In this document: positions 1-64,000 of the stretch, one piece after another | How the letters are laid out: the number at the start of each line of letters is the position of its first letter | Position numbering within the stretch: position 1 is the first letter of the stretch | Source of the DNA: a virus | Direction: 5' to 3' (one strand) | DNA: 64,000 nucleotides | Virus record (IMG/VR): IMGVR_UViG_3300027741_000029 | Coordinates: 1-64,000 of that record | Made by a program: the position numbers and the translations under genes | Notes under the pieces: generated by a model | The model's input: only the letters and a program-made list of their open reading frames with translations | Databases searched by the model: none | Told to the model about the DNA's origin: nothing

Positions 1-22
1 CTGCTCGTAACACTATAGCGGC

Positions 23-637
23 ATGTATTTCAGCCTTCGTTGGTTGCAAGAATACGGTGAGATGTATGACATAGAAGTGGTCAAGACCTATGAAGGTTCT
101 GCAGTTTCTATGCAACATCTTATGGATGAAACCAAGGATGCCGAAGGCATTGAAGGTTATATCATTCGCTTTAACGATGGTCACATGCTAAAAGTCAAGG
201 GCGATTGGTACCTGCGTATCCATAAGACCAAAGACAATCTGCTTCACGAGAAGAACATCATTGAACTTCTTGTTGAAGAAAAGATGGATGACGCAAAAGC
301 GTTCATGTTGGATGATGACCGTAAGCGTGTTGAAGATTTTGAAACTGATTTCTGGATTGGTGTAAACCAAACCGTGAAGTCATATGATCACTATTTTGAC
401 ACGGTTACGGCTCATGGTCTTGACCGTAAGCGTTATGCGTTAGAGTGGATGCCTACTATCAAGGCACAAGACCAGTTCGCACCTGGCATTGTGTTTGGTA
501 AGTTTGATGGTAAGGATACTCGCAAGATGGTGTTGGACTTGATCCACAAGCATCTTGGTAGCCAAACCAAAGTAGATGAAGCCCGTTCACTATGGGGTTC
601 ATTCCGTTGGACTTATCACTTTGAGGGCGATGCCTAA
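23..637 (+). CDS. rnlA: T4 Rnl1-like RNA ligase, C-terminal part (5' part lies upstream, apparently across a 1-nt frameshift near nt 16)
   Basis: EGYIIRFNDGHMLKVKGDWYLRIHKTKD matches ligase motifs IV/V of Rnl1; in-frame TAA at 8-10. Confidence 0.7.
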   Translation: MYFSLRWLQEYGEMYDIEVVKTYEGSAVSMQHLMDETKDAEGIEGYIIRFNDGHMLKVKGDWYLRIHKTKDNLLHEKNIIELLVEEKMDDAKAFMLDDDRKRVEDFETDFWIGVNQTVKSYDHYFDTVTAHGLDRKRYALEWMPTIKAQDQFAPGIVFGKFDGKDTRKMVLDLIHKHLGSQTKVDEARSLWGSFRWTYHFEGDA

Positions 638-1050
638 TGTTGGTAATTGAAATACCGTATTGGGTTATCGCAACTGCTGCAATCATGGTCGCATGCTACG
701 GTGTGTGTGCCATGATTGCAGTAGGATTTGATATTCATGAGGGTAATTGGCGTAGCAGATTAAAAGACTGCAAATCGTGGGTGCTTTCCAAATATATCAA
801 TTACAGATATAAACATCAGGCGAATGTTACAATTGTTGAAGGCGCTCACGTATCTACTATTAAAGAATTATATCTTGAAATACGACAATGGGTTGCAGAA
901 AACATTGACAATCCTGAAAAAACATCATGGTCGGAAGCCAACGATATTGTAGCAAATAATGTTACACTTATAAGTTTAGAGCCAACAGTGTTTGTTTTTA
1001 AGTTTAAGCGAGCAGAAGATTTAACACATTTTGTAATGCGGTGGTCATAA
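637..1050 (+). CDS. hypothetical protein with N-terminal hydrophobic helix
   Basis: ORF coupled to previous stop (TAATG); hydrophobic N-terminus. Confidence 0.7.
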   Translation: MLVIEIPYWVIATAAIMVACYGVCAMIAVGFDIHEGNWRSRLKDCKSWVLSKYINYRYKHQANVTIVEGAHVSTIKELYLEIRQWVAENIDNPEKTSWSEANDIVANNVTLISLEPTVFVFKFKRAEDLTHFVMRWS

Positions 1051-1358
1051 TGATAGGATTTCATTTGCGGATAGGCAATCCTTTTGCTAAAAATTGGGTA
1101 GTTACTCGTAATGTTTTTTTACGAAATTACCGCATTACCAGACATAAACATTTTGAAATACAAGTTTCATTTTGGAGCGGTTTAGATGAATTTTTTAGTA
1201 TCAATCTTGACACTTGGTGGTTTGGGCGTAATCATGCTGGTCCAGAATTTGACTTGACAATACTGTGGTTCTATGTTAGTGTTAAATTATATGATAATCG
1301 TCATTGGGACGATGAGTATGAGTGTTGGGAAAATTGGGATGATGAACGAGCGAATTAA
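1050..1358 (+). CDS. hypothetical protein
   Basis: TAATG coupling at 1050. Confidence 0.65.
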   Translation: MIGFHLRIGNPFAKNWVVTRNVFLRNYRITRHKHFEIQVSFWSGLDEFFSINLDTWWFGRNHAGPEFDLTILWFYVSVKLYDNRHWDDEYECWENWDDERAN

Positions 1359-1572
1359 AGAACTTGCGCTAGATTCTGGTCTGTTGAACTATGTAGATCA
1401 TGAAACACCTAGACACTACTTTATTAATGGCAATGCCGAACAAGAAGATGTTGAAAAGTTTGCGCAGTTGATTGTGCGTGAATGTATGGAATGGTGTGAT
1501 GTTCATGCTACAATTGATGGCACTGCTCAAAAGATTCGTGATGATATAAAGAAATATTTTGGAGTTGAATGA
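1339..1572 (+). CDS. hypothetical phage protein (MNERIKELA-type)
   Basis: ATG at 1339 in frame with track ORF; packed operon. Confidence 0.65.
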   Translation: MMNERIKELALDSGLLNYVDHETPRHYFINGNAEQEDVEKFAQLIVRECMEWCDVHATIDGTAQKIRDDIKKYFGVE

Positions 1573-1748
1573 TGGAAGCAGAAATTGCCGCAATCCGTGA
1601 AAAGATTGCCAAGTTAGAGCAGTATCGTGATTTGGTATGGTTTATTGCCAATGACTCGTATGAATTGAGTTATGAAAAAGCACAACAGCAGCGTGATGAT
1701 TGGCGCAAACGCTGTCAGCGGTTGTTGAAAGAAGTAGAGACTTACTAA
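1569..1748 (+). CDS. hypothetical 59-aa protein, not in ORF track
   Basis: ATGA overlap with previous stop; MMEAEIAAIREKIAKLE...KEVETY; stop overlaps next ATG. Confidence 0.6.
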   Translation: MMEAEIAAIREKIAKLEQYRDLVWFIANDSYELSYEKAQQQRDDWRKRCQRLLKEVETY

Positions 1749-2029
1749 TGGGTGTAGATACCTTTACAGTTAGAACCTATCATTTGTCGCTTACTTGTGA
1801 TGCGTGTGGTCACACAGAAGAACACTCGCATGAGGAAAGCGAGAGGGATAACCTTGCTGATAATGTTGAACAGCGTAGTGAAAAGCGCAAAGAAAAATTG
1901 CGTGGTTGGCATTATTCTTATCACAAGATAGAACCAGTATGGGATGCATACTCAAGATTTGAAAGTCCAGATATAAAAGAAATGACACGCACACTGCTGT
2001 GTCCAAAATGCAGTGAGGAGAATGTATAA
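1748..2029 (+). CDS. small protein with two CxxC pairs (possible Zn binding)
   Basis: CDAC and CPKC; TAATG coupling gives start 1748. Confidence 0.6.
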   Translation: MGVDTFTVRTYHLSLTCDACGHTEEHSHEESERDNLADNVEQRSEKRKEKLRGWHYSYHKIEPVWDAYSRFESPDIKEMTRTLLCPKCSEENV

Positions 2030-2262
2030 TGTTTGTTGCTGAAAAATCCGATACTATAAGTGTTGGTCCAGATAATCCACAGTTCAGGTTTATTGATGGC
2101 ACACGTCTTGTGCCTCGTGCAGAAGTTAGAATTTTTACTGATGCGTTAGTTGAAAAAGAACGGCGATTGCTTGCAAGATGGGTAAAATTAGGTTTTATTC
2201 AAGCCTATGCTAATATGACCAGTGAAGAATATGTATTAGCGGCAATGAGGAATGGGCAATGA
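2029..2262 (+). CDS. hypothetical protein
   Basis: coupled ORF in packed operon. Confidence 0.6.
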   Translation: MFVAEKSDTISVGPDNPQFRFIDGTRLVPRAEVRIFTDALVEKERRLLARWVKLGFIQAYANMTSEEYVLAAMRNGQ

Positions 2263-2543
2263 ATATAGCATTAGAAGAAATCTTAACTGATTGGAGTTAT
2301 ATTCCACTGGCAGAATATGCTCGTGCCATCAATCTTGCACAGGTTGGTGTTGATGCTAAACTTGTCACAAGTAAGAGTGAGTTTAATCGCCTGGTAGATA
2401 GTGGTGGTATACGGCTAAACGGCACCAAGGTAAATGACCCCAATGCTTTCATCTTCTTTCCACCAAATAAAAACTTGACAGACATTGGCAGCAGTGTTAT
2501 TATGAGTATAGATCGTGATAGAGCGGATAAGGTTGGGTTATGA
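2259..2543 (+). CDS. stand-alone S4-type RNA-binding domain resembling the TyrRS C-terminus
   Basis: VDAKLVTSKSEFNRLVDSGGIRLNGTKVND. Confidence 0.65.
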   Translation: MNIALEEILTDWSYIPLAEYARAINLAQVGVDAKLVTSKSEFNRLVDSGGIRLNGTKVNDPNAFIFFPPNKNLTDIGSSVIMSIDRDRADKVGL

Positions 2544-2836
2544 CAAAGATTGTGTATAATACTTGTTATGGTGGATTTGGATTGTCCAAAGAGGCAATTG
2601 CTCGTTATTGGGAAATTCGTGGCGAAACTAAACCAGATGATTGGTATGTTTATGAAGTAAATCGTGCCGACCCTATTCTTGTGCAGGTTGTGGAAGAGTT
2701 AGGTGAGGCTGCTGCTGACGGCTGTGCTAGACTTGCCATCCGTGAATTGGCACCTGGTACGCAGTATCGCATTGATGAATATGATGGTATGGAAAGCGTA
2801 ATGACCATTGATGATTATGAGTGGAGCGTGGCGTAA
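2540..2836 (+). CDS. conserved hypothetical phage protein
   Basis: KIVYNTCYGGFGLS...EYDGMESV; ATGA overlap. Confidence 0.75.
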   Translation: MTKIVYNTCYGGFGLSKEAIARYWEIRGETKPDDWYVYEVNRADPILVQVVEELGEAAADGCARLAIRELAPGTQYRIDEYDGMESVMTIDDYEWSVA

Positions 2837-2997
2837 TGTTGCGTTGGTTATGGGATTTGCTATTCACACGCAGCCAATGGACTATTATAAAAGAGGTCAG
2901 GCTGTATGATCCTGACAATTTCAATACAACAACTGGCACACGCTATGTGCTGCAAAATCAGTTTGGAAATATCAAAAAGAAGGATGTGGTGTCATGA
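2836..2997 (+). CDS. hypothetical 53-aa protein, not in ORF track
   Basis: TAATG start and ATGA end coupling; MLRWLWDLLFTR... Confidence 0.55.
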   Translation: MLRWLWDLLFTRSQWTIIKEVRLYDPDNFNTTTGTRYVLQNQFGNIKKKDVVS

Positions 2998-3230
2998 AGA
3001 AGTATTTTAATGTGTGGAACTTGTTTATGTTGTGTTGTGCCTCAATCTTTGGGCTAACAATTTATCAGGCATCACTGCCGTATGAACCACGTGATGACAG
3101 CGATGGTCCGCATGAGAACAGCCACATGGAAGTTTATACTGACCACTTAACAGGCTGTCAGTATCTGTATCGCTATTCACTTACGCCTCGTATGGGCGCA
3201 GATGGCAAACAAGTTTGTAAGAAGGATTGA
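2994..3230 (+). CDS. small membrane-anchored protein
   Basis: N-terminal TM helix; YTDHLTGCQYL...LTPRMGADGKQVC. Confidence 0.7.
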   Translation: MKKYFNVWNLFMLCCASIFGLTIYQASLPYEPRDDSDGPHENSHMEVYTDHLTGCQYLYRYSLTPRMGADGKQVCKKD

Positions 3231-3234
3231 GAAC

Positions 3235-3627
3235 ATGGACGAAGAACTTAAAGCAAAAATTGCAAAGGCATCAAAATTGCCACCAAAAAGATACCCAACG
3301 TCAGAAGAAATTGCAGCAGATCGTGAAGCGATTGCTAAACATGTTAAAGAAACGCAAGTAAAACTTAATGCTATTGTCACAAGAAAGCGTGTATGGCAAG
3401 TGCGGTTCTTGAACGCTGTTGCTAATAAGTTGTATGCATGGGGCGATAGCGTAAAGACGCTCGCCAATAGAATTGACATGCCTACCTTGCCAATACCAAA
3501 GAAAACAGAAGAAATACCAGCGATGACCGAACTTGAAAACATTATTAAAGCAGCAGGCGTACCTGTTGACAAAACTTTTGTTCCCCAACCATATATTGCA
3601 TTTACAACCGAAGAAAAAAAGAAATGA
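3235..3627 (+). CDS. hypothetical protein
   Basis: ATG at 3235 just after previous stop. Confidence 0.6.
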   Translation: MDEELKAKIAKASKLPPKRYPTSEEIAADREAIAKHVKETQVKLNAIVTRKRVWQVRFLNAVANKLYAWGDSVKTLANRIDMPTLPIPKKTEEIPAMTELENIIKAAGVPVDKTFVPQPYIAFTTEEKKK

Positions 3628-3950
3628 AAAAGATTTTACTAGCAGCATCTCTGCTGCTTTCTACACCTGTATTGGCTGACCAACCTGCTACGCTTACCTG
3701 CTATTTCCAAAGTGGCGAACACTTCACCGTCGTAGGTCAAGGCGGAACTACTATGATCCAGTGGGATAATAAAAAGTTTTATAGCGCAATTTCAAACTTT
3801 GAAGCACCTTGGCTAACGGTGGTTGAAGTTGCAGAAAATGGCAGTCGCTTTAAGATGGCAATGAATGTCAAAACAAAAGAAGCATTTGGCGAAACACTAT
3901 TTGCAGATGGACACAAGAGCGGTGGTCCGCTGTGGTGTGCCTTTCAGTAA
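3624..3950 (+). CDS. secreted/periplasmic protein with signal peptide and two terminal Cys
   Basis: MKKILLAASLLLSTPVLA signal peptide. Confidence 0.7.
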   Translation: MKKILLAASLLLSTPVLADQPATLTCYFQSGEHFTVVGQGGTTMIQWDNKKFYSAISNFEAPWLTVVEVAENGSRFKMAMNVKTKEAFGETLFADGHKSGGPLWCAFQ

Positions 3951-3972
3951 TTAACAAAGGAGAAGAAAGAAA

Positions 3973-4167
3973 ATGACTAAGATTAAGGATAAGTTAGTAA
4001 AAGTTAACGATAACTTTACGATTAATATGTATGACAACGGTTTCATGATTGAAGTCGGTGGTCGTGATAGTGAAGATGATTGGAAGACTGCTAAGATCAT
4101 CGTAGGTTCAGTTGATGAACTTGTTGCTCTTGTAAAAGAAGTAGCAGAACTTCCTCGTAATGACTAA
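3973..4167 (+). CDS. hypothetical protein
   Basis: SD GGAG upstream; acidic 64 aa. Confidence 0.7.
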   Translation: MTKIKDKLVKVNDNFTINMYDNGFMIEVGGRDSEDDWKTAKIIVGSVDELVALVKEVAELPRND

Positions 4168-4378
4168 AAAGAAAAACACGACGGGCGTTCATATTTTTGT
4201 TGCTGAGTTAACCAAGATTAAAGATTGGCTAGACAGCGACTTAATGATGAGCGCCAAGAGTGTAAAGATTATCGTCACAAATGGCAATGGCATTGGTCAA
4301 GCGGTTGATGCTATTGCCATTGATGAGCGTGGCGAACAAATTGCCAAACTTGATGTAACTGATTACGAGGCTTGGTGA
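4160..4378 (+). CDS. hypothetical protein
   Basis: overlapping operon ORF. Confidence 0.65.
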   Translation: MTKKKNTTGVHIFVAELTKIKDWLDSDLMMSAKSVKIIVTNGNGIGQAVDAIAIDERGEQIAKLDVTDYEAW

Positions 4379-4584
4379 TGTTAGCAGACGGTTATTTTTG
4401 GGACATCAATCCTTTTGGGCTTATATTAGATGAAGACCTTCCCATCGCACAAATGGGTTGGAAAGATGGCGATAAGTTTATATTACATATAAGACCCAAT
4501 GGTCATCGTGCACTGGTTAGGCTTGATCCACTGCGTGAAGTAGTGGAAGATTATCAACGCAAATTGGATAGTGAAAATGAGTGA
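4378..4584 (+). CDS. hypothetical protein
   Basis: TGATG coupling. Confidence 0.6.
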   Translation: MLADGYFWDINPFGLILDEDLPIAQMGWKDGDKFILHIRPNGHRALVRLDPLREVVEDYQRKLDSENE

Positions 4585-4777
4585 AAAGAAAAAGTTTCCT
4601 ACACTAAAATTCAGTTGGACACAGCCACTTACTCACAATGATGGGTATGCTTGGATGGATGAACTTGATGAAAGTGATATGATGATGATTTATCTTGACA
4701 TGCTTGAGGTTGACGTTGAGAATGGCAAGGTAGATGATGCTGTTGCTATGCTAGATAAAATTGGCATCAAATGTTGA
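4577..4777 (+). CDS. hypothetical protein
   Basis: overlapping operon ORF. Confidence 0.6.
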   Translation: MSEKKKFPTLKFSWTQPLTHNDGYAWMDELDESDMMMIYLDMLEVDVENGKVDDAVAMLDKIGIKC

Positions 4778-4781
4778 GTGA

Positions 4782-5000
4782 TAAATAAAAATGTAGGGTC
4801 ACTCTGAATGGCACCTATAACTAGCTTAAAATATAAACAGTAGTAAAAACTAACTTTGAAAACTAACTTTAGAAAATAACTAGATTAAAAATATAACATG
4901 TAAAATAACTAGCATGATAGTAGAGTAAAAGAAAACTAGAGATTATTGGATTAACTAGCAGATAGAAAACACCGTAGATTAAACTCTGCGGTGTTTTTTT
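4782..5000 (+). ncRNA. candidate late non-coding RNA with 7 AACTA(G/A) motifs
   Basis: TAAATA at 4782, no ORF longer than about 11 codons from ATG, ends in an intrinsic terminator. Confidence 0.35.
4966..5000 (+). terminator. intrinsic terminator
   Basis: aaaacaccgtaga/tctgcggtgtttt stem (one G-U pair) followed by a T run. Confidence 0.8.
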
Positions 5001-5034
5001 ATCTAAATACCTTATCTAAAAAGGAAATCTCTCA

Positions 5035-5868
5035 ATGAAGAAACTTCTAGTAATTCTACTTGCACTACTAATCCCATCATTTGCCTACGCATGGAACCAA
5101 CGTCCAAATCAGCCAGATAGCGTCTGTGCTGCGTTCTTGCCATATGGTAAGATTACTGATACAGCCAAGCATGACACTACGCCACTATGCCGTCAAGGTT
5201 ATTTCATCATGCATGATAATGTTGCCAAAGAACCGCTATGGGCAGCATGGGATATCACACCAGAACACGTAAATGGTTGTGTTGCTCGCACCAATGCTTT
5301 TGTTGCTGATGTGGCACTGCCTGCTGACAAACGTGCTGCACCTAGCGACTATGCTGCTAGTGGGTATGACCAAGGTCATATTGCCAACGATGCTCACCAG
5401 AGTTGGGATGTACAGGTTGAGTTTGAATCATTCTTAATGTCTAATATGTCACCACAGTTGCCAGGTCTTAATCGTGGTATCTGGAAGTTGCTTGAAGGTT
5501 CAACAGGTGCTTGGACTTTCTCACGCAACCATACGCTAATCATCTATGCTGGCGATATCTATACTGCTGGCAAGAGCAAGACAATCGGTGTTGACAAGGT
5601 TATTGTCCCTGACTTCCTATTCAAGATTGTCATTGACAAGCAAACAGGTGAAACATTTGCGTTTCTATTCCCACAAGCAGAAGGTCAAGGCAATGATCTA
5701 ACAAAGGTTCAGGTAACTGTTGCTGATGTTGAAAAGGCAAGTGGTCTTGTATTCCCAATTCCACCAAATGCAAAGAAGACTGATAAGTTGCCACTATGGA
5801 CAACAGACTTCAAGGCAGTTGCTGCTGCAAAGAAAACTAAGTGCAAGGGCGATCCAGGCAACGACTAA
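5035..5868 (+). CDS. DNA/RNA non-specific endonuclease (NucA/Serratia family) with signal peptide
   Basis: YDQGHIA (DRGH-like), FLMSNMSPQLPGLNRGIWKLLE, VPDFLFKIV; late box at 5004. Confidence 0.9.
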   Translation: MKKLLVILLALLIPSFAYAWNQRPNQPDSVCAAFLPYGKITDTAKHDTTPLCRQGYFIMHDNVAKEPLWAAWDITPEHVNGCVARTNAFVADVALPADKRAAPSDYAASGYDQGHIANDAHQSWDVQVEFESFLMSNMSPQLPGLNRGIWKLLEGSTGAWTFSRNHTLIIYAGDIYTAGKSKTIGVDKVIVPDFLFKIVIDKQTGETFAFLFPQAEGQGNDLTKVQVTVADVEKASGLVFPIPPNAKKTDKLPLWTTDFKAVAAAKKTKCKGDPGND

Positions 5869-5897
5869 ATATTAGTTCATGCGAATGGACACTGATT

Positions 5898-5924
5898 AGG
5901 GGAAGTTTCGGCTTCCCCTTTTTT
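5898..5924 (+). terminator. intrinsic terminator with UUCG loop
   Basis: aggggaagt-ttcg-gcttcccct followed by Ts. Confidence 0.85.
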
Positions 5925-5939
5925 ATTATAAATATTTCT

Positions 5940-6398
5940 ATGGCTGACCGCATTTTATACTTTGCCTATGGGCATAATACAAACATTCCCGAATTAAAAA
6001 AACGTGTGCCAGATGCTAAGCGCATTGGTCGTGCTATTGCGCCAAACTATCAACTTGTAATGCGTCACTATACCGATATCATGGCAAAAGATGGCGGCAA
6101 AACCTATGGCGTACTATGGGCAATGAGCACAGAAGGTGTGCGAGAATTAAATTACTTTGAAGGCGATAACCGTGATTATTCACACGCCTATATTGAAGTG
6201 CTGTATAAAGGCAAACTATACAAAGCCTTGACCTTTGTTATGATTCCAAGCAAAGACAAAGGTAGGGAACCATCTGAAAAATACATTAAACGTGTGTATG
6301 ATGGTTATAAAATGAATCAGATACCGATTGACCAATTAAGCAGTGCAGTACGCAGCCGCACATCACGTGTTAACCGTGATAAAAAAGACATTTATTAA
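5940..6398 (+). CDS. gamma-glutamylcyclotransferase (AIG2/GGCT-like)
   Basis: LYFAYGHNTN, TYGVLW, LNYFEG; start 5940 is 5 nt after TATAAATA. Confidence 0.85.
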   Translation: MADRILYFAYGHNTNIPELKKRVPDAKRIGRAIAPNYQLVMRHYTDIMAKDGGKTYGVLWAMSTEGVRELNYFEGDNRDYSHAYIEVLYKGKLYKALTFVMIPSKDKGREPSEKYIKRVYDGYKMNQIPIDQLSSAVRSRTSRVNRDKKDIY

Positions 6399-6427
6399 TT
6401 GACATTGATATAATTAATCCGTATATT
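6399..6427 (+). promoter_or_regulatory. sigma70-type promoter, predicted leaderless mRNA
   Basis: TTGACA-N17-TATATT-N6-ATG. Confidence 0.75.
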
Positions 6428-6433
6428 AATAGT

Positions 6434-6670
6434 ATGAAACTAACGAATGCAAACGGCGTAAGCGGAGTACTATTACCTATTGGTGAAACATGGGTATTCC
6501 GTGTCTATCATGAGAATGGTGAATTTACCGATTATGATATTTTCCATAGCGATTTAAGTATAACCATTAACGATGGCGATGCTTACTTCTATGAACGAGA
6601 AAATGGCAGTGTGTATCTTGACCACTCTCCCCAAACTTTAGGAATTCGTAATGGCCTCTTGGATTTATGA
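6434..6670 (+). CDS. hypothetical protein
   Basis: first ORF after promoter. Confidence 0.7.
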   Translation: MKLTNANGVSGVLLPIGETWVFRVYHENGEFTDYDIFHSDLSITINDGDAYFYERENGSVYLDHSPQTLGIRNGLLDL

Positions 6671-6929
6671 AAGTCCAGACGGTGGTAAAACCGTCACTCG
6701 CCGCCCATTTGGAAACTCGGACGAAAACTTCAAAGAGATTCGTGTGCGTATCAACACACTTCCAAATAATGACCGTGAAGAAATCTGGACTACCAAAAAT
6801 GCCGCACACGATATTGTAGAAAATGCATTTTATGAAGCACTAATTCGTGAAGAAAATCCCACTGTCATGGAAGCATGGGAACAATATCAAGTACTACTAA
6901 ATTTAGCAAAGCAACATAACAAGGTATAA
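6651..6929 (+). CDS. hypothetical protein
   Basis: WIYESPDGGKTVTRRPFG. Confidence 0.7.
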   Translation: MASWIYESPDGGKTVTRRPFGNSDENFKEIRVRINTLPNNDREEIWTTKNAAHDIVENAFYEALIREENPTVMEAWEQYQVLLNLAKQHNKV

Positions 6930-6937
6930 TTATAATC

Positions 6938-7513
6938 ATGCAGGAAATTTATGAAAACATCGCAGAAAATATTGGCAGTAATCCACAACTACTTGGTCTC
7001 ATGGATTGGTGTCGGAGAGTCGATAGTATTACTATTGTTGGTTTTGGGAATGGGCTTTCTACTCTCATCGCATTAAGTACCAAGCCAAAGAGTATTACTG
7101 TTTATGATCATGTGCTACACGAGGGCATTAATGATTACCAAACACTGGCCAATGAATATGGCGTTCAGTTTGTGTTTCACAATCAAATGATTCTTGATTT
7201 AGAAAAAATTGAAGATTGTGATATGCTAATTGTTGATAGTTTTGCCGAAGGTAATTATGTCAACACCATTTGCAGTAAGTTTGCACAGTTTGTAAATCGT
7301 TATATTGTAGTTAATAACACCTTCAAGCATGCACACCAACCTGACCCAACAATTAGATTAGGCAATAATGCTCAGCCACTTGGCATTATCTTTGGGCTTA
7401 ATAGTTTCTTACAAAACAATGACCCGTGGCATATTGCTGAAAATATGTATTATGCACCTGGCTTGACGCTGCTTTATCGCAGAAAGGATTTGCTTGATAA
7501 TGGCCAAAACTAA
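6938..7513 (+). CDS. divergent class I SAM methyltransferase-like protein
   Basis: GFGNGLSTL...PKSITVYD; CDMLIVDS. Confidence 0.5.
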   Translation: MQEIYENIAENIGSNPQLLGLMDWCRRVDSITIVGFGNGLSTLIALSTKPKSITVYDHVLHEGINDYQTLANEYGVQFVFHNQMILDLEKIEDCDMLIVDSFAEGNYVNTICSKFAQFVNRYIVVNNTFKHAHQPDPTIRLGNNAQPLGIIFGLNSFLQNNDPWHIAENMYYAPGLTLLYRRKDLLDNGQN

Positions 7514-7973
7514 TTTAGTAGAACAACTGCGAGAACTGGACGCAGTTTTAACATCACGTGATCCAACCGTGCTAGATGCTTTCAAGCAAGCTGTTGTGTT
7601 GAGCAAAGTAGTAGAAAATATAAATGCACGAGGTCCACTTGAACAAATGTTTTGGGAACTGCAAGAGATGCGTCGTGAATTAGACCAACTTAAAGTAGAT
7701 GCAGTCAATAAAGACCGTGGCACATATTGGTCACCAAAAACTTATGAACAAGGCAGAAACTATGGCAATTGGGGGTTGAATACAACTCCATATATGCCTA
7801 CTGTAACATTGACTGATGAGCAGATTGCAGAATTAACAGACATAATGTATAGAAATCCTGTCACTACATCTACAACTAGTGGAACAGTAATGCCAGCATC
7901 TCCCACTGATGCGGATGCGTTTACAATGTTTGATCCTGATACCGGCGACTCTATGAGTGTTAAATATAAGTAA
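7500..7973 (+). CDS. hypothetical protein
   Basis: ORF; coiled-coil N-terminal half. Confidence 0.65.
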   Translation: MAKTNLVEQLRELDAVLTSRDPTVLDAFKQAVVLSKVVENINARGPLEQMFWELQEMRRELDQLKVDAVNKDRGTYWSPKTYEQGRNYGNWGLNTTPYMPTVTLTDEQIAELTDIMYRNPVTTSTTSGTVMPASPTDADAFTMFDPDTGDSMSVKYK

Positions 7974-7976
7974 CGA

Positions 7977-8192
7977 ATGGCAAAAGAAGAACTAATAACA
8001 ATGGAAGGCAAGGTAGTAGAGGTTCTACCTAACGGAGTATTCCGTGTGGATATAGATAATCATATTATACTTGCTTATACAAGCGGCAATATTCGCAAGA
8101 ACAAAATCAAGATTATTCAAGATGATCGTGTGTCGGTAGAAATAACTCCATATGATTTAACTCGTGGTCGTATAACTTATAGGTTTAAGTAA
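7977..8192 (+). CDS. infA: translation initiation factor IF-1
   Basis: [24 protein letters not shown]...[22 protein letters not shown]. Confidence 0.95.
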
Positions 8193-8540
8193 ATGCAAGC
8201 AGTAACTATCACCGAAGCAGCAAGAACTCATATTCGTCGTGTCCTTATTGACATGGATAAACCATATCTTGTATTTGGTCTCAAAGGCGGTGGTTGTGCA
8301 GGTTTTGAATATTTTTGGGAACCTGCTGATGATGAATTATATGCGCAGAATGGCACACCGCACCTTGATGAAATGATTAGCGTAGGCGAGGGCAAGAGTC
8401 TTATCGTAGATGGTTCGGGGTTAATGTATCTGTTGGGCAGTGAAATTGATTATAAGAGCGATTTTGTAAGCAGTCAATTGGTAGTAAGCAACCCAATGGC
8501 TAAAAGTAGCTGTGGTTGCGGAACAAGTATTAGCGTATAA
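8193..8540 (+). CDS. iscA: A-type Fe-S carrier (HesB/IscA family)
   Basis: GLKGGGCAGFEY and NPMAKSSCGCGTS. Confidence 0.9.
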   Translation: MQAVTITEAARTHIRRVLIDMDKPYLVFGLKGGGCAGFEYFWEPADDELYAQNGTPHLDEMISVGEGKSLIVDGSGLMYLLGSEIDYKSDFVSSQLVVSNPMAKSSCGCGTSISV

Positions 8541-8541
8541 G

Positions 8542-8577
8542 AAAAACTCCTGCTAAATATCGTGCAGGAGTTTTTTT
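8542..8577 (+). terminator. hairpin/terminator with a late promoter box in its loop and the downstream SD in its 3' arm
   Basis: aaaaactcctgc-TAAATAtcgt-gcaggagttttt. Confidence 0.8.
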
Positions 8578-8578
8578 A

Positions 8579-10804
8579 ATGGTACAAGAAGTTATTAACT
8601 TAGGGGCTAGTCCAAACGATGGAACAGGTGACCCACTAAGAACAGCTTTACAAAAAACAAATAATAATTTCAGCCAACTTTTCGTAACTGTTGGTACCAG
8701 TAATTTAAGTATTCTTGGCAATTCTATTGTATCCAATACTACAAATGGCAATGTCAACATTGTGCCAAATGGTACTGGTAACGTTGTAATTGGTTCAAGC
8801 AATTATCTTTATGCTCCTAATACTAATTTTCCTAATTTAAGTGGAAATAATGCTACATTCAGTGGCGTAGTAACCGCAAGCCCTTATGGATTTGTAGGAA
8901 GTTTAACAGGAACCGCTAGCCAAGCAACTATTGCAGCAACTGCAACATATGCAACTACTGCTGGTCTTGCAATTAATGCACAAAATTTCAGCGGAAACAC
9001 ACTGCCAAATGTTTATAGTATTGGTAACCTTGTTAGTGCAAATATTGCAATCGCAAATATTAATACCCTTTATAGCAACTCTAACATCTATGCCACTGGC
9101 AATTTGAGCACAAGCGGATTTGTGACAGGAAATGGATATTACTTAAGTGGCTTAAGTGGTATTACTCCAAGTGCTTATGGCAATAGCAATGTTGCCGCAT
9201 ATCTTACTATCAATACAGGCAATGTCAATGCAAACTGGGTAATTGCAAATACAATTTCATCTGTAATTGGAACCAATGGTAACTTAAATCTTGATCCCGA
9301 TGGAACAGGTGATGTTGTTGCGCAAGCAAACTTATGGATTAATAGCGGTTATCTACGCACAACAAGTTCTACATTTTATCTTTCAAATGCAACACCAACA
9401 ACTGTTTATATGTTTGGTAATGCCAGCACTATCCTTATGGGTAATGCAAGTGCAACTAATACATTACCTGGTAATATTATTATTGGTAAAACAGCAAACG
9501 TTGGTGGAAATCTTAATGTAAGTGGCAATATAAATTCTCTTGGTAATTTAATAGCATCATATGATATTATTGTTGGACCGCCAGGCACAGTACCTACTGC
9601 TAACCTAACCGCACAGTTTGTTGATAACAGCAATTATTATACCCAAATTAACGTTCAAAACATTGGTAATGGCAGCAGCACAAGTGCTGATATTGTTGCA
9701 ACTGCAAACAATGGTAATGACAGTGCTTACTATGTTGACCTTGGTATCAATGCCAACAACTATAACAATAGCAGTTATACTATCACATATCCAAATGATG
9801 CTTATCTCTATGTTGCAAATGGCAATATTGCCCTTGGAACTGCATCAACTGGCAAAGCCATTGTTTTTCACACAGACGGAACTCTTTCTTCCAACGAAGC
9901 AGGTCGTATTACAAGCGGTCGTTGGGTTATCGGTGGCACAGATGATGGTAGCACAAAGTTCCAGATTACTGGCAATGCAAAAGTTACAAGTAACTTAACT
10001 GTTGCTAATTTAAGTGCAACTGCAAATGTTACAAGCACATATTACTTTGGCAATGGCAGCACATTAAGTGGTATGTATGGCAACACACAGGCAAGTTCTT
10101 ATATTGGAACTTACTTACCAAACTATACTGGCAACCTAACCGCTGGCAATCTTGTAGCAACTGGTAATGTTGGCGGCACATACTTTATTGGTAATGGCAG
10201 TTTGTTAACTGGACTTTACAGCAATGCTTCTACTGCTGCGTATCTTCCATCATATAGTGGCAATATTAATGCTGGCAATGTTAATACAACCGGCAATGTC
10301 AATGCAACATACTTTGTTGGTAGCTCACAATATCTAACTGGTCTATATAGTAATACTAGCGTGGCTAATTATTTACCAACTTATTATACCAATGCTAATA
10401 TCGCAGCAAATGGCGTAAGTAGCACAAGTTATGTATTAGGCTATATTTCTATCAATGGTTATACTTTTGCAAATCTTGCCAACAACGCAACCAAGAGCAT
10501 AACGTTATATGGTAACATATCTACACTTATTCTTGATAATACAGCCGGTGCAACAGTTTCTATTGCAAATATTTACCTACCAGCAAATGCCAATGTCAGT
10601 GATGGTACAAAGATTACCATTGGTAGCAATATTACTATCTCTACGCTAAACATTATTGCAAATGATAGTTCGGTAAGTGGAAACGTAACGACCATTAGTG
10701 CAAATACTCCTTATAGTTGGCATTATGTAAAATATGCTCCTTATAATGGCAATCCTATACCACAACCATTGCCAGGTGGACCACGTTGGATACGAGTAGG
10801 ATAA
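8579..10804 (+). CDS. tail fibre/baseplate-associated structural protein
   Basis: INLGASPNDGTGDPLRTALQKTNNNF N-terminus; Asn/Gly/Thr-rich repeats. Confidence 0.75.
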   Translation: MVQEVINLGASPNDGTGDPLRTALQKTNNNFSQLFVTVGTSNLSILGNSIVSNTTNGNVNIVPNGTGNVVIGSSNYLYAPNTNFPNLSGNNATFSGVVTASPYGFVGSLTGTASQATIAATATYATTAGLAINAQNFSGNTLPNVYSIGNLVSANIAIANINTLYSNSNIYATGNLSTSGFVTGNGYYLSGLSGITPSAYGNSNVAAYLTINTGNVNANWVIANTISSVIGTNGNLNLDPDGTGDVVAQANLWINSGYLRTTSSTFYLSNATPTTVYMFGNASTILMGNASATNTLPGNIIIGKTANVGGNLNVSGNINSLGNLIASYDIIVGPPGTVPTANLTAQFVDNSNYYTQINVQNIGNGSSTSADIVATANNGNDSAYYVDLGINANNYNNSSYTITYPNDAYLYVANGNIALGTASTGKAIVFHTDGTLSSNEAGRITSGRWVIGGTDDGSTKFQITGNAKVTSNLTVANLSATANVTSTYYFGNGSTLSGMYGNTQASSYIGTYLPNYTGNLTAGNLVATGNVGGTYFIGNGSLLTGLYSNASTAAYLPSYSGNINAGNVNTTGNVNATYFVGSSQYLTGLYSNTSVANYLPTYYTNANIAANGVSSTSYVLGYISINGYTFANLANNATKSITLYGNISTLILDNTAGATVSIANIYLPANANVSDGTKITIGSNITISTLNIIANDSSVSGNVTTISANTPYSWHYVKYAPYNGNPIPQPLPGGPRWIRVG
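10040..10390 (+). repeat. three degenerate coding repeats (YFxGNGSxLTGLYxN...YLPxYxGN), with a further copy near 9120
   Basis: visible in the translation of 8579-10804. Confidence 0.7.
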
Positions 10805-10836
10805 TCCACTAAATATCCTAGTGGAGCATATAATTT

Positions 10837-13800
10837 ATGTTGTCTTTTAATGGTCGTGCGACTAATACTCAACTTTTAAGAAATGTCAATGTTAGTAGCA
10901 CATGGACAATTACAGGTAACAGTATAAGTCTTGTTGCTGTTGGTTTTCCATATCATGGTTATGGCAACATTAACCAGACCAATATTCCTACACCACAATA
11001 TTATAATCGTAGTTGGATTTATCGTGCTGGCACAAATGTTGCAGCCACAACGCCTGTCACCAAGCCAGTTGGTACTATTGGATTTTGGTTAAATGGCGTT
11101 GCAATGTATGATCCAAGTGCTGGCAATGCTCAACCATTAGGTTATGCTAGACCTACAGGATTTCATTTTAACGCAAGTTATGCCGAAGAACAGTTACTTG
11201 GATATAATTTTCACGAAGATTTAGCTGGCGGCGTTGCTTTCAGTAATGGAGTATATCATTACAATAGTTTTAGTTTTGCTAATTCTTGGAGCACGGGGCT
11301 AGGTGGAACTCCATATAGTCAAACTATTCATGGTTTAGCAGATAATGATGTTATTCCATACCTTAATGGTGGACTTACACAGACCGATGGTCATAGTAAA
11401 ATATTAGGATTTGCATTGGATGGTTATCCAGTATATGGACCATATGGATATGTAAATCCAACCAACAGTGCTAGCGGCGTTAAACGCATGGCAAGTGGTT
11501 ATACATTAAAGAATAGTAGTTATAGAGTTGGTTCAACTGCAAGCAATACAACAACATATCCAATGGGTATATTTGTAGAAGATTATCAGTTTACAAATGC
11601 TGGTGATTTAGATACACACAATGGGCGATATTGTGTTACTCCTGATTATCCAAGTGGCACTTATGCTTATTTTACAACAACAGATAACAGCGGAACTCCA
11701 ACTTTTCCATATGTTATTGGAAATACATATTATGGCAATGTTGATTTATTAACAGTTGAAGAAGCAGCCTTGAGTGGCTATCCTCAATGGATAACTCCTG
11801 CTGGAAACTTAGGCAAGATTGAAGCCTTACAATTCTTTGAACTTGGACTACAAGCAATTGATCCAACTGGTGACCCATTTGGACAAGATATTAATTATAG
11901 TCTTATTGCTGGTAAATTACCTGCTGGTATGCAGATTGACAGCAGCGGACAAGTAACAGGAAATCCCAAAGATACTTACAGCATCGATGGTGTTCCAGAA
12001 GCAGTAACCCAAGATCGTACAAGCACGTTTACAATTCGTGCCATTAGTCAAAGTGGTAAGATTACAGATCGTAGTTTTAGTTTAACAGTAACAGGTAACT
12101 ATCCACCTATATTCTTAACAAGCAATTATACACCGCTTGGTGAATTTTTGGATGGAACTCTTATATCTATACAGTTAAGTTCTATTGATTTGAACAATGA
12201 TACATTGACATACAGCCTGTTAGGTGGCGAGTTGCCGCAAGGAACAAGTTTAAGTAGCAGTGGATTAATAAGTGGACCATTGGTTCCAGTATATGAAAAC
12301 TTAGGTAAAATAACATATAATTTTACTGTTCAAGTTAGCGATGGAAAAAGTGTAGATATTCGCAGTTATTCCATAATTGTTTACAATCATAGTGATATTA
12401 CTGCTGATAACACTGCACTCACTGATGACAATAACATCTTTAGTGCGGATGCTTCAAATGTACGATTGCCAATACTTTTAACAGAAAATCTTGGTGATTA
12501 TAGCACATTTGTAAGCGGAAACTTCTTTGCATTTAAGTTTGATGGCATCGACTATGATAATGTTGGTGTTGGCTATTCAGTAGTTGGAACTCAGGGAACT
12601 GGTTGGGATGCTGTGCCATGGGATACTGCACCGTGGAACCAAAGTACTTTTGCACTTCCAGTTGGATTAACACTTGATGCACAAACAGGATGGATGACTG
12701 GCTTTGTTCCTGCACAATCTATCATTTCACAAACATTTAACTTTGCTGTCCAAGTCTATAGTTTAGCTGACCAAACAGTGGTAAGCCCATATAGAGTGTT
12801 CACGCTGACTATTCTTAGTGCTCTTGAATTAGGTGTTACATGGAGTACTAATAGTGATTTGGGAAGTATAGAAGCAGGAACAGTAAGCCAATTATCTGTA
12901 AATGCAGCAGCAAAAAGCGGAAATAGTCTTTATTATACGTTAAAAAGTGGCAGTAGAATACCACAAGGATTAACCTTACTCAGTGATGGTTCACTTAGTG
13001 GACGTGTAAGTTTTCAAGAATTTGGCTTGGATAAAGGCACAACAACATTTGATGTTACTAATGTTGCAAATGGATTGTATGCCAATCCAACAACCATTGA
13101 TAGAACTTATACTTTCACCGCCGTTGCACAAGGAACTGGGTTTAGTTTATCTGCTACACTCACCGCTGGTTCATCTACAATAACGGTTGATACCAATATA
13201 GGTTTAACAGTTGGTCAAACTATAACTGGACAGGGAATTCCATATAATACAACTATTGCAAGTATAACAAATCTTAATGTCAATCTGAATATTCCAATTG
13301 GCACCTCTATAAGTTATACAGGAAAATCAACCTTAACAGTTAATAGCCAAATTGGTGGTGAAAAAACTTTTGTATTAAAAGTTAATACAGTAACTTATAG
13401 TTCATATGACAATCTTTACGTTGGGTGTACTCCAAGTATTGCTAAGCGAAATATACTCAATACTATATTAGGCAACACAGATTATTTCAAAGCAGAAGAC
13501 ATTTATCGTCCAAATGATCCATACTGGGGCATACAAAAAGATTTGAAAGTGTTGGTTGGATATGGATTAACTCCAACCCAAATAAGCACATATATAACTG
13601 CTATGCAAATTCGTCACTTTAATAAGAAATTTTATTTTGGTGACTATCATTATGCCACTGCAAAAGATGCTAGCGGCAATGAACTTTATGATGTGATTTA
13701 TGTTGACCTAATAGAAGATACTAAAACATATAGTATAGTTAATAATGCCGTAGTAAAGAATATACCAAATGCAAGTTTTGTTTCAAAAAATGGATTAACT

Positions 13801-14721
13801 CTTTATCCAAATGATTTAGACTTAATGATCGATGATTTAATTATTGCCGTAGGACAAACTAATACAAATACACTACCACAATGGGAAACTAGCATTCAAA
13901 ACGATGGCAGAACTCTAGGATTTCAAACAGCAGCAGTTCTTGCTTATGTAAAAGCAGGCACAGGTGAACGTGTGCTGTTCACATTAAAAAATAGTGTACC
14001 AAGTGATATAAAACTTATACCATTTACTGTGGATAGATATATTCTAGACAATAACTTAGATGCTAATTTTAATTTAGCAACTGGTTCATGGGTTACAAAA
14101 GCATATACTACATTTGACACAGGTTATGTTCTAAGTATTGCACCAAGCGCAACAGTTGATTATGCTATAGATATACCATTTGATCATGTTGATGGTGCTA
14201 CGGTTGCCCAAATAAATGCAATTGGTGGGTTAGATGGTGATAATAGCGGCGATTGGAATAATAAACTATTGGTGTTTAGTACCCAAGAAAACTATGATCC
14301 TGTTAAATTTCCACTTCTATACAATCAAGGTTGGAATCAGAATGGTGCCGTTATACCTGGATATGCCGAAGTTCAAAATGGCAGTGCAACAGTTAATAAA
14401 CGAGCAGGCGTATGGCTAATCACTGTTCAAAACCAAACAGTTACGCTAACCTTTCAACAAGAAATTATCATTAACCAAGTTGTTCTTGTACGTTTTGGTG
14501 CAAAAGCTGGCGAAACTCTTCAATATACAGCAGCACATGTTGGCATATCAAACCAAACTGTGCCAAAGTATGAATATGTAAATGTAAGCACTATCCAACT
14601 TAAATCACCAACTACATTTGATGCACACAATACACAGTTTATTAATGGCGAAGATCAATACTTAATGCCATTTGATAATGATGGTTATTTAAAATACCCA
14701 CATGTAAATATATTGCAATAA
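10837..14721 (+). CDS. large virion structural protein with YHYH domain and Ig-like (He_PIG-type) repeats
   Basis: GVYHY, HSKILGFALDGYPVYGPYG, GRYCVTPDYPSGTYAYF; GKLPAGMQIDSSG-type repeats. Confidence 0.75.
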   Translation: MLSFNGRATNTQLLRNVNVSSTWTITGNSISLVAVGFPYHGYGNINQTNIPTPQYYNRSWIYRAGTNVAATTPVTKPVGTIGFWLNGVAMYDPSAGNAQPLGYARPTGFHFNASYAEEQLLGYNFHEDLAGGVAFSNGVYHYNSFSFANSWSTGLGGTPYSQTIHGLADNDVIPYLNGGLTQTDGHSKILGFALDGYPVYGPYGYVNPTNSASGVKRMASGYTLKNSSYRVGSTASNTTTYPMGIFVEDYQFTNAGDLDTHNGRYCVTPDYPSGTYAYFTTTDNSGTPTFPYVIGNTYYGNVDLLTVEEAALSGYPQWITPAGNLGKIEALQFFELGLQAIDPTGDPFGQDINYSLIAGKLPAGMQIDSSGQVTGNPKDTYSIDGVPEAVTQDRTSTFTIRAISQSGKITDRSFSLTVTGNYPPIFLTSNYTPLGEFLDGTLISIQLSSIDLNNDTLTYSLLGGELPQGTSLSSSGLISGPLVPVYENLGKITYNFTVQVSDGKSVDIRSYSIIVYNHSDITADNTALTDDNNIFSADASNVRLPILLTENLGDYSTFVSGNFFAFKFDGIDYDNVGVGYSVVGTQGTGWDAVPWDTAPWNQSTFALPVGLTLDAQTGWMTGFVPAQSIISQTFNFAVQVYSLADQTVVSPYRVFTLTILSALELGVTWSTNSDLGSIEAGTVSQLSVNAAAKSGNSLYYTLKSGSRIPQGLTLLSDGSLSGRVSFQEFGLDKGTTTFDVTNVANGLYANPTTIDRTYTFTAVAQGTGFSLSATLTAGSSTITVDTNIGLTVGQTITGQGIPYNTTIASITNLNVNLNIPIGTSISYTGKSTLTVNSQIGGEKTFVLKVNTVTYSSYDNLYVGCTPSIAKRNILNTILGNTDYFKAEDIYRPNDPYWGIQKDLKVLVGYGLTPTQISTYITAMQIRHFNKKFYFGDYHYATAKDASGNELYDVIYVDLIEDTKTYSIVNNAVVKNIPNASFVSKNGLTLYPNDLDLMIDDLIIAVGQTNTNTLPQWETSIQNDGRTLGFQTAAVLAYVKAGTGERVLFTLKNSVPSDIKLIPFTVDRYILDNNLDANFNLATGSWVTKAYTTFDTGYVLSIAPSATVDYAIDIPFDHVDGATVAQINAIGGLDGDNSGDWNNKLLVFSTQENYDPVKFPLLYNQGWNQNGAVIPGYAEVQNGSATVNKRAGVWLITVQNQTVTLTFQQEIIINQVVLVRFGAKAGETLQYTAAHVGISNQTVPKYEYVNVSTIQLKSPTTFDAHNTQFINGEDQYLMPFDNDGYLKYPHVNILQ

Positions 14722-14730
14722 GTATTTTTT

Positions 14731-15852
14731 ATGATATTGATTTATAGTGATCATCATGTAGTTGATTTTTGGATTGCATCATTAAAATTTTGGCAAGATT
14801 ACAAGATATGTCACGATTTAAATGAATTTATTTTGTCTAATGTAAAAGTTAAATTATCATTCACAAAAGGCAGAACATTTGATTATGATAATCCAATGAT
14901 TCATGACAATCAACTTTTTGCAGATTATATTATCAAATTATCAGAATGCAGCAATTTTGTTTTTTCATTTGATACAGAAATTCATGATTTTCATTGGGAA
15001 ATATGGGATAACTGCCATAGAGATAATATTTTTTGGATAACCAGTGGTTTTGTAAATGATAAATTGATTGGCAAAAATGTTATAAATTGGTTATTCTTCT
15101 TTGACACAATTAACAGAAATTATAATAGAAATTATAATGGAAAATTGCAACATAAATTGCAAAATCTACAATCACACTTTCCAAAAAATAAAATATATGA
15201 TGCTTTATTAGGCAGAAATAGATTACACCGTACATTTGTATATGATTCATTGAAGAATTTAAATTTATTCGACAATAGCATAGTATCATATCAAACATCA
15301 GATGACGTTGTTGGATATGTAGATTTTTGGAAAAATTTTAAATGGGAAGCAGAAACAATTAACCCATATATTACTAATCCAGGCGGAACAGAGCAATACT
15401 ACAATTACAATGGGTTGTCCATGCCGCTAAGCCAAATTTTGCCTATAGAAATTTATAATGAATCAGCGTACAGTATAATAGCAGAAACTGGATTTTCTAA
15501 CCGATATAGTTTAATTACAGAAAAAACAGCAAAGCCATTATTGGCAAAAAGAATCTTTATTACATTTAGTGGGTATAAGTTTTTAGAAAATTTAAAATTG
15601 TTAGGGTTTAAAACATTTGATGGAATTATCGATGAAAGTTATGATCTCGTAACCGACAATGAACAAAGATGGACAATGGCAATGCAACAAGCAAAAATAC
15701 TTTCTCAATTGGATCAAGAAACTACATATAGCAAAGCCAAAGATATTCTTGAACACAATTATAATAATTTTATGTGCACCGATTGGACAGGTTACGCCAT
15801 AACACAAATACAATCAAAGATTGATTTTTTAGCAGATAAATATCTGACATAA
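14731..15852 (+). CDS. AT-rich glycosyltransferase/exostosin-like protein
   Basis: SIIAET...ITEKTAKPL...GFKTFDGIIDESYD. Confidence 0.45.
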   Translation: MILIYSDHHVVDFWIASLKFWQDYKICHDLNEFILSNVKVKLSFTKGRTFDYDNPMIHDNQLFADYIIKLSECSNFVFSFDTEIHDFHWEIWDNCHRDNIFWITSGFVNDKLIGKNVINWLFFFDTINRNYNRNYNGKLQHKLQNLQSHFPKNKIYDALLGRNRLHRTFVYDSLKNLNLFDNSIVSYQTSDDVVGYVDFWKNFKWEAETINPYITNPGGTEQYYNYNGLSMPLSQILPIEIYNESAYSIIAETGFSNRYSLITEKTAKPLLAKRIFITFSGYKFLENLKLLGFKTFDGIIDESYDLVTDNEQRWTMAMQQAKILSQLDQETTYSKAKDILEHNYNNFMCTDWTGYAITQIQSKIDFLADKYLT

Positions 15853-15878
15853 ATATAATAAGCAATGGAAACAGTTAA

Positions 15879-16787
15879 ATGAGCAATATTAATCCTAACA
15901 ACATCAATGGTGCATATCCAGTAGCAGGCGTTGATAACGACAGTCAGGGATTTCGTGACAACTTTACGAATATCAAGAATAACTTTGCTTTCGCACAAAC
16001 TGAAGTAAATGACCTGCAAAGCAAAGTCATCGTAAAGAGTGCGCTAACTGGAACAACCTTAAACAATAATATGGCTGGTACTCTACTCAGCAGTGCACAG
16101 ATTCAAGATTTCCGTGAAACAGAATATGACAACGGCATTATTTCTACCAACGTTACTCTTGATCACAGCCGTGCACACTATCATAAAGTGCAGACAAACG
16201 GAACTATCTCTATTGCTTTCTCTAACTTTCCTGCAGCAGGAACAGTTGGTCGTATTCGTTTAAAACTTTATGTTACTAGCACTAGCCATCGCATGATTCT
16301 TCCAAGTGCAGTTAGTCAAGGTACACAATATCTACAAGACTATAATGCAAACAATAATAGTGTTGGGTTTAGTCAAAGTGGAACAGGTTATTATTGGTAT
16401 GAATTTATCAGCGATGACGCTGGCGCTACTGTAACTGTATTCCCACTTTCACGTCCTCGCAACAATACTGATTATTATTATGCAAACATAAGCAATGGTG
16501 TAAGCAATGTAAACACAACCAATGTCACAGTTATTAGCAAACTAGTGCTTGATAGTACAAATGGTTTGCAATTGGCAAATGTTAATCTTGCATTTCCTGC
16601 ATATCCTGTTGATGGGCAGTTCCTAACAATTAGTTCTAATGTTGCTGTTAGCAATCTATTCTTGACCAGTGCCAATACTATTCTTGGAAATACTACTTCA
16701 TTAAGCGTTAACACTCATCTTGGATATACTTTTATTGGTTCACCAAAGAATCCAACAATTAATAAGTGGTTCCGCACACAAGTTTAA
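15879..16787 (+). CDS. structural protein (tail/baseplate-like)
   Basis: YPVAGVDNDSQGFRDNF N-terminus; late box at 15850. Confidence 0.7.
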   Translation: MSNINPNNINGAYPVAGVDNDSQGFRDNFTNIKNNFAFAQTEVNDLQSKVIVKSALTGTTLNNNMAGTLLSSAQIQDFRETEYDNGIISTNVTLDHSRAHYHKVQTNGTISIAFSNFPAAGTVGRIRLKLYVTSTSHRMILPSAVSQGTQYLQDYNANNNSVGFSQSGTGYYWYEFISDDAGATVTVFPLSRPRNNTDYYYANISNGVSNVNTTNVTVISKLVLDSTNGLQLANVNLAFPAYPVDGQFLTISSNVAVSNLFLTSANTILGNTTSLSVNTHLGYTFIGSPKNPTINKWFRTQV

Positions 16788-16789
16788 TA

Positions 16790-16818
16790 TTGACTAACCC
16801 CGCATCTAACGTTATATT
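16790..16818 (+). promoter_or_regulatory. sigma70-type promoter
   Basis: TTGACT-N17-TATATT. Confidence 0.7.
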
Positions 16819-16834
16819 AGTGTAGGAGTAAATC

Positions 16835-17251
16835 ATGACAGACCTTAAACTGTATCAAGACTTTGTATTAGAAGTTACAAGTGCTGAAAGCAAGTATGAA
16901 TATGCTTTTGAGAAACGTTTTGACCAATTGAGTCAATATCAAGAAGATCGCACCAAGATTAAACCATCCCTATTATTGACTGCTGGCATGGGATTAAGTG
17001 CGGAAAGTGGTGAATTTAATGAAATCATCAAGAAGATGTTTTTCCAAGGCAAGCCGCTTAATGAAGAAAACGTGTTCCATATGAAGCGTGAACTTGGCGA
17101 TATCATGTGGTATTGGATGAATGCATGTACCGCACTTGGGTTAGACCCAAACGATGTAATTAATGAAAATGTTAAAAAGTTAGAATCACGTTATCCAGGC
17201 GGAAAGTTTGATGCTTGGCATAGTGAAAACCGTAAACAGGGCGATCTCTAA
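16835..17251 (+). CDS. mazG: MazG-like NTP pyrophosphohydrolase
   Basis: GLSAESGEFNEIIKK...KRELGDIMWY...NVKKLESRYP. Confidence 0.9.
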   Translation: MTDLKLYQDFVLEVTSAESKYEYAFEKRFDQLSQYQEDRTKIKPSLLLTAGMGLSAESGEFNEIIKKMFFQGKPLNEENVFHMKRELGDIMWYWMNACTALGLDPNDVINENVKKLESRYPGGKFDAWHSENRKQGDL

Positions 17252-17484
17252 TGCATCCACTTATGGGTGATTTAAGTGACAAAACACTTGATGAATTGCT
17301 TCAAACCGTAAATGGTTTACATAAGAAGATGGCATGGCTTGCTAAGATGGGCAATAGCGTTATGATTCAACAGGTGCGTACCGTCGTTGACTCCTATCAA
17401 GAAGAAATTAACAAGCGGTATCGTGAAGAAAGTGATGCTGCTAAAAAGAACCCAATTTTCAAGGATAGTCTGGATATCGGATGA
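17251..17484 (+). CDS. hypothetical protein
   Basis: coupled ORF. Confidence 0.75.
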   Translation: MHPLMGDLSDKTLDELLQTVNGLHKKMAWLAKMGNSVMIQQVRTVVDSYQEEINKRYREESDAAKKNPIFKDSLDIG

Positions 17485-18137
17485 GTGACATTAGTTGGAC
17501 AGCAGAGTTTACCGCTATAAATTGCTATCAGGATTTACTTGAACCATGCAGCTATACTATTAGTATAGATTTTGATGACCAATCTCAAGAAGAACAAGAC
17601 CCATTTACTGCATTTGGTCGTATTCGCTATCTAATAAAAGAATTGTATCAGGATGCAATTTTTGTTTATATTGGCAATTCACTACTTCCCATACTACATA
17701 AGAAATTTAGTTCTCGTATTGTTACAATGCCATACGCACCAAGCAATTTTGCTATTGGGTTGGTTACTTGGTATAAAATTTTAAGTATCACACAAGGGCG
17801 TGTAACCATGGAACATATTGGTGTAAGTTGCGATAAAAGTGACGATCTTACGCTGCATGTGGATGAAGAGATTGCAACTAGTGACGAAGTAATGGCTGAT
17901 ATGGCTTTTAAAAATTGGGAAAAACCTGCATGGTGGTTTAGACCAACGCCAACTACATGGGATATTCCAATCCCTAAGAAAAAAGATATTGAAGTTGTAT
18001 ATGATGAAAATGAATGGTCAGAAGTATTGCAATGGGAGCAAAAACCTGTTACAATACCCAAGAAGAAAAAGTCAGAAAGCAACATTGTTCCGCTAAAGAA
18101 ATGGAAGCCAGAGGTTATCAAAGGTGACAAATCTTGA
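17481..18137 (+). CDS. hypothetical protein
   Basis: coupled ORF. Confidence 0.75.
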   Translation: MSDISWTAEFTAINCYQDLLEPCSYTISIDFDDQSQEEQDPFTAFGRIRYLIKELYQDAIFVYIGNSLLPILHKKFSSRIVTMPYAPSNFAIGLVTWYKILSITQGRVTMEHIGVSCDKSDDLTLHVDEEIATSDEVMADMAFKNWEKPAWWFRPTPTTWDIPIPKKKDIEVVYDENEWSEVLQWEQKPVTIPKKKKSESNIVPLKKWKPEVIKGDKS

Positions 18138-18639
18138 CGAGTATGGTCGCAGCATAATCAGTGATGGTGAGTTAGCAGATTTGCTATATGTAAATCCGCA
18201 ACTACCTATTGATGACATTGCTGTTATTGATCCAGAAAAGTATAATTCCGCAATTAAAAGTTTGTATTGGGATTATAAACCACTACAGAAACTAACAACA
18301 CTAAATGGCACGATAGCAGAATATCATCACCAAAATCAACAGGTGTGGTGGATGCCACAAGAGTATGTGGATATGGATATCGCCAAATGGGTATTAGAAC
18401 AGTGTGCGGATCAAAATGAATTGCAACGTGCTGGCAGTGAACTAATAGAGTATGCAGATCGTGGATTGTTACCGCTACTACAATACCTAAAATATCTTGT
18501 TGACACGATGCGTAAACATAGTGTAGTATGGGGAGTAGGTCGTGGATCAAGTGTGGCAAGTTTTGTGTTATACTTGATTGGGGTACATCGCATACACAGT
18601 TTACGAAATAATTTAGACTTCAATGAATTTATGCGTTAA
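18124..18639 (+). CDS. truncated DNA polymerase III alpha (DnaE)-like fragment
   Basis: WGVGRGSSVASFVLYLIGVHRI...FNEFMR; stops before the PDIDxD motif. Confidence 0.75.
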   Translation: MTNLDEYGRSIISDGELADLLYVNPQLPIDDIAVIDPEKYNSAIKSLYWDYKPLQKLTTLNGTIAEYHHQNQQVWWMPQEYVDMDIAKWVLEQCADQNELQRAGSELIEYADRGLLPLLQYLKYLVDTMRKHSVVWGVGRGSSVASFVLYLIGVHRIHSLRNNLDFNEFMR

Positions 18640-18659
18640 ATATATAAAAGGAATAAAGA

Positions 18660-19082
18660 ATGAGTATTCATAGAACCGCAACTGGCAAATTTCTTGATAT
18701 TAATGCATTGAGAATACAGCAAGAACGTACAATTGCCGTTGGCAATGCCAGACAAAATGCACGTGGAGATTTGCTTGGACCTGGTGGACAAATTGTAAAA
18801 ACAAGAGATCAAATCATGACAGAAATGTATAAATCTCAACAAGGTCAACAATTAACAGATAATCCAGTTTATACAAATAGTGATGAAGCAAGTGCAGCCG
18901 CTGTTGCTGATATATTTGCTGATCCAATTTCCAATGGGTTTGATCAAATTGAGCAAGCACAAGAAAATCCTCAACAAGCAACGCCAGCTACTCCAAGCCC
19001 ATCAAGTGGCGGATATGCAGATGCACTTGCTCGTAGTCAAGAATTAGCAGAAAAATTGAGAAATCAGAGAAACAGAATATGA
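18660..19082 (+). CDS. hypothetical protein (late)
   Basis: TAAATA at 18637 and SD. Confidence 0.75.
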   Translation: MSIHRTATGKFLDINALRIQQERTIAVGNARQNARGDLLGPGGQIVKTRDQIMTEMYKSQQGQQLTDNPVYTNSDEASAAAVADIFADPISNGFDQIEQAQENPQQATPATPSPSSGGYADALARSQELAEKLRNQRNRI

Positions 19083-19468
19083 ATACAATTGGTCCACGCA
19101 GCAGTACGTTACATTATAATACAGACTATCGTAAGATTACACCAACTAAAAACAATGTTCTTGTCAAAGACATGGAATTTGGTGAGCGCATGACGCTTGG
19201 TGGTATTATCATTCTTGATGATGATAAAAAAGGACAAGGCATTCGTCCACGTTGGGCAGAAGTAGTAGCCGTTGGTCCAAAGCAAGAAGATGTTGTACCA
19301 GGTGAATATATCCTTGTTGCACATGGTCGTTGGACACGTGGTCTTGATATGACAGACGAAGACGGAACAACTACAACTGTTCGTCTTGTTGATCCAAAAG
19401 ATATTCTTATGAGCAGCGATGAGCCGCCAAAGGAAGATTTGACCTTTGGTATTAATCCAACTTACTAA
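19079..19468 (+). CDS. groES: GroES/gp31-like co-chaperonin
   Basis: ITPTKNNVLV...TLGGIII...AEVVAVGPK...VDPKDILM. Confidence 0.85.
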   Translation: MNTIGPRSSTLHYNTDYRKITPTKNNVLVKDMEFGERMTLGGIIILDDDKKGQGIRPRWAEVVAVGPKQEDVVPGEYILVAHGRWTRGLDMTDEDGTTTTVRLVDPKDILMSSDEPPKEDLTFGINPTY

Positions 19469-19473
19469 AACAA

Positions 19474-19502
19474 TTGACATTCCTCTAACACAGTGTTAAT
19501 AT
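19474..19502 (+). promoter_or_regulatory. sigma70-type promoter, predicted leaderless mRNA
   Basis: TTGACA-N17(TG)-TAATAT-N6-ATG. Confidence 0.65.
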
Positions 19503-19508
19503 AATCGT

Positions 19509-20444
19509 ATGACAAAAAATTATCTTTGGGTTGAGAAATACCGTCCCAATAGCGTGACGGATTATGTGTGGCGTGATGCCGCACAAGAAGCACAGGTTCG
19601 TCAGTGGATTACTGATGCAACTATACCACACTTGCTATTCAGTGGCGGACCAGGCACAGGTAAAACTACCTTAGCAAAGGTTCTTATCCATGACTTGGGC
19701 GTGGATGACTACGATGTTTTACAGATCAATGCGTCCCGTGATAATGGCGTAGACTTCATTCGTGATAAGATTGAAGGATTTGTTTCTACTATGCCATTTG
19801 GTGAGTTTAAGATTGTGCTGCTTGATGAGGCAGATTACCTTTCACCAAGTGCACAGGCAGTTCTGCGTGGTTTGATGGAAACTTATAGCAGCAGTGCTAG
19901 GTTTATCATGACCTGTAACTATCCTAATAAGATTATTCCAGCATTGCATAGCCGCTGTCAAGGATTTCATATTGAACGCCTTGATAAGACCGAGTTTACT
20001 GCTCGTGCTGCCACAATTCTTGTTGAAGAAGCTGTTGACTTTGATTTGGATACGTTGGATGTTTATGTAACTGCAGCCTATCCCGACTTACGTAAGTGCA
20101 TCAACAGTTTGCAAAGTGCAAGCAACGGCGGATCATTAAGTTCAGCAACTAACGATGCACAGAGTAGCACAGATTATCGCATTGCCGCAGTTGATTTATT
20201 CAAGAGTGGCAAGGTTCGTGAAGCACGTAAACTACTATGCAATCAAGTTCGTGCTGATGAGATTGAAGAAGTATTTCGTTGGATGTATGATAACCTTGAG
20301 TTGTTTTCTACAACGGACGAAGGACAAGATCGTGCTATCGTTATCATTCGTAATGGGTTAGTTAATCATTCTATGGTTGCTGATGCTGAAATTAACCTAA
20401 GTGCTACATTGTGTGAGTTAGCGGAAATTAATGGAAATTCTTAG
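19509..20444 (+). CDS. clamp loader AAA+ subunit (T4 gp44/RFC-like)
   Basis: WVEKYRP, GGPGTGKTT, LDEAD, SRC. Confidence 0.95.
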   Translation: MTKNYLWVEKYRPNSVTDYVWRDAAQEAQVRQWITDATIPHLLFSGGPGTGKTTLAKVLIHDLGVDDYDVLQINASRDNGVDFIRDKIEGFVSTMPFGEFKIVLLDEADYLSPSAQAVLRGLMETYSSSARFIMTCNYPNKIIPALHSRCQGFHIERLDKTEFTARAATILVEEAVDFDLDTLDVYVTAAYPDLRKCINSLQSASNGGSLSSATNDAQSSTDYRIAAVDLFKSGKVREARKLLCNQVRADEIEEVFRWMYDNLELFSTTDEGQDRAIVIIRNGLVNHSMVADAEINLSATLCELAEINGNS

Positions 20445-20763
20445 TCATATACATAACACCTATAAGAAAACACGTAAAAAGAAATTTACTGCGGAAGAAA
20501 AACGCATGTTGCGCCCCATTGCAGAAACAATTGCAATAATGGATGGCAATGCTTTCTTTGGTATACAAAAAGATGACAATGGGTGCGATACTTGGTATGA
20601 ACAATACCTAGTAGAAGCATGGATGATTGCTTCACATGAAAATAAAATCAACGGATGGGTTCGTGAAACCAGTTGGGTTAAAGATATGACTCACGAGAAC
20701 CCATCCGTTGAAGAAGCCTATAATAATTGGCAACTGTTAAAGATATTAAGCCGACCTAATTAA
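20431..20763 (+). CDS. hypothetical protein, convergent with phoH
   Basis: ORF; stop overlaps the phoH stop. Confidence 0.6.
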   Translation: MEILSHIHNTYKKTRKKKFTAEEKRMLRPIAETIAIMDGNAFFGIQKDDNGCDTWYEQYLVEAWMIASHENKINGWVRETSWVKDMTHENPSVEEAYNNWQLLKILSRPN

Positions 20764-21548
20764 ATATCTCCATAAATTCTGAGGATTTCTTCAACTGCAG
20801 GATGACGTTCAATGTCACCGCCGTTGAATTCAATGCAGCCAACATGCTCACTGTCACGAAAACGATCCATTAGACGATTGAAGTCTAACAATCCATTTTC
20901 GCCCTCTGTTCTATCAGTTTGACGAATATCGCCAGTAACTACAATTTTACTGCCTTCACCAATACGAGTCAACAACATCTTCATTTGATTAGGTGTTGCA
21001 TTTTGCATTTCATCAGCAATAATCATACTGCTCTTGAATGTTCGACCACGCATAAAAGCAAGTGGACAAATTTCAATTACTTGATTATCTACCATTTGCA
21101 TTGTTTCACGTATTGAATAATATTCATGCAATACATCAAATAGTGGCTTTGTCCAAGGTTCCATCTTTTGGTTTAGATCGCCTGGTAGAAAACCATGCTT
21201 CTCACCTTCTACTCCCACTGCTGGACGTGTGAGGATTATTTTTTCAATCTCACGCTCTTTAAGTGCTTTTATTGCAGCTTGCATTGCCAATAGTGTTTTA
21301 CCAGTACCTGCTGGACCGCTTGCGATTACGATAGAGACATCTGGATTTAGTAGTAGTTCAAGATAGCTTTCTTGATTTAAATTGCGAGGAATAATTTCAA
21401 CTCGTCGTTTCTTTTCTGGTAGAAACTGTTCTATTTGGGTTATATTATTGTAGTTTCTGCTGTAGGACTGATTGTTTGAGTTCATGTTTTGATTTTGCTT
21501 CTGTCTACGCTTATTCTGCATTTTATATCCTTGTGTTGGTTGTAACAC
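20760..21548 (-). CDS. phoH: PhoH-like ATPase (minus strand; ORF track strand label is wrong)
   Basis: reverse complement reads GTG TTA CAA...; GPAGTGKT, FMRGRTF, DEMQN, TGDIRQTD. Confidence 0.95.
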   Translation of the reverse strand: MLQPTQGYKMQNKRRQKQNQNMNSNNQSYSRNYNNITQIEQFLPEKKRRVEIIPRNLNQESYLELLLNPDVSIVIASGPAGTGKTLLAMQAAIKALKEREIEKIILTRPAVGVEGEKHGFLPGDLNQKMEPWTKPLFDVLHEYYSIRETMQMVDNQVIEICPLAFMRGRTFKSSMIIADEMQNATPNQMKMLLTRIGEGSKIVVTGDIRQTDRTEGENGLLDFNRLMDRFRDSEHVGCIEFNGGDIERHPAVEEILRIYGDI

Positions 21549-21632
21549 ATAATTATTTAAGATTGTATTTTAACAATTATGTTGTAATCTTTGAACACGG
21601 TCTACAATCATAAATATCTCAAAGGTGTTGCT

Positions 21633-22178
21633 ATGGATATAAAAGCAAATATTAAAGCAGTTAAAAACATTTACATGAGCGATGCTGCTGTATCTATGCT
21701 CTGCGATTTCGAACGTGTATTAGATAACATGGATTTTTATACGTTTCCAAATTGGCGTATTGGTGAACTTGTAGAAGGTCCAATTATCTCTCGTTATTGG
21801 GTAAAGTGCACATTTATGTGGCCTCTAGATCGTATGCCTGATCCTGCTGCCGCAAAGCGTCTTCTACCATATGGTGCAAAGATTAATTACAAAAAAGAAA
21901 AAGTTCAGATGCCTATTGCTATACGCAGTCCACAAGACATTCGTCCAGGCAGTCATAAAGGCAAACTTGTAGATTTTCCAATTTGGGTCGTTGAGATGAT
22001 GCTACCAAAGAAATTGATGAGTGATATTAAACAAGGTTATGTTGACATTGCTGGTGAAGAAGTTGATTTAGCTGATTTGCAAAACAGCATTGAAAAAGGT
22101 TTAACTGATCAAGGCACAACTAACAAAGAACAACAACAGCCACAACCACAAGCACAGGAGCCAGAACTCAATGTCTAA
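21633..22178 (+). CDS. conserved hypothetical phage protein (late)
   Basis: TAAATA at 21611, SD, ATG at 21633. Confidence 0.8.
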   Translation: MDIKANIKAVKNIYMSDAAVSMLCDFERVLDNMDFYTFPNWRIGELVEGPIISRYWVKCTFMWPLDRMPDPAAAKRLLPYGAKINYKKEKVQMPIAIRSPQDIRPGSHKGKLVDFPIWVVEMMLPKKLMSDIKQGYVDIAGEEVDLADLQNSIEKGLTDQGTTNKEQQQPQPQAQEPELNV

Positions 22179-22692
22179 TCGTATTGATGAAGGTTTGAGA
22201 ATGGGTGACCTTAACTATCTTGTCAGTGATACTATTCATATTGATGAGTATAATAGTAAAATGGGACAAGCAAGTGATGTTGTTACGCTAAGTTTTAAAA
22301 TTCGTGATATTATGCCAGCCAATGACCTTGTATCTTTCTTAGAAAATGGTTATGATTTTGTGTTGGACGCTGATGTAAGCACAGGTGAAGTTAGCGATAA
22401 TGATCGCCTTGTATTTGTTGAAATGCAACGTCGTCCAAATATTTTCAAATATATTAGTGAAATGTTATCAGACTTAGATCATCTTACTGGCATTGAACGT
22501 GATAAATGGAAATTCCGTTGGTATAAGAGCGGCGACTATATGCCAATGAATGAAGAAAATTTTGATAAAGTAGTTCCATTGACTGCTGACAAATATGATG
22601 AAAGCATCAAGAATTTTACCAAAATAAAAAAAGAATCGCAACAATTAAATAAAGACATAAGTGATATCAAGAGACTTAGTGGGATCGTCTAA
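22171..22692 (+). CDS. conserved hypothetical phage protein
   Basis: HIDEYNSKMG...; ends DIKRLSGIV. Confidence 0.8.
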   Translation: MSNRIDEGLRMGDLNYLVSDTIHIDEYNSKMGQASDVVTLSFKIRDIMPANDLVSFLENGYDFVLDADVSTGEVSDNDRLVFVEMQRRPNIFKYISEMLSDLDHLTGIERDKWKFRWYKSGDYMPMNEENFDKVVPLTADKYDESIKNFTKIKKESQQLNKDISDIKRLSGIV

Positions 22693-23093
22693 TGTTTGGT
22701 TTTTCAATCTATAAAATAATGGCAGTGGTTTTAATAATCGGTGCAGTAGTAGGTTACTTCAAGTATACACAGGATGAACTAGCAAGATTGAATCAGGAAG
22801 TAGCAAGCAAAGACTTTGCTCTTAAGACTACTACTGCAACATTAGAAAAAACACAAGCAGATTTAAAAGAACAGCAAGCGGTTTCACAAAAAACATTTGA
22901 TGATTATCAAGCTGCTCGCAATGAAGTGCAAGATATTCAAGATAAATTCACAAAGAATAATCGTGACCTTGGCGCATTTGCTGCTGCAAAACCAGCCGAA
23001 GTTAAGAAGCGTATGAATGATGCAACGGCCAAGTCATTCCGCTGTATTGAAGATACAATCAATAAAGGTATAACCAATGCTCAAGGTTGCTAA
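22692..23093 (+). CDS. inner-membrane spanin (Rz-like)
   Basis: single N-terminal TM helix followed by coiled coil; overlaps a lipoprotein gene. Confidence 0.75.
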   Translation: MFGFSIYKIMAVVLIIGAVVGYFKYTQDELARLNQEVASKDFALKTTTATLEKTQADLKEQQAVSQKTFDDYQAARNEVQDIQDKFTKNNRDLGAFAAAKPAEVKKRMNDATAKSFRCIEDTINKGITNAQGC

Positions 23094-23472
23094 ATTAATT
23101 CCCCTATGTCTATTACTCGCTGCTTGCCAAACTACTGGAACAACAGCAGTTGTTACTGTTGAACGCCCAACTCTTGTGCTGCCAAGCGTAGACCAAGTTA
23201 AGTTGAACGATGTTGAATGGCACGTGGTAAATAAAGCAGCAAAACCAGGAAGTGAAGATCACATTGACACGGCATTTGGAAAAGCACATAGCGAAAGCCT
23301 TTTCGCCATTAGTCCAAGAGATTACGAAGACATGGCAATTAACCAAGCCAACCTTGTTAAAGTCATTAGACAATATCAAGCACAAATTAACGCATACAAA
23401 CAGTACTACGATAGCCAAGCCTCTACTAGTGGCACAACTAAATCAGGAAGCACCAGTGGCAGCACCAAGTGA
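23077..23472 (+). CDS. outer-membrane spanin lipoprotein (Rz1-like)
   Basis: lipobox LLAAC; position after i-spanin. Confidence 0.75.
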   Translation: MLKVAKLIPLCLLLAACQTTGTTAVVTVERPTLVLPSVDQVKLNDVEWHVVNKAAKPGSEDHIDTAFGKAHSESLFAISPRDYEDMAINQANLVKVIRQYQAQINAYKQYYDSQASTSGTTKSGSTSGSTK

Positions 23473-24052
23473 TGATGATGAGCCAATTGGCCCTCGCCGC
23501 ATGGCAGATGATGAGCGTCCAGAAGATGCACAGTTAAAAACTGCTGCGCCAACAGTTGAAGTTGCTGCACCACAAGTTTCACAATCAAATGATATAGAAC
23601 TTCGCAAGTTAATGCTTGAAGAAATGAAGTTTCATCTTGAAGAACGCAAAGAAGTTCACAAGATGCTCATTGAAGACCGTCGTGAAGATCAAAAAGAAGA
23701 TGAGATTCGCTATGAGCGTGAACTTGTAGCCAAAGAAGAAACTAAGAAAAAAGATAAAGAAAGCGAACATTGGATGAAGTCATATTGGCGTCCTGCAATG
23801 GGATGGCTTTATATGATTATCTGCGCATTTGACTTTATTATTGCACCAATGTTAACAATGGCAATGCCACTATTCTTAAAGTATCTTGGTTCAACAACAG
23901 TTCAATATGCTCAGTGGCAAAGCCTTACGCTACAGAATGGTGGACTAATCCATCTTGCATTTGGTGCTATTCTTGGTATCACCGCTTATGGCAGAACACA
24001 AGAAAAAACAGCAGCAGCCAAAGCAGCACCTACGCCTACCAATGTTGGATAA
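23456..24052 (+). CDS. putative holin (3TM/GTA-holin-like) with acidic coiled-coil N-terminal extension
   Basis: SYWRPAMGWLY...FDFIIAP...GAILGITAYGRTQEK; GTG at 23456 with AGGA SD. Confidence 0.6.
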   Translation: MAAPSDDDEPIGPRRMADDERPEDAQLKTAAPTVEVAAPQVSQSNDIELRKLMLEEMKFHLEERKEVHKMLIEDRREDQKEDEIRYERELVAKEETKKKDKESEHWMKSYWRPAMGWLYMIICAFDFIIAPMLTMAMPLFLKYLGSTTVQYAQWQSLTLQNGGLIHLAFGAILGITAYGRTQEKTAAAKAAPTPTNVG

Positions 24053-24055
24053 TTC

Positions 24056-24084
24056 TTGACAGATAACCTCTATTATGGCATAAT
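24056..24084 (+). promoter_or_regulatory. sigma70-type promoter, predicted leaderless mRNA
   Basis: TTGACA-N17(TG)-CATAAT-N6-ATG. Confidence 0.7.
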
Positions 24085-24090
24085 TACCAT

Positions 24091-24957
24091 ATGAGTCATT
24101 ATCAAACACTTGGTGTAGCAGAAACGGCTAGCCCCGAAGAATTAAAAGCGGCATTTAGAAGCCTTGCTAAGCAACATCATCCTGATATGGGCGGTGATCA
24201 GGCAAAGTTTCAACAGATTAATGAAGCATATAGCACACTAAGTGATCCAAACTCTCGTGCACACTATGACCATACTTTAAGAAACCCACAACCACAATTT
24301 AATCACAATCCATATGCTCAAGCCCAACATCGTGAGTTTCACTTTAACTTTGGTGGCGGAGCGGACCCAATGTCTGCTTTCCATGAACAGTTCTTTAATC
24401 AATTTGGATTTAATGTTCGTCAACCTGCAAGAAATCGTAATATTCGTGTAAACATTGATTTAAATTTCTTAGAAACACTTAATCCACAAACAAAAGTTAT
24501 TGAATTTAGAACCGCAAATAGCATTGATACATTACAATTACAGATTCCTGCTGGTGTTGAAAATGGCAATGTATTCACGATTGCTGGTCGTGGTGATGAT
24601 TCAAATACTGCTATTCCCCGTGGTAACTTAGAAGTTCAAATTAATGTTCAGGGGCATAATCGTTTTTTCCGCAATGGAGAAAATATTATAGAAGATATTA
24701 CTATTGATTGTTTTCAGGCAATAATGGGATGCAATATACCTATCTCCTTACCAAGCGGCAAATCAATAGAACTTAACATTCCACGTGGAACACAGCATCA
24801 AAGTCAGTTCGGTATAACGGACGAAGGGTTTCCTAGACAGAACGGAACTCGTGGCAAGTATATTGCAAAGATTAGTGTTCTAATTCCATCTGCACTTACC
24901 GCACAACAACTTGATTTAATTACAGAAATACAAAAGATTAAACCAATAAACACTTGA
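24091..24957 (+). CDS. dnaJ: DnaJ/CbpA-type co-chaperone (no Zn finger)
   Basis: J domain with HPD; C-terminal IPAGVENG, GITDEGFP. Confidence 0.9.
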   Translation: MSHYQTLGVAETASPEELKAAFRSLAKQHHPDMGGDQAKFQQINEAYSTLSDPNSRAHYDHTLRNPQPQFNHNPYAQAQHREFHFNFGGGADPMSAFHEQFFNQFGFNVRQPARNRNIRVNIDLNFLETLNPQTKVIEFRTANSIDTLQLQIPAGVENGNVFTIAGRGDDSNTAIPRGNLEVQINVQGHNRFFRNGENIIEDITIDCFQAIMGCNIPISLPSGKSIELNIPRGTQHQSQFGITDEGFPRQNGTRGKYIAKISVLIPSALTAQQLDLITEIQKIKPINT

Positions 24958-24981
24958 CTTAAATAGAAAAGGTGCTATATT
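24954..24981 (+). promoter_or_regulatory. sigma70-type promoter, predicted leaderless mRNA
   Basis: TTGACT-N16(TG)-TATATT-N6-ATG. Confidence 0.7.
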
Positions 24982-24987
24982 AGTATT

Positions 24988-27222
24988 ATGACACAGTTTA
25001 ATAGCAATAACGACCTTGAAAAAATTGTTAAAGTAGCCAAGCAATTTGCTGCTGAAAACCAACATCAATACTTTACAGTAGAACATCTACTGTATTCTAT
25101 GCTGCATGAGAAAGGATTCATGCGTGTATTACAATCTACGGGCGTGGATGTAGAAAATCTTGTTAAAGAGTTAGAAGATTATATCTTTGACAATTATCCA
25201 CAAAGCAATTCAGACAGTGAACCAAAGAAAACCCAAAGTCTTGAGCGAGTCTTTAACCGTGCGTTTACGCAAGTAATTCTACTTGGTCGCCAAACTATTC
25301 ATATCAGTGATCTTTATCTTTCAATTACTAAAGAAGCACATAGTCACGCAGCATATTATCTTAAGAAATATGGAGTAGAACCTGAAAAGGTTATTACAGC
25401 ATATAATAAAGAAAAGGGTAAGAAATCAATTGGGCAAGCTGCCAATGCGCTTGAAGAACATTGCACTAACCTAAATGAAATGGTTCGCAATGGCAAAATT
25501 GAAGCAGTAATTGGTCGCACCACTGAACTTGCTGATATGACACAAATTCTTGCTCGTAAGAATAAGTGCAATGTGTTGCTTGTAGGTGATTCTGGCGTGG
25601 GTAAGACTGCTATTGCCGAAGGTCTTGCATATAACATTGTTAATGGTGATGTTCCAAAGTTCCTTAAAGACCATGAAGTCTATAGTCTAAACATTGGTTC
25701 ACTATTGGCTGGCACAAAGTATCGTGGTGACTTTGAAGAAAAGTTACAAGAGATTATTTCGGCAGCTACTGAACTTGGCAATATCATTTTGTTTATTGAC
25801 GAAGCACATCAGATGCGTGGTGCTGGCAGTGGCAGCAACAGTGCGGTAGATTTCTCTAATATGTTGAAGCCAGCACTTGCTCGTGGTGACTTTAAGGTTA
25901 TTGCATCCACTACTTGGGAAGAATATACTCAGCAGTTTGAAAAAGACCGTGCGCTTATGCGTCGTTTCAACCGTGTTGCTATTGATGAACCAAGCATTGC
26001 GGATTGTAAAACTATTCTTCTTGGCATTAAAGAAAGTTATGAAACCTTCCACAATGTTAAGATTACCGATGCTGCTATTAGTGAAGCAGTAGAATTGAGT
26101 GCTCGTTATCAGGCAGACAAGAAACTGCCAGATAAGGCTATTGACCTTATTGATAGTGCCGCAGCATTACGCCGCACCAAGGCACGTGGCTCACGCACTA
26201 TTGATGTTGCACAAATTCGTCGTGAACTTTCTCGTATCACTGGTATTCCAGAAGCACAGTTAGGTGCAGAGAACACACAAAAGATTATGCCTAATATTGG
26301 TGCCGAGATCAAGGCAGTTGTATATAACCAAGATACCGCAGTTGACAAGGTGTTAGACCGTGTATGGGTATCACAGGCTGGTCTAAAGGCTGATAATAAG
26401 CCTGTTGGTTCATTCCTGTTCCTTGGACCTACTGGCACAGGTAAAACAGAACTTGCAAAGCAATTAGCAGATCGTTTAAGCATGAAACTGCTGCGCTTTG
26501 ATATGAGTGAATATCAAGAGCGTCATTCTATCTCACGCCTTATCGGTGCGCCGCCTGGCTATGTTGGATATGAAGATGCTAACCTTGCTGGTGGCTTGCT
26601 CATCAGTGAGATCGCCAAGAACCCACACTGCATCATTCTCTTTGACGAGATTGAAAAGGCACATCCTGATGTTTCACAGGTGTTGCTGCAAGTAATGGAC
26701 GAAGGTTTCATCACTGGAACCAATGGCAAGCGAGCAGATTGTCGCCAAAGTATCCTTATTATGACCAGTAATTTGGGTGCTGCTGATAGCGAACGCAATG
26801 TTATTGGTTTTGGTGGCGGAACAAATGTAGACGCAGTTGATGCTGCTGTTAAAGAATACTTCCGTCCAGAGTTCCGCAATCGTGTTGATGCGATTGTTAC
26901 ATTCAACAAACTTGATACGGCTACTATTCGTAAGGTTGCAGAGAAGTTCATTCGTGAACTTAATGAACAACTTGCCCTAAAGAATACATCAGTATCACTT
27001 ACTGATTCTGCGTGGAATTGGTTATGCAAAACGGGTTATACTCCAAGTCTTGGTGCCAGACCAATGCATCGCACAATTCACGAACATATTAAAGTTCCGC
27101 TAGCAAAGAAAATACTGTTTGACAAGACAGAAAATCATGCTAGTATTAAGGTAGACCTAAATGTTGACAAGTTGGAATTGGTAGCGCAAGATGACCGAGA
27201 TAGCAGAACTAACGCTGATTGA
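24988..27222 (+). CDS. clpA: ClpA-type AAA+ unfoldase
   Basis: two Walker A motifs (GDSGVGKT, GPTGTGKT), IGAPPGYVG, IGF loop (VIGFG), no ClpB middle domain. Confidence 0.9.
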   Translation: MTQFNSNNDLEKIVKVAKQFAAENQHQYFTVEHLLYSMLHEKGFMRVLQSTGVDVENLVKELEDYIFDNYPQSNSDSEPKKTQSLERVFNRAFTQVILLGRQTIHISDLYLSITKEAHSHAAYYLKKYGVEPEKVITAYNKEKGKKSIGQAANALEEHCTNLNEMVRNGKIEAVIGRTTELADMTQILARKNKCNVLLVGDSGVGKTAIAEGLAYNIVNGDVPKFLKDHEVYSLNIGSLLAGTKYRGDFEEKLQEIISAATELGNIILFIDEAHQMRGAGSGSNSAVDFSNMLKPALARGDFKVIASTTWEEYTQQFEKDRALMRRFNRVAIDEPSIADCKTILLGIKESYETFHNVKITDAAISEAVELSARYQADKKLPDKAIDLIDSAAALRRTKARGSRTIDVAQIRRELSRITGIPEAQLGAENTQKIMPNIGAEIKAVVYNQDTAVDKVLDRVWVSQAGLKADNKPVGSFLFLGPTGTGKTELAKQLADRLSMKLLRFDMSEYQERHSISRLIGAPPGYVGYEDANLAGGLLISEIAKNPHCIILFDEIEKAHPDVSQVLLQVMDEGFITGTNGKRADCRQSILIMTSNLGAADSERNVIGFGGGTNVDAVDAAVKEYFRPEFRNRVDAIVTFNKLDTATIRKVAEKFIRELNEQLALKNTSVSLTDSAWNWLCKTGYTPSLGARPMHRTIHEHIKVPLAKKILFDKTENHASIKVDLNVDKLELVAQDDRDSRTNAD

Positions 27223-27895
27223 ATACCGTGATCGGTTTAGAGACCATTTGTTTAAGTGGCGTGTAAATACCGAAAACAAACTGTGGTATGGCAAGTATCA
27301 CTTTCGTGTAGAATTAGCAATTCCAAGAGATTGGGATATCCGTGAAAATATGCGAAAAGTTTTAAAAACCCTTGATCCAGACTGTCGGCTTCGTAAAGAA
27401 TCATACTTGCGTTTCTTTACCAATAGCACGACAGCACTTGATGCAATTCTTGATGATCCATCACTGCTTGCCGCAGTCAAAGGATTTACCACAAGCAATG
27501 ATCAGTATATTTCAGCGATAAAAAACCTTGACAATATTGCTGTCGATGTTAAACTGGTAAGTGAGATAAAGTATAATCCAGATATTCCTTATCAAGTTGA
27601 CTTTGAAACTTATTGGGGTTGGATAGGTGGTGGACAAGGTAGTAGCAAACAATCACAAAGACAAAACTTGCTTGAATTGTATGAGTTTGTTAAAAACAAC
27701 AAAGATGATTTGTCAATATCATTTGAATTAGACCGTTGGTGTTCTCGTGCTATGATAGGACTTGATAATCATTATTATTATGGTAGTGTTCGTGTATTCT
27801 GCAGAAGTGCAGACAATATTCCACTGTTGTATATGTTATTTCAAGATGGAATTAAAAAAGTCTATAAGTTAGTAAAGAAAGAGAGTAAAGCGTAA
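27191..27895 (+). CDS. hypothetical protein
   Basis: ORF overlapping the clpA end. Confidence 0.7.
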   Translation: MTEIAELTLIEYRDRFRDHLFKWRVNTENKLWYGKYHFRVELAIPRDWDIRENMRKVLKTLDPDCRLRKESYLRFFTNSTTALDAILDDPSLLAAVKGFTTSNDQYISAIKNLDNIAVDVKLVSEIKYNPDIPYQVDFETYWGWIGGGQGSSKQSQRQNLLELYEFVKNNKDDLSISFELDRWCSRAMIGLDNHYYYGSVRVFCRSADNIPLLYMLFQDGIKKVYKLVKKESKA

Positions 27896-28254
27896 TGAAT
27901 ATTGAATTAGCAACAGCCCTTATCAATCGTGGTGTCGTGAATAGCAAGACTCGTATTCTAGCACGTTGTCCTGTAGCAGCCTTTGGTGGTATGCCAACGG
28001 AAAAGCTGCTATTCCTTAATGTAGATAGAATTGTCAGCGATGAAGGCACAATGAAGTTTATTTCTTCACATCGCAGTGGTCGCAAGTTTAGTGTTCCTAT
28101 TGATAAGATTGATGAGATTGATGGTATGGAACCTACACGTCTTGGTCTTGCTTATGATATTAAAGCAAATGGTGCTAACCGTGGTGGTGGCAAAAAGCGT
28201 GGACGCAAACCTAGAATAAATACTTTGGAGAATATCAATGGCACATCTATTTGA
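27895..28254 (+). CDS. hypothetical protein with basic C-terminus
   Basis: TAATG coupling; KKRGRKPR. Confidence 0.7.
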   Translation: MNIELATALINRGVVNSKTRILARCPVAAFGGMPTEKLLFLNVDRIVSDEGTMKFISSHRSGRKFSVPIDKIDEIDGMEPTRLGLAYDIKANGANRGGGKKRGRKPRINTLENINGTSI

Positions 28255-28405
28255 AGAATCAATTACAATTAAAGTATCACAACTAGTTGCAGACAATAAA
28301 ACTGCTGACACAAAACTAGATCAGGATACAGTAGACCAGTTGGTTGCAGTTATTCAAGAACTCGCTGGCGACAAGTGTTTAGTAGAAGTGGAAAATAATG
28401 GCTAG
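28238..28405 (+). CDS. 55-aa hypothetical protein, not in ORF track
   Basis: TAAATA at 28217, GGAG SD, MAHLFEESITIKVSQLV...VEVENNG. Confidence 0.7.
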   Translation: MAHLFEESITIKVSQLVADNKTADTKLDQDTVDQLVAVIQELAGDKCLVEVENNG

Positions 28406-28769
28406 TATCCCAACCGTAGTATTAAGTGCAATTAGTTTTGGACAGGCTTACCCTCCTTATGATGGTACTAGTACCACTTGGAGCAGTAACAAGTTCAAGG
28501 GCAATGGATACTATGGTTATACGGATGGTCTACACACCGTAAGTTATAAACTTACCGCATTTGTTGGTGTGTTAAAATTTCAGGCTACACTTGCTACTGA
28601 TCCTGCAGAAGTAGATTGGTTTGACATAGATAGTACTAGCATTGGTAATGGCACAACTCCTGTCAGCGGAACTACATTTTATAACTTTACTGGCAATTTT
28701 GTATGGTGCCGTGCTCATATTACTAATTTTTCTGGCGGCAATATCAATCAAGTTCTTTACAATACATAA
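28398..28769 (+). CDS. hypothetical, probably structural beta-rich protein
   Basis: GYYGYTDGLHTV...FTGNFVWCRA. Confidence 0.7.
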   Translation: MASIPTVVLSAISFGQAYPPYDGTSTTWSSNKFKGNGYYGYTDGLHTVSYKLTAFVGVLKFQATLATDPAEVDWFDIDSTSIGNGTTPVSGTTFYNFTGNFVWCRAHITNFSGGNINQVLYNT

Positions 28770-28831
28770 AAATTCTGTTACACTCTTTACTGTAGATATA
28801 TAATAATATCTACACTTAACGGAAAGAGTCA

Positions 28832-29698
28832 ATGACAGAAGAAATCAATCAACAACAAGCACCTATGGACTTTGGTCTACCACCAGAGGCATTAGAATTC
28901 CTACGCAAGCAACATATTCATTTTTGTCTACCAATGTATGGTGGTCTATGTAATGAAGCAACCTTTATTGCAATGATCAAGTTTGGTATCATTGCCGGTA
29001 AAATGGGACTCAACTACAGTATCGATACAATGGTTAACGAATCACTTATTACTCGTGGTCGTAATAACCTTGTTGCAAAGTTCTTGTTTAACCAAGCAGC
29101 AACACACTTAATGTTTATTGACGTTGACCTTGGATTTGATCCAGAGGCAATCATTCGTCTATTACTTGCCAACCAAGATGTTGTTGGTGGCGTTTATCCA
29201 ATGAAACGTATTCCAATTCGTTATGTTATTAACACGGTACCAAATCCAGTTACTATGGGTGATTTGGTTGAAGTTAGCACACTTGGCACAGGCTTTATGA
29301 TGGTAAAGCGTGGCGTGATTGAACAACTCATTAAACTTCATCCTGAATTAAAGTATCGTGATAATATCGGTATCGGTGCGCAGTATGAGCCACTTATGTA
29401 TGGTCTCTTTGATACCATGATTGATAAGGATGATAACTACCTATCCGAAGATTGGACATTCTGCTATCTATGGCGCATGGCTGGCGGTAAGATTTTTGCT
29501 GATACAGGCATTAAACTTGACCATACTGGTTATCACAAGTATGAAGGTAATGTCGAAGAACTTAAACAGGTCTTGACAAACCAAGTTTCAAATGGTGGTC
29601 CACATCATCTTGATCCACAACAATCTGCTGCTGCCCCAACGCCACCAAGCGGAGCACCGCAGCCAATTAAATTGAAGTTGGGTAAGAAAAAAGGTTAA
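28832..29698 (+). CDS. GT-A fold glycosyltransferase-like protein
   Basis: THLMFIDVDLGF (DxD), GTGFMMVKR, YLSEDWTFC. Confidence 0.75.
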   Translation: MTEEINQQQAPMDFGLPPEALEFLRKQHIHFCLPMYGGLCNEATFIAMIKFGIIAGKMGLNYSIDTMVNESLITRGRNNLVAKFLFNQAATHLMFIDVDLGFDPEAIIRLLLANQDVVGGVYPMKRIPIRYVINTVPNPVTMGDLVEVSTLGTGFMMVKRGVIEQLIKLHPELKYRDNIGIGAQYEPLMYGLFDTMIDKDDNYLSEDWTFCYLWRMAGGKIFADTGIKLDHTGYHKYEGNVEELKQVLTNQVSNGGPHHLDPQQSAAAPTPPSGAPQPIKLKLGKKKG

Positions 29699-29702
29699 CC
29701 CT

Positions 29703-30188
29703 ATGGACAATGTGCTAGACACTGAATTAGTAGAATTTAAGATTGTGCTAGACAGTGTCTGGCACAATGATCCGCCCAAATACGAAGTTCTATTAAATGA
29801 TGAATTAATAGATAGTGGTGTTGTCGTTGAAAAAGAAGAAAATGGTGAGGAGAAAATCATCACCTTTTCTTCTGAATTACCAGAAGGCAACCACGTAATC
29901 AAAATTAGATTACAAGACAAACAAAATAAACATACGCCTGTTGACGAAAACAACAATATACTTGCTGACCAATTGTTAAACATTAAGCAGATTGAAATAG
30001 ACGAAATAGAATTAGACTATCTATTTTATTCATTAGGTGATTACCATCGTCAAATTGATACAATTGATGGTTCTGTTGTATTTGATGAAACACCTCTCCC
30101 TGACAAATATGTAAATATCGGTTGGAATGGCGAGTATCGTTTGAAGTTCTCTGTTCCTACATATATGTGGTTCTTAGAAAACCTATAA
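29703..30188 (+). CDS. hypothetical beta-rich protein
   Basis: ORF. Confidence 0.7.
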   Translation: MDNVLDTELVEFKIVLDSVWHNDPPKYEVLLNDELIDSGVVVEKEENGEEKIITFSSELPEGNHVIKIRLQDKQNKHTPVDENNNILADQLLNIKQIEIDEIELDYLFYSLGDYHRQIDTIDGSVVFDETPLPDKYVNIGWNGEYRLKFSVPTYMWFLENL

Positions 30189-30195
30189 ATATTTG

Positions 30196-31323
30196 ATGTT
30201 CATAAATCAGATAATAAACGAAGCACCAAAGGTTGGACGTGCTTTCCAACACGTAGAAGATTTAGTATTGATTAATGGCAGCAGCGGTGCGCAAAATGCC
30301 ATTTCTCGTCTCTCAACTCTTGCAAGTAATCCACAAATGGTAAGATGGAAATGGGACGGTAAGCCACAAGTATATTGGGGTCGTGAACCTGATGGCAAGT
30401 TCATCATGGTTGGTCACAATGGTTGGTTAAAACCAAATGAAAGTGGCAAGAGTCGTTCACCAGCAGAACTTGTAAAGTTTATTATGAGCACTGGCAATGT
30501 AGCACCTGATAAAGAAGATGAGCGTATGCGTTTTGCCAATGAATATGCCAGTCTATGGGCGTTATTTGAGGCAGCAACGCCGCAAGAATTTCGTGGTTAT
30601 GTATACGGTGATTTATTGTTTATGCGCCGTCCGCCACTAGAAAATAATTCATACACATTTACACCAAACAATGTAACATATAGTGTTCCTGTAACCACTG
30701 AACTTGGACAACGTATTTCGAAAGCAACAGCAGCAGTAGTAGGACATGCTTTCTTTCCACAGTTTGGCATGGGTGACGATCAACAACAACCTATTGATGA
30801 TTTTACCGCATTTAACAAGACACAAGGATTAATTGTGTTAGGTCCACGTTACGCAAGTCAACCTGTTAAAATTGACACAAAGAAACTACAAGACCTACAA
30901 AAGTATGTTGTAGCTAATAAAACTGCTATTGATAATTTCTTAAATGATGAACGACTTGCGGCAATGAAAATGGCAGGTTTCAAAGGTGTTCTATATAACT
31001 TTAATAACCAAATGGCAAAGAGTGGCAGAACCGCTGATCTTGCAAGTGAGTTTACTAATTGGTTAAGTAGCGGTAGCAAACAAAGTGCGCCGATGCAACA
31101 GAAGATTACGGATTGGATTGCGCAAAATCAAAAAGGTTTTATTGCAACCTTTGCGGTGCTAGAAAATCTACGCAGCGTTAAGAATCAAATTATTGATCAG
31201 TTGGATAGCGAAGGTGGCGATATCCAACAAACTACTAAGGGTCAAAAGGGTGGTGAAGGTTATGTCAACTATGGCGAACCTAATATTAAACTTGTGCCTC
31301 GCCATCGTTGGACACCAAATTAA
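30196..31323 (+). CDS. conserved T4-like phage protein with KxDG ligase-type motif and E-terminated leader
   Basis: MFINQIINE-AP; QHVED; KWDG; GGEGYV; TATAAATA 4 nt upstream. Confidence 0.7.
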   Translation: MFINQIINEAPKVGRAFQHVEDLVLINGSSGAQNAISRLSTLASNPQMVRWKWDGKPQVYWGREPDGKFIMVGHNGWLKPNESGKSRSPAELVKFIMSTGNVAPDKEDERMRFANEYASLWALFEAATPQEFRGYVYGDLLFMRRPPLENNSYTFTPNNVTYSVPVTTELGQRISKATAAVVGHAFFPQFGMGDDQQQPIDDFTAFNKTQGLIVLGPRYASQPVKIDTKKLQDLQKYVVANKTAIDNFLNDERLAAMKMAGFKGVLYNFNNQMAKSGRTADLASEFTNWLSSGSKQSAPMQQKITDWIAQNQKGFIATFAVLENLRSVKNQIIDQLDSEGGDIQQTTKGQKGGEGYVNYGEPNIKLVPRHRWTPN

Positions 31324-31366
31324 CCACACTCCAGTATACAGATAAATATTTTATCTGGATTGTATA

Positions 31367-34300
31367 ATGACCTTAAGCCACCGCACCATCTTCAATGAAG
31401 CACCAAATCCTCATGTTGCATTTGCATTTGGGAGATTAAATCCTCCACATTATGGTCACGAAGGTGTAATCAATACTCTTGCTAGCGTGGCAAAGAAAGG
31501 CAGTTGGGCGTTATTTTTAAGTAAAAGCCAAGATGCAAAAAAGAATCCGCTTACATATGATCAAAAGTTAAAGTGGGTTAAAACTTTATATCCACAAGTG
31601 CAAGGTCATCTTGTTGAAGACCCTAGTATTAAAACATTTCTTCAAGCAGCAGTATATTTGTATAATAAAGGGTTTCGTTCGGCTACCTTTGTTGCTGGTG
31701 AAGATGATATGGCAAGTATGCGTCCAGTGTTGGAGAGATACAATGGCGTAGAAAGCAGTCACGGCATGTATAAGTTTGAACCATTTTCATTCATGGAAAG
31801 TCCACGTTTAACAAGTGCTACCAATGCTCGCAAAGCAGTTACAGATAATGATCCAGAAGCATTTGAACGTGCTACAAGAGTAAAGCCAAACATTATGGTA
31901 GATGGCAAGAACCTATTTCAAACTGTTCGCATTGGCATGGGTCTTGGTGAAAGTATGGAAGAAAGTGTTATTACCGAGAGTGTTATTGCCAAAAACCTAT
32001 CAGTAGAACAACTTGCACACATTAGCGATAAGGCGTTGGACGATGCATATCATTATGGGTTATCTACACCAGGTGCTAACTTTGGTTGGTTAGCAAATAT
32101 TGAAAGTGCAACCGCTGCCAAGCGTATGATTGATAGTGGTATTACCGATGTAGATGCAATTGCCAACGCTATCCACGATGGTTGGAACAAGACCGCAATG
32201 GCTGATTATATGGGCAAGTTGCAGTTAGATGCGCCTACAATTCCCGATAAGAAAAAGAAGCGTTATGCACTTGCCCAACAAACTTATGGTCAGTTGCCAG
32301 AAGTAGAAAAAGAAAAAGACCGTGTAGTTGCTCGTGCTATGTTGAAGGCAATGGGTATCGTTACCGAAGCGCCAGGTATTGGTGGCGATTGGGGCGATAA
32401 TCCTAAACTTGTAAAGCGTGGTAGAGCACCGTATAAACCAAACATAGACAATACCTATTATGGTTCTACGCACGGAGTTGATCTTGACCTATACGGTTTA
32501 CCAAAGTATGAATTAGACGAAGACCTAACACCAGACCAATGGGCAGAGTTGCGCATTGCTGATCCAAAAGCCTATATGGGCAATAAGGATTATACTAATC
32601 GTCGTTGGTGGACTCTACAGTTTAAGAAGGCTCGTGCTGCTGCTCGTGAGAAGGGTGCGCAACGCTTTGAGTTCCCACCAGGTTCCAAGAACAGTTATAT
32701 GGTTGCACCTGACTTGGCAAACGAAGATACTGATCAACCAGATAGCAGCAACAATTCTGTTCGTAATCAGTTGAATGCTTGGATGGATCAAGACCAAAAA
32801 ATTAAAAACCCAACACAGCGGTTGTCACTGCAGAATAAGGCTTGGCAATATATTACCAAAAATATGGATGCCATCCTTGCTGACAAAGGTGCGGATGGTA
32901 AGGGAAGTTATCCTGCGGCACCATATGCGGCTTGGTTGCTAGTTCAACATATGGATGCTTATCCACAAAATCAAAGCAAGTTTCTACAACAACTGGAACA
33001 GTCAGGACTTGATCCTGCACCCAATCCTGGCGAAAAAGGAAAGTTACAGTTCTTAAAAGACCGTGTAGCAGTCAATAATGAAATTATAAAATTATGGAAT
33101 GCTGACAAGAATGCTTATAAAGATAAGAATGGACAATTACTTACTAATCCAACAGTAGATGTTCGTGATCCATCAAAGTTTGATGATGCTGATGAAAGTA
33201 AGATTGAAACATCTCGTAATGCGGCATTAAAAAATGCAGTAGAGGCTGGCAATACGCTACTTGTTGCCGCAGTAAATGCTACTAACGCACAAACACAACC
33301 ATCATACCAACAAGAAAGTGTAAGCGAAGGCAAAGTAACACTTTATACTGATCCAGATTATTTTGGTGCAGAAGTAGATGATAGTGGCTTTGATGCATTA
33401 CCGATCATCAATATTCCTACAAACAAACTTGTTGGGTTTGAACCCGATGATAAGATGAAATTACCAAAAGCCCAAGCAAATGTTGCGAAAATTATAGATG
33501 GTCTAGAGAAGAATGAAAATATACCACCTATTTTAGTTCGAAAATATAAGAGTGGTTATCAAGTATTAGATGGACATCATAGATTCTGGGCTTATAAAAC
33601 ACTTAAAAAAGATAGTATACCTGCACGATTAGTTCCTGATAGTGATATTGAAGAAATTAGCAAAAACAAAGTCAATGAAGCAGCAGATGGAACGCAACCT
33701 GAATATCTATGGCATGGTTCAAGAAATAAAATTCCTGTATTAAGCCCAAGACAAGCAGTTGATACTGGTGGTGCAACAGGTAGTAATAAAAATGCTATCT
33801 ATGCTACTGATAATAAAAATTTTGCTATTTTAATGGGTATGACAGAACCTAATAGTGATGTTGCTACTTTTCACACACCTGGCGAACCAATCCAAGGAGT
33901 TTTGTTTAGTGGTAAAATAAGACATGGGCAAAGTATGTATTTGCATATGTTGCCAACAAAAGATGCAGAAGGTAAAGATATTTTTATGCGTGGTTCTGCC
34001 GATGGCGAATATTATAGCAGACCAGATATTGAAGAATTAAAACCTTTAAAAATTATTGTTGTTCCAGTAGATGAACATTTGAATTTAATCAGAAAACCTA
34101 CAAAGAAAGATTTAGAATTACGACAATATTATCTTAATAGAGCAAACCAAAAACAAGAAAGCGTAAGCGAAGCCGCAGAAAAATCAACCAAAGCCGAGGC
34201 AAAGTATCAGGCAATGCCTCGCAATGGTCAACGCTGTGATCATTGCACTATGTGGCGACCACCACACGGTTGTTCGGCTGTTAGTGGCAAGATTGCGGCA

Positions 34301-37300
34301 AATGGTTGGTGTTCATATTATAAGCGCAGTCATCGTAAAGATTTAGAAGAAGACAGTGATAAAAGTGAAATCTTCAAATCATTAATTAAAAAATATCAAC
34401 TTGCTGGCAAAAGTGATGAAGAAGCACGAGACGCTGCTATAATTGATTTTGATAAAAGATTTGGTTGGCATAGAACGCTTACACCAGACCAATTAAAATC
34501 ATTAACGGGTGTAAAAAAATTAGAACTTGATGAGGCAGCATCACCAGTGTTGTTCCACTATACAGGTAGTTTGGGTGCAGCACTAAACATTCTTAAGAAC
34601 AATCAGTTTATGTTGAGCATTTCTACTGGTTCGGTAGAAGATCAGTATGCACCAAAAGGTTATGAGTATTTCCTATCTACAACACGCAGTAAGGCAGGCG
34701 GATATCATCAAATAGTTGGCGACACTGGCGTTATGTTTAACCTTGATGGCAATTGGTTTAATCGTCGTTATCCTGTGAAGGCAATTGATTATTGGGCAGG
34801 AATGTATAGAGGAGACCGTCATAGCGAAAGCGAAGACCGTGTATTCTCTCGTGAGCCATCTATGTCAGCAGATGCTATTACTGCTATTCATATCTTGTTA
34901 AAAGAAAAGGGTGAATATGCTAGTCCAAATACTCGTCAGTTGATGATTCTTGCCAAGAAGCGTGGCTTGCCAACCTATCTTTATAGTGATGAAAATGCTT
35001 GGAGATTACAAAATACTAAGCAAGCAGTACCAGTAAGTGGTGCTCAAGATTTACTGCGTGGTCAGAAGAAAACAGGTTATATCAGCAGCAGTAATTTTGG
35101 CAAGCGAATGTTAAGACCATGGTTAGAACTGATATTCAAGAAAAACCGCAGTGAGTTATCAAAGAAGGCAAATGAACTTCGCTATGGTTTAACATACTGG
35201 AACGGTGGTCAGTTTAGTGATGATCTTGGACTGCGTAATGAAATTTCAAATGCTCGTAAACCTGGTAGTAGTGGTTATCCAGAGGCTACTAAAATTATCG
35301 CAGCAATGCGCAAAATTGGTGCCAATAATGTAAAAGATTTACTAACATTCTTGCACAAGAAGTGGGATGCAGAAGCACAACAACCACTTAAAAGCGACAA
35401 TGATGCACAACGAGCAATTGCTAAAATCCGTGCCGATAGTGCTAAAAAAGAAAGTGTTGAAGAAGCACTTGATCCAAATGAAACACATGGTTGGATTTTG
35501 CCTAACCGCAAAGTTGTTTATGTTGAGAAGGAAGAACATCTGTCGTGGCTTTATAGTAATGACATTGATGGATATGAAGAAGCATTTACCCAAGGATATG
35601 TTCGTTTTGTAAATCTTCCCAATACATTTTTTCTAGAAGGAACATCAAGTGGTCTTAAAAAATTATACAGAGTATATGCAGCATCTGCACTATCAAGACC
35701 AAATATTGCCGTAGATGTTTATTATGGCAATAGAGGAAATGCAACTTCAAGTTATGATTTTACCATGCCACAAGAAAAAACAAAGTTTATGCGCTTACTT
35801 GGACCAAGTTCTGTTGGCGAACACGCTGGCAGCATTATTGGCACAGTAGGCGGCGGTAATGATTATCCTGACCGTCAGGTAGCCACTTTTCCATGGGACC
35901 GTTGGATACAGCCAGATACTGGCAACAGTAAATTAGCGTATGTTGATGACCTTGATGAAGTAAACATGAGTCCATCGGCTCTATCAAAGTTTGCTGCTAC
36001 TCCACAAGCACAGGCAATGACTATTGGTTTTGAAGCAGAAATGCTGGTGCCAGGTTTGGATTACGAAGATGAAGATGCAGACTATGGTGGTGTAAGCCGT
36101 GTGCAGTATGAGTTTCGCAGAGACCCAAGCAATTGGGATTTGAGTAAGGACGCTCCATTTCCAACTGAAAAAGATTGGGCTATACAAGTAGCAGCATGGG
36201 CAAGTAAAAGCGATATGCTTGATTCTGAGGATGTTGGCAATATTCGTGTTGAACTTCGTGATATAAACAAAAATTTTATCGCATATGTGGAAAAGAATAA
36301 AGATGTATCAACTGAAATAGTTAAACCAGAAAATTTAAAATGGATTGCTAATTACATTGACAAGAATACTGCGTGGATGTTAACTAAAAAAGAAATAAAA
36401 CAAGCAATCATAGATAACCCAAATGATTCCGATAGATATAGTGTTGTTTGGGACGCTCGCACAATCTTTATTGAAAAGATGCTAGAAGATTCAACACCAC
36501 AAGAATATGAAGAGTTATGGAAGGCTTATCTTAAAAGATATAATATTAAAAACATAAGTGATTGGTTTATGAGATGGGGACAACCACAAAATGATTATGT
36601 ATTTTACCCATACCTAAAAGGAACCCCACCACAAGACTCTACTGCGATAACCGTAAAAGAACTTGCCGTTAGTTGGAAGGCAGTGATTGGAGCAAATGTA
36701 AAGTATGGCGGTGGATATCATGGCATAAAGCGTGATGGCACTAGTTGGATTCTTGAGCCTGATAGCAGTATTAGTGGTGATGATAACGGTATTGAACTTA
36801 TATCACCGCCTATGCCGCTACAACAAGGCATGGCGGCACTTGATAAGTTCTTCCAATGGGCAGGTCAAAACGGATATTATGGCAATGAATCAACTGGATT
36901 CCATGTTGGTGTTAGCCTACCAGAAGAACTACAATCAAAAATTGACCCACTTAAAGTAGTAATGTTGCTTGGTGATCAATATGTGTTAGACCTATTTGAT
37001 CGTGGCAGCAATGAATATACCAAGAGCAGTCTTGGTGCAGTTCAAAAACTATTTAAATCACGCAGTAGTAATGTGCGACCAGAAGATTATGCTAAATTAT
37101 TGCGTAAAGATTTAGCAAGAACAGCACAAGCAATTGTCAATCGCACGATGAATGGCGGCAACAAGTATGTATCCGTTTATCTTAAATCTAATTATATTGA
37201 GTTCCGCAGTGCTGGCGGAAACTTTATGGAACACATAGACGATATCAAGAATACTGTGCTGCGTTATGTTCAGGTAATGGCAATTGCTGCTGATCCACAA

Positions 37301-37714
37301 GCATATCGTGAAGAATATGCCAAGAAACTTTATAAAGTGATTGCTAAAAATATTCCACGAGATGATGACCAACTGTCAAACTTTGCTATGTATGCCAGTG
37401 GTTTAATTGACCAAAATGTGTTGAAGATGCGTTTACAGAAGCGTCAGACCGATAAGGCAGATGCAGCAGCAAGAGCAGCATTTGTTGCTAGCACAAAGAT
37501 TTATAGAGTATGGCTTGGCGACCCACCATATGGTTCTAATCTCTCTGACCCAAAACGCTTTGCTACGCCAAGTGAAGCATATGCTTGGGCAAAATCTTAT
37601 GCAGTTCGTCTTTCAAGCACCTTTGATGCTAAAAGTTTATACTTAGAGCCAGATGATCATAGCATACCACCAATCGTGCTTGACCAACCTGCTTCTGGTC
37701 CATGGCTACAATAA
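31367..37714 (+). CDS. 2115-aa multidomain polyprotein: HIGH nucleotidyltransferase, RyR-like, DUF6624-like, ParB-like, ART-like x2, HiPIP, amidoligase
   Basis: motifs FGRLNPPHYGH, YGQLPEVEKEKDR, AWLLVQH, DGHHR, LWHGS, CxxC...GWC, LFHYT/STTRS/ESE, GFEAE...EPDSS...ELISPP. Confidence 0.85.
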   Translation: MTLSHRTIFNEAPNPHVAFAFGRLNPPHYGHEGVINTLASVAKKGSWALFLSKSQDAKKNPLTYDQKLKWVKTLYPQVQGHLVEDPSIKTFLQAAVYLYNKGFRSATFVAGEDDMASMRPVLERYNGVESSHGMYKFEPFSFMESPRLTSATNARKAVTDNDPEAFERATRVKPNIMVDGKNLFQTVRIGMGLGESMEESVITESVIAKNLSVEQLAHISDKALDDAYHYGLSTPGANFGWLANIESATAAKRMIDSGITDVDAIANAIHDGWNKTAMADYMGKLQLDAPTIPDKKKKRYALAQQTYGQLPEVEKEKDRVVARAMLKAMGIVTEAPGIGGDWGDNPKLVKRGRAPYKPNIDNTYYGSTHGVDLDLYGLPKYELDEDLTPDQWAELRIADPKAYMGNKDYTNRRWWTLQFKKARAAAREKGAQRFEFPPGSKNSYMVAPDLANEDTDQPDSSNNSVRNQLNAWMDQDQKIKNPTQRLSLQNKAWQYITKNMDAILADKGADGKGSYPAAPYAAWLLVQHMDAYPQNQSKFLQQLEQSGLDPAPNPGEKGKLQFLKDRVAVNNEIIKLWNADKNAYKDKNGQLLTNPTVDVRDPSKFDDADESKIETSRNAALKNAVEAGNTLLVAAVNATNAQTQPSYQQESVSEGKVTLYTDPDYFGAEVDDSGFDALPIINIPTNKLVGFEPDDKMKLPKAQANVAKIIDGLEKNENIPPILVRKYKSGYQVLDGHHRFWAYKTLKKDSIPARLVPDSDIEEISKNKVNEAADGTQPEYLWHGSRNKIPVLSPRQAVDTGGATGSNKNAIYATDNKNFAILMGMTEPNSDVATFHTPGEPIQGVLFSGKIRHGQSMYLHMLPTKDAEGKDIFMRGSADGEYYSRPDIEELKPLKIIVVPVDEHLNLIRKPTKKDLELRQYYLNRANQKQESVSEAAEKSTKAEAKYQAMPRNGQRCDHCTMWRPPHGCSAVSGKIAANGWCSYYKRSHRKDLEEDSDKSEIFKSLIKKYQLAGKSDEEARDAAIIDFDKRFGWHRTLTPDQLKSLTGVKKLELDEAASPVLFHYTGSLGAALNILKNNQFMLSISTGSVEDQYAPKGYEYFLSTTRSKAGGYHQIVGDTGVMFNLDGNWFNRRYPVKAIDYWAGMYRGDRHSESEDRVFSREPSMSADAITAIHILLKEKGEYASPNTRQLMILAKKRGLPTYLYSDENAWRLQNTKQAVPVSGAQDLLRGQKKTGYISSSNFGKRMLRPWLELIFKKNRSELSKKANELRYGLTYWNGGQFSDDLGLRNEISNARKPGSSGYPEATKIIAAMRKIGANNVKDLLTFLHKKWDAEAQQPLKSDNDAQRAIAKIRADSAKKESVEEALDPNETHGWILPNRKVVYVEKEEHLSWLYSNDIDGYEEAFTQGYVRFVNLPNTFFLEGTSSGLKKLYRVYAASALSRPNIAVDVYYGNRGNATSSYDFTMPQEKTKFMRLLGPSSVGEHAGSIIGTVGGGNDYPDRQVATFPWDRWIQPDTGNSKLAYVDDLDEVNMSPSALSKFAATPQAQAMTIGFEAEMLVPGLDYEDEDADYGGVSRVQYEFRRDPSNWDLSKDAPFPTEKDWAIQVAAWASKSDMLDSEDVGNIRVELRDINKNFIAYVEKNKDVSTEIVKPENLKWIANYIDKNTAWMLTKKEIKQAIIDNPNDSDRYSVVWDARTIFIEKMLEDSTPQEYEELWKAYLKRYNIKNISDWFMRWGQPQNDYVFYPYLKGTPPQDSTAITVKELAVSWKAVIGANVKYGGGYHGIKRDGTSWILEPDSSISGDDNGIELISPPMPLQQGMAALDKFFQWAGQNGYYGNESTGFHVGVSLPEELQSKIDPLKVVMLLGDQYVLDLFDRGSNEYTKSSLGAVQKLFKSRSSNVRPEDYAKLLRKDLARTAQAIVNRTMNGGNKYVSVYLKSNYIEFRSAGGNFMEHIDDIKNTVLRYVQVMAIAADPQAYREEYAKKLYKVIAKNIPRDDDQLSNFAMYASGLIDQNVLKMRLQKRQTDKADAAARAAFVASTKIYRVWLGDPPYGSNLSDPKRFATPSEAYAWAKSYAVRLSSTFDAKSLYLEPDDHSIPPIVLDQPASGPWLQ

Positions 37715-37730
37715 ACAGGTAAATATATAA

Positions 37731-40700
37731 ATGAAAAACAACAAAGACCTGATCCTTGAAGAAATCCTAAACGAAGTAAACATGAGTCCAGCAGCCCTTC
37801 GTGCGGCGGTGGCAAAGATTCCAAATGCAAAAGCAGGTTTAGAGTTTGAACTTATCGTCACTAATCTTGACGAAGAAGATGATGAAGATTATGATCCATA
37901 TGAGGATTTTGAATCCGAACCAGATTATGACCAAGATGAGCGTGTTTCTACCGCAAGTTTTGGTGCATTGTCGCAAGATGTTATGCAGTTCTTCGCTGGC
38001 GATCACAATAGTCGTCGTGAAGTAAATCGTGCGATTGATTTAATCCGTGAAGCATGGTATGAGTATTTGGATGGACCACTATGGGACACATGGGCAGGCG
38101 ACCGCATACAAGACTTTATTGACAAGCGTTATGGTCGTGATTATAAAAACCAGCAAGAACTGTTCAGTGAAATAGACAGAATTGATCCATATGAAGCGTT
38201 TAGAAAAGAATATTTTGAAGAATGGCGTGATAATATTGAAGATGATGATAATATTGACAGTTATCTTGAACAATTTTTAGAAGATACCTATGGTAACACT
38301 GCTATGAGTGGTTTGGCAAATGATAGCAGTCTTGGTCTATCTTGGCCAAACTGGACTGAACCTGATTATGATTACCGTCCAACTCGTTCTACGGTTGATG
38401 TAGGTGATTTCCGCCGTGCAACAGGTATAAGAACTATCAAGAGCGGCTCTTATCACGGCATTGCAAAGCCAAACGATGCATATGTTATTGAACCAGATAG
38501 CAGCCTATCACCTACTCGTGGCAAAGGCGGCGAAGGTTTAGAGTTTGTATCACCACCGCTAGATATTCCAACAATGATTGACCAAATCAATAAGGTCAAG
38601 GCGTGGGCAAAAGATGGCAATGCTTATACCAATGATAAAACTGGTTTGCATATGAATATTAGTATACCAGGTTATAAGTTAGACAAACTTGATTATGTTA
38701 AACTTGCACTATTTTTAGGTGACAAGTATATTTTAGAAAAGTTTGGTCGTCTTGGCAATTCTTATGCTCGCAGTGCTTTTGACCAGATTGCTTCATTCAT
38801 TAAACAAAATCCAGGCAAGGCAGACCAAGCCGTAGATGCTATGCGTAAGAACTTGAATACGGTTGCATCCAAACTTATTCATAATGGTTATACTGATAAA
38901 TTCACCTCTATCAATACAAAAGATAACCGTGTAGAGTTTCGTTCACCAGGCGGTAATTGGATTGATATGGATACTGATGAAGTAGTGAATACGCTGCTTC
39001 GTGTTGTATATGCTATGAACATTGCTCTGCATCCAGAAATGGAACGCAAAGAATATCAAAAGAAATTTGCAAAACTACTTACTGCTGATAAAAAAGACGA
39101 AACCGATACTATCAAGTATTTTACACAGTTTGCTACTGGAAATATGCCTCGCACAGCACTTGTAAGTTATATTAAAAATGCACAAAGCAAGCGTGATTTT
39201 GCCAAGAAAGCAAAAGCACCGCAACCAAATGTTGTTGGTGGTGACGATGATGATACACCGTATGTAGATTACGATGGGATTGGTGGTATTACATTTCAGA
39301 TTATCAGTCGTATAACTGGCAACCCATGGCAATCATTTGTAGTATCTCCAAGAATGACTTACAGTGATGTATATGATATTGCCACACGCATAGTGCGAGC
39401 AAGTGGTCGTTCATTTGACCTAGTAGCGTTAAGAGATACTCGTGATCGTGATGGTCAAGCAGATGATATTCTAACACGCCAACCATTATCAATTGGCGGT
39501 GATCGAACTGTATCATCTATTCAACCTATGTATGTTATCCGCACATCAAACAATCAAATGGCGGTTACACAGTTTCGTGCGCCAGATAATGAGCAAGCAC
39601 GAGACATTGCTACTCGTTTAACAAGAGAATATGGCTATCGTGATATTGATTGGTTCTTGTCCCTTGCAAACGATGATACGAATACACCAATACCTGGTGC
39701 AGGTACACAGGCACTACAATTGCCCCAAGCAGCAGCGCAACCACCTCGCCAATATTCACAAATAGAAATTGATCGTGGTTATGATATTGCGGGCAATGCT
39801 ATTCCAGCAAATGCAACCGCCACATCTTCTAACATTACTGCTACAAATGGCACAACATATAATATTTTGGATAGTGAAAGTCGTGTTGTTCATACATTTA
39901 ACGCTGCAAGTGTAACTGGTGCTCGTCGTTATGCTGTAAGTTATGCCGAGGAACATAATTTGGCAGCACCTTGGCAATTGGCAGAAGTTCCAAATAGAGA
40001 CGAAAGCCTTGAAGAAAGTATCCTAAACGAAATCAATATGAGTCCTACATCTCTTGAAAAGTTTGCCGATACACCATTTGCCAAGAGTATGAAGGTTGGT
40101 TTTGAAACCGAAATGTATATTCCTGGGCTTGGCGGTGAAGAAGGCGAAGAGGAAGAAGAAGAGGATATGGATGCAAACGAAGAGTTTCCAAGCAGCGCAT
40201 CCTATCGTGATCGTCAGCGTGATGTTATGAACTTCTTTACTGGTGGTAGTGATATCAATACCCGCAGTGATGTTGAAAGTGCATTAGAATCGTTCTATGA
40301 AGCATTTAGTGAATACCAATATGAAACCTATGATAATGAATTTGAAGGCACTGATGATTACAATGACGCAGTTCAAGAAGAATTAGGCGATACTCCTGCG
40401 GACGAAGCAAGTGAGCGAGAACTTGATGATGCCAAAGATAATGTTCGCACCAATTGGATGGAAGAAAACGAAGAATATACTTGGGGCAGATTCATAAGTC
40501 GCAATAGCATTGATGATATGTATGACTTTATGCGTTGGGTAAATCGCAATACTCGTGAATCGCTATCTTGGCCATATTATACATTTAGCAGCAGTAGAGA
40601 AGAACCAACAACAGACATTGGCGATGTTGTAGATGATTTTAGACGCAATACTGGTTATAAGGCACGAGCAAGCGGCGGTTATCACGGAGCAACTCGTGAT

Positions 40701-42395
40701 GAAACAACTTGGATATTTGAACCAGATAGTTCGCTAGATAGTCCAAATGATGATGGCGATGGCGGTATTGAACTTGTATCACCTCCAATGAACCTAGAAG
40801 ATGCGCTGGCTGCGTTAGAGAATGTATTCAGTTGGGCAAAAAGCAATGATTATTATACTAACCGCACAACTGGTTTCCATATTGGTGTTAGTATCCCTAA
40901 CCAAACCTTAGAAAACATTGACCATCTTAAATTGATTATGTTGCTTGGCGATGAGTATGTGCTTAAAGCATTTGGTCGTGCTGGTTCTCGTTGGACAAAG
41001 AGTAGTTTTGACCAAGCAAAGCGTGAAGTGCGTGGCAGAAGTGGCAGAAAGAATGTGCCAGCAATCCTTGATAAGATGCGTGGTGGATTGGAAGATATTG
41101 CCAAAAAAGAAATCAATAAACTGTTGGTTCCTCGTGGCGACCGTTATGTTAGCGTGAATATTAAGCCAAACTATATTGAGTTCCGCAGTGCTGGTGGCAA
41201 TTACTTTGAGCAATATGAAGAAATTCGCAAGACTATGTTGCGCTATGTTCGTGTTATGGGAGCAGCCGCTGATACCGAAGATGCTCGTCAAGAATATCAA
41301 AAGAAACTGTATAAGTTTGTAAGCGGTGGCATTAGTGAAAAAGATAACACGATGCAACTGTTTGCCAAATATACTGCTGGCGCTATTGACAAAGAACAAC
41401 TTGTAAAAGAATTACGCACTGCTCAAGAGCGTCGTAAGCCTGTTGCACCACTTGGCAGTGGTCCAGTTGATGGTTTCTTGGAAAATGAAGACGGCGAGCA
41501 AGTTGTAAAAATCAAGGGAACTAACCCATATGAAATGATTGAACTTGGTGTAAAGTTTGCTAACACTCGCCAAATGCCATTGAGCGATGTCAACCTACGT
41601 TATCCTGGTTATAGTATGGTTCGTGTTCAATATTATACTACACATAACACTGAAACAGATAGTATAACACTGGTTTATATACCTGGCGTTGATTTATACA
41701 GTGCATACAGCAGTGAAATAACAAAGATGGCTGTTCCTGTTGCAGAAAAGCACTGGGGCGTAAGTAAATTACCAATAGAACGTTATGCTGTGCGAGTGTT
41801 AGATGAGTATTCACTACAATATATGCGTGATGAAATGTATTTTATTACATCTCGTGGTATAGACCGTGCACCATCACTGCCACCAACAGCACAATCAACA
41901 GATGCTGCGCCTGGCAATAATCAAACTGCTCAACGATATATTTTAAAATATACAGATAACGGCGAAGAAGTTTATAGATTTGGTGCGTCTACTCAACGAG
42001 ATGCAATAGACCGTGCCAATAGTTTCCAACGATCATATAGCAGTGTAATGCGCTGGGGCGGCACAATTGGTAATATTCGTGGTATTGCGCTATATTCAAT
42101 TGCGCCAAATACTGATGAACAAGAATTGTTCTATATGGGACCAGGCGAGGCTATTGTAAATCAACCTGCTTCTGGAACGCCAGATTGGGCAGATGATCCT
42201 AACATTGCTGTAACCAATAATACACCTAGAATTAGAAATCCTGGTGGCAGTGGCACGTATGCATTGTATAGTGGCGATGGTGAGCAGTTAACGGATGCAG
42301 CAGCATTCAATAACTATCAAAATGCGACAAGTTATTTTACAATTAATTATAGTAGTTCGTTGGGAACTGGTTGGACCGTAAGACAACTATCGTAA
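37731..42395 (+). CDS. 1554-aa protein with two amidoligase (COOH-NH2 ligase type 2-like) domains
   Basis: GLEFE/GFETE, EPDSS, E(F/L)VSPP, TGxH, EFRSxGG, each present twice. Confidence 0.85.
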   Translation: MKNNKDLILEEILNEVNMSPAALRAAVAKIPNAKAGLEFELIVTNLDEEDDEDYDPYEDFESEPDYDQDERVSTASFGALSQDVMQFFAGDHNSRREVNRAIDLIREAWYEYLDGPLWDTWAGDRIQDFIDKRYGRDYKNQQELFSEIDRIDPYEAFRKEYFEEWRDNIEDDDNIDSYLEQFLEDTYGNTAMSGLANDSSLGLSWPNWTEPDYDYRPTRSTVDVGDFRRATGIRTIKSGSYHGIAKPNDAYVIEPDSSLSPTRGKGGEGLEFVSPPLDIPTMIDQINKVKAWAKDGNAYTNDKTGLHMNISIPGYKLDKLDYVKLALFLGDKYILEKFGRLGNSYARSAFDQIASFIKQNPGKADQAVDAMRKNLNTVASKLIHNGYTDKFTSINTKDNRVEFRSPGGNWIDMDTDEVVNTLLRVVYAMNIALHPEMERKEYQKKFAKLLTADKKDETDTIKYFTQFATGNMPRTALVSYIKNAQSKRDFAKKAKAPQPNVVGGDDDDTPYVDYDGIGGITFQIISRITGNPWQSFVVSPRMTYSDVYDIATRIVRASGRSFDLVALRDTRDRDGQADDILTRQPLSIGGDRTVSSIQPMYVIRTSNNQMAVTQFRAPDNEQARDIATRLTREYGYRDIDWFLSLANDDTNTPIPGAGTQALQLPQAAAQPPRQYSQIEIDRGYDIAGNAIPANATATSSNITATNGTTYNILDSESRVVHTFNAASVTGARRYAVSYAEEHNLAAPWQLAEVPNRDESLEESILNEINMSPTSLEKFADTPFAKSMKVGFETEMYIPGLGGEEGEEEEEEDMDANEEFPSSASYRDRQRDVMNFFTGGSDINTRSDVESALESFYEAFSEYQYETYDNEFEGTDDYNDAVQEELGDTPADEASERELDDAKDNVRTNWMEENEEYTWGRFISRNSIDDMYDFMRWVNRNTRESLSWPYYTFSSSREEPTTDIGDVVDDFRRNTGYKARASGGYHGATRDETTWIFEPDSSLDSPNDDGDGGIELVSPPMNLEDALAALENVFSWAKSNDYYTNRTTGFHIGVSIPNQTLENIDHLKLIMLLGDEYVLKAFGRAGSRWTKSSFDQAKREVRGRSGRKNVPAILDKMRGGLEDIAKKEINKLLVPRGDRYVSVNIKPNYIEFRSAGGNYFEQYEEIRKTMLRYVRVMGAAADTEDARQEYQKKLYKFVSGGISEKDNTMQLFAKYTAGAIDKEQLVKELRTAQERRKPVAPLGSGPVDGFLENEDGEQVVKIKGTNPYEMIELGVKFANTRQMPLSDVNLRYPGYSMVRVQYYTTHNTETDSITLVYIPGVDLYSAYSSEITKMAVPVAEKHWGVSKLPIERYAVRVLDEYSLQYMRDEMYFITSRGIDRAPSLPPTAQSTDAAPGNNQTAQRYILKYTDNGEEVYRFGASTQRDAIDRANSFQRSYSSVMRWGGTIGNIRGIALYSIAPNTDEQELFYMGPGEAIVNQPASGTPDWADDPNIAVTNNTPRIRNPGGSGTYALYSGDGEQLTDAAAFNNYQNATSYFTINYSSSLGTGWTVRQLS

Positions 42396-42464
42396 TTAAG
42401 ACTTGACTTATCCACAGGATATGATACACTTAAATTGTGTTCAATAATAGGGATAAATATTAGT

Positions 42465-42974
42465 ATGGCGTACCAAAAGTTCAGAGTTTACCTAGATATG
42501 GATGGCGTTCTTGCTGATTTTTTTGGTGAGTGGGCAAGATTAGATGGCAAAAGCCATTATAAAGATATTGATAATCCAGAAGCAAAACTTGACCTTGTGC
42601 GCCAACATCCTACATTTTGGGTAGATTTGCCGATGCTTCCTCATGCTCGTCAACTTGTTCAGCATGTTATGAAAGAGTTCGGTGAATATTATATTTGTTC
42701 AACACCGCTTACTGGCGATAGTCGCAGTGAAAGTGGTAAACTTGCATGGGTTCAAATGCATTTGAGCAGCATGCCACCAAAGCGTGTTATCCTAACACAT
42801 AATAAAGCAGAGTTTGCTACTGCTAATGGAACACCAGGTATTCTTGTAGATGATTATGGCAAAAATGTTAACGCTTGGCAAAGTGCAGGCGGCATTGCTA
42901 TCAAGTATGAAGATCAGAATTTCGCTAAAGTTCAGCAATTGCTCTCTAGTTACGCAAAATTAGGGAGAGATTAA
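42465..42974 (+). CDS. 5'(3')-deoxyribonucleotidase, HAD superfamily
   Basis: YLDMDGVLADF, ILVDD; ATG 5 nt after TAAATA. Confidence 0.85.
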   Translation: MAYQKFRVYLDMDGVLADFFGEWARLDGKSHYKDIDNPEAKLDLVRQHPTFWVDLPMLPHARQLVQHVMKEFGEYYICSTPLTGDSRSESGKLAWVQMHLSSMPPKRVILTHNKAEFATANGTPGILVDDYGKNVNAWQSAGGIAIKYEDQNFAKVQQLLSSYAKLGRD

Positions 42975-42989
42975 TATGGGGGGACTACA

Positions 42990-43271
42990 ATGTATGACAC
43001 AATTTCAATTACTCAAGCCGCTGCATGGGATGAAGTCACCGAACTCTGGGAAGAATTCCAACAATCTACCGAATACCAAGAGCCTGTCAGTTTAAAACGA
43101 CAGGCTTTATTTTTTCTCCGCAAGAAAATGAATAGAAAAATAACACGCAGCGACCTACGTCGATTGAGTGCAAAGATAAACAAAATCAAAAACAGCAAAA
43201 ACCTTGAAGAACGCTCACGCAGTACTAAATTATATAAGGAACTGCAGCGAGTGTTTAATTGTCCGAAGTAA
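42990..43271 (+). CDS. hypothetical basic protein
   Basis: ORF with GGGA SD. Confidence 0.6.
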   Translation: MYDTISITQAAAWDEVTELWEEFQQSTEYQEPVSLKRQALFFLRKKMNRKITRSDLRRLSAKINKIKNSKNLEERSRSTKLYKELQRVFNCPK

Positions 43272-43567
43272 AAATAACCTTAATTCTTACACCAGAATCA
43301 TATGATTATGGCGCAGAAGATATTGTTTATAGAATAACTGTAAATGATCAACTAATATCTGAGCGTTCTATGCCACTGCTAGACCAAAATCAAGCAGTGG
43401 CTGATACATTTTTCTTAAACAACACATTGACAAAAAAGTATTATATATTAATTCAAAATTTAAAATTAAACAAAACAAAATATAAGGGTATTATCATTAA
43501 TGATAATAATCTTGGAACTATTAGAAATATACATACACGAGATTATATGATTAAAGTCAGTGAATAA
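43259..43567 (+). CDS. hypothetical AT-rich protein
   Basis: ORF; YRITVNDQLISE. Confidence 0.55.
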   Translation: MSEVKITLILTPESYDYGAEDIVYRITVNDQLISERSMPLLDQNQAVADTFFLNNTLTKKYYILIQNLKLNKTKYKGIIINDNNLGTIRNIHTRDYMIKVSE

Positions 43568-43589
43568 ATACTTCAAAGGACAATATGAA

Positions 43590-44495
43590 ATGGCTTATGA
43601 GTTAACAAATAGTTCCGTATATGGAAAAATATTATCTAAAAACGGAAAACCTGTCATAGAAAATTATGAAACAGCAGGCAAGTTAACAGAACGTTTTACT
43701 GGTTCACTTGTTAAAGTATTTGATGGTAGATATATGGTAAAATTACCAGAATCTGCAAATAGCATTGATGAATGTGATTGTGAGATCGTTGGACAAGAAG
43801 GCCCAAATGGTCAAATGATGCTATCATATAGCGAAGAACCTCGTGATAATGAAGTTCACATGGCACGTGCTGATCTTTATCGTACAGCAAAGTTAGCAAT
43901 CATGTTGCATGAGATGCTAAAGAATGTTGGTGAAGGACAGGGACTTGATGGATGGGTGCAGCGTAAACTAACTCGTGCTGCAGATTATATTGAAAGCGTA
44001 TTTGATTATATGGATTATGAAATGCGCTATCCAGAAGAAGGTATGATGGAAGCCGATACTCCTATTCAGGGAATGGCAGCAGCTTCACCAACACAACAAT
44101 CACAACAAACACCAGGCGGTGTTGCACCAAAGAAACCAGGTCTTACACAAACTCCTGGCATGGTAAAAATGGGCAAGATTGATACCAATGGCAATGTGCA
44201 AGGTGCTCCTATTATGGTACCAGCAGCGCAAGTTAAATCTAAACAACAAGCAGGTTTCCACGTAATTGGTGAAAGTGCAAGTGGCGGCGCAAGTTCGGCT
44301 GGCGGTATTGCTGTAGGTGCAATGAACGGTGGCATGGGCAGCAACAATGTTGGTTCGCTATTTGGTGGAACCTATAATCAGAAAAAGAAAAAACGTAAAG
44401 TAGAAGCCAAGGGCGAAACTGGTCCAAAGTTCACTGGATACTGGAAAGGCACCGACAAAGGTAAACCTGGTAAGAAGATGGTTGGCAGCAACTAA
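43590..44495 (+). CDS. modular protein with E-delimited segments
   Basis: TAAATA at 43565 and SD; HMARADLY...WVQRKLTRAADYIESVFDY module. Confidence 0.75.
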   Translation: MAYELTNSSVYGKILSKNGKPVIENYETAGKLTERFTGSLVKVFDGRYMVKLPESANSIDECDCEIVGQEGPNGQMMLSYSEEPRDNEVHMARADLYRTAKLAIMLHEMLKNVGEGQGLDGWVQRKLTRAADYIESVFDYMDYEMRYPEEGMMEADTPIQGMAAASPTQQSQQTPGGVAPKKPGLTQTPGMVKMGKIDTNGNVQGAPIMVPAAQVKSKQQAGFHVIGESASGGASSAGGIAVGAMNGGMGSNNVGSLFGGTYNQKKKKRKVEAKGETGPKFTGYWKGTDKGKPGKKMVGSN

Positions 44496-44524
44496 ATAAT
44501 ATAAACATATTTTAGGAAATATAC

Positions 44525-46336
44525 ATGAAACAAGACATTGCAGAAATGAGAAAATTATCAGGACTTCCTTTATACGAAGCAGCAGAGTTTAATCCTTTAC
44601 TAGAAAGTTGGACTACTGTTGGTCGTGCAATTAGTGAAGCAAAGTTAAGTCCTGAGCAAGTTGCTGCAATATTTGGTTCAGTTGAACAGGGCGCACGTGC
44701 AAGTGGAACAAATCGCACTGCAATTGGTAAAGGTGCGGATGCAGTAGGTTCTGCTGCTGGCGCTGCTGCTGGTGCTTATAGTAATATTTCTTCTGCAGTA
44801 AACAATGCATATCAGGGTATCGTTGCTAAAATTGGTCAACTTGGACCAGTTAAAAACTTTGATGATGCTTTTGATAGCATGGCAAGTAAACTTAAAAGTG
44901 CAACAGGCGGAGACGAAGGTATTGCCAAGTATGTATATGCTTATCGTGCATTTGCTAAAAACCATCCTGTATTACAAAATTTAATATATGGTGCTTTAGT
45001 TGCTGGCGTTGGTTTAGCAACTAGTGGTGTTGGTCCGCTTGTTGTTTTAGGTTTGTTTAAAGCTACTGATCGTTTGCTTCAGGGTGACAGATTGAGTGCA
45101 GCATTGATTAAAGCTGGTGTAACTGTAGGTAAGGCTGTAATCGGTCGTGAATTACAAGATTATTTATCAGGTAAAACACCACAAGTTCCATCTGCTGCTC
45201 AACAACAAGGTATGGGTGGTCGTGGTTTACCCGATGACTCAAGTCGAGCAATTCCAAATTATGATCAGCAACAAGGAATGTTAGGTCGAGGTATTCAACC
45301 ACCCAAAGGACCATCATTGCCTACAGGTGCAAATCCAGGCGATATTGCAACTGGTGGATTTGGTGCGGCTACGAATGCTGCAGGTTTAGATATTGGATCG
45401 GTTGTCCAAATAAGACCAGGTGATAACATATATAATATTTTAAAAAGAGCGTTTGATAATAATACACTTAATGTTGATCCGTCTAAGAATTGGCCAGAAG
45501 TATCTAAAATGATAGCACAGGCAAACCCACAAATAACAGATTTAAATAAAGTTTTTCCTGGTCAACGTTTGGGCATTCCAGATGTTTTGTTATATAGACC
45601 ATCACTAGGTAATCGTTTAGGCGATAGTATTGAAAGGCAAAATCAAAAAAATATCAGTGAATACATTGATAGAGAAGCAACCATTAACAGTTGGTTCTTA
45701 AGTGAAGGTGTTCTTGATGATGGTAGCCGCAGCGTTTGGGTATATGAAACCGCAGTTCCTGTTATCTTCCAACAAATTGAAGAAGCAGGTTTTTTCCAAG
45801 GTCTTAAGGACATTGGTAGTTCAATTGGTAAAGGTATTGGAAGTGCGGCTAGTGCAGTTGGTAATTATGTAGGCACAGCGGCAAGTAATATTGCTAACAA
45901 AACTACTGCTGATAAGCTAAACACGGCTTGGCAGAAATCCACATATAGTCAGGGTAGTGGCAGTGTTGATAGTAAAACCGTTGTGCAGTTTCTACGTCAA
46001 ATGGGTGTAGAAGATGCGATAATTAAGTCTACCTTTAAGAACATGAAAATACCATTTCCTCGTGGTCCACGCAAGCCAAAAACAGTAGCACCACAAGCAG
46101 CAGCACCACAAGCAGCACCACAAGCAGCAGCGGCTAAGCCAAAAGTGCGTGTGCCCGCTGGTAGTAAACCATCCACTCCATTTAAAGGGTTTGGAGGTGC
46201 ATTACAATCAGCGCCAGAAAGCGTAAGCAATCAAGATATCATGCGTATGATTAGCGAAGCTAAAAATCTAGCACAGCAAGCAGCAATCGCTATCAATATG
46301 AAGAAGCGTGGAAAAAAACCAAAAGGCAAAAAATAA
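44525..46336 (+). CDS. 603-aa protein with hydrophobic hairpin and LysM-like domain
   Basis: GALVAGVGLATSGVGPLVVLGLF; QIRPGDNIYNI...ANPQITDLNKVFPGQRLGIP. Confidence 0.75.
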   Translation: MKQDIAEMRKLSGLPLYEAAEFNPLLESWTTVGRAISEAKLSPEQVAAIFGSVEQGARASGTNRTAIGKGADAVGSAAGAAAGAYSNISSAVNNAYQGIVAKIGQLGPVKNFDDAFDSMASKLKSATGGDEGIAKYVYAYRAFAKNHPVLQNLIYGALVAGVGLATSGVGPLVVLGLFKATDRLLQGDRLSAALIKAGVTVGKAVIGRELQDYLSGKTPQVPSAAQQQGMGGRGLPDDSSRAIPNYDQQQGMLGRGIQPPKGPSLPTGANPGDIATGGFGAATNAAGLDIGSVVQIRPGDNIYNILKRAFDNNTLNVDPSKNWPEVSKMIAQANPQITDLNKVFPGQRLGIPDVLLYRPSLGNRLGDSIERQNQKNISEYIDREATINSWFLSEGVLDDGSRSVWVYETAVPVIFQQIEEAGFFQGLKDIGSSIGKGIGSAASAVGNYVGTAASNIANKTTADKLNTAWQKSTYSQGSGSVDSKTVVQFLRQMGVEDAIIKSTFKNMKIPFPRGPRKPKTVAPQAAAPQAAPQAAAAKPKVRVPAGSKPSTPFKGFGGALQSAPESVSNQDIMRMISEAKNLAQQAAIAINMKKRGKKPKGKK

Positions 46337-46863
46337 TGCGTATCGGTCAAATCACCAACGAAGCAGATAAGACTGATACCGTTAGTATGGATATCCCACT
46401 ATTACTTCGTATGATGGAATATGCTCGTGAAGATGCCAAGACTGATCTAGACTTGCATGATGTTGCTGAAAAGATGATTGAACTATCCAAGCATCATGAT
46501 TATCTGTGCATGGACAATTATAATGAAATCGTTGGCAGTGCTGGACATGATGACGTAGAAGAGTCCAATGCTTTCACTGATGCAAGAATGAATGCTATAA
46601 AGGCAGGTAAAAAATCATTCAATGTTGGTGGCAAAACATATCCCGTTACTGGTGATACAACGGATGAATTAGAAGCAGTTGAAGAAAGTTGCCCACACTG
46701 TGGTGGATTAATGTATGAAGCAAGTCTTATGAATGAGAAGAAAGATGCTTGCTATTATAAAGTAAAGAGCCGTTATAAAGTATGGCCAAGTGCTTATGCG
46801 AGTGGTGCGTTAGTTAAATGTCGCAAGGCAGGTGCTAAAAACTGGGGAAATAAATCCAAATGA
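46336..46863 (+). CDS. modular small protein (leader plus 3-4 E-delimited modules)
   Basis: MRIGQITNE; DIPLLLRMMEYARED; KKDACYYKVKSRYKVWPSAYASGALVKCRK. Confidence 0.8.
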   Translation: MRIGQITNEADKTDTVSMDIPLLLRMMEYAREDAKTDLDLHDVAEKMIELSKHHDYLCMDNYNEIVGSAGHDDVEESNAFTDARMNAIKAGKKSFNVGGKTYPVTGDTTDELEAVEESCPHCGGLMYEASLMNEKKDACYYKVKSRYKVWPSAYASGALVKCRKAGAKNWGNKSK

Positions 46864-47261
46864 GCGACATGGATTTAAGATATTTCATCAATAAAATGGA
46901 TGCTATTATACTTGGTGAAGAATCAAAAGATGAAACCAAAGATAGTGGTGAAGTTAAAGTTGGAAAGTACCAAACACGACATTTTGATATGTGTCCAAGT
47001 GCTACAAAGCTATATAAAAACATTAGTGATAAAAATGTTGATATGGGTATAGCAGAACGCACTGCTAAAATGCAAGATTTACTTTTTTATCTTGAAAAAT
47101 ATGCTAATGAACGTGGTAGTATTGAACCAGAATTTGCAACAATGGCAGAAGTCCTTGGCGAGCAAATTATGAATATGGCAAGCATGATGGATTTGTATGA
47201 TGAACATCATTATATTATGGATACGCATGTAAAAGCAATTAAGGATTTAGTAAAGTCATGA
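46860..47261 (+). CDS. hypothetical protein with E-terminated leader
   Basis: MSDMDLRYFINKMDAIILGEE. Confidence 0.75.
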   Translation: MSDMDLRYFINKMDAIILGEESKDETKDSGEVKVGKYQTRHFDMCPSATKLYKNISDKNVDMGIAERTAKMQDLLFYLEKYANERGSIEPEFATMAEVLGEQIMNMASMMDLYDEHHYIMDTHVKAIKDLVKS

Positions 47262-47740
47262 AAATGGAAGATGTTCTTGGCGAAGCATGTTGGGCAGGCT
47301 ATCACAAAGAAGGCATGAAAACAATGTTTGGAAAAAAATATCCAAACTGTGTCAAGAATAAAAAGAAACGTAGCGAAAGCACAGAACTTAAATGTGACCC
47401 GATTACAGAAAGTGTGCTGCTTGAACAAGTTGATTATTGTATGCACTGCGGAAATCTTGTATTACCAGAAGCCAAGGGTAATCTACACAAGTGGTTCAAA
47501 GACAAGTGGGTTAACATCGGTAAAAAAGTAGGTGGCAAACATCCACCGTGCGGCACAAGTGGCAGCAAGAGTGGTTATGCTAAATGTGTACCAGCAGCCA
47601 AAGCACGTAGTATGAGTGCATCAGAAAAACGTAGTGCAACAACTCGCAAACGCAAAGCACAAAATGCAGCAGGTCGTGGTGGTAAAGATACAGGTGGTAA
47701 TGGCAAGGCACCAATTCGTGTAAGCACCAAAGCCAAATAA
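47258..47740 (+). CDS. modular small basic protein
   Basis: MKMEDVLGE-ACWAGY...PNCVK; KWFKDKWV...PCG...KCVP. Confidence 0.8.
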   Translation: MKMEDVLGEACWAGYHKEGMKTMFGKKYPNCVKNKKKRSESTELKCDPITESVLLEQVDYCMHCGNLVLPEAKGNLHKWFKDKWVNIGKKVGGKHPPCGTSGSKSGYAKCVPAAKARSMSASEKRSATTRKRKAQNAAGRGGKDTGGNGKAPIRVSTKAK

Positions 47741-47762
47741 ATAATATATTAGGATTTATAAC

Positions 47763-48734
47763 ATGAGTGATATGCGTTCTTTAATTGAAAAACTTACTGC
47801 CATTAGTGAAGACCGTCCAACAATCGGTGATGGTGTATATTTGGAGTTTGGCAACATTCTACAAGTAGATACTGAGATTATGGAAATGAGTGAAGACAGT
47901 ATTACAATACTTGGTGATGAAAAATTATTTAAAGTTCTTGAAAGTTTAAATGAAATTGAAAGTCGTCCAGTTCGTAAAATTACAGAAAATGCACAGACAG
48001 TAAGAGATGCACTAATAAAAGGATTTAATACAAAACAATTCTCTGGTGATCGTTCTGCCGCAGTACATATTATGGATATTAAACCAGATGGAACTATTGT
48101 GGTAGATCGTCGAGAAAGTATTCAAGATGTACGCTACATGTTAATGAAAGGTGGTTTACCTGGTGTAAAAGTTGTTGCAGCAGTAGAAAAGTGGAATCAA
48201 CCAACACCACCTGAGCAAAAACCATCAATTGTTCAACAAGTGTTAAAAGCAATAGGTATTGGCGAAAGCGTAACAGAAGGTGAAGTAGTTTCCTTACAAG
48301 ATAATCACCAAACACTAAAACGTTTGGCAAAGATGTGGTGGCACGGTGATGAAGGCAAGCATGCACAAGCTGTAAAAATGTTGGGCAATATGGGTTGGGA
48401 TATTGCAGAAGATGATGATGATATTGTTCTTAATAAAGATGGTAAGGAAATTCGCTTCTTTATGGATGATTTATATGAATCAATCGTAGCAGAAGCAGAA
48501 TATCATGGTCGTAAAGTTCAATTGAATAAACCCCATAGAGGGGATGTTAAAAAATTTGCTGTCTTCGTTAAAGACCCTAAAACAGGCAATGTAAAAAAGG
48601 TAAACTTCGGAGACCCAAATATGAGGATTAAAAAGTCAAATCCAAAACGCCGTAAGAGTTTCCGTGCTAGACACCACTGTGAGAATCCAGGTCCACGCAC
48701 AAAGGCAAGATATTGGTCTTGCCGTAAGTGGTGA
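47763..48734 (+). CDS. modular protein ending in a basic Cys module
   Basis: MSDMRSLIEKLTAISE; IVAE-AEYHGRKV...KARYWSCRKW. Confidence 0.8.
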   Translation: MSDMRSLIEKLTAISEDRPTIGDGVYLEFGNILQVDTEIMEMSEDSITILGDEKLFKVLESLNEIESRPVRKITENAQTVRDALIKGFNTKQFSGDRSAAVHIMDIKPDGTIVVDRRESIQDVRYMLMKGGLPGVKVVAAVEKWNQPTPPEQKPSIVQQVLKAIGIGESVTEGEVVSLQDNHQTLKRLAKMWWHGDEGKHAQAVKMLGNMGWDIAEDDDDIVLNKDGKEIRFFMDDLYESIVAEAEYHGRKVQLNKPHRGDVKKFAVFVKDPKTGNVKKVNFGDPNMRIKKSNPKRRKSFRARHHCENPGPRTKARYWSCRKW

Positions 48735-48739
48735 TTTGA

Positions 48740-49372
48740 ATGTTATTAACAGAATTATTTGACCTTGATGAAGCCGCTGGTGTAGGTTTAGTTCGATTTA
48801 CTGGTAATACAATATTTGAAAGATTTGAACAGCATAAGAAAGATGCTTTGAAAATTCGTGACAATAGAAAATTTTATAATGCTATAAACAAGCATGGAGT
48901 TGATGTATGGAATATAGAATTATTAGAATCGGTTGAATCCGCAGAAATTGCCAAACAAAAAGAAATAGAATTTATAGAAAAATTTGATACCTATTATAAT
49001 GGATATAATTCTACAAAAGGTGGCGATGGCAATAATGGCATAATTATGTCAGAAGAGTCAAATGCAAAAAGAAGTAAAGCATTAAAAGGTATTGCTAAAA
49101 ATTATACAAGAATGCATGGTAAAATTCATTCAGAAGAATCTAAAAAGAAAATATCTGAATCACATAAGGGTAAGAAAAAACCTTGGGTAAAATGGGAAAA
49201 ATCTATTATAGAGAAACGGGCGATGACTCGTCGTGGCTTAACAAAGGAACAATTTGATTCCATCCATTTGTTAAAAAATGAAGGTTTAACAGCAAGAGAA
49301 ATATCAACCAACCTAAATTTATCACGGGATATGGTTAAAAAATGGTCCCTTAAAGAATGGGACTTCATGTAA
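48740..49372 (+). mobile_element. free-standing GIY-YIG/NUMOD3-type homing endonuclease gene with a borrowed N-terminus
   Basis: ERFEQH, KQKEIEFI, GYNSTKGG, MHGKIHSEESKKKISESHKG; GIY and YIG motifs absent. Confidence 0.8.
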
Positions 49373-49426
49373 TGTTATTAACTGAATTATTTGACCTTGA
49401 TGAAGCCGCTGGTGTAGGTGTAGTTC
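48740..49426 (+). repeat. 55-bp direct repeat (48740-48794 and 49372-49426, 2 mismatches)
   Basis: atgttattaac(a/t)gaattatttgaccttgatgaagccgctggtgtaggt(t/g)tagttc. Confidence 0.95.
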
Positions 49427-49581
49427 CTCCTACTAAGAAGGCTGCAAAAGACCCTCGTTATGCTAATGCGCTGACAGTTGATATTCATCCAGGCGAAACA
49501 CAAAAGCAAGCAGCAAAATTTGGCAATAAGACCGATAAAATTGGTCGCCCACCTATTATGAGTCCAAGTGGTAAGGTTTAA
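49372..49581 (+). CDS. small protein with E-terminated leader
   Basis: MLLTELFDLDE-AAGVGVVPP; TAATG coupling. Confidence 0.8.
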   Translation: MLLTELFDLDEAAGVGVVPPTKKAAKDPRYANALTVDIHPGETQKQAAKFGNKTDKIGRPPIMSPSGKV

Positions 49582-50672
49582 TGACTCAATTTACTGATAC
49601 ATTCTGTCGGCGTGCATTTACAGATTTAGTATTTGATTCTGGCATAATTAAACCTTGTTGTTATTTTTTATCAAATTTTACTAAAAAATTTCAAGATATT
49701 GAATCATCAAATCTGCAAGTTAGACAATATATCAAAGATAATAAATGGCACCCAGGCTGTGATAACTGTAAAAAAACCGAAAAAGACGGCAATAAAAAAA
49801 GTCATAGGTTGAATCACAAATATGATGATTTTGATTATGAATTATTTTATGAGAATAAATTTTCATTAAAAAATTTAGAGATTAGAGTTGACAATAATTG
49901 CAATATTGCTTGCATTACTTGTTTTAGTGATAGTAGTTCTCGTTGGTCTGCTGAATTAAAAAGAATGGGCGAACATGACCCATGTAAAAATAAAGTAAAC
50001 ACTGATATAGACAAACTTTTGACTTATGAAATTTGGAAAAATGTCGAAAAACTTACGATATATGGTGGTGAACCAATGTATAGTAAAAAAGTAGAAAAAA
50101 TACTATCATGGGCTGTAGAAAATAATTTAAGTGAAAAGATTGATGTACATTTTTTCAGCAATGGTACTATTATAAACAAAAATATTATTGATAAATTTGA
50201 AAGATTCAAATCAATTAATATTGGTTTTAGTATTGACGGAACATTTGACAGATACCATATTATAAGATGGCCAGCCAATTGGAATGAAACATTGGAAAAT
50301 TTTAATAAATTAAAATTAATGCCAAATGTTAATCTGTATATTATCTACACCTATAGTGTATTAAATGCTTACAATACCAAAGAAGATTTAGAAATTTTAA
50401 ATGAGTATTTTAATTGTCCTATTGTTCCTAATTTATTAATAAATCCATCATATTATGCCGCAAGAAATTTGCCAGAATCAATAAAGGAAAAATTAATAGA
50501 TCACTTAATTACGGTTCCTGAATTTTCATATCTCATAGCTGAATTACAACAACCAAGCAATGAGAAAGAATTAAAACAAGCTATCGAACGTGTTAAAAAA
50601 TTAGATAATTTTAGAAATACTGATAGTAGTATACTATTTGCATCAGAAGTATGGTCAATAGCCGATAAATAA
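49581..50672 (+). CDS. radical SAM protein with N-terminal SPASM/twitch-like Cys cluster
   Basis: CNIACITC, YGGEPM, SIDG; IKPCC...GCDNC. Confidence 0.85.
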   Translation: MTQFTDTFCRRAFTDLVFDSGIIKPCCYFLSNFTKKFQDIESSNLQVRQYIKDNKWHPGCDNCKKTEKDGNKKSHRLNHKYDDFDYELFYENKFSLKNLEIRVDNNCNIACITCFSDSSSRWSAELKRMGEHDPCKNKVNTDIDKLLTYEIWKNVEKLTIYGGEPMYSKKVEKILSWAVENNLSEKIDVHFFSNGTIINKNIIDKFERFKSINIGFSIDGTFDRYHIIRWPANWNETLENFNKLKLMPNVNLYIIYTYSVLNAYNTKEDLEILNEYFNCPIVPNLLINPSYYAARNLPESIKEKLIDHLITVPEFSYLIAELQQPSNEKELKQAIERVKKLDNFRNTDSSILFASEVWSIADK

Positions 50673-50676
50673 TCTT

Positions 50677-51030
50677 ATGCGTATTAAAGAAATCCTAGAA
50701 GCAGCAATGAGCACGACAATTCAAGGACGCCGCCCTATCAGTGCTGGTGCTCGTGGTCTAATGGCTGCTCGTTGGAAATATGATACCATCGTTCAGGGAA
50801 GTGATGGCAAGAACATGATAAACGCTGTTGAGCGTCTTGCAAGCACACTTGATGGCGCAGAACGCACTGACTATGATGGTATTGATAGTATGATGCAACA
50901 AATCTGCCGTGAGTTTGAAGTTGATCCAAAAGACCTTCATAATGCGTTTATTGCAAAATATAAATTGACACCCGATGCGATGGCTGCTAAAATGAAGCAT
51001 GATCGTAAAAACCGTCCAAAATCCGTCTAA
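50677..51030 (+). CDS. hypothetical protein with E-terminated leader
   Basis: MRIKEILE-AA; ATG 5 nt after TAAATA. Confidence 0.8.
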   Translation: MRIKEILEAAMSTTIQGRRPISAGARGLMAARWKYDTIVQGSDGKNMINAVERLASTLDGAERTDYDGIDSMMQQICREFEVDPKDLHNAFIAKYKLTPDAMAAKMKHDRKNRPKSV

Positions 51031-51412
51031 CACAACATTTATAACAACACCAATTGGTGCTGTTGGCGCAATTGGTTCATCTACAACATATACAATTTCT
51101 GGTGGCGGTGGCAATGGCGGCACTGGATATCTAACAAATAGCGGTTCTATGAGTTTGGCACCTACTGGAAGTCCATCAGTAACAATAACTGGTAAAGAAT
51201 TGCAAATTACACCAGTTGACAAAGGTGATGCAATTATTAGAACCAATCATAATGAAATAAATCTTGATAAATTGTATAAAACTGTTATGATGATTGCAGA
51301 TAAGATGATGATTATCGCAGATGATCCATATTTTACAGAAAAGTATCCTACTTTAAAGGATGCTTATAACCAATATCAAACCTTATTAGAACTTTATAAA
51401 AGTGATGAATAA
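50999..51412 (+). CDS. hypothetical protein with Gly/Thr-rich N-terminus
   Basis: ORF. Confidence 0.7.
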   Translation: MIVKTVQNPSNTTFITTPIGAVGAIGSSTTYTISGGGGNGGTGYLTNSGSMSLAPTGSPSVTITGKELQITPVDKGDAIIRTNHNEINLDKLYKTVMMIADKMMIIADDPYFTEKYPTLKDAYNQYQTLLELYKSDE

Positions 51413-51441
51413 AAAAAAGAGCCACCGTGAAGTGGCTCTTT
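51411..51441 (-). terminator. intrinsic terminator between convergent genes
   Basis: aaagagccac-cgtgaa-gtggctcttt with a T8 tail on the minus strand. Confidence 0.8.
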
Positions 51442-51483
51442 CGTATTAAAAAAACTTTTTAACCCAACGCAGAGCGTTGGTTA

Positions 51484-52134
51484 TTAGTTTCCCAAAAGTG
51501 AATCAACCTTTGTTTCAACAGTACCAAGACGTACTTCAATTGCATCAAGTGCTGGATCAGCAGGTGTAGCAACTGCTTCTGAAACCGCTGCAATAACTTC
51601 TGGTGCTACTTCATCAACGCCAGTTGCAGTTGCAATAATATCAGCAACTGCTGCTACTGCTGCTTCTACTGCTTCTGGAGTTGTTGGTGCTGGTGCATCT
51701 GCAACTGCTGCAGAGATAGCATCAGCGATAGCAACTGGATCAATTACAACTTCTGGGTCTGCACTAACAACTGCTGAAACAGCGGCTGCAATAATAACTG
51801 CTACTTCGCTATCAACAATAGCATCTGCTTCATGTTGATCTGCAACAACGTCAGCTACAATAGCTGCTGCTTCTGGAACATCTGCACTTGGTGAGAGAGC
51901 AACAACATCTTCAACTGCAACTGGTGCAGCGTCTGCTGGTGCTGCAACGATAGCATCAATGTGTTCTGCAGTCTTTGCAGCAATTAGGTGGTCAACTTGT
52001 GCTTCAACTACTGAAAGGCGAGCATCAAGTTCTTCTGTAGTAGTAGGCGCATCTGTATTAACTGTGGTGCCTGTTAGTGTTGCTAGTTTTGCTTCAACAG
52101 CAACTAAACGTGTGGCCAAATCGTCTAATCTCAT
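51484..52134 (-). CDS. Ala/Val/Asp-rich acidic protein (late)
   Basis: minus-strand TAAATA (52183-52188), AAAGGA SD, downstream terminator; RLxxVE motif x3. Confidence 0.8.
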   Translation of the reverse strand: MRLDDLATRLVAVEAKLATLTGTTVNTDAPTTTEELDARLSVVEAQVDHLIAAKTAEHIDAIVAAPADAAPVAVEDVVALSPSADVPEAAAIVADVVADQHEADAIVDSEVAVIIAAAVSAVVSADPEVVIDPVAIADAISAAVADAPAPTTPEAVEAAVAAVADIIATATGVDEVAPEVIAAVSEAVATPADPALDAIEVRLGTVETKVDSLLGN

Positions 52135-52228
52135 GGGTTTTTCCTTTGGGTTTGAATTTTGTGTACCACCGTGGTACGCAACTATTTAAGTGCCGATCTA
52201 TGACGTTGTTGTGACAAAACTTAATATA

Positions 52229-52257
52229 TTGACTTATTTTAATAGGTAATATATACT
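52229..52257 (+). promoter_or_regulatory. sigma70-type promoter
   Basis: TTGACT-N17-TATACT. Confidence 0.7.
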
Positions 52258-52278
52258 AAACAATGAAAGGAAATATCT

Positions 52279-52548
52279 ATGGCAACCAGAAACTTTAGTG
52301 CAGAGGAACGCACGAAACTTAAACAATTGATGAGCGAAAGTATTTCAGTAATGACTGAGGTTGAAGTACTAACAGGCGGTCTTAACGATACCATTAGTGC
52401 AATTGCAGAAGAAATGAACATCAAGCCAAATCTACTTAAGAAGGCAATCAAGATGGCACAGAAGCGTGACTTTGATAAGGCTCGTGAAGACCTTGACATC
52501 ATTGAAAGCATTCTTAACAGCACAAACAACTTGGATAGCGAACAATAA
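52279..52548 (+). CDS. dsbA: T4 DsbA/GapR-like dsDNA-binding protein
   Basis: helical 89 aa; AIAEEMNIKPNLLKKAIKMAQK; upstream of the polymerase. Confidence 0.7.
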   Translation: MATRNFSAEERTKLKQLMSESISVMTEVEVLTGGLNDTISAIAEEMNIKPNLLKKAIKMAQKRDFDKAREDLDIIESILNSTNNLDSEQ

Positions 52549-55208
52549 TGGCATATGTAGATGCACTACTTGACCGACAGAAAGAAAAAGTATTCGTTGT
52601 TGAGCGAGTAGATGGAAAACGCATCTACAGAGACTATCCTATAAATTATGTATTTTACTATGAAGACGGCAACGGGAGTTTCAAAAGTATCTATGATACT
52701 CCTGTTCGTCGTGTATCGTGTCGCAGTAGCAAGGATTTTCGCAAGGAACTTGCAATACACAGTGGTAAGAAACTATATGAGGCTGATCTTAATCAGACAT
52801 TTCGTTGTTTGGCTGAGAATTACCTTGGCAAGGACTCGCCACAGTTACAAACAGCTTTCTTCGATATTGAGACGGACTTTGATAATGTCCGTGGCTATAG
52901 CACTCCAGACGATCCATTTACTAAAATTACAGCAATCACGTTATATCTTGATTGGTTAGACCAACTTATTACGCTTACCATACCGCCAAAAACAATGAGC
53001 ATTGATGAGGCTAATCGTATTGCCGCACGATTTGATAATACTTTTATCTTTGATAGTGAACGTGAGTTACTACTAACATTTCTTGAACTTATTGATGATG
53101 CTGATGTGCTAAGTGGTTGGAACAGTGAAGGGTTTGATATTCCTTATACCGTCAACCGTGTTGCTCGTGTGCTGAGCAAGGACGACACTCGTCGCTTCTG
53201 TCTTTGGGATCAGTTTCCTAAAGAACGTGAATACGAGAAGTATGGCAAGATGAGCAAGACATTTGATTTAGTTGGACGTGTCCATTTAGATTATATGTTG
53301 TTGTATCAAAAGTACACCTATGAAGAACGCCATTCCTATAGCCTTGATGCTATTGGCGAATATGAACTAAATGAACGCAAGACCGCATATGAAGGTTCAC
53401 TTGATCAGTTGTATAACCGTGATTTTGAAACATTCATTGCATACTCTCGTCAAGACGTTGCACTTCTTAATAAACTAGATAAGAAATTGCGGTTTCTTGA
53501 CCTAGCAAACGAAATTGCGCACGATAATACTGTGTTGTTGCAGACTACAATGGGTGCTGTTGCAGTGACAGATCAGGCAATCATTAATGAAGCGCATCGT
53601 CGTGGTATGGTTGTTCCTAGCCGCCGCCCACGCAGTGAAGAGGTTAATACACAGGTTGCTGGTGCCTATGTTGCATATCCTAAAAAGGGTTTGCATGATT
53701 ATATTGGTGCTATCGATATTAACTCACTGTATCCAAGTGTCATTCGTGCACTCAACATGGGACCAGAAACTATTATTGGTCAATTACGTCCCATTATGAC
53801 TGATGCTTACCTTTCAGCCAAGATTGCCGAAGGCAAAAGCATTGCTGCTGCGTGGGAAGGTTTGTTTGCTTCGCTAGAATATACTGCTGTAATGAACCGT
53901 GATATTGGTACGGAGATTACACTAGATTGGGCAAATGGTAGCAGCGAAGTTCACAGTGCTGCTGAAATCCATGATATGATCTTTGACAACTATGCGCCAT
54001 GGGCGTTGAGTGCCAATGGAACTATCTTTAACCTAGAACATCAAGGTATTATCCCAAGTTTGCTTGAGCGTTGGTATAGTGAACGTAAAGAATTACAAGC
54101 CAAGAAGAAAGATGCCAAGGATGCAAAGGAGATTGCGTTCTGGGATAAGCGTCAGTTGGTTAAGAAAATTAACTTGAACTCGCTATATGGTGCTATTCTT
54201 AATGCAGGTTGTCGTTTCTTTGACCAACGTATTGGACAAAGCACCACGCTATGTGGTCGCACGATTGCAAAGCATATGGATGCCACTGTCAATGAACTGA
54301 TTACAGGCGAGTATGATCACGTTGGTAAGTCAATCATTTATGGTGACACTGATTCCGTATACTTCTCTGCTTGGCCAGTTATCAAGGACGATGTTGAAGC
54401 TGGTCGTATGGAATGGAACAAAGAAATTTGTATCCAACTCTATGATTCTATTGGTGAACGAGTAAACGAAACGTTTCCAAAGTTTATGTATGAAGCATTT
54501 CATACAACGCCAGAACTTGGTGCTATCATCAAGGGTGGTCGTGAATTGATTGCGTCAAAAGGATTGTTTATTACAAAGAAACGTTATGCGGTTCTTATTT
54601 TTGATCTTGAAGGCAAACGTCTTGACGTGGAAGGCAAAACGGGCAAGGTTAAGGCAATGGGGCTTGATCTTAAACGCAGCGATACCCCAAAGATTGTGCA
54701 AGATTTCTTAAGTGATATTCTAAAGAAAGTGCTAGATGGTTCGCAACGTGAACAGATTATTGAAGAAGTTCGTCAGTTCAAATACACCTTCAAAGAGTTG
54801 CCAAGTTGGGAAAAGGGAACACCAAAGCGTGTTAATAAACTTACCTATTATGGTGCACTAGAAAAGAAGCAAGGCAAGGCAAATATGCCAGGTCATGTTC
54901 GTGCGGCGATAAACTGGAACAATCTTCGCAAAATGCACAGTGATTCTCGTTCAATTGAGATCGTAGATGGCATGAAGACCATTGTATGCAAGCTGCGTGA
55001 TAATCCACTTGGATTAACTAGTATTGGTTATCCAACTGATGAGTCACGCATACCACAATGGTTTAAGGATATGCCGTTTGACCAAGACCTAATGGAAGAT
55101 ACTATCGTTACACAGAAAGTAGAAAACTTACTTGATGTGTTGGATTGGGATATCACCAATACAACTAATATTACTAATACATTTACTAGTTTGTTCGAGA
55201 TAGAATAA
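52548..55208 (+). CDS. family B DNA polymerase (T4 gp43-like)
   Basis: FDIETD, DINSLYPS, KINLNSLYG, YGDTDS. Confidence 0.97.
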   Translation: MAYVDALLDRQKEKVFVVERVDGKRIYRDYPINYVFYYEDGNGSFKSIYDTPVRRVSCRSSKDFRKELAIHSGKKLYEADLNQTFRCLAENYLGKDSPQLQTAFFDIETDFDNVRGYSTPDDPFTKITAITLYLDWLDQLITLTIPPKTMSIDEANRIAARFDNTFIFDSERELLLTFLELIDDADVLSGWNSEGFDIPYTVNRVARVLSKDDTRRFCLWDQFPKEREYEKYGKMSKTFDLVGRVHLDYMLLYQKYTYEERHSYSLDAIGEYELNERKTAYEGSLDQLYNRDFETFIAYSRQDVALLNKLDKKLRFLDLANEIAHDNTVLLQTTMGAVAVTDQAIINEAHRRGMVVPSRRPRSEEVNTQVAGAYVAYPKKGLHDYIGAIDINSLYPSVIRALNMGPETIIGQLRPIMTDAYLSAKIAEGKSIAAAWEGLFASLEYTAVMNRDIGTEITLDWANGSSEVHSAAEIHDMIFDNYAPWALSANGTIFNLEHQGIIPSLLERWYSERKELQAKKKDAKDAKEIAFWDKRQLVKKINLNSLYGAILNAGCRFFDQRIGQSTTLCGRTIAKHMDATVNELITGEYDHVGKSIIYGDTDSVYFSAWPVIKDDVEAGRMEWNKEICIQLYDSIGERVNETFPKFMYEAFHTTPELGAIIKGGRELIASKGLFITKKRYAVLIFDLEGKRLDVEGKTGKVKAMGLDLKRSDTPKIVQDFLSDILKKVLDGSQREQIIEEVRQFKYTFKELPSWEKGTPKRVNKLTYYGALEKKQGKANMPGHVRAAINWNNLRKMHSDSRSIEIVDGMKTIVCKLRDNPLGLTSIGYPTDESRIPQWFKDMPFDQDLMEDTIVTQKVENLLDVLDWDITNTTNITNTFTSLFEIE

Positions 55209-56044
55209 TGGAACTATTAGAAAGCCAACAACATATCAATAACTTAAAAGCGGCACGAAACAGCTATCGTGCCAATGCTTCTTATTATAATGAAGTAGCA
55301 AATATGTTTACTGCTCTAATAGAAAAACTTGAGAATAATATAAAAATTGACAAGACTCAGTTAAAATCCAATACACAAAATTTAAGTTTCAAATTAAAAA
55401 GTCAAGATTTAGAAAATAGAAAGAATTTTATAAACCTTAACCCATTTAATGAACATGACATACAAAATTTGTCTAGCTTGTTATCAAATCAACTGGCAAA
55501 TAATTCACCAACACTAGAGTTATTTCCTGGTAGCGGTCAATTTTTGCCGCATGTAGTAGCTGCAGAACCGCTGTATGTTGCGGATAGATATATGGATATA
55601 TGCGTCAATGCTGCAACTTCGCTAAACAATGAATTTTATGCAACTCGTAGACTTAGAAAATATGAAATATCCGATAATGATATGACTAGTTTACCCCAAA
55701 ATGCATTTGGATTAGTTTATTGTTTTAATGAATTTTTTTACGCAGACGAAAACTATATCACTGATATTTCTAAACAAGTATTTGATCTGTTATATGATGG
55801 TGGTAAATGGATTTTTAATTTTCTACCAGATGACCAAATTTGGGCGCAGCAAGCAACCATGAAAAATGATTTAAGTTCAATAGATTATGATTTTGTAATT
55901 CAGAATTTAATATTAATCGGGTTTGAACTTGTTTCATATGAGATTAAACCACTTAAAAGCAGTTACATGGTATTCAAGAAACCAGGCGATGTTGCATCAC
56001 GATTAAAAATAGGCGGTGGTGTTGCAGAAATAATTGACATCTGA
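55208..56044 (+). CDS. SAM-dependent methyltransferase-like protein (AT-rich)
   Basis: LELFPGSGQF; LYDGGKWIFNF. Confidence 0.6.
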   Translation: MELLESQQHINNLKAARNSYRANASYYNEVANMFTALIEKLENNIKIDKTQLKSNTQNLSFKLKSQDLENRKNFINLNPFNEHDIQNLSSLLSNQLANNSPTLELFPGSGQFLPHVVAAEPLYVADRYMDICVNAATSLNNEFYATRRLRKYEISDNDMTSLPQNAFGLVYCFNEFFYADENYITDISKQVFDLLYDGGKWIFNFLPDDQIWAQQATMKNDLSSIDYDFVIQNLILIGFELVSYEIKPLKSSYMVFKKPGDVASRLKIGGGVAEIIDI

Positions 56045-56062
56045 TTCAACATACAGTATAAT
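56034..56062 (+). promoter_or_regulatory. consensus sigma70 promoter
   Basis: TTGACA-N17-TATAAT. Confidence 0.85.
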
Positions 56063-56085
56063 CAAAGAAAAGGTAAGGACAAAAT

Positions 56086-56814
56086 ATGAAAGATTTTCTC
56101 ACAGATATCGTTGCGCACACACAGGCACTTGGAGTCATTGATACTATCAAGGTTACTGGTACAGATCAATCTACCGTAATTGAAAGCGTGAGCGAAGATC
56201 GTAGTGTTATTCTTAATGCTACATTTAATACAGCAAATGCCGCATTTACTGGCGTATTTGGTATGCCTAATTTGAGCAAACTTAATACTATTCTTAACAT
56301 TCCTGAATATAAAGAAAATGAAAGAATTGGTGTGGTAACACAGCCCCGCAATGGCGAAAGCGTTCCTGTTGGATTGCACTTTGAAAATGCAAGCGGCGAT
56401 TTCAAGAACGACTATCGTTTTATGACAACCGAAACTGTCAACGAGAAGTTAAAGACTGTTAAGTTCAAGGGTGCCAATTGGAATATTACCATGCAGCCAA
56501 GCGTTACTAACATTCAACGTCTTAAGTTTCAGAGCCAGGCTAACAGTGAAGAAAAGATGTTTACTGTCAAGACCGAAGGTACCGACCTAAAGTTCTACTT
56601 TGGTGACCATTCAACTCATGCTGGTAACTTTGTATTCCAAAGTGGTGTTAGCGGCAAACTTACTAAGAATTGGTCGTGGCCAGTGGGTCTATTCTTATCA
56701 ATTCTTAACCTTCATGGCGATAAGAGCATTCAGTTCAGTGATGATGGCGTAGCCAAGATTACGGTTGATAGCGGTCTTATCAAGTATGAGTATCTTCTAC
56801 CTGCAAAGGCATAA
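56086..56814 (+). CDS. sliding clamp (T4 gp45-like)
   Basis: size, FGMPNLSKL, YRFMTTE, ends YEYLLPA; replication context. Confidence 0.75.
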   Translation: MKDFLTDIVAHTQALGVIDTIKVTGTDQSTVIESVSEDRSVILNATFNTANAAFTGVFGMPNLSKLNTILNIPEYKENERIGVVTQPRNGESVPVGLHFENASGDFKNDYRFMTTETVNEKLKTVKFKGANWNITMQPSVTNIQRLKFQSQANSEEKMFTVKTEGTDLKFYFGDHSTHAGNFVFQSGVSGKLTKNWSWPVGLFLSILNLHGDKSIQFSDDGVAKITVDSGLIKYEYLLPAKA

Positions 56815-56816
56815 AA

Positions 56817-57140
56817 ATGAGCAATATTGAAGATATAACAGTTAAGCACGATGACTTTAAGGTATTTCTTTCTTGCGAATGTAGCAGTCCTGAACATACC
56901 ATTGTTGTCCAAGTTTTTGATTGGGGCGATAATTTGCCGTATAAACCAGATTTTATTGTCAACGTTCAGGCTTCAAATTACCGACCATTCTACAGGCGAG
57001 TTTGGGCAGCACTAAAGTATATTTTTGGCGCAGATTTGATATGGAATGATGTAATTGTAGATAGAAAAGATATTCCTAAACTACAAGCAGCAATTGATCA
57101 TTATAATAATTTACTTGACAAAGAAGTGAAAAACATCTAA
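56817..57140 (+). CDS. hypothetical protein
   Basis: CECSSPEH motif. Confidence 0.7.
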   Translation: MSNIEDITVKHDDFKVFLSCECSSPEHTIVVQVFDWGDNLPYKPDFIVNVQASNYRPFYRRVWAALKYIFGADLIWNDVIVDRKDIPKLQAAIDHYNNLLDKEVKNI

Positions 57141-57151
57141 TATAATAACTA

Positions 57152-57448
57152 TGGCACTGGCAGTTCCATAATAATTTTAACCTCTAAGAAAAAGAGAAAA
57201 ACAATGATTCGTAATTCAAACGTAAACCGTGTGTTCAATGACTTGGACGCATTTCGTAATTTCTGCCGTGAATATGGTTTTGTCTTTAACGAGGCAAACC
57301 TTTATCGTCGCAACAGCGAAGCCTATTATGCCTTTGAGCGTAAGCGCAAGGGAGAATACTTTAAAGATTTTAAGTGGGATGCTGATATTGGTCTTACCGA
57401 ACAGCTTCATGGAACTGCTCACTAATTAATCGGATTCTGCCAGTGCCA
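57152..57448. repeat. 12-bp perfect inverted repeat (57152-57163 / 57437-57448) enclosing a small gene
   Basis: tggcactggcag / ctgccagtgcca. Confidence 0.85.
57204..57425 (+). CDS. hypothetical protein
   Basis: VFNDLDAFRNFCREYGFVFNEANLY. Confidence 0.75.
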   Translation: MIRNSNVNRVFNDLDAFRNFCREYGFVFNEANLYRRNSEAYYAFERKRKGEYFKDFKWDADIGLTEQLHGTAH

Positions 57449-57721
57449 AACCTAGATGTTGCAGTTTATAATAAAGATGAATCTAAAATAGCAAAGTTTC
57501 CACTTGCATCGTTAAAAGGTTCACCAAGATATAATTTGTGGAATAAACGTAATGCAGCAATGCGTCAATTAAAAGATATTTTTAATCACCATGGGCTGCG
57601 CAATGGACAAGATTATGTTTTTCTTCAACTTGACAATGGACAAGAATTGCCTGTTATGTTTGCAGATGAACACCATGTAAGTTTTTTTATGTTGGCTTAT
57701 GAATGTCAAAAAAACCCTTAA
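57443..57721 (+). CDS. hypothetical protein
   Basis: GTG-start ORF; start uncertain. Confidence 0.55.
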   Translation: MPNLDVAVYNKDESKIAKFPLASLKGSPRYNLWNKRNAAMRQLKDIFNHHGLRNGQDYVFLQLDNGQELPVMFADEHHVSFFMLAYECQKNP

Positions 57722-58011
57722 TACTTGAATTTCCAAGTGCAGCACTTACCAAAAGACCTGTTTCAAACAGTTATGCAATTGGTCCCGGTGATTATGTAGA
57801 AGGCGGCGCACTCAACGCCAACTATCAGGATGTAGAGGCTGCTTGCATTATCTGCAATGCCATGGGCGAAGCAGGTTATAGATATAATGTAGATTTTACA
57901 TTTTTAACTTGCGGTTTAGATAAGGTTCATATACAATTTCATAATGATGAAGCAGCCGCATTTGCTGCTATGCGATTACCAATGAAGAGAGAAACTTATA
58001 ATGATTTATAA
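57703..58011 (+). CDS. hypothetical protein
   Basis: ORF. Confidence 0.6.
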   Translation: MSKKPLILEFPSAALTKRPVSNSYAIGPGDYVEGGALNANYQDVEAACIICNAMGEAGYRYNVDFTFLTCGLDKVHIQFHNDEAAAFAAMRLPMKRETYNDL

Positions 58012-58351
58012 TGAAGAAAGAATTTGGGGACATTTTACAGTGTTGCATGACGCTGGTAATGTCAAAGTAAAAGAACTTGTAGTAAAGCCAAGCCATTGCT
58101 TGAGTTACCAAAAACATAGTAAGCGCAGTGAATTTTGGGTTGTGCAAAGCGGTGTTGCCAGAGTTGTTACAAATCATAGCGATACAATGTACAATGACCG
58201 AACCGAAGTTTTACAGGCAGGTGAAACTATTACAATTTCAGTTGGTAACTGGCACCAAGTTATTAATATTGGCAATGAACCACTTGTTATTATTGAAACG
58301 CAATATGGTGAGGCATGTGATGAAGATGATATTGAAAGGCAGTTTCAATGA
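58001..58351 (+). CDS. mannose-6-phosphate isomerase-type cupin
   Basis: ERIWGHF, LSYQKHSKRSEFWVVQSG, IIETQYGEACDEDDIER. Confidence 0.9.
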   Translation: MIYNEERIWGHFTVLHDAGNVKVKELVVKPSHCLSYQKHSKRSEFWVVQSGVARVVTNHSDTMYNDRTEVLQAGETITISVGNWHQVINIGNEPLVIIETQYGEACDEDDIERQFQ

Positions 58352-58650
58352 AATGGTTTGATCGGTGGTTTCAACGGCAAACAAAGCGGTCTTGGGAAGC
58401 AGAACAAAAAGCACAGCACAACTTGATATATATTGATTCTAATCCAAGATCAATAAGTTCAAACAAAATTGGTGCCGATGGTATCAATATGAAACTACAT
58501 GTTGCCAATGGTGGTTACATTGTAGAATTTCACCGTTATGATAATATCAAAGATCGTGGTCTTAATGAACTGCATGTTATCAATGATAGTGAAGAATTAG
58601 GCGAGCGGTTAAGTGAAATCATAGTTCAGTACGTACTAAGTAATCATTGA
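58348..58650 (+). CDS. hypothetical protein
   Basis: ANGGYIVEF; ATGA overlap. Confidence 0.7.
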   Translation: MKWFDRWFQRQTKRSWEAEQKAQHNLIYIDSNPRSISSNKIGADGINMKLHVANGGYIVEFHRYDNIKDRGLNELHVINDSEELGERLSEIIVQYVLSNH

Positions 58651-58889
58651 TGACCGAAGAAGAATTTTTAGAGATTGATATTACAGAAGAAGAAGTTGAG
58701 TATCTAATACTAAAGTACATTAGAGACCAAACTGCGTTAGGGCGAGACAAGATTCCTATTGCTGAAATCTATGAATATCTGGAGTCTGAACCGCCGGAAA
58801 TGGAAGATTTGGAAGAAACTTATGCGGTGCTGACCTCTAGTGCCGAACGGGTTATTGCCCAATTTGAGGCAAAAAATAGATTAAATTAG
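58650..58889 (+). CDS. acidic hypothetical protein
   Basis: TGATG coupling. Confidence 0.65.
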   Translation: MTEEEFLEIDITEEEVEYLILKYIRDQTALGRDKIPIAEIYEYLESEPPEMEDLEETYAVLTSSAERVIAQFEAKNRLN

Positions 58890-58892
58890 CCC

Positions 58893-58920
58893 TTGACAAA
58901 CCCGATAAATATGTTATATT
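58893..58920 (+). promoter_or_regulatory. early sigma70-type promoter
   Basis: TTGACA-N16(TG)-TATATT. Confidence 0.8.
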
Positions 58921-58947
58921 GGTTATAGTCAATTGGAGAGAACCACC

Positions 58948-59268
58948 ATGCGTAAAACCCTAGCAATCTTACTCGCAGCCGCAACATTATTTACCGCAAC
59001 GGCAGTAAATGCTGACTGGAACGGGCATCGTCATTATGGCGGTGGTGGTGGCAATGGTGGCAATTGGGTTGCTCCTCTGGTTGGTGGGTTGATTGTTGGT
59101 GGTATTCTAGGCGGTATGGCGCAACAGAACCAACAACAGTATTATGGTCAACCACAATATTATCCACAACCACAATACTATCAGCCGCAGACGTTTTGTC
59201 GCTTGGTTCCTGTGTATGATGCATGGGGCAATTATGTAGGTCGTCAACGTCAGTGCTGGCAACAATAA
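58948..59268 (+). CDS. secreted Gly/Gln/Tyr-rich protein
   Basis: signal peptide, glycine-zipper helix, C-terminal Cys pair. Confidence 0.75.
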   Translation: MRKTLAILLAAATLFTATAVNADWNGHRHYGGGGGNGGNWVAPLVGGLIVGGILGGMAQQNQQQYYGQPQYYPQPQYYQPQTFCRLVPVYDAWGNYVGRQRQCWQQ

Positions 59269-59276
59269 GGTGATAT

Positions 59277-59720
59277 ATGGGATTTCTCGACAAACTACTT
59301 GGTAAATCAACAAACAATGACGCTAACGCTTCTGCTGTTGTTACAGAAAGCGCACCACTAGCCTCTACTAAAACTAGCACAAAACCTAAGAAACCTCGTA
59401 AACCACGTGTGAAGAAGGTTGTTGAGGAAACAACTGCTTCACAAATTGAACCGCAAGTCAAGGTTATAAAGTTTGACTTTGATCCTGCTAATCCACAAAT
59501 TGGTTCTATGGAACTTGATTGGAATGCAGAGTTTATTGAGATGCTACGTCAAAACGGCTATCGTGGTGTAAATCCAGAGGCACTCGTTGATGCGTGGCTA
59601 AATGATGTTGCTCGCAATATCATTAATAGTTCACAGCCAAGTACACAACAAAATCCTGACGGCACAAGCCGTTATGTCAATCGCCGTGATTTAGGTGATG
59701 GACTCAGTGAATTCAGTTAA
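59277..59720 (+). CDS. conserved hypothetical phage protein
   Basis: ELDWNAEFIEML...VDAWLNDVARNI. Confidence 0.75.
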   Translation: MGFLDKLLGKSTNNDANASAVVTESAPLASTKTSTKPKKPRKPRVKKVVEETTASQIEPQVKVIKFDFDPANPQIGSMELDWNAEFIEMLRQNGYRGVNPEALVDAWLNDVARNIINSSQPSTQQNPDGTSRYVNRRDLGDGLSEFS

Positions 59721-59723
59721 TAC

Positions 59724-59752
59724 TTGACAAACCCCTAACTAGGTATTATATT
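59724..59752 (+). promoter_or_regulatory. sigma70-type promoter, predicted leaderless mRNA
   Basis: TTGACA-N17-TATATT-N6-ATG. Confidence 0.75.
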
Positions 59753-59758
59753 AGTATT

Positions 59759-60760
59759 ATGAAATATCTTCTCGTAGATACAGCAAACCTGTTCGCTCGT
59801 GCACGTCACTCTACTGCACGTAGCGCAGATACTTGGCAAAAGATTGGATTGGCATTGCATATTATGTTCAATGTCATACAGAAAATGCATCGTCTGCATA
59901 AGCCAGACCACGTTATCTTTGCTCTTGAGGCACGTAGCTGGCGCAAAGATCATAACACAACTTATAAGGCAAATCGTGCTGTTGTTAAGTCTAAGATGAC
60001 AGTTCGTGAAGCAGAAGAAGATAAAGAGTTTTGGGAAGTTTATAGTGAATTTACCAAATGGATTGATGAACGCACAAACTGCAGCGTAATTCGTGTTGAA
60101 CGTGCAGAAGCAGATGATATCATCGCTCGTTGGACTGCGCTTCATCCTAATGATGAACACATCATCCTATCCAACGATACTGATTTTTATCAGTTGCTTA
60201 GCGATAAGGTTACCATTTATAATGGTATGACCAATCAATATATCACTCTACAAGGTTTCTTTGAAGATAACGGCAAGACTGTTATGGATAAACTTACTAA
60301 AGCACCAAAGACTGTCGGTGATCCTAAGTTTATCCTCTTTGAGAAATGTATGCGTGGTGACCCCACAGATAATATTATGACTGCAAATCCTGGCGTTCGT
60401 ACTAAGGGCAGTACCAAAAAGGTAGGTCTGGTAGAGGCTTATGCTGACCGTGATCGCAAAGGCTATGCATGGAATAATATGATGCTGCAACGTTGGGTTG
60501 ATCATAATGGTGCGGAACACCGTGTGCTTGACCGATATGAAGAAAACCGTGTGCTTGTTGATCTCACTGCACAGCCCGAAGAAATTCGTGATGCTATTGA
60601 CGCTGCACTAATTGGAATTAATCCTAAAGAAAACCGTCAGATTGGTACACAATTGATTAAGTTCTGCTCCAAGTATGAACTTATTAAACTTAGTGAGAAT
60701 GTTCAACCTATTGCTGAAATACTCAGCAAACCACTTGTAAAGGAATATCAATATGCGTAA
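59759..60760 (+). CDS. rnh: T4-type RNase H / 5'-3' exonuclease
   Basis: LLVDTANL, EADDII, SNDTDF, GDPTDNI. Confidence 0.92.
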   Translation: MKYLLVDTANLFARARHSTARSADTWQKIGLALHIMFNVIQKMHRLHKPDHVIFALEARSWRKDHNTTYKANRAVVKSKMTVREAEEDKEFWEVYSEFTKWIDERTNCSVIRVERAEADDIIARWTALHPNDEHIILSNDTDFYQLLSDKVTIYNGMTNQYITLQGFFEDNGKTVMDKLTKAPKTVGDPKFILFEKCMRGDPTDNIMTANPGVRTKGSTKKVGLVEAYADRDRKGYAWNNMMLQRWVDHNGAEHRVLDRYEENRVLVDLTAQPEEIRDAIDAALIGINPKENRQIGTQLIKFCSKYELIKLSENVQPIAEILSKPLVKEYQYA

Positions 60761-60962
60761 TTTTTTTGTAAAGTATTTTCCATGGGTAATTATCATTTTC
60801 TTTGGATATGAGATTTTTCACTATTGGAACCTTGACCAAGACCGTGTTCTAATGGATATCGTTGCTGCTATTGGTTGGGCTTCATTTATTGAAGTTCGTA
60901 GTGAATATAATTCATTTTTTGACATGATTGAAGGAAAGATTAAAGATGACACTCAAGGCTAA
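60753..60962 (+). CDS. small membrane protein
   Basis: two hydrophobic helices. Confidence 0.6.
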   Translation: MRNFFVKYFPWVIIIFFGYEIFHYWNLDQDRVLMDIVAAIGWASFIEVRSEYNSFFDMIEGKIKDDTQG

Positions 60963-61425
60963 AAACATTGTAGAAAATCGTTTCTGGATTATTGAAAACG
61001 ACAAAGGCGAACGCATTGGAAACATTGCGCAAACCAATAGCGGCGTTCGTTGCACAGTTAGTGATGTAGTAGAAGTATTTCCAAGTATGGCAGAAATGTC
61101 AGAAAAGAAAAATATCTCTATTGTTCGCAGAACTCGTGAACTTAAAACAAAAACAATTGATGGTGAAGTATATGGTTTTCCCACCAATCATACACCGCAC
61201 AATACGCTATGGAATGTAAAACTTAAACTTCCACTATACACTAAAAATGATAAGAGTAGTTCATTCTACTGTGCTGGTTATTATATTGTTAAGTATAATA
61301 AATCATTCGTAGCAGAATATGCACCTAAACTTATTACGCTACAACGATATGAATATGAAGGTCCATTTAAGACCAAGTTGGAACAGCAAGAACGTTTAAG
61401 GATCATGAATAGTGAGACCGCCTAG
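60946..61425 (+). CDS. conserved hypothetical phage protein
   Basis: YTKNDKSSSFYCAGYY...YEGPFKT. Confidence 0.75.
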   Translation: MTLKAKNIVENRFWIIENDKGERIGNIAQTNSGVRCTVSDVVEVFPSMAEMSEKKNISIVRRTRELKTKTIDGEVYGFPTNHTPHNTLWNVKLKLPLYTKNDKSSSFYCAGYYIVKYNKSFVAEYAPKLITLQRYEYEGPFKTKLEQQERLRIMNSETA

Positions 61426-61636
61426 AACACATCATATTAGAGAATTTATTAATCGTGGACAAAACATTGTTGGCAATAACTTAGTTCTTGATAAGGAAAC
61501 CATTGCCAATGTTACAAAAGAACTTGCTGATGTTCTTGCACATGTGCTTGAACTTGAAAGTAAAATTGCAGAACTAGAAGAAAAAGTTCAGAATAACAAC
61601 GTTCTTACGGTTGAATTGGTAGGAGATAATTTTTAA
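61412..61636 (+). CDS. coiled-coil hypothetical protein
   Basis: ORF. Confidence 0.65.
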   Translation: MRPPRTHHIREFINRGQNIVGNNLVLDKETIANVTKELADVLAHVLELESKIAELEEKVQNNNVLTVELVGDNF

Positions 61637-61678
61637 ACCTAATTTCAATAGGCTAAATAATTTTAGCGAATACTCAAT

Positions 61679-61987
61679 ATGTCAAGACCTAAGCCTCAAG
61701 TACTACTTGAAATTACTAATAAACAAACATATAAGTCAGAACAAGTTTTGGCTAGCGAAGGCATATGGGCTATCTTCTTAGATAATAAGCCAGTTAATCT
61801 TAAAACTACAAGTATGTTAGCACAATATGCTGGTCCAAAATATAAGAAAAGTTCATTTTCAAATCCTGGTCACGCTATCAATCTTTGCAAGAAACTTAAT
61901 ACACAATTCAAAACAACTCGTTTCAGTGTAGTTCTACTTAATAGTGGACCATCGGTTTATCCTGCAAAAAATGACACAAAAGTCTAA
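61679..61987 (+). CDS. conserved hypothetical phage protein
   Basis: MSRPKPQVLLE...PKYKKSSFSNPGHA; late box at 61654. Confidence 0.8.
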   Translation: MSRPKPQVLLEITNKQTYKSEQVLASEGIWAIFLDNKPVNLKTTSMLAQYAGPKYKKSSFSNPGHAINLCKKLNTQFKTTRFSVVLLNSGPSVYPAKNDTKV

Positions 61988-62351
61988 GACCGATTGGACA
62001 CATGAATTATATCATCTTGCACACGGTGAAGATGCGTTCATTCCACATATAAATCAAAAAAATATCTATATTCTTTATTGGTATAATAACAATAAAAATT
62101 TTGGTTTCAGGCTCAATAACACTGCATTTGAGATTATGCGCAATGCTGGTTATAAATTCTATGAGCATCAAATTGACAGACGGAAGTATCAAATCAATGG
62201 CAAAGAACTAGTGTTAATGGATCGCTATCATAACCACCCTTGGTTTTACCAAATGAGCAAAGGTGAACTATTCCTAATGGATAGCGAACTCTCTATGATG
62301 TTAGAACTTTGTGGTGGAAATTTAGGGCAAGCTATTCAAAATATGTCTTGA
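61971..62351 (+). CDS. hypothetical protein
   Basis: ATG at 61971. Confidence 0.7.
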   Translation: MTQKSKTDWTHELYHLAHGEDAFIPHINQKNIYILYWYNNNKNFGFRLNNTAFEIMRNAGYKFYEHQIDRRKYQINGKELVLMDRYHNHPWFYQMSKGELFLMDSELSMMLELCGGNLGQAIQNMS

Positions 62352-62375
62352 CAGATATATAATCCATGCTATATT
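62348..62375 (+). promoter_or_regulatory. early sigma70-type promoter
   Basis: TTGACA-N16(TG)-TATATT followed by cataatataagcaatgg. Confidence 0.85.
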
Positions 62376-62401
62376 CATAATATAAGCAATGGGGAAAGGC
62401 A

Positions 62402-62521
62402 ATGCGCAGCGCAGAAGCAAGAGAATTAGCGAAACCGCTGTACCGTCAGCGAATAGTTCTTGCCAAAAAAGGCAAAGGCAGTTATAATCGTAAGAAGCAA
62501 AAGGAAACTAGCAATGACTGA
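62402..62521 (+). CDS. arfA: ArfA-like alternative ribosome-rescue factor (39 aa), not in ORF track
   Basis: MRSAEARELAKPLYRQRIVLAKKGKGSYNRKKQKETSND matches the ArfA core PLFRQR...KKGKGSYxRK; SD and own promoter. Confidence 0.75.
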   Translation: MRSAEARELAKPLYRQRIVLAKKGKGSYNRKKQKETSND

Positions 62522-63161
62522 TACCATTTCTCTCAAAGATGCCATGACTGCCGCCGTAGCCGCCCAACGGGTTAATGGCAAGTATATCAAGCGTTATGAT
62601 GCCAAGGAAGGTGAACTTTCCAATGGCGCACTTATGCGTGAATTTCTCAATCCAGAAATGGTAAACTTTGACCATTTGCCACAAGACATTGAAATTGCTG
62701 ATCAAATTCTAGAGTATCTTGATAGCAAAATGATTGAACTTATTGCTGGCACTCTCCATGATTATTGGAAGAATCTTGTCCTATTGACAGAACAAAAGGC
62801 AATTAATGCCAAGGATTTCAAGACCTTAGCCTTGGTTGCCAGCGTTCCTAACTCCTATTTTAACGCAATTGGGCGTGAAAAAGCGCAGGATGAACTGCGT
62901 GTTATTGCCGAAAATAGCCGTCATATTGGCAAGGTTGGCGACAATATTGAAGCAGATTTGACCATCAAATCAGCGGTTTATAGTGCCAACTATAACAAAT
63001 GGTATCATACCGCCCTCACTGCTGACCAAAATTTGGTCTGTTTTCCGCTGTCAGAACAGTTAAATCGGGGCGATATTATCGCTATTTCGGCTAGAATTCA
63101 CAAGCATGATGACAATAATCAGACCCGTTTACACTATGTGCGGATCAAAAAAAGTGCTTGA
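62514..63161 (+). CDS. hypothetical protein with probable C-terminal OB fold
   Basis: HIGKVGDNIEADLTI...TRLHYVRI. Confidence 0.7.
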   Translation: MTDTISLKDAMTAAVAAQRVNGKYIKRYDAKEGELSNGALMREFLNPEMVNFDHLPQDIEIADQILEYLDSKMIELIAGTLHDYWKNLVLLTEQKAINAKDFKTLALVASVPNSYFNAIGREKAQDELRVIAENSRHIGKVGDNIEADLTIKSAVYSANYNKWYHTALTADQNLVCFPLSEQLNRGDIIAISARIHKHDDNNQTRLHYVRIKKSA

Positions 63162-63185
63162 CAACCCTTAAATCTGTGTTATATT
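63158..63185 (+). promoter_or_regulatory. early sigma70-type promoter
   Basis: TTGACA-N16(TG)-TATATT followed by cataatataagcaatgg. Confidence 0.85.
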
Positions 63186-63215
63186 CATAATATAAGCAAT
63201 GGAAAGGTATACCCC

Positions 63216-63419
63216 ATGAACCACATCGAAGCCATCCGCATGGATTTAACCGCTCTTGAAGCCTCATATTCACTTTATATGGATACCGAATGTTATGATG
63301 AAGCCAATATGGTATCAAAAGCCATCGACATGCAGTGGGGCTTGCTAATTGCGGCAATCCGTGCAGAAGACCCCCATACCACAGAAGCCGATATCCGTTA
63401 CTTTGAAAATAATGCTTGA
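63216..63419 (+). CDS. hypothetical early protein
   Basis: own promoter and SD. Confidence 0.7.
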   Translation: MNHIEAIRMDLTALEASYSLYMDTECYDEANMVSKAIDMQWGLLIAAIRAEDPHTTEADIRYFENNA

Positions 63420-63443
63420 CAACTCCTAAATCCATGTTATATT
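63416..63443 (+). promoter_or_regulatory. early sigma70-type promoter
   Basis: TTGACA-N16(TG)-TATATT. Confidence 0.85.
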
Positions 63444-63472
63444 AAGTTATAGTCAATTGATGGAGAACACGG

Positions 63473-63643
63473 ATGCGCAATTCTTGGTCATTTTCTCAGT
63501 ATCTTGAAGAAATCATCACCCTAAGCGAAATCGTTGAAATTCCTGGCATTGAGGAATCCCGTGCTTCTCTTATCACAGAAATGTGGGCTAAATTTCCTAA
63601 AGAATGTGTGGCAATCGGTCTCACTGACGGGGTTAAAAAATAA
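63473..63643 (+). CDS. 56-aa early protein, not in ORF track
   Basis: GGAG SD; MRNSWSFSQYLEEII...GVKK. Confidence 0.65.
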   Translation: MRNSWSFSQYLEEIITLSEIVEIPGIEESRASLITEMWAKFPKECVAIGLTDGVKK

Positions 63644-63646
63644 CCC

Positions 63647-63674
63647 TTGACAGCCTCTAATTCTGTGTTATATT
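63647..63674 (+). promoter_or_regulatory. early sigma70-type promoter
   Basis: TTGACA-N16(TG)-TATATT followed by actaatataagcaatgg. Confidence 0.85.
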
Positions 63675-63700
63675 ACTAATATAAGCAATGGAGCGGCGAA

Positions 63701-63979
63701 ATGGCACAAGTAAGCACCCGTAAGGCTAAGATTTCCACTATCCTTCATAACCGTTATTTTACCAAAGGTGTACAGGATGCGGTAGCAGGTCGCCCATTTG
63801 ACCCCGATTATGACAAGTGGGAAACTGCTTCTCACGGTGCCGCACAGTGGTGTTACGAGCGTGGTCGCCAATATGGTATTGCCACAGGCGGTAAAGTTCC
63901 TACTAAAACTGGTAAGCGAATTAACTATTTTGCTATTCGTGAGTTTAACCGTCTTTACCATGATGGTTCAATTATCTGA
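63701..63979 (+). CDS. hypothetical early protein
   Basis: own promoter and GGAG SD; YERGRQYG. Confidence 0.7.
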   Translation: MAQVSTRKAKISTILHNRYFTKGVQDAVAGRPFDPDYDKWETASHGAAQWCYERGRQYGIATGGKVPTKTGKRINYFAIREFNRLYHDGSII

Positions 63980-64000
63980 TAAAAAGTGCTTGACAACCCC

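Follow-up and report, generated by a model that had tools for sequence, protein, structure and literature searches.

A homing endonuclease remnant carrying its neighbour's leader in a T4-superfamily jumbo phage, and its probable origin by illegitimate recombination

How does a homing endonuclease gene come to start with the same codons as the gene that follows it? The question is raised by a locus in the window, a 64,000-nucleotide stretch of an IMG/VR virus record that is a fragment of an uncultured T4-superfamily jumbo phage. The family B DNA polymerase encoded in the window (52548-55208) is 49% identical to that of Sinorhizobium phage Phosso, and identities to Phosso, Agrobacterium phage Atu_ph07 and Vibrio and Erwinia jumbo phages range from 45 to 49%. 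At the locus a direct-repeat search returned one repeat family, 48739-48794 and 49371-49426, in which 54 of the 56 nt are identical at a spacing of 632, a match that far exceeds what chance would give within 2.5 kb. The original prediction, made from the sequence alone, had described a 55-bp direct repeat with two mismatches that gives two genes a common start, and the repeat is indeed there, at 56 nt. One of its mismatches (48751, A/T) is synonymous within a Thr codon, and the other (48788, T/G) exchanges Leu and Val. The first 18 codons, MLLTELFDLDEAAGVG(L/V)V, are thus common to the ORF at 48740-49372 (210 aa), whose product begins MLLTELFDLDEAAGVGLV, and to the 69-aa gene at 49372, whose product begins MLLTELFDLDEAAGVGVV. 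An overlap between the nuclease stop and the downstream start, TAATG, had also been noted and is present, the last A of the stop codon TAA (49370-49372) serving as the A of the downstream ATG. The features on which the argument draws are as follows; L081 is a contig of the same phage from another metagenome, and L003 and L004 are loci without the endonuclease gene.

47763-48734, plus strand: upstream gene, 323 aa, with a conserved C-terminal module ...RRKSFRARHHCENPGPRTKARYWSCRKW
48493-48652, plus strand: kept part of the endonuclease-linked co-conversion tract, identical in the window and L081
48653-48794, plus strand: 142-nt patch of the empty-site allele, comprising the 'NPGP' 3' end of the module with its stop, a spacer of 5 nt and 55 nt from the start of the downstream gene
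48739-48794, plus strand: direct repeat copy 1, the borrowed leader, from the repeat search
48740-49372, plus strand: chimeric ORF, 210 aa, made of 18 leader codons, a junction codon and endonuclease residues 24-214
48795-49372, plus strand: endonuclease remnant, every base as in the intact gene of L081
about 49118-49186, plus strand: NUMOD3 in the endonuclease remnant
about 49235-49342, plus strand: C-terminal helix-turn-helix in the endonuclease remnant
49371-49426, plus strand: direct repeat copy 2, the true 5' end of the 69-aa gene, base for base as in L081
49372-49581, plus strand: 69-aa gene, corresponding to the N-terminal part of a 180-aa gene found undivided in L003 and L004
49581-50672, plus strand: radical-SAM gene between the two pieces of the 180-aa gene (Pfam Radical_SAM, 46.2 bits)
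50677-51030, plus strand: second piece of the split gene, 117 aa, with its own short leader MRIKEILE before AAMSTT

The upstream gene has more than 599 related loci, and a match to phrog_7595 covers residues 244-323 of its product; this C-terminal module is likely to be the homing target of the endonuclease family. The genes of the locus look like one tightly packed operon that ends near 51415-51480. T4 late-promoter motifs, sigma-70-like sites and terminators around the locus were no commoner than in shuffled sequence, and no second copy of the endonuclease was found in the window. Two facing terminator-like hairpins lie between converging gene blocks at 51415-51480, at the operon end.

The 210-aa protein retains the distal parts of a GIY-YIG endonuclease. 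Its NUMOD3 scores 33.9 bits against a Pfam cut-off of 20.4, helix-turn-helix families give matches below their cut-offs at the C-terminus (E 0.01-0.1), and matches to phage homing-endonuclease families begin at about family position 20. The Pfam family GIY-YIG (PF01541) gave no match to the protein at E<=1 and its gathering score was not reached. The intact 214-aa form encoded by relatives passes the Pfam GIY-YIG family at 31.1 bits, with a cut-off of 22.6, and aligns with solved structures of the I-TevI catalytic domain, its SVY aligning with GIY and its YIG with YVG, with matches to I-TevI Arg27, His31, Glu75 and Asn90. In an alignment of 15 members, the GIY and YIG tyrosines (motif A; Y6 and Y17 of I-TevI) are found in all 14 relatives and are missing from the window protein, whose R28, H32, E75 and N90 occupy invariant columns that correspond to R27, H31, E75 and N90 of I-TevI. 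The alignment with I-TevI and the 14 relatives, together with the NUMOD3 score, bears out the earlier statement that the leader has replaced the GIY and YIG strands while the Arg, the Glu, the GYN element and NUMOD3 remain.

The two GIY-YIG tyrosines are conserved and catalytically relevant active-site residues (PMC3161791); an older review regards the GIY-YIG motif as 'structural' and names Arg, Glu and Asn as the catalytic residues (PMC2988022), all three of which are kept in the chimera. An AlphaFold model of the chimera, guided by the alignment of intact relatives, has a mean pLDDT of 69 and finds its best structural matches in the I-TevI catalytic domain. It draws the leader as strands at residues 2-9 and 15-21, with low confidence (pLDDT 55-69 over residues 1-20), and because the alignment rows supply those strands they are not evidence that the truncated domain folds. 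Since both active-site tyrosines are missing, as are two of the catalytic sheet's three strands, the 210-aa protein is most likely dead as a nuclease, with the DNA-binding part kept, and the 'crippled' alternative put forward in the original prediction is the best reading. Judged on sequence alone, the chimera may keep some residual activity, since AlphaFold threads the leader, at low confidence, into the place of the missing strands. The chimera is probably translated, lying as it does behind the ribosome-binding site and ATG of its neighbour.

The origin of this arrangement can be followed by comparison with intact copies and empty sites. IMG/VR holds 24 loci with relatives of the endonuclease protein, and in the six closest (L081-L086) the protein has 214 aa and begins MVISKIYSVYKITNNVNGKSYIGFTGNT. 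Two of these, L081 and L082, come from the same phage as the window, in other metagenomes; their proteins equal the window protein exactly from FTGNT to the C-terminus, and they encode an intact GIY-YIG/NUMOD3/helix-turn-helix endonuclease without any repeat. L081:1-4202 and window 45910-50111 are colinear over 4202 nt each, and all differences between them fall inside 48653-48794; L082 differs from the window by one SNP more than L081 does. In L081 the ATG of the endonuclease overlaps the stop of the upstream gene (AAATGGTAA), and the endonuclease stop overlaps the ATG of the 69-aa gene. In the relatives L083-L086 an intact endonuclease likewise lies between the same two genes; start and stop codons overlap at either end, and nothing is duplicated. 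Relatives free of the endonuclease gene were sought, as the original prediction had suggested, and turned up in L001-L004, where the module gene directly adjoins the 69-aa or 180-aa gene.

These two kinds of locus supply both alleles from which the window can be assembled. The intact allele reads ...TATATTGGATTTACTGG, and the empty site carries the NPGP allele followed by ...GTAGTTCCTCCTACT. In the window the 142-nt patch encodes HCENPGPRTKARYWSCRKW at the 3' end of the upstream gene and matches the empty sites of L002 and L003 without gaps at 93% identity. It stands in for a stretch of the endonuclease-linked allele that is also exactly 142 nt long and that contains endonuclease codons 1-22 with both active-site tyrosines. 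At the junction 48794|48795 codon 19 of the neighbour passes into codon 23 of the endonuclease, GTTC|GATTTACTGG, with no microhomology. The intact allele, in the same register, also has the odd T of 48788. The fusion protein has been recorded on a single contig (116,399 nt), against 10 for the intact form. Anatomy, parental alleles and the singleton status of the fusion are all matters of observation. The junction itself is known from one assembly. A search of viral and metagenome contigs did not find it, and the window's own empty-site sequence also returned nothing there; its absence elsewhere is weak evidence, because the window's contig is probably not in the collections searched.

The wider family behaves as a mobile element. 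Homologues down to 50% identity (L081-L098) all sit directly after the module (...RKSFRARHxC...RYWSC..W), with varying genes downstream, and among the 80 best module-bearing loci one is occupied by the endonuclease. Between L081 and L083 identity is 97-100% over a stretch that starts about 240 nt before the endonuclease and runs to its stop, with flanks at 20-80%, and such a co-conversion signature of homing has been described for the free-standing endonucleases of T4 (PMC2988022). The co-converted segment also carries a distinct form of the module. A variant C-x-TAKD(K/R)T occurs at 15 of 19 occupied loci and at none of 79 empty ones, a count that overstates independence as the loci are related; at the module C-terminus (window 48660-48734; L001-L098), all 79 empty loci have NPGP or SPGP. 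We infer that the stretch coding for NPGP would be part of the recognition or cleavage site and that TAKD would be a resistant allele travelling with the endonuclease. NPGP is retained at four occupied loci of a more distant endonuclease subclade (L087-L089 and L096), where the specificity may differ or silent changes may confer resistance. A further difference concerns a Ser codon, TGGTCT at empty sites and TGGAGT in the endonuclease-linked allele (window 48716-48721 versus L081:2807-2812). The change from TCT to AGT puts GGAG nine bases upstream of the endonuclease ATG, and the co-converted flank thus appears to supply the ribosome-binding site of the endonuclease. About 2.3 kb downstream of the endonuclease, L083 also has an unrelated GIY-YIG-like ORF of 238 aa on the minus strand (L083:6938-7654; ...YYVYAYIRS...YYIGKG...).

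Taken together, the sequences point to a free-standing homing endonuclease of the I-TevI/Seg type, the evidence for mobility being that of the family and not of the window copy. Free-standing GIY-YIG homing endonucleases of the T4 Seg type spread by intronless homing. Like I-TevI and the T4 Seg proteins, the family has an N-terminal GIY-YIG domain, which in the intact form matches I-TevI (1mk0/1ln0) by sequence at E 1e-4 and in the AlphaFold model of the chimera matches it by fold with a TM score of 0.80-0.83 (normalised to target), as well as a NUMOD3 motif and a C-terminal helix-turn-helix. It also resembles them in being a free-standing gene wedged between two phage genes, in its sporadic distribution, in its co-conversion tract and in the linkage of a variant target-gene allele. 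Unlike theirs, its likely target is a conserved C-terminal module in jumbo-phage genes and not a gene of nucleotide metabolism or replication; a zinc finger of the I-TevI type was not seen in the family, and the window copy is without motif A.

We consider it probable that the ORF at 48740-49372 is a homing endonuclease remnant and that the repeat stems from a recent illegitimate recombination between an endonuclease-plus and an endonuclease-minus genome. The recombination mechanism, the selective logic and the loss of activity that we infer would run as follows. The window genome would first have had an endonuclease-plus ancestor, as the retained endonuclease-linked tract 48493-48652 indicates. 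In a mixed infection this ancestor would have recombined with an endonuclease-minus genome, the left crossover lying in homology upstream of 48653 and the right junction, 48794|48795, outside homology, and 142 nt holding the 'TAKD' module variant and endonuclease codons 1-22 would have been swapped for exactly 142 nt of the empty-site allele. The swap would have made the 56-nt repeat and would have placed endonuclease residue 24 in frame behind the ribosome-binding site, ATG and 18 codons of the neighbour, so that the NPGP allele was regained and the first 22 codons of the endonuclease were lost in one step. A recombinant with NPGP and an intact endonuclease would be expected to cut its own DNA, and survivors that regain NPGP should for this reason be nuclease-dead. 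Inactivation may thus be why the recombinant survives, given that a probably cleavable 'NPGP' allele now adjoins the endonuclease gene. Recombination between the two 56-nt repeats would then delete 632 nt and yield a perfect empty site; because the remnant would be removed precisely in this way, the locus looks like an intermediate in endonuclease loss. The event would be very recent, since there are zero substitutions relative to L081 outside the patch over 4.2 kb.

The donor was presumably another genome, because the module occurs just once in G001, a complete relative (the L085 record; 338,435 bp, with terminal repeats), and a paralogue in the same genome acting by ectopic conversion is unlikely on the same grounds. 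A mosaic left by mismatch repair was also considered; the T at 48788 would fit the intact allele in register but the A at 48751 would not, and the two positions are not informative. Illegitimate one-sided repair of double-strand breaks is on record for T4 intron homing (PMC2988022, citing Parker et al. 1999). The window resembles those products (Parker, Belisle and Belfort 1999) in having one homologous and one non-homologous junction between endonuclease-plus and endonuclease-minus DNA. In contrast to the experimental junctions, which lay at microhomologies after extensive degradation, the window junction has none and lies exactly in register. This 142-for-142 register is not expected of random end joining; a branch-migrated junction resolved inside heterology, or a template switch within a joint molecule, might account for it.

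Decay of homing genes belongs to the gain-decay-loss cycle of Goddard and Burt (as summarised in PMC2988022), and I-TevIII of T4 is an example of a defunct homing endonuclease. The window shares with such genes an inactivated gene that stays at the homing site as active copies circulate in relatives. It differs from them in that both parental alleles are available and the lesion amounts to one clean 142-nt substitution with nothing else changed, in that it restores the empty-site allele on one side, and in that it leaves direct repeats able to excise the remnant precisely.

Because the fusion comes from a single contig, its junction turning up nowhere else, the first alternative to weigh is an artefact of assembly or consensus, in which the contig mixes endonuclease-plus and endonuclease-minus variants of one phage present in the sample. 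Both parental allele types do occur in nature, and a patch exactly in register with the intact allele is what a column-wise consensus would give. Yet the parental sequences have no k-mer in common at GTTC|GATTTACTGG, so that a path through a de Bruijn graph cannot make the junction, and a read anchored on the left would fail to align, given its about 70 mismatches across 142 nt; the absence of the junction from other contigs, for its part, says little when the window's contig probably lies outside the collections searched. An origin of the patch within the de Bruijn graph, which the arithmetic 142 = 141+1 had brought to mind, was rejected, as no shared k-mer spans the junction. On this balance we regard an artefact as unlikely.

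A different possibility is that the fusion is useful, and here the nature of the borrowed leader matters. In the window leader, MLLTELFDLDE|A, the Ala comes after L-D-E and residue 7 is Phe, which parallels T4 MKTYQEFIAE|A (a motif match only); in T4, IPII and IPIII both open with MKTYQEFIAE and continue with Ala. For IPIII, the ten N-terminal residues are enough to direct packaging, and their fusion to foreign proteins, nucleases among them, leads to packaging of these too (PMC9026906, PMC3012670). G001 encodes a prohead protease of the gp21 type (Peptidase_S77, 90.3 bits against a cut-off of 27). The gene from which the leader was borrowed shows a suggestive architecture across relatives. 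It is undivided, at 180 aa, in L003 (L003:3690-4232) and L004 (L004:1688-2230), which have no radical-SAM gene and where the junction reads GKVNE|AAMSTT; it is split by the radical-SAM gene in the window (49372-51030) and L002, and by a solute-binding-protein-like gene in L001 (L001:3850-5398), L083 and L085 (L085:4594-6360). Wherever the gene is split, its second piece begins with a new, short leader, always ending at the same Glu, and the putative mature N-terminus is constant behind the differing leaders: MRIKEILE|AAMSTT, MRISEITE|ATMSTT and MKVKEIIE|AAMSTT, beside the undivided GKVNE|AAMSTT. In L085 the leader of the gene after the endonuclease (L085:4594-5001) is MLLNELFSQLDE|A; between it and the usual body lies an additional module, about 65 aa long, whose end VYRE|SAGVGVV corresponds to DLDE|AAGVGVV in the window. 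Modules seem to have been added between linkers that end in Glu. The pattern fits removable leaders and protease-cut modules, and the window leader resembles a capsid-targeting propeptide of the T4 type.

A known parallel is provided by the engineered capsid-targeting fusions of T4 (Hong and Black 1993; Mullaney and Black 1996; both as reviewed in PMC9026906). The likeness lies in a short N-terminal leader ending [LI]-x-E before Ala and in its joining to a foreign, nuclease-type protein; the difference is that the window fusion would be a natural accident and not a construct, and that its leader is a putative targeting signal. The fusion might on this footing have been kept because it serves the phage, the nuclease-dead remnant acting as a repressor or as a shield of the homing site against the endonucleases of co-infecting relatives, perhaps after the leader has taken it into the capsid, a route raised in the original prediction. 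The fusion is in frame with NUMOD3 and helix-turn-helix intact, the genome again has an 'NPGP' allele that is never linked to this endonuclease clade, so that protection would pay, and the leader fits the T4 pattern through which nucleases have been packaged (PMC9026906). There is also the precedent of the I-TevI DNA-binding domain, which acts on its own as a repressor (PMC2988022). However, an in-frame outcome has a chance of one in three and is automatic given a junction in register, and the remnant contains, by eye, five further [LI]-x-E motifs at which a T4-type prohead protease might cut. Nor does the fusion of leader and remnant give any indication of selection, because it is a singleton that has not diverged at all from its intact parent, without a sign of retention or adaptation. 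We hold a useful fusion to be quite improbable. Its most specific form would have the leader load the nuclease-dead, DNA-binding remnant into proheads and the remnant, delivered with the genome or made in the cell, shield the regained 'NPGP' site from the endonuclease of co-infecting relatives. This we regard as very improbable; if true, it would amount to immunity to homing conferred by a decapitated copy of the invader.

The original prediction had favoured an intron-less insertion that rebuilt the 5' end of the host gene, and of this the free-standing GIY-YIG homing endonuclease gene stands and the rebuilding does not. A repeat flanking an inserted segment does look like a target-site duplication, but an endonuclease that entered the neighbour's 5' end and rebuilt it through a 56-nt duplication is scarcely credible when intact copies at the same site, in the same phage and its relatives (L081-L086), have no duplication, when the left repeat travels with the empty-site variant of the upstream gene, and when the kept endonuclease-linked tract 48493-48652 places the intact state first. 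The comparison with L081 assigns the repeat to a later event, in which an empty-site patch was laid over the first 22 codons of the endonuclease.

An illegitimate exchange between endonuclease-plus and endonuclease-minus genomes is the reading we prefer, and in its terms the locus is most likely a snapshot of the known decay of homing genes, unusual for how cleanly its origin can be read, and not a new system. Loss is the least documented step in the life cycle of a homing endonuclease gene; at this locus one has the intact parent, the empty-site allele and also a one-step intermediate, free of any further sequence change, so that the lesion can be read exactly. The idea of a capsid cargo would be notable if true; the leader motif is all that speaks for it so far. 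The linkage of TAKD to the endonuclease points to the target site of the family and would offer a simple reason why a recombinant that regains NPGP must lose nuclease activity as well, and the precise register of the swap may hint at how T4-like jumbo phages recombine.

Follow-up and report, generated by a model that had tools for sequence, protein, structure and literature searches.

Near the end of a stretch of viral DNA of 64,000 nucleotides, which was analysed in full and is referred to here as the window, lies a small open reading frame that sequence comparison identifies as a genuine phage gene and a homologue of the ribosome-rescue factor ArfA. Its product (mini-ArfA) is trimmed at both ends relative to the Escherichia coli protein, and its gene appears to have been freed from trans-translation control. 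The most likely function, which we put forward with modest confidence, is that of a putative ribosome-rescue factor working with the RF2 of the host.

62402–62521, + strand: mini-ArfA gene, 39 amino acids, corresponding to E. coli ArfA residues 12–50, with a natural TGA stop.

The earlier note on this DNA had described an ArfA-like frame of 39 amino acids at 62402–62521 with a natural stop. The frame exists, its translation (MRSAEARELAKPLYRQRIVLAKKGKGSYNRKKQKETSND) includes the string that was quoted, and it closes with a TGA at 62519–62521 that overlaps the next gene. The likeness to ArfA is borne out by the Pfam profile PF03889, which mini-ArfA matches with 38.8 bits (E 6.3e-10, against a gathering cut-off of 25.5) over profile positions 20–43 of 44, and by matches to E. 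coli ArfA chains of known structure (5MGP, 7OJ0, 5U4I, 5MDV and 5H5U; E of about 3e-4), in which residues 9–33 of mini-ArfA align with residues 20–44 of E. coli ArfA. Across all 39 residues the identity to K-12 ArfA is 41%, and the E. coli motifs PLFRQR and KKGKGSYMRK can both be read from the K-12 gene. A longer start call with an identical product (P0001) and its relatives at 85–90% already carry PF03889. An NCBIfam search with mini-ArfA returned no match, and a PHROGs search returned weak matches to two families of 'unknown function' and nothing else.

The identical peptide is encoded by nine fetched IMG/VR loci. In L002, the aligned locus among them that differs, three nucleotides differ from the window within the frame, all three of them synonymous for mini-ArfA, and the promoter and leader are conserved. 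The overlapping frame at 62389–62487 was rejected as a gene, as it starts in a leader motif common to other cassettes and its protein is not conserved. Also rejected, as spurious, were the long top matches in phmmer (562–1552 amino acids; P0008–P0012 and P0017), which outrank the true relatives; P0009, which was read among them, is a TPR-repeat protein in which AEPLYRQALEIRKKALG repeats mimic the 39-residue query, and such matches are a trap for the automated annotation of the mini-ArfA family.

The DNA of the window reads in one direction, is of phage origin and has a G+C content of approximately 38–40%. Its family-B DNA polymerase shares no more than 49% identity with the polymerases of jumbo phages that infect Sinorhizobium, Agrobacterium, Vibrio and Erwinia, and its flap endonuclease is 46% identical to counterparts in PA5oct-like and Yersinia jumbo phages. 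A contig of 87 kb in IMG/VR, whose ArfA-like gene is identical, has an estimated completeness of 26%, which implies a genome of more than 300 kb. The source of the window is an uncultured T4-related jumbo phage, with which the polymerase and nuclease matches agree; a megablast search of the mini-ArfA region against 50,697 phage records gave no matches. No tRNA, tmRNA or any Rfam family was found within the window, and a search of three related partial virus records, which are fragments, gave no RF-1 domain; the partner of mini-ArfA would therefore be a release factor of the host. The window also encodes a protein-quality-control ATPase.

24988–27222, + strand: 744-residue ClpA/ClpB-type double-AAA+ unfoldase with Clp_N, AAA, AAA_lid_9, AAA_2 and ClpB_D2-small domains.

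This unfoldase matches phrog_4871, 'ATP-dependent protease', so that the phage carries such an ATPase together with a ribosome-rescue homologue.

The mini-ArfA gene belongs to an array of small promoter-led cassettes that occupies the last 5 kb of the window.

62348–62375, + strand: sigma-70-type promoter, with TTGACA, a 16-nucleotide spacer and the TG-extended -10 element TATATT.
62376–62401, + strand: conserved leader ATAATATAAGCAATGG and purine-rich ribosome-binding stretch GGGGAAAGG, from a five-cassette alignment and reading of the sequence.
58893–59268, + strand: second cassette, with the gene of a 111-residue protein (58933–59268) behind a promoter of the same type (58893–58920).
63158–64000, + strand: continuation of the promoter-plus-small-gene array, with promoters at 63158, 63416 and 63647.
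63216–63419, 63473–63643 and 63701–63979, + strand: small array genes, each behind a cassette promoter.

The promoter at 62348 agrees with the consensus at 11 of 12 positions in addition to the TG, ends 27 bases before the mini-ArfA ATG and shows no change in the relatives L002, L010 and L011; a Shine–Dalgarno stretch (GGGG/AAGG) lies 3–11 nucleotides before the same ATG. The promoter format recurs at 58893, 62348, 63158, 63416 and 63647, with a partial site of the promoter–leader cassette at 63990, and a search with the promoter pattern gave eight matches where 1.06 were expected. The cassettes are near-identical, with CTTGACA-N13-TGnTATATT followed by the leader or a variant of it and by a purine-rich ribosome-binding stretch, and each drives one or two small genes; Pfam and PHROG searches with the small genes of the 63158–64000 array returned no match. 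The 'strong early promoter' proposed earlier thus stands as a pattern, with mini-ArfA as the first gene behind it, while its early timing is a presumption drawn from the sigma-70 form.

Directly behind mini-ArfA lies a gene that is predicted to be coupled to it in translation.

62514–63161, + strand: translationally coupled gene, 215 amino acids, with an ATG that overlaps the mini-ArfA stop (ATGACTGA) and a predicted C-terminal OB fold.

A gene of this kind, encoding 213–234 amino acids, directly follows and overlaps mini-ArfA in 23 loci of the lineage of the window, and the linkage holds at mini-ArfA identities down to approximately 61–65%. A Pfam search with the 215-residue protein gave no match, and in PHROGs it falls in two families of unknown function. 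Its AF2 model has a mean pLDDT of 59.5, with a poorly modelled helical N-terminal half and a confident five-stranded barrel at residues 135–215. This barrel resembles the OB folds of RPA, of the anticodon-binding domains of aminoacyl-tRNA synthetases and of MCM-N (VIA Z of 8.8–7), and in Foldseek it gives weak matches to IF1 and S1, none of them specific; the C-terminal 80 residues are modelled as a generic OB fold. In 24 other viral loci, from ordinary T4-like phages, the gene that directly follows and overlaps mini-ArfA is instead a homologue of the 111-residue protein that the window encodes in its second cassette (a cluster of 25 members, the copy in the window included), in which a signal peptide is combined with a His/Gly-rich stretch and a membrane segment rich in Gly. 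At L022, the one locus of this T4-like group annotated in the analysis, mini-ArfA follows gp45, gp44, gp62 and regA, and in a third background it lies among tail and lysis genes, so that the family is present in at least three phage backgrounds.

In most phage loci the mini-ArfA stop overlaps the next start, as it does in the window or in the forms AAATGA or ATGCGTAA. Such overlaps are what would be expected if the short frame served mainly to deliver ribosomes to the downstream gene and its likeness to ArfA were a relic; but the peptide keeps its sequence across several phage types and in front of at least three unrelated downstream genes, and the differences in L002 are all synonymous, which makes a mere coupling function highly improbable.

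The architecture of the phage genes was compared with that of 76–78 distinct bacterial arfA genes (from Enterobacterales, Shewanella, Rheinheimera, Agarivorans and others). At the C-terminus, the bacterial frames continue for a median of 25 residues after GSYxR (range 14–68) and end in a hydrophobic stretch, whereas the phage frames continue for a median of eight (57 of 58 within 4–19); the description of the product as tail-less was therefore apt, as the destabilizing hydrophobic tail is missing. Within the 120 nucleotides past the motif, bacterial genes have an uninterrupted stem with a median of 17 bp (minimum 10) at 38% G+C, against a median of 9 bp at 45% G+C in the phages. The window transcript folds no better than shuffled sequences (z of -0.46), while the known long hairpin of E. 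coli arfA is evident. None of 50 distinct phage ORFs is without a stop codon. With the hairpin and the destabilizing tail missing and a real stop present, synthesis should proceed whether or not tmRNA fails, and mini-ArfA is, as far as can be read from its gene, freed from trans-translation control. A terminator-like hairpin at 62436–62451 was considered as a non-stop device and rejected, being a 5-bp stem in the PLYRQR codons of a kind found five times where 3.9 were expected. Autoregulation through RF2 was likewise rejected: TGA stops are not enriched, with 20 of 50 mini-ArfA genes against a background of 141 of 410 long ORFs.

Mini-ArfA is shortened at its N-terminus as well, a feature that the earlier note did not mention: its first residue corresponds to residue 12 of E. 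coli ArfA, and residues 1–11 are absent. In bacterial proteins KGKGSY is preceded by 33–36 residues that include the motif HxxGxIxDNA(I/L)xAL, and in the phage proteins mostly by 21–28; the G.I..N motif occurs in 73 of 78 bacterial and in none of 50 phage ORFs, and the phage N-terminus carries (K)xR(N/S)xxAKxL instead. An in-frame stop rules out an N-terminus of bacterial length in 23 of the 50 phage ORFs, among them that of the window, where a stop 29 codons before KG forbids a 33-residue N-terminus. What is left is conserved: in the N-terminal decapeptide Arg2 and Leu9 are invariant across the phage family and Ala6 is nearly so, and the positions that contact RF2 are likewise conserved. A tree built from 35 columns separates 50 phage from 46 bacterial sequences by one branch with support of 100/99, the samples being the top 80 of each pattern-based scan, which may have missed intermediates. 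At four IMG/VR loci (L046, L047, L049 and L050) the mini-ArfA core ends a stop-to-stop frame of 119–122 codons that has no ATG nearby and whose N-terminal extension is acidic and basic; this may represent a longer, fused form.

The structures of ArfA on the ribosome allow these residues to be placed. The C-terminal basic part of ArfA sits in the vacant mRNA tunnel and residues 21–30 lie in the A site; Gln27–Glu30 add a strand to the RF2 sheet, Phe25 contacts β4 and β5 of RF2, and Leu19, Leu24 and Phe25 bind Trp319 of the RF2 switch loop (PMC5378476; PMC8012679). Truncation to residues 1–40 inactivates ArfA (PMC8012679). Mini-ArfA retains the amphipathic helix (equivalent to residues 14–24) and the contacts made by ArfA Leu20, Leu24, Phe25, Gln27, Arg28 and Val29, as Leu9, Leu13, Tyr14, Gln16, Arg17 and Ile18, respectively. 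At the sequence level its Gln16-Arg17-Ile18-Val19 segment (QRIV) aligns with the strand-forming Gln27-Arg28-Val29-Glu30, and the basic channel segment KKGKGSYNRKKQK is present in a product that extends to the equivalent of residue 50, beyond the inactive 1–40 length. We infer, with good support from the alignment, that mini-ArfA docks on the ribosome and binds RF2.

Activation of RF2 is a separate matter. Residues 2–16 of ArfA are disordered when RF2 is compact and fold into a minidomain when RF2 opens (Demo et al., PMC5378476); in this minidomain Thr7 and Lys8 lie on h44 and Ile11 packs on Ala18, holding RF2 open (PMC5378476). The ArfA(A18T) variant recruits RF2 but does not activate it (PMC5378476; Müller review, PMC8012679). 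In the window protein HxxGxIxDNA is missing, and with it residues 2–11 of the RF2-activating segment formed by residues 2–16; the position aligned with Ala18 is Arg (Lys or Arg across the phage family), Leu19 is replaced by Glu, and the KH motif, kept in some relatives, reads QK. As the activating segment is missing, activation of RF2 by mini-ArfA cannot be assumed, and these substitutions, with the loss of residues 1–11, weigh against rescue activity. The literature surveyed contained no N-terminal deletion of ArfA.

Two other outcomes of docking have to be weighed here. Mini-ArfA could recruit RF2 and keep it compact and inactive, as ArfA(A18T) does, thereby sequestering RF2 and stalled ribosomes and depressing host translation or altering termination at UGA. 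The bulky Lys or Arg at the Ala18-aligned position, the absence of residues 1–11 and the disorder of the N-terminus in the inactive structure all point this way. However, the TGA usage of the phages is ordinary, in the counts given above, so that trapping RF2 would harm the phage itself, and the occurrence of the family in many unrelated phage types, small podophages included, argues for a benign helper; a trap for RF2 is considered decidedly improbable. Alternatively, the protein could fill the decoding centre and the empty mRNA channel and exclude tmRNA–SmpB (and ArfA or ArfB) without itself triggering release, which would protect phage products from ssrA tagging and degradation or block host responses that depend on tmRNA. 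ArfA, SmpB and ArfB all occupy the same channel, a SmpB-tail peptide acts as an inhibitor of trans-translation (PMC8012679), and mini-ArfA has lost the activating segment. Ribosomes blocked in this way would nevertheless stay blocked, hurting phage translation too, and a plug has no need of conserved RF2-contact residues or of a conserved N-terminal decapeptide; this outcome therefore seems unlikely, although it has more to recommend it than the trap.

Rescue of stalled ribosomes with host RF2 is favoured over both because the N-terminal decapeptide is conserved, because BrfA activates RF2 with an unrelated N-terminus, and because a family that did no more than jam ribosomes would harm the phage. 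The precedent of BrfA, in which a quite different N-terminus still activates RF2 (PMC8012679), applies more widely: BrfA of Bacillus subtilis and ArfT of Francisella are, like mini-ArfA, small proteins with a basic C-terminus for the mRNA channel, and these release-factor-dependent rescue factors can differ greatly at the N-terminus and yet activate the release factor. No sequence similarity of mini-ArfA to BrfA or ArfT was detected in searches, and brfA, unlike the mini-ArfA gene, is made from non-stop mRNA. E. coli ArfA (YhdL) is closer, sharing the PL(F/Y)RQR(V/I) mid-region and the KKGKGSYxRK segment with mini-ArfA, which is likewise tiny and very basic and would be expected to sense the empty mRNA channel and to bind RF2 by strand addition. 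Unlike E. coli ArfA, mini-ArfA is without HxxGxIxDNA, the in-frame hairpin, the hydrophobic tail, the KH motif and the origin from non-stop mRNA; it is also phage-borne, stands behind a strong promoter of constitutive type and is coupled to a downstream gene.

For ribosome binding, the recruitment and activation of RF2 and the biological purpose of mini-ArfA, we infer the following course. Once host RNA polymerase reads the strong promoter, mini-ArfA would be made from an intact mRNA, whether or not tmRNA is working, and would bind ribosomes stalled at the 3′ ends of broken messages. It would recruit host RF2, and the peptide would be released without an ssrA tag, so that ribosomes could return to the pool while the cell fills with mRNAs truncated by RNA cleavage that the phage or host defences drive. 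A plausible purpose is to counter host RNase or tRNase defences, or the mRNA decay that the phage itself drives, and the gene neighbourhoods offer anecdotal support for it.

A single peptide pattern recovers mini-ArfA relatives from at least 161 viral loci in IMG/VR; the best 80 of these yield the 50 distinct ORFs, all of which keep the frame and the motifs. Among 401 sampled Pseudomonadota genomes, 36 have a match, in every case in an open frame of 59–166 codons. Homologues in cultured phages were sought by tblastn followed by reading by eye.

Caulobacter phage Cr30, L174:1444–1596: uncalled gene, two genes upstream of an RNA ligase.
Acinetobacter phages Ac42 and ZZ1 and relatives: 39 amino acids, 'hypothetical', near rIIA.
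Ralstonia phage RsoM2USA, L177:1501–1623: uncalled gene, on the strand opposite an annotated hypothetical gene.
Roseobacter phage CRP-212 (MZ892988.1), L162:2480–2605: uncalled gene, 41 amino acids, in another frame under the 3′ end of gp38.
Pelagibacter phage HTVC027P gp30: 58 amino acids, 'hypothetical', overlapping the small terminase gene.
Citromicrobium phage vB_CbaS-RXM g10: 60 amino acids, annotated as ArfA, three genes after ArdA.
Microcystis phage Mwe-JY26: CDS of 52 amino acids, 'hypothetical', among small hypothetical genes.

In CRP-212 either gp38 is over-extended or two genes overlap. Phages of Brevundimonas, Ochrobactrum and Erythrobacter gave tblastn matches only. The tree places RXM g10 within the group of sampled phage sequences; HTVC027P gp30, which is outside the tree sample, has motifs in common with mini-ArfA when read by eye. 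All three proteins carry RNPxAKxL, a K/R-Y/F-K/R core and a KG(K/R)GS(Y/F) tail and end at natural stops. gp30 and RXM g10 have extra N- or C-terminal residues and belong to small or medium phages of alphaproteobacterial hosts, whereas the clade of the window is the shortest form and resides in a jumbo T4-related phage.

Several of these phages infect hosts without ArfA, given that a survey of 15,259 genomes confined arfA to Gammaproteobacteria, some of the Betaproteobacteria (37 of 1,000) and a few members of Bacillus, and recorded it in none of 2,376 alphaproteobacterial genomes (PMC11633108). An arfA of Enterobacterales type, encoding a protein 65% identical to E. coli ArfA, was observed in a record titled Martelella alba BGMRC 2031 (L113), which points to a mislabelled or contaminated record and not to an ArfA of Alphaproteobacteria. 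Alphaproteobacterial hosts without arfA are also a caveat for the rescue function, as far as compatibility with their RF2 is concerned. A bolder proposal is that the mini-ArfAs are a dedicated tool of counter-defence or takeover, deregulated, with an alternative N-terminal means of activating RF2, and deployed in ArfA-less hosts. They would then work with the release factors of Alphaproteobacteria, and perhaps of cyanobacteria, with a basic residue in place of the fold-back strand, and would keep ribosomes free when RNA cleavage in abortive infection, or phage-driven destruction of host mRNA, creates non-stop complexes. We regard this as speculative and, on present evidence, doubtful.

Phage ArfA genes were not wholly unrecognized: they have been annotated automatically in places, the JGI pipeline naming some relatives 'stalled ribosome alternative rescue factor ArfA', and the domain is mentioned in two papers. 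One noted PF03889 in HTVC027P gp30, which is highly expressed at 3 h post-infection and again late (PMC12753301), and the other listed RXM g10 as ArfA in a genome description (PMC8953757). The searchable literature yielded neither a biochemical or genetic study of any phage ArfA nor a description of the trimmed architecture. What is new here is the separation of phage from bacterial proteins in the samples compared, the loss of the N-terminal segment and of the tail and hairpin, the real stops, and the cultured phages in which the gene is uncalled or hypothetical.

Bacteria cannot do without ribosome rescue, for which ArfA is seen as a tightly repressed back-up that is confined to Gammaproteobacteria and some Betaproteobacteria. 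The mini-ArfAs represent a widespread phage form without the repression device and without the N-terminal activating segment, found also in phages of ArfA-less hosts. Culturable systems, such as Caulobacter phage Cr30, the T4-like Acinetobacter phages and Ralstonia phage RsoM2USA, make its function directly testable. If these proteins are active, the stalling of ribosomes on non-stop messages would be a true bottleneck of infection, RF2 could be activated with less than the E. coli structures imply, and phages would bring a rescue pathway into lineages without one.
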